DNA from: Dictyostelium discoideum
Lineage: Eukaryota
Length of the DNA: 3,905 bases
Assembly (NCBI GenBank): GCA_000004695.1
Contig: CH709169.1
Coordinates: forward strand, 1-3,905
Reading direction: 5' to 3'
The position numbers and the translations under genes are program-made. How positions within the stretch are numbered: the stretch's first letter is position 1; each line of letters begins with the position of its first letter. Of this stretch, positions 1 to 3,905 are shown in pieces. The notes beneath the pieces are model-generated. The model made no database searches and was not told the origin of the DNA. It saw only the letters and a list, made by a program, of their open reading frames with translations.

Positions 1-136
1 TGAATCTTGTAAAGGCTAAGGAAAGGTTGTTGATTTGATCCTCCATTGATTTCATTCTTAAATCAAAGGATTCAGCGCTATTAGAGACAGAGGTACTACT
101 ACTAGAGGCATCATTATTATTAACAGTGGTAGACAT
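1..136 (-). CDS. 5' end (N-terminal 45 codons) of a host protein-coding gene that continues beyond the window start; Asn/Ser-rich low-complexity N-terminus (MSTTVNNNDASSSSTSVSNSAESFDLRMKSMEDQINNLSLAFTRF...)
   Basis: The reverse complement of 1-136 is an open frame starting with ATG at 136..134 and running off the window. The poly-N/poly-S composition and A/T-rich codons are typical of Dictyostelium-type genes. Immediately upstream (137-250) is an extremely AT-rich promoter-like tract. It is not in the ORF track because it is open-ended. Confidence 0.45.
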   Translation of the reverse strand, partial: MSTTVNNNDASSSSTSVSNSAESFDLRMKSMEDQINNLSLAFTRF

Positions 137-223
137 ATTTTATTGTTGATATCTAAAATTATAATATGAGAAAAATAATAATATTAAAAATTAATAAAGA
201 GAAATAATTATTTGTATAAAATT

Positions 224-236
224 TGTGTGTGTGTGT
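224..236. repeat. (TG)6 dinucleotide microsatellite
   Basis: tgtgtgtgtgtgt read directly at 224-236. Confidence 0.9.
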
Positions 237-349
237 ATCTTAAATATATATAGGAGGAATTCCCAAATAAAATAAATTGTTTTAGTTTTTGTGCCACTAT
301 TTATACGTTTTTATTTTCTTAAAAATTTCGCAAAACTCAAAAAAATAAG

Positions 350-453
350 AGTTTTCGACCCTTCACAACTTTGTGCATAGTGTCGGTTCGGAATTTTTCA
401 GTTTTTCGACCTTACACAATGATCGCGTCATTGTGCCGGTTCGAAATTTTTAC
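350..453. repeat. Two tandem ~50-54 bp units (350-399, 400-453). Each has an internal inverted repeat and ends in GGTTCG(G/A)AATTTTT. A degenerate third copy may lie at 454-475.
   Basis: Unit A is agttttcgacccttcacaactttgtgcatagtgtcggttcggaatttttc and unit B is agtttttcgaccttacacaatgatcgcgtcattgtgccggttcgaaatttttac. Unit B contains a perfect 8-bp stem, cacaatga (415-422) / tcattgtg (428-435), around a tcgcg loop. Its outer arms tttcgacc / ggttcgaaa are also near-complementary. Unit A has cacaa/ttgtg. Confidence 0.7.
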
Positions 454-481
454 TTTTCTTTCGAAAATTTTTTTATTCTTC

Positions 482-499
482 GAATGTTCTAGAACATTC
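482..499. promoter_or_regulatory. Perfect 18-bp palindrome gaatgttctagaacattc. It equals four contiguous, correctly phased nGAAn/nTTCn units (GAAtgTTCtaGAAcaTTC), i.e. a canonical heat-shock-element (HSF-binding) architecture.
   Basis: Read directly from the sequence. The 5-bp unit phasing is exact. An extra TTC at 479-481 and TTCGAA at 460-465 give more GAA/TTC density nearby. It lies ~345 bp upstream of the minus-strand ATG at 136. HSEs act in either orientation. Confidence 0.5.
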
Positions 500-552
500 T
501 AAAAAATTATCTTAAATATTTGGGAAATTCAAATAAATAAATGTTATTCATA

Positions 553-568
553 ATATATATATATATAT
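553..568. repeat. (AT)8 dinucleotide microsatellite. It sits immediately left of the composition change into the foreign block.
   Basis: atatatatatatatat read directly at 553-568. Confidence 0.9.
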
Positions 569-579
569 GATAATATAAA

Positions 580-660
580 TCTATCTGGAATCGATAGCTT
601 ATTGGGCTTCCCACCTAGTTTTTTTGCTTTCTCTTCTACCTCTGATAAAATAGATACCAT
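580..660 (-). pseudogene. Short truncated minus-strand ORF fragment (MVSILSEVEEKAKKLGGKPNKLSIPDRF...). Its reading frame runs out of the foreign block into the (AT)n tract, so any real gene here is cut by the left junction.
   Basis: ATG at 660..658. An in-frame stop lies just upstream (691-693 on the + strand), so it cannot be longer. It shares the 14-mer acctctgataaaat, encoding ILSEV, with the 791-997 ORF. There is no convincing RBS. Confidence 0.2.
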
Positions 661-790
661 CTTCTCAAAGGTAGGGCGTTTAATCCCTATTTAACGGCAA
701 AATGACTCCTCATTCATCACGAACTTGATTCGACAGAATAATAACAATTTATATAAGGTTATGCAAGTCTATAGTTGAAATGTAGTTTTT

Positions 791-997
791 TCAGCGCTTG
801 CAAACATGCTGAGTGTCCATAAGCCAAGTAAAATGATTCACCTCTGATAAAATCTGTTTTTCAATATAGTGTGGTAATAGCCTGTTGGCTGTCGTATGCG
901 CTTGATCTTTATGGATAGATGTTTTGTCAATATCCAGCTGCAGCTTCTGAAAATAACAAGAAGATATTAAACACATCATGATAGCGATCAATGGCAT
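791..997 (-). CDS. Hypothetical small protein, 68 aa, with a hydrophobic N-terminus (MPLIAIMMCLISSCYF...). Prokaryote-like codon mix. Not recognised.
   Basis: This is the ORF-track entry. It has complete start and stop codons, and the maximal open frame is 75 codons. It lies inside the about-45%-GC block. It contains the 14-mer at 840-853 that is repeated at 638-651. No strong SD is visible upstream (agaaaaag only). Confidence 0.35.
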   Translation of the reverse strand: MPLIAIMMCLISSCYFQKLQLDIDKTSIHKDQAHTTANRLLPHYIEKQILSEVNHFTWLMDTQHVCKR

Positions 998-1062
998 TGT
1001 GACTTTTTCTAAGCGATGTTATGCATATGCTGATTTTTTACAGGTGTTATTCATAGGATACT

Positions 1063-1071
1063 TGATATAAT
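1063..1071 (+). promoter_or_regulatory. Extended -10 promoter element TGaTATAAT (sigma70-type), oriented toward the downstream + strand ORFs.
   Basis: ttgatataat read at 1062-1071: TG at 1063-1064, one spacer nucleotide, then TATAAT at 1066-1071. A second TATAAT lies at 1102-1107. No good -35 is present, which is acceptable for extended -10 promoters. A chance TATAAT is possible. Confidence 0.3.
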
Positions 1072-1127
1072 AGCTGGTGAGTGGTCGTTTCGTATATGCT
1101 CTATAATGGCTTACATACACCAATCCC

Positions 1128-1763
1128 ATGGTATCGGTATTGTTGTTGCAACACCTACACTGGCGTGGTCTAAGAAACCAACTCTGGTTAATATCTGAGA
1201 TAGTGTCTAATCCAGATAACAACGTCACCATTGAGCAATACGGTGTACCGAATACCACAGCAGCTTTGTATGAAGCACATAAGTTCCTTTATCTGAACGC
1301 ATGTCCTGGTTCAGTGCTACAACCAGATCGTGATGATCGCGATGAACTGCGTAAACAGGTAGCTTCCGCTATTATCTTCCTCAATACCAACACTCATCTG
1401 TACAATGCACTTCGCGTCACTGGTGAGTTCGAAATTTCTGAGCGCACTATTGAGTGGGTTCGTATGTTGGCCGATGATGGCATTATTGTATCTGGCTTCT
1501 CAACGGTGATTACCAAAAACCGTACCGTTGACAATATCCCTTTAGATACAGCGGCTAGTTCAAAAGATGTATTCGTCAAAGAATTCGAGACGGGCACTTA
1601 CCTCAACATCAAAACACCGGTTGCTGACAAAATCGGAACCCCCAGGAAATGCGGATTACATGAAGGCCTACGTCGGGGAATAATACATGAGCGATACAGA
1701 CATCATGAAGAGTATCGCCCAAGCCGGCGCAACTCCTTTAAAAGTAAACCACTTCAGTTTTAA
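1128..1763 (+). CDS. Hypothetical protein, 211 codons as an open frame. Prokaryote/phage-like codon usage. Probably damaged: the likely authentic C-terminus is ...VADKIGTPGNADYMKAYVGE*, ending at TAA 1681-1683, reached through a 1-nt slip in the C5 run at 1639-1643. The first ~25 codons look non-protein-like, so the true start may lie in another frame. Not recognised.
   Basis: This is the ORF-track entry. The core 1200-1630 has well-formed codons (ctg cgt aaa cag gta gct tcc gct att atc...). After 1644 the current frame switches to rare codons (agg, gga, cta, cgg, ata, cga, aga). The alternative frame gives a clean end followed by an SD and an ATG. Frame 2 upstream (1070-1198) reads ...MAYIHQSHGIGIVVATPTLAWSKKPTLVNI* and may be the real N-terminal part, joined through a second slip near 1196. 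Confidence 0.45.
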   Translation: MVSVLLLQHLHWRGLRNQLWLISEIVSNPDNNVTIEQYGVPNTTAALYEAHKFLYLNACPGSVLQPDRDDRDELRKQVASAIIFLNTNTHLYNALRVTGEFEISERTIEWVRMLADDGIIVSGFSTVITKNRTVDNIPLDTAASSKDVFVKEFETGTYLNIKTPVADKIGTPRKCGLHEGLRRGIIHERYRHHEEYRPSRRNSFKSKPLQF

Positions 1764-1809
1764 CAATAAGTTCATGGTTCATCGTATTACTCATCTCATT
1801 ATTACATAG
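1687..1809 (+). CDS. N-terminal fragment of the next operon gene (MSDTDIMKSIAQAGATPLKVNHFSF...), truncated by the right junction of the foreign block. The in-window stop at 1807-1809 is probably a junction artefact.
   Basis: GGGGAA at 1675-1680 lies 6 nt before ATG 1687. That ATG sits 3 nt after TAA 1681-1683 in the same frame, a classic tightly packed bacterial/phage gene junction. Codons are atg agc gat aca gac atc atg aag agt atc gcc caa gcc ggc gca. Composition decays to AT-rich after about 1740. Confidence 0.3.
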   Translation: MSDTDIMKSIAQAGATPLKVNHFSFNNKFMVHRITHLIIT

Positions 1810-1876
1810 TACTGGTACAAGTGATACTGCTCTCATTCCGACTCTCAAATGTTTAATCGTTCCAAACAGAGAAAAC

Positions 1877-2146
1877 ATGGATAAACCCAAGATTATAATT
1901 AACTCTCATTCCAAAGAAAAACAATTCAAATTAATTCTCGATACTGGAAGTAATGTTAGTTTAATCAATAAGAGGTTGATTTCAAAAGATATGAAGAACC
2001 ACGTTCACAAAACGAAAGCCAAGATTAACTTCCCGCTACTAGACGTCAAAGAAGAGTTTGTTGAACAAATCAATATACAAGTTAACAATGAAATTCATAA
2101 CTTCTTTATTATAGAATTGGATATCATTGATGTACTTTTCGGATAA
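1877..2146 (+). pseudogene. pol fragment: retroviral-type aspartic protease domain.
   Basis: This is the ORF-track entry. It reads KIIINSHSKEKQFKLILDTGSNVSLINKRL ... DIIDVLFG (the conserved ...ILG(M)D(W)L region), then a stop. The frame stays open upstream to 1748 with no CCHC gag knuckle. Confidence 0.75.
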
Positions 2147-2543
2147 TGATATCCTTAAGGACTCTATCATTAACCAAAAAGATAAAATAATCAAGTTGAA
2201 TAACAGTACATACAAAATTAATTATCAAGAGTCGAATCAATTACATTGTAATGTAAAAGCTCCAAGAAAACATGTTACCGTATCCAATGATAATCAGTCA
2301 CAGTCACATAATCTACTAGATGATGATGAAGATATCAAAGAACAAGTTACAAAGTTTGTTGAAAGCATCCCATCACAACTTTGTGATATACTGGTTAAAA
2401 CTAATCCAGAAGAAGAAGAGATACAAGCAGTACGTGATTTCATTAATGATTCATTCGAAGATGTTATAGTAGATAAAATCCTGATATTCCAGATCAGATT
2501 AACAATTCCAGAAGAGGTAATATCATACATAATATCATTATAA
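2127..2543 (+). pseudogene. pol fragment: PR-RT linker region, frameshifted relative to both neighbours.
   Basis: This is the ORF-track entry. It continues the protease C-terminus (NDILKDSIINQKDKIIKL...) after a +1 slip near 2140-2150. It is acidic and low-complexity. Its last ~20 codons overlap the frame-2 start of RT (open from 2477). Confidence 0.5.
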
Positions 2544-3438
2544 AGAAAGATCAAGATGTTGAACCAACAAAGAAACAAATCTATTACTCAACAGATGATC
2601 ATAAGAGACATGTCGAAGAAATGGTTATCAAATTTATAGATTTAGGTATTATCAAAAGATCAGAATCAAATTACTCATCTCCAATCATGTTATTAAAGAA
2701 GAGGATTCATGGCGTGTAGTCCACGACTATCGTCAACTAAATAAAGTCACTATTAGAGACGATCATCCATTCACTCCGGTTGATAGTCTTTTAAATCAAT
2801 GTAAAGATTCAAAGCTTTTCTCAAAGTTTGACATGATTATGGGTTATTTCCAAGTGTTAATTAATCCAGAACACGCAAAGTACACCGCTTTCATTACACA
2901 TATTGGTAAATTTGAATATACTAGAATGCCACAAGGTTTAGTCAACTCTCCATCCACATTCGCCAGATTGATGGTCGAAATATTTGGAAAAATCAAAAGT
3001 TTATTACAATACTTTGATGATCTTTTGGTTCATTCAAAACTCGACTACATGGTACATTTCATTGAAATCATTAGAATGCTTCTATATTGTAGAAAGTACC
3101 TATTATTCATTTCAAGAGAAAAGAGTGAAATGTTAAAGACTGAAGTTGATTTCCTTGGTTTTCACATTCATAAAGATGGTATATCTCCAAGAGCTGCAAA
3201 GGTTAGAGCTATCTCTGAGTTACCTGAACCAAGAAACGCCAAAGAAGCTGAAGCTGCATTAGGTCTTTTTGGATTCTTCAGGAGACACATTGAAAATTAC
3301 GCTGAAAAAACCTATCACCTTTCCAAAGAATCAAAAGGAAAAAACAAGAAAACACTTTCTGATGAATCACTCAAAGAATTCAATAATCTAAAGAAAGAGT
3401 TTGAAGGTGAAAATATTGTCGCTATTCCAATGGGATGA
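2477..3438 (+). pseudogene. pol fragment: reverse transcriptase domain. Frame 2 covers 2477-2716, then frame 1 runs to 3438 (1-nt deletion near 2690-2705). Ends in a stop.
   Basis: Frame 2 reads ...VEPTKKQIYYSTDDHKRHVEEMVIKFIDLGIIKRSESNYSSPIMLLKK, then hits a TAG at 2717-2719. Frame 1 reads EEDSWRVVHDYRQLNKVTIRDDHPFTPVDSLL...FSKFDMIMGYFQV...YFDDLLVHS...FLGFHIHKDGISP...LGLFGFFRRHI... These match gypsy RT blocks (SP..SP...KK.DG.WR.C.DYR.LN..T, Y..DD, F.G.). The ORF-track entry 2833..3438 is its tail. Confidence 0.85.
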
Positions 3439-3469
3439 ATCGTTTTTAAATAAAATTAAGGAAGAATAA

Positions 3470-3905
3470 ATCAATTCTCAATGGCTATTAGAGATGAAAA
3501 AGAATCCAAATTTATGCATTGAAGAAATTAATGATATCTGTTACCTTAGTGAAGATGGGTTCAAGAAATTAATCATCATAGATAAAGAAACTATTCATAC
3601 CGTCATTAGAGAATATCACGATACCAAATATAGTGGTCATCACGCTTTAGATATCACATACAATAATATAAGACAAGATTACTATTTCAAAGAAATGTTT
3701 TCTATTATCAAGAGGTACATAAAGTCTTGTGCAACATGTCAATTGAACATTAACCGTAAAGATAATGGTATACTCCAAAGTTTAGAAATTCCCTTTGAAG
3801 TTTGGAGAGATATATCAATCGATTTCTTATTGCTACCAAAAACAATGTATGCAATAAACGGATTTACAGTTGAAGTCGATCAAGTTTGTGTCATTGTTTG
3901 TAGAT
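3470..3905 (+). pseudogene. pol fragment: integrase N-terminal HHCC zinc-binding domain and the start of the catalytic core. Open to the window end. There is no Met, so it is absent from the ORF track.
   Basis: Frame 2 is open from 3470 to the window edge: ...KLIIIDKETIHTVIREYHDTKYSGHHALDITYNNIRQDYYFKEMFSIIKRYIKSCATCQLNINRKDNGILQSLEIPFEVWRDISIDFLLLPKTMYAINGFTVEVDQVCVIVC. It matches the gypsy IN pattern YHD..GH.G..T...I...YYW..M...V..YV..C..CQ.NK.....G.LQPL.IP...W..IS.DF. Confidence 0.8.

Follow-up and report, generated by a model that had tools for sequence, protein, structure and literature searches.

A perfect 18-bp palindrome in a DIRS-1 left terminal repeat of Dictyostelium discoideum as a predicted heat-shock element

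A small contig of the Dictyostelium discoideum AX4 genome carries, a few hundred bases from its end, a perfect palindrome with the look of a heat-shock element (HSE). Does this site serve a neighbouring cellular gene, a mobile element, or some purpose unrelated to heat shock? The window analysed is the whole 3,905-nucleotide contig CH709169.1 (assembly GCA_000004695.1, positions 1 to 3,905, forward strand). Our reading, held with high confidence, is that the palindrome is the heat-shock element of the DIRS-1 long terminal repeat (LTR), located here in a left inverted LTR, where it would boost LTR transcription under stress.

The palindrome and its phase

The palindrome GAATGTTCTAGAACATTC was located at window positions 482-499 by reading the sequence and by a script check, which also found it identical to its own reverse complement. 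Its context, with the 18-mer capitalised, is ttattcttcGAATGTTCTAGAACATTCtaaaaa. The fit to GAAnnTTCnnGAAnnTTC is exact, at 12/12 specified bases, giving four perfect, alternately inverted nGAAn units in phase, where an HSE was taken as at least three contiguous units in 5-bp phase. Three contiguous nGAAn units are the usual minimum for binding of a heat-shock factor (HSF) trimer. The classical 14-mer HSE consensus, CTnGAAnnTTCnAG, gave two overlapping 9-of-10 matches, at 489-502 (+) and 479-492 (-).

The perfect repeat stops at 18 bp, with C at 481 against T at 500; with imperfection allowed, the inverted repeat around the 18-mer has 15-nt arms at 87%. A TTCTTC at 476-481 adjoins the 18-mer and accounts for the wider interval, 476-499, given by the first-pass annotation, which was made from the sequence alone. 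The additional TTC/GAA triplets that it listed at 456-465 and 476-481 are indeed present, but they lie off the 5-bp phase (the in-phase position 477-479 reads TCT), so that they do not extend the HSE and the array remains one of four units.

In a pattern search, the four-unit pattern matched once in the window and not at all in 200 dinucleotide-preserving shuffles, and the chance expectation estimated from base composition was ~5e-4 per window. The earlier description of an exact four-unit, canonical HSE that is improbable by chance has thus held up. Judged from its letters, the exact 18-mer is a predicted HSF site.

A DIRS-1 copy around the palindrome

The palindrome lies within a terminal repeat at the end of a retrotransposon, whose parts in the window are:

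1-136, minus strand: start of DIRS-1 ORF1 (putative GAG), MSTTVNNNDASSSSTSVSNSAESFDLRMKSMEDQINNLSLAFTRF, with its ATG at element position 444
137-256, minus strand: leader between LTR and ORF1, contiguous with both in other DIRS-1 copies
257-579, minus strand: DIRS-1 left inverted terminal repeat (left LTR/ITR), 323 bp, outer end at 579 and inner end at 257
298-305, minus strand: TATAAATA, candidate TATA box of the sense promoter, 177 bp downstream of the HSE on the strand that runs inward to ORF1
352-446, no strand assigned: two tandem imperfect palindromic units of ~51 bp each, part of the LTR, with arm ends TTCGACC / GGTTCGRAA
482-499, no strand assigned: the four-unit HSE, at element positions 81-98 from the left-LTR outer end
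547-579, minus strand: the left-LTR outer 33 nt, also found as separate 33-34-nt matches (94-100%) ~80-110 bp before each right LTR

The repeat was identified with DM_132 and DM_133, the oligonucleotides published for cloning the DIRS-1 left LTR (Friedrich et al. 2015, PMC4482531 S1 Table). The gene-specific part of DM_132 equals 549-579(-) with 0 mismatches, and the first 16 gene-specific bases of DM_133 equal 257-272(+) exactly. As the primers fit both ends of the 257-579 interval, its minus strand is the 323-bp DIRS-1 left LTR. An alignment of copies showed at the inner end the left-LTR-type GAATTCCCAAATAAAA, not the right-LTR form GAATTCCATAAATCAAATTG. A small indel near this end sets the window copy apart from DM_133 and from other left LTRs.

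We compared the repeat by BLAST with five fetched D. discoideum loci (108.5 kb in all; handles such as L002 are used below for coordinates). It is multi-copy in these loci, at ~75-98% identity, with 17 LTR copies spanning the HSE site (the window's own locus in L005 included) and three truncated copies without the site. The loci are a mosaic of DIRS-1 fragments nested in one another, with Skipper-like copies adjacent. LTR copies adjoin gene models that combine RVT_1 and RNase H domains with a Phage_integrase (tyrosine recombinase) domain, as is characteristic of DIRS elements. A Skipper/gypsy LTR was ruled out for 137-579, because the repeat flanks recombinase/RT genes and fits the DIRS-1 primers. 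The separate matches of the outer 33 nt were at L002 3086-3119 and 9424-9457, and at L005 5060-5093 and 1481-1514.

The complete element could be followed outside the window. The whole 3905-base window is collinear, at 99.87% identity, with L005 8874-12778, part of the 6.43-Mb contig CM142509.1 of another assembly (GCA_054883475.1), the match lying ~72 kb from the contig start; the window is therefore not an assembly artefact. There the left LTR occupies 9130-9452 and the element runs to 4634, a total of 4819 bp, and the canonical DIRS-1 has 4814 bp (PMC7192593). A gene model at 5087..9009(-) starts with the window's 1-136 ORF as its first exon and carries RVT_1, RT_RNaseH and Phage_integrase domains. 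The inverted right LTR is at 4661-4981, followed by a 27-bp extension out to 4634, which begins with the published right-LTR primer sequence TTAAAAATTTAATTTATTAAATTATATTTTA (PMC4482531). The internal complementary region (ICR), next to the right LTR at ~5006-5093, consists of 55 nt of the right-LTR end and then 33 nt of the left-LTR end, 88 bp in all. A span of equal size was found at L002 3086-3173, and the published DIRS-1 ICR likewise comprises 33 + 55 nt of LTR termini, or 88 bp (PMC7192593).

Inverted repeats of ~320-350 bp, the 27-bp right extension, the 88-bp ICR, the ORF content and the size of ~4.8 kb are thus all as in DIRS-1. Compared with the published element in its primer-matched ends, repeat length, inversion, ICR, ORFs and 4.8-kb size, the window's copy shows no substantive difference. 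Positions 1-579 of the window are the 5' end of a tyrosine-recombinase retrotransposon, DIRS-1, lying in reverse orientation, and the LTR is the intact left LTR of a full-length copy in a chromosome-scale assembly. A DIRS-1 terminal repeat had been offered earlier as the alternative origin of the palindrome, and the primers, the ICR, the inverted right LTR and the 4819-bp element all agree with it. The further suggestion of a relic next to a gypsy remnant was not borne out: the left LTR is intact, the element is full-length, and 1.2 kb of unrelated DNA lies between the two. The small AX4 contig can now be assigned to a cluster of DIRS-1 and Skipper close to the end of a chromosome.

This placement bears on the gene that the palindrome was first thought to serve. 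The first-pass annotation put the HSE upstream of a minus-strand host gene at 1-136, and geometry alone would allow an ordinary host promoter made heat-inducible by the site, as the HSE lies 346 bp upstream of the minus-strand ATG at 136. We regard such a promoter as refuted, given that the ORF and its upstream region are themselves repeated. The ORF, leader and LTR are contiguous at L002 19301-19883 (97%, window 1-583), L004 12829-13372 (83%, window 1-579), L004 7190-7578 (91%, window 54-431) and in L005. The peptide MSTTVNNNDASSSSTSVSNSAESFDLRMKSMEDQINNLSLAFTRF begins a 335-aa ORF, present intact in L002, pieces of which were found by tblastn directly upstream of tyrosine-recombinase/RT coding sequence in L002, L004 and L005. 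The region upstream of the ORF, moreover, matches the published DIRS-1 LTR primers. The predicted minus-strand ORF at 1-136 is DIRS-1 ORF1, not a cellular gene, and should carry that label in annotations. DIRS-1 ORF1 is a putative GAG (PMC4482531; PMC7192593).

The LTR varies most in the two palindromic units at 352-446 (10-16% divergence), and several truncated LTR copies break within this region, at LTR positions 85-95 and 165-187. In a diverged DIRS-1 copy (L004 13089-13372, 75% LTR identity) the second ~51-bp unit has CCACGTGG, with a CACGTG core, in place of both its arm ends, and retains its centre, ATGATCGCGTCAT. A tRNA remnant or external B box was considered for the GGTTCGAA-like motifs at 378-446 and rejected, as the motifs belong to these two units; ARAGORN predicted no tRNA and Rfam gave nothing at E<=1.

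Conservation and proposed role of the element

The exact 18-mer occurs in 11 of the 17 LTR copies, left and right alike, and each of the other six has a single substitution or indel. Across the 108.5 kb there are 12 four-unit HSE matches, every one within a DIRS-1 LTR copy and none outside, and the 18-mer is the LTR's only array of three or more units. Divergence from the consensus is 1.6% in the 18-mer versus 5.7% in the remaining LTR. Since the LTR segments 311-328 and 527-562 are conserved as well as the HSE or better, conservation alone does not single it out.

Conservation in both LTRs would also suit a different function. Tyrosine recombinases typically act on sites in which inverted repeats flank a 6-8-bp spacer, and the short inverted arms of the palindrome around its 6-bp TCTAGA core loosely resemble FRT/lox layouts. 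If the palindrome were mainly a DNA site for the DIRS-1 tyrosine recombinase, or a cruciform signal, with the HSE match secondary, this could explain the insertion of DIRS-1 into DIRS-1. The junctions in the fetched loci speak against it. DIRS-in-DIRS junctions fall at many internal element positions (e.g., 3958, 2488, 706, 1944, 3246, 1354), and the breakpoints of truncated LTR copies are at LTR positions 85-95, 165-187, 258 and 293, none at the palindrome (226-243). We rejected a recombinase target for this lack of clustering. In the experimentally supported model the junction falls at the LTR termini/ICR rather than 81-98 bp further in (PMC7192593), and a recombinase site would leave the perfect fit to the HSE consensus, at 12/12 specified bases, to be accounted for. 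We regard this function as very unlikely.

Heat-shock control of DIRS-1 has been described in the literature. The ITRs harbour an active heat-shock promoter (PMC2685390, with reference to Zuker et al. 1984 and Cappello et al. 1984), and this promoter works in yeast (the 1984 work, as cited in PMC2685390 and PMC2175303). The 4.5-kb sense mRNA of DIRS-1 is transcribed from the left LTR, and a 900-nt antisense transcript, E1, is inducible by heat shock or other stress (PMC3950715). Both ITRs are strong promoters, stronger than actin15 (PMC4482531). As the 18-mer is the only HSE in the LTR, we equate it with the heat-shock promoter mapped in 1984; the ITR heat-shock promoter of DIRS-1 (Tdd-1) (Zuker 1984 PNAS; Cappello 1984 MCB, 1985 Cell, M11339) would then be the same element. 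With that promoter in print since 1984, the feature was already known, and its finding here is a rediscovery that by itself adds very little. A full-text literature search for the 13-mer returned only unrelated C. elegans and mouse papers.

We propose that heat or other proteotoxic stress would bring trimeric heat-shock factor onto the four inverted nGAAn units, and that HSF at the palindrome would raise inward transcription from each LTR; being palindromic, the site would work in either orientation. In the left LTR the sense promoter would feed ORF1, with the candidate TATAAATA at 305-298 ~180 bp inward of the HSE. In the right LTR a mirror-image promoter would give the heat-inducible 900-nt antisense E1 RNA. 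The TATAAATA segment is kept in all LTR copies (1.9% divergence in the 293-310 bin) and is a putative TATA box for the sense promoter.

Like the HSEs of hsp promoters, the window's site is built of contiguous inverted nGAAn units, four of them perfect and in phase. Its setting differs: HSEs of hsp genes lie immediately upstream of the hsp TATA, whereas this putative HSE lies in a transposon LTR, at ~180 bp from the candidate inward TATA, which is farther than in the classic hsp promoters. Stress-responsive retrotransposon LTRs carrying HSEs are found in ONSEN/ATCOPIA78 of Arabidopsis, where, as proposed here for DIRS-1, an LTR-borne HSE couples transcription of the element to the heat-shock response of the host. 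Unlike elements of the ONSEN type, DIRS-1 has inverted instead of direct repeats, and a tyrosine recombinase instead of a DDE integrase. Because the repeats are inverted, the same HSE would drive convergent sense and antisense transcription.

How much of this applies to the window's individual copy is a separate matter. Half of the centromere sequence consists of DIRS-1, which is controlled by RNAi (PMC5633606), the locus is a DIRS-1/Skipper cluster on a 6.43-Mb contig whose end is ~72 kb away, and DIRS-1 copies that are 90-98% identical have had little time for decay. The HSE of this copy could thus be a functionless passenger in a silenced, heterochromatic cluster, persisting through youth. 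We see this as possible, if somewhat unlikely. Promoter function is documented for the family (PMC3950715, PMC4482531, PMC2685390), and the site is intact in this copy, whereas 6/17 LTR copies have lost perfection. A passenger in this one copy is also compatible with, rather than opposed to, the palindrome being the DIRS-1 heat-shock element. We infer that the individual copy is active. Its practical output may be small, since in wild-type cells RNAi silences most DIRS-1 expression at the post-transcriptional level (PMC5633606).

DNA beyond the repeat: a split IS5 gene and a gypsy remnant

The LTR ends at 579, and the adjoining 580-1790 is GC-richer (35-46%, vs ~27% nearby). By BLAST, this segment was absent from the other fetched D. 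discoideum loci and present in L005 at the same locus. Contamination or a chimeric contig was ruled out for it by the 99.87% collinearity with the 6.43-Mb contig of the other assembly. No match to 580-1790 was found in E. coli genomes, phages or plasmids (DNA or protein), nor in scans of bacterial and viral contigs.

Its first ~190 bp, 580-772 (-), encode the N-terminus of a decayed, bacterial-type transposase of the IS5 family. This N-terminus (..IGIKRPTFEKMVSILSEVEEKAKKLGGKPNKLSIPDR) directly adjoins the outer end of the LTR at 580; on the other side of the 4819-bp DIRS-1 the reading frame picks up again, from L005 4633 down to ~3990. The reconstructed 256-aa pseudoprotein matched HTH_Tnp_4 and DDE_Tnp_4 (Pfam), and NCBIfam transpos_IS5_4 with E = 1e-34, which is below that model's cutoff. 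Its best full-length relatives, at ~50-60% identity, were nearly all bacterial, with one weaker match from a eukaryote protein set. They came mostly from intracellular bacteria of amoebae or arthropods, and those listed were Chlamydiae, Neochlamydia, Babeliaceae, Holosporales, Ca. Amoebophilus ISCaa3, Legionella, Orientia and Wolbachia. A metagenome contig carried an IS5 copy at 75% nucleotide identity, with the homology ending near window 772. A search for IS5 terminal inverted repeats between window 701-1000 and L005 3881-4100 gave no convincing pair.

The window's DIRS-1 copy thus lies within a decayed IS5 transposase gene of bacterial type, and the IS5-like sequence is a candidate for a DNA transfer from a bacterium to Dictyostelium. 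The split of the gene by DIRS-1 means that the HSE-bearing copy was inserted into apparently horizontally acquired bacterial DNA. The literature searched gave no description of an IS5 gene split by DIRS-1 in Dictyostelium, and this pseudogene, with its nearest relatives in amoeba-associated intracellular bacteria, may merit a look of its own.

The remaining ~1 kb, 773-1790, is GC-richer DNA (up to 46%) with a 211-aa ORF at 1128-1763 (+) and a bacterial-looking GGGGAA-N6-ATG start at 1687. The ORF had no Pfam domain, and no homologue in protein sets of 5.8 billion and 1.84 billion sequences, the same locus in another D. discoideum assembly excepted. Its AlphaFold (AF2) model had a pLDDT of 34, too low to be of use. 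The 773-1790 DNA may have been co-transferred with the IS5 element.

With the HSE palindromic and only 80 bp from the LTR outer edge, it is conceivable that the LTR also fires outward under stress and makes the horizontally acquired segment heat-inducible. Such transcription would enter the 5' end of the decayed IS5 element and then the ~1 kb of GC-richer orphan DNA, where the 211-aa ORF is on the strand of outward transcription, (+). On this strand the HSE is followed by AT-rich TATA-like strings, which are common in this genome. We give outward firing very little credence.

A clean breakpoint at 1790/1791 separates the orphan DNA from a decayed Ty3/gypsy element that fills 1791-3905 and has several frameshifts. 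The remnant gave protease-like, RVT_1 and integrase zinc-finger matches. In comparison with L002 11557-12031, a deletion of ~475 bp at 3425-3431, with a 7-bp overlap at the junction, has removed the RNase H. A relative in L003 is better preserved, with RT, RNase H and integrase and a chromodomain match that is weak and below threshold; these domains fit Skipper, and we refer to the remnant as putatively Skipper-like. Two gene models over window 1128-3438, P0001 (DDB_G0294320, AX4) and P0043 (newer assembly), splice the orphan ORF onto gypsy fragments, and these 'hypothetical protein' models are almost certainly artefactual.

In another strain, a DIRS-1 right LTR with its 27-bp extension directly abuts homologous Skipper-like sequence (L002 9539-9915). 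This junction lies ~30 bp upstream of where the window's gypsy homology starts, indicating that DIRS-1 ends and the Skipper region have been joined independently at least twice.

Follow-up and report, generated by a model that had tools for sequence, protein, structure and literature searches.

Decayed bacterial-type DNA with an insertion-sequence fossil in a retrotransposon cluster of Dictyostelium discoideum

Introduction

The window analysed here, a stretch of 3,905 nucleotides of Dictyostelium discoideum DNA (contig CH709169.1 of assembly GCA_000004695.1), holds a block of about 1.2 kb that looks foreign to its host, which raises the question of where this block came from and whether it is truly part of the amoeba genome. 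An initial annotation had proposed a very recent enterobacterial or coliphage insertion, DNA of food bacteria, or a chimeric contig. We report that the block is very probably decayed bacterial DNA integrated among D. discoideum retrotransposons, and part of a 1,872-bp fragment of a bacterial chromosome or plasmid.

Results

The foreign block lies between two host retroelements

The whole window was found to be a transposon cluster of the amoeba D. discoideum, which had been correctly anticipated as the host: positions 1-3905 correspond, with 99.87% identity, to positions 8874-12778 of a locus (denoted L004) in the D. discoideum sequence CM142509.1 of assembly GCA_054883475.1. The features of the window are given in Table 1. 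The DIRS-1 part and the Skipper-like element are host context and lie outside the foreign DNA, the edges of which are at 579/580 (the natural terminus of DIRS-1) and at about 1787/1788 (where Skipper-like homology begins), and not at 576 and 1760 as first annotated. The DIRS-1 copies have the sequence ...GATAATATAAA in common and diverge beyond it. Translation of the Skipper-like element revealed a protease DTG motif, a reverse transcriptase (RT) YFDD motif and an integrase zinc finger, as well as several frameshifts and internal deletions, and its relatives are D. discoideum RVT_1 proteins. Skipper gag and DIRS-1 were considered as sources of the block and rejected, as the block matched neither; the region 776-1105 was likewise without similarity to DIRS-1 or Skipper copies.

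Table 1. Features of the 3,905-nucleotide window.
Feature	Position	Strand	Evidence or remarks
DIRS-1, terminal part	1..579	-	blastn 90-97% identity to several DIRS-1 copies, all stopping at 579
DIRS-1 first ORF, start	136->1	-	terminal repeat 137-579; natural end 579
IS5-family (ISL2-type) fossil, 5' 196 bp	580..775	-	DNA alignment with bacterial IS copies L005-L008
IS left terminal inverted repeat	758..775	-	TATAGACTTGCATAACC here, TAGAGCTCTTGCATAACC in bacterial copies
Transposase, first 46 codons	580..717	-	MNEESFCR*IGIKRPTFEKMVSILSEVEEKAKKLGGKPNKLSIPDR; one in-frame stop; final codon touches DIRS-1 terminus
IS-flanking donor DNA	776..1105	.	68-aa ORF 791-997 (-), then 108-bp spacer before plus-strand genes
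Orphan bacterial-type gene, ~190 codons	1106..1683	+	frames, codon statistics, ORF length vs shuffles
Second orphan ORF, start (MSDTDIMKSIAQAGATPLKVNHF...)	1687..1787	+	3 nt past preceding stop; truncated by Skipper-like junction
Skipper-like Ty3/gypsy LTR retrotransposon, 5'-truncated, degenerate	1788..3905	+	92-95% identity to copies in L001-L003

Base composition and codon choice differ from the host but are not specifically enteric

The block was shown to consist of DNA that is bacterial in type, and its initial description as foreign and bacterial-like is thus upheld. The step in GC content that had been described is real but smaller than claimed, with values of 22.8% for 137-575, 40.5% for 576-1760 and 31.1% for 1761-3905; within the block, 1106-1760 has 44.6% and 579-1105 about 36%. 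The AT-rich left flank is the terminal repeat of DIRS-1, and because the body of DIRS-1 has 40% GC, a value of about 40% is unexceptional in this neighbourhood.

The codon use of the orphan ORF is clearly non-host: its GC3 is 0.42, compared to 0.15 in a host gene, and all seven of its arginine codons are CGT or CGC. The codon fit (log2 per codon) was -1.65 with the E. coli table, -1.67 with the DIRS-1 ORFs, -1.73 with a Chlamydiae metagenome-assembled genome (MAG) and -2.27 with the host gene. Therefore, the proposal that codon choice departs from that of the host holds, but its attribution to enteric bacteria does not, since the first three tables fit about equally well. Neither did the suggested extended -10 promoter stand out, as 3 promoter-like sites were found and 4.4 were expected by chance; the TATAAT at 1102-1107 runs into the start codon at 1106. 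The operon-like arrangement of a stop, 3 nt and an ATG exists (TAA 1681-1683, ATG 1687), but the frame that leads to this stop needs a frameshift in the long ORF.

The left part of the block belongs to a bacterial insertion sequence split by DIRS-1

It was found that window positions 580-775 (minus strand) and 664 bp beyond a complete DIRS-1 in L004 make up one IS5-family (ISL2-type) sequence, about 846 bp long after several deletions; its other part, of about 650 bp, is across DIRS-1 from the block and falls outside the window (L004 about 3984-4633). None of the encoded proteins had been recognised initially, whereas these left 196 bp contain an inverted repeat and code for the N-terminal end of a transposase of the well-known IS5/ISL2 type. 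The DIRS-1 is a complete tyrosine-recombinase retrotransposon of 4,819 bp (L004 4634-9452) with a gene model that contains RVT_1, RNaseH and Phage_integrase domains. When these 4,819 bp were removed in silico, the transposase was rejoined in frame (...KLSIPDR directly followed by LLITLEYLN), and its residues matched the bacterial ...KLSIADRLLMTLEYL one for one, with none lost or gained. This shows that DIRS-1 integrated full-length into the transposase gene after the block had arrived, with target bases neither lost nor duplicated, and it is because of this later integration that the window holds just 46 transposase codons.

The composite transposase of 267 aa, after repair of frameshifts, scored 176.8 bits against the NF033581 model transpos_IS5_4 (cutoff 140 bits) and matched the Pfam families PF13613 (1.3e-13), PF13359 (4e-16) and PF01609 (2.7e-13), so that it has the HTH_Tnp_4 and DDE_Tnp_4/DDE_Tnp_1 domains of an IS5-type DDE transposase. 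The 46-aa fragment in the window was by itself 51% identical to a Chlamydiae protein (P0055; BLASTP, E = 5e-14). There were 1,061 relatives of the transposase at E<=1e-20, and the best of them, 59-63% identical, were spread over several phyla: Chlamydiae MAGs, Babeliaceae/Dependentiae, Orientia, Fukatsuia and Amoebophilus (ISCaa3), and further Neochlamydia, Rickettsia (Rickettsiales), Holosporales, Legionella and Wolbachia. The nearest transposase in an NJ tree (193/200 bootstraps) was a protein of the eukaryote-derived EukProt data set, which makes a eukaryote-to-eukaryote or shared-symbiont route a further possibility.

The left inverted repeat is conserved relative to bacterial copies (L006, L007 and L005), the ends of which read AGAGCTCTTGCATAACC / GGTTATGCAAGAGCTCT. 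The right inverted repeat (L004 about 3984-4005) is weakly recognisable, with about 14 of 22 positions matching by eye, and the ends are too degenerate for a target-site duplication to be called. About 10 disruptions were counted in the transposase, comprising three in-frame stops, several indels of 1-8 nt and two in-frame deletions, and the original stop codon is gone. Judged from its sequence, the IS is a fossil member of its family with a disrupted transposase, and not an active element. This decay and the insertion of a host DIRS-1 since then speak against the view that the block arrived very recently and was not yet ameliorated.

Evidence that the fragment is integrated in an amoeba chromosome

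The L004 locus is in a 6.43-Mb chromosome, 63-85 kb from the chromosome end. The foreign DNA was shown to sit there between an internally broken DIRS-1 fragment (L004 <=3969) and an internally broken Skipper-like element (window >=1788), and it was thus found with host sequence on both sides and a complete DIRS-1 within a bacterial ORF, as expected of a nuclear integrant. Five differences between the window and L004 were found, all in the Skipper RT, and the block was identical. The two assemblies may both stem from the NC4 laboratory lineage, and so they may not represent independent natural isolates. A search for further foreign DNA beyond the right end of the L004 Skipper element found only repeats. 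ORFs resembling RNR and methionine synthase beside transposons in two other loci (L002 and L003) were considered as further foreign blocks and set aside, as by eye their translations resembled ordinary Dictyostelium gene fragments.

The 1,872-bp fragment, reconstructed from L004 3970-4633 and 9453-10660, would lie in the telocentric cluster of DIRS-1 and Skipper transposons on a D. discoideum chromosome and would comprise about 14 bp of flank, the IS of about 846 bp, and donor DNA of about 1 kb next to it. In this reconstruction, the IS would be complete, although decayed, with its transposase on the minus strand, and the donor DNA would carry one small minus-strand ORF, an orphan gene of about 190 codons and the start of a second orphan.

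The adjoining genes are orphans

The orphan gene reads in frame 2 over 1106-1195, in frame 3 over 1194-1640 and in frame 1 over 1639-1683, which suggests two probable 1-nt frameshifts, near 1195 and at a C5 run near 1640. The long ORF has a stop-free run of 218 codons, a length matched by 1 of 5000 Markov shuffles, and the central 149 codons of the gene are uninterrupted. The orphan ORF has <=2 disruptions in about 580 nt, compared to about 10 in about 820 nt of the transposase, an imbalance that is mildly unexpected under joint decay.

An exhaustive HMMER search of 1.84 billion cluster representatives found no homologue of the orphan gene, and its sole match was a D. discoideum gene model (P0053). 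A word-indexed protein search with the orphan ORF found no match either, but since it failed to return even the gene model of D. discoideum itself, the lack of a match there is not an exhaustive negative. No match to the orphan protein was found in back-translated scans of viral, bacterial-genome and metagenome contigs or by tblastn against phages and plasmids, no exact product of a window ORF was on record in a look-up, and Rfam and tRNA scans gave no match. The ORFs of the block matched no family in Pfam, PHROGs, NCBIfam or PADLOC, the only hit being a non-significant one to YueH (E = 0.11). Most of the cargo is accordingly as unrecognisable as had been stated. A single-sequence AlphaFold prediction of 1194-1640 had a pLDDT of 44.6, which is too poor for use. 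The orphan gene being without a homologue, it is composition, codon use and the physical link to the IS that point to its bacterial origin. An annotated 691-aa "protein" in which the orphan ORF is spliced onto the Skipper RT appears to be a gene-prediction artefact.

Discussion

Taken together, these results indicate a bacterial-to-amoeba transfer that is genuine but old, of DNA that is probably functionless, and most likely from an intracellular bacterium. A break in the repeat cluster, repaired by end-joining, may have let the DNA in, because neither outer junction is a natural transposon end, and the insert would at present be a decaying fossil without function. The donor could be an intracellular or amoeba-associated bacterium, because the IS lineage circulates in Chlamydiae, Dependentiae, Rickettsiales, Amoebophilus, Legionella and Wolbachia, and because Dictyostelium isolates naturally carry IS-rich Chlamydiae. 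The ISCaa3 group is common to intracellular bacteria, in what has been called an "intracellular arena" (PMC3196728), and wild Dictyostelium harbour Chlamydiae with 38-41% GC and 139-338 ISs (bioRxiv 10.1101/2024.11.01.621453; PMC12745789). As to a chlamydial symbiont in particular, the best transposase relatives include Chlamydiae MAGs at about 62%, level with other phyla, and the orphan gene is unmatched.

Two readings that place the block outside the amoeba genome, or make it a newcomer there, can be given very little credence. A contaminant from a food bacterium, symbiont or cloning host, brought in by a chimeric read or misassembly, would account for the foreign composition and codon use, in a repeat-rich region that is prone to assembly errors and in which the five differences from L004 are clustered in a repeat. 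However, a chimera would not yield two halves of a bacterial ORF that abut the natural ends of a complete DIRS-1 and fit together in frame to the base, a second, chromosome-scale assembly has the block without a single difference, collections of E. coli, phage and plasmid sequences hold no match, and the transposase is heavily pseudogenised. This precise position of a host retroelement within a bacterial ORF, at a locus present in both assemblies, largely refutes a chimeric contig or food bacteria as the source. A very recent enterobacterial or coliphage insertion with an operon of undescribed genes has scarcely any probability, although the CGT/CGC arginine codons, the mid-range GC3, an E. 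coli codon table that fits as well as any and the start of gene 2 at 3 nt past a stop are all compatible with it. Against 5,426 E. coli genomes, 50,697 phage records and 72,556 plasmids, no match to the block was obtained by megablast, blastn or tblastn, and its proteins were unmatched in PHROGs as well, which speaks against an enterobacterial, coliphage or vector origin. Moreover, the linked IS is of a lineage found in intracellular bacteria, the codon fit is equal for DIRS-1 and the Chlamydiae MAG, promoter-like sites are at the chance level, and a recent arrival is at odds with the decay and with the DIRS-1 that came in later.

A native Dictyostelium element, either the gag/LTR of a Skipper-like element or a PIF/Harbinger-type DNA transposon related to IS5, is improbable. 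In its favour, the block is located exactly at the gag position upstream of the protease, eukaryotes have relatives of the IS5-type DDE_Tnp_4 transposases, and the closest transposase in the tree came from a eukaryote data set. However, other Skipper copies bear gag where the window carries the block: those in L003 and L001 share about 2 kb of gag/LTR upstream of about 1788, to which the block is unlike by blastn and tblastx. Furthermore, the transposase scores above the cutoff of a bacterial IS5 equivalog model, the terminal repeat is like that of bacterial copies, none of the 120 best transposase matches was another D. discoideum protein (with six annotated assemblies in the database), and no copy of the block was seen in about 55 kb of other TE-rich Dictyostelium loci. 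It is quite improbable that selection keeps the orphan gene (1106-1683) in the amoeba as an expressed gene domesticated from bacteria, with the IS as the wreck of its vehicle. The 149 open central codons beside a transposase with about 10 disruptions, an ORF longer than expected by chance and a gene model that covers it would fit such a gene, but its best reading needs two frameshifts, and it has no eukaryotic promoter or intron signature, no amelioration to host codons, no homologue and no confident fold; it is located in a centromeric repeat cluster, and the gene model is an implausible splice onto the Skipper RT. There is also a small chance that the insert is the sole trace of an unsampled, perhaps extinct or intranuclear, associate of D. 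discoideum, with the orphan gene retained and expressed as a functional bacterial gene within centromeric heterochromatin, or that centromeric DIRS clusters regularly trap symbiont DNA. The orphan gene being open over about 150-190 codons while the adjoining transposase has collapsed is an observation in keeping with such a retained gene.

Decayed bacterial DNA in a retrotransposon cluster, the reading that we prefer, can be compared with known systems. ISCaa3 of "Candidatus Amoebophilus asiaticus" has 914 bp and a 275-aa transposase (PMC3196728). The fossil has 60% identity to ISCaa3 and is similar in size, and it shares with ISCaa3-type IS5/ISL2 elements the order of HTH_Tnp_4 and DDE_Tnp_4 and the motifs LIDAT, DTGYQG and YRNRRKRFGLRFNLIAG, and with Chlamydiae-type copies the conserved left inverted repeat. 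In contrast to such elements, it is a single copy in a eukaryotic chromosome, its sequence is full of stops, frameshifts and deletions, a eukaryotic retroelement interrupts it, its right inverted repeat can hardly be recognised, and a target-site duplication cannot be called.

Nuclear insertions of endosymbiont DNA in eukaryotes, such as those of Wolbachia in insects and nematodes, are non-functional, decaying bacterial DNA, including IS elements, and are often in repeat-rich regions. The present insert resembles them as decaying bacterial DNA in a host chromosome with an intracellular bacterium as the type of donor, but the host is a social amoeba, and the fragment is small (1.9 kb) and unassigned to a living symbiont. 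The bacterial transfers listed in the AX4 genome study of D. discoideum are reportedly functional, ameliorated and expressed euchromatic genes of recognisable families. They share with this insert the bacterial origin and the host, whereas here a pseudogenised IS and orphan ORFs lie within a centromeric transposon cluster, a situation of which our literature search found no description in D. discoideum. Nested insertions of DIRS-1 are a feature of Dictyostelium centromeres (PMC2665215), and as in those, the DIRS-1 found here is full-length, without target duplication and in a telocentric cluster among DIRS and Skipper fragments. The difference is that its target was bacterial DNA and not another DIRS-1 copy, and so its insertion site can be read to the base.

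The later DIRS-1 insertion provides a clean empty-site/filled-site pair, free of target duplication and of deletion, for the study of how DIRS-1 integrates. The annotated D. discoideum "protein" KAM9948566.1 is flagged by these results as a chimera of a bacterial orphan ORF and a retrotransposon RT. As the insert adds no apparent function to the host, its importance is that of a dated footprint and not of a new mechanism. Amoebae have been proposed as an "arena" for the exchange of mobile elements among intracellular bacteria, and this locus is base-level proof that DNA of an intracellular bacterial type entered the nuclear genome of a model amoeba and persisted there.

Boundaries of the foreign block

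The rightmost third to half of the window, when translated, gave a protease (DTG), a reverse transcriptase (RT; YFDD) and the zinc finger of an integrase in a coding sequence interrupted by frameshifts, and many D. discoideum 'hypothetical proteins' were 83–98% identical to the window RT. The surroundings of three D. discoideum proteins matching this RT (loci L001–L003) were used for comparison. In these loci, copies of a single LTR retrotransposon were 92–95% identical to window 1796–3905; on the basis of the Dictyostelium repeat literature we take it to be Skipper-like, and its protease, RT and integrase content makes it gypsy-type. Window 1–579 matched the end of another element in the same loci at 90–91% identity; this element is identified as DIRS-1 on the basis of gene models with RVT_1, RNase H and tyrosine recombinase domains. 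Several DIRS-1 copies all have ...GATAATATAAA and diverge beyond it, and therefore position 579 is a natural DIRS-1 terminus. Upstream of the position corresponding to window ~1788, L003 and L001 both carry a further ~2 kb of the Skipper-like element, a gag/LTR sequence that is alike in the two copies and to which the block had no similarity by blastn or tblastx. The block therefore belongs to neither DIRS-1 nor Skipper, and its limits are 580 and ~1787.

Features of the window and their coordinates
Feature	Position	Strand	Remark
Transposase fragment	580–717	-	first 46 codons of the transposase
Retained IS end	758–775	-	TATAGACTTGCATAACC
68-aa ORF	791–997	-	from ORF list; no homologue
Orphan gene	1106–1195 (frame 2), 1194–1640 (frame 3), 1639–1683 (frame 1)	+	best reading
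Second ORF	from 1687	+	3 bases past preceding stop; cut by Skipper junction

The Skipper-like copy in the window (1788–3905) is 5′-truncated, with several frameshifts and stops. Its RT-to-integrase stretch (3258–3425) is shorter than that of L003 (10129–10491), and window 2421–2839 is missing from the L003 copy; each is a different deletion derivative. The DIRS-1 terminal repeat contains a near-perfect palindrome at window 476–505 (TTCTTCGAATGTTCT/AGAACATTCTAAAAA), made of GAA/TTC units and heat-shock-element-like, as well as a tandem motif pair (352–368 and 403–419). In other strains, DIRS-1/Skipper fragments directly adjoin ordinary-looking Dictyostelium gene fragments (L002 1643–2230; L003 4835–6606), of a ribonucleotide-reductase small subunit and a methionine-synthase B12-domain protein.

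The same locus in a second assembly

The whole window was 99.87% identical to the same locus in a chromosome-scale assembly (L004; CM142509.1), and the block was identical; therefore, the arrangement of block and flanks is reproduced in a second assembly. L004 lies 63–85 kb from one end of a 6.43-Mb chromosome, in agreement with the DIRS-1 clusters that act as centromeres and occupy D. discoideum chromosome ends (PMC12745789; for centromere composition, PMC2665215). The five differences are confined to 430 bp of the Skipper-like RT (2788–3217), the other 3.5 kb being identical, and this clustering points to gene conversion among repeat copies, or to different polishing of the two assemblies, rather than to ordinary divergence. 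At L004 ~1484–1540, a DIRS-1 right end is joined directly to a DIRS-1 left end (...GATAATATAAA followed by TTAAAAATTTAAT...), the two copies being head-to-tail or circle-junction-like.

A fossil insertion sequence split by DIRS-1

The DIRS-1 whose end lies in the window is complete in L004 (4,819 bp, 4634–9452), and the sequence to its left (L004 3970–4633) is neither DIRS-1 nor Skipper. The minus strand of this sequence encodes, among others, the fragments YRTYFHVASNYGISESACYRNIKWVE, VLIDAT, HTLKTQVVVDKKSRKVICTAF and YRNRRKRFGLRFNLIAG, and the transposase fragment in the window encodes MNEESFCR*IGIKRPTFEKMVSILSEVEEKAKKLGGKPNKLSIPDR. When DIRS-1 was removed in silico, the halves joined as ...CCA GAT AGA/TTA TTA ATA ACT..., or ...KLSIPDR/LLITLEYLN; bacterial homologues read ...KLSIADRLLMTLEYL at this point, and no residue was lost or gained in the rejoined fossil. 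The frameshift-repaired 267-aa composite scored 176.8 bits, above the cutoff of 140, against the NCBIfam equivalog NF033581 ('IS5 family transposase') and also matched Pfam HTH_Tnp_4 and DDE_Tnp_4/DDE_Tnp_1, and the 46 residues within the window alone matched a Chlamydiae protein (E = 5e-14).

DNA alignment of bacterial copies of the related IS (L005–L008) gave the ends AGAGCTCTTGCATAACC ... GGTTATGCAAGAGCTCT, of which the amoeba copy retains enough to place one IS end at ~775/776. The other end is weakly recognisable ~14 bp before the DIRS-1-fragment junction at L004 3969/3970. The transposase no longer has its stop codon and is disrupted by three in-frame stops, two in-frame deletions and several 1–8-nt indels. 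One shift, in a poly-A tract, may be a programmed -1 frameshift, as described for ISCaa3 of 'Candidatus Amoebophilus asiaticus' (PMC3196728). The GC content of the fossil is 34.2%, compared to 35.7–37.1% in the bacterial copies.

Relatives and likely donor

There were 1,061 related proteins at E ≤ 1e-20. The best, with 59–63% identity over the full length, were from Chlamydiae MAGs, Babeliaceae/Dependentiae, Orientia, 'Ca. Fukatsuia', Amoebophilus (ISCaa3), Neochlamydia, Rickettsia, Holosporales, Legionella anisa, Wolbachia and a Rickettsiales MAG. These belong to the ISL2-group lineage common to intracellular bacteria, for which amoebae were proposed as the meeting place (PMC3196728). Wild Dictyostelium clones harbour Chlamydiae with 38–41% GC and hundreds of ISs (bioRxiv 10.1101/2024.11.01.621453), and Dictyostelium isolates yielded complete chlamydial genomes (PMC12745789). 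In a neighbour-joining tree of the transposases, the fossil could not be assigned to any single phylum. It was sister (193/200 bootstraps) to P0149, a 226-aa EukProt protein ('gene163-217_t') identical to the fossil (window 580–717 plus L004 3970–4633) at 126 of 183 aligned residues. P0149, from a data set derived from eukaryotes, shows an internal gap that resembles a defect removed by splicing, and may represent either symbiont contamination or another fossil in a eukaryote. The most likely donor is an intracellular, protist-associated bacterium.

Composition and the orphan gene

The initial annotation had proposed an enterobacterial or phage origin, for which BLAST gave no support: megablast and blastn of the block found no match in 50,697 phage records, 72,556 plasmids and 5,426 complete E. 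coli genomes, nor did tblastn of its main ORF against phages and plasmids, and Pfam, PHROGs, NCBIfam, PADLOC, Rfam and tRNA scans of the block were all empty. On these searches, the block is not E. coli, phage or vector DNA. Sigma-70-like sites were no commoner than expected by chance. The reported rise in GC is real but smaller than stated, from 22.8% (137–575) to 40.5% (576–1760; 44.6% in 1106–1760) and down to 31.1% (1761–3905); DIRS-1 itself has 40% GC.

Codon use in the block is foreign to the host, because GC3 is 0.42 in the central 149 codons of the orphan ORF (GC1/2/3 = 0.52/0.38/0.42), where all seven arginines are CGT or CGC, compared to a GC3 of 0.15 and AGA for 12 of 15 arginines in a neighbouring host gene. 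The fit was about equal for an E. coli table, DIRS-1 ORFs and a Chlamydiae MAG, and is therefore not diagnostic of enteric bacteria. The 218-codon stop-free run in the block was equalled by 1 of 5000 Markov shuffles.

The orphan gene has probable 1-nt shifts near 1195 and at a C5 run near 1640. When 1.84 billion cluster representatives were searched exhaustively by HMMER with ORF 1128–1763, there was a single match, the host's own KAM9948566.1 (P0053), a 691-aa D. discoideum model ('hypothetical protein ACTFIT_009764') spanning L004 10001–12311, or window 1128–3438. This model, in which predicted introns connect the bacterial orphan ORF to the Skipper protease/RT, splices unrelated sequences together and is almost certainly an artefact of the annotation. 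Apart from it, the ORFs of 776–1787 had no homologue among those representatives, in viral, bacterial-genome or metagenome contigs, or in 5.8 billion word-indexed proteins, a search whose negatives are not exhaustive, as it returned nothing for the orphan ORF although the 99%-identical P0053 was present. A single-sequence structure model (pLDDT 44.6) was too poor for use. These ORFs are probably bacterial in origin, given their composition, codon use and gene packing and the fact that they are directly linked to the IS. The orphan ORF has at most 2 disruptions in ~580 nt versus ~10 in ~820 nt of the transposase, and this milder decay is weak evidence of selection.

Proposed history and meaning

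We propose that a break in the centromeric repeat cluster took up a bacterial DNA fragment of at least 1.9 kb. Both outer junctions of the foreign DNA lie inside elements (DIRS-1 and Skipper-like), not at element ends. The captured fragment would then have decayed, or the IS was already degraded in the donor, and DIRS-1 would later have integrated into it, neither duplicating nor deleting target bases. There is no sign that the insert has a function today, and it probably has none. Eukaryotic nuclei are already known to contain fossil bacterial DNA, and ISs of the ISL2 type are likewise known; this particular element and its location appear to be undescribed within the searchable literature. 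The insert is a well-anchored footprint of the intimacy between amoeba and bacterium, and it offers a clean DIRS-1 integration site.
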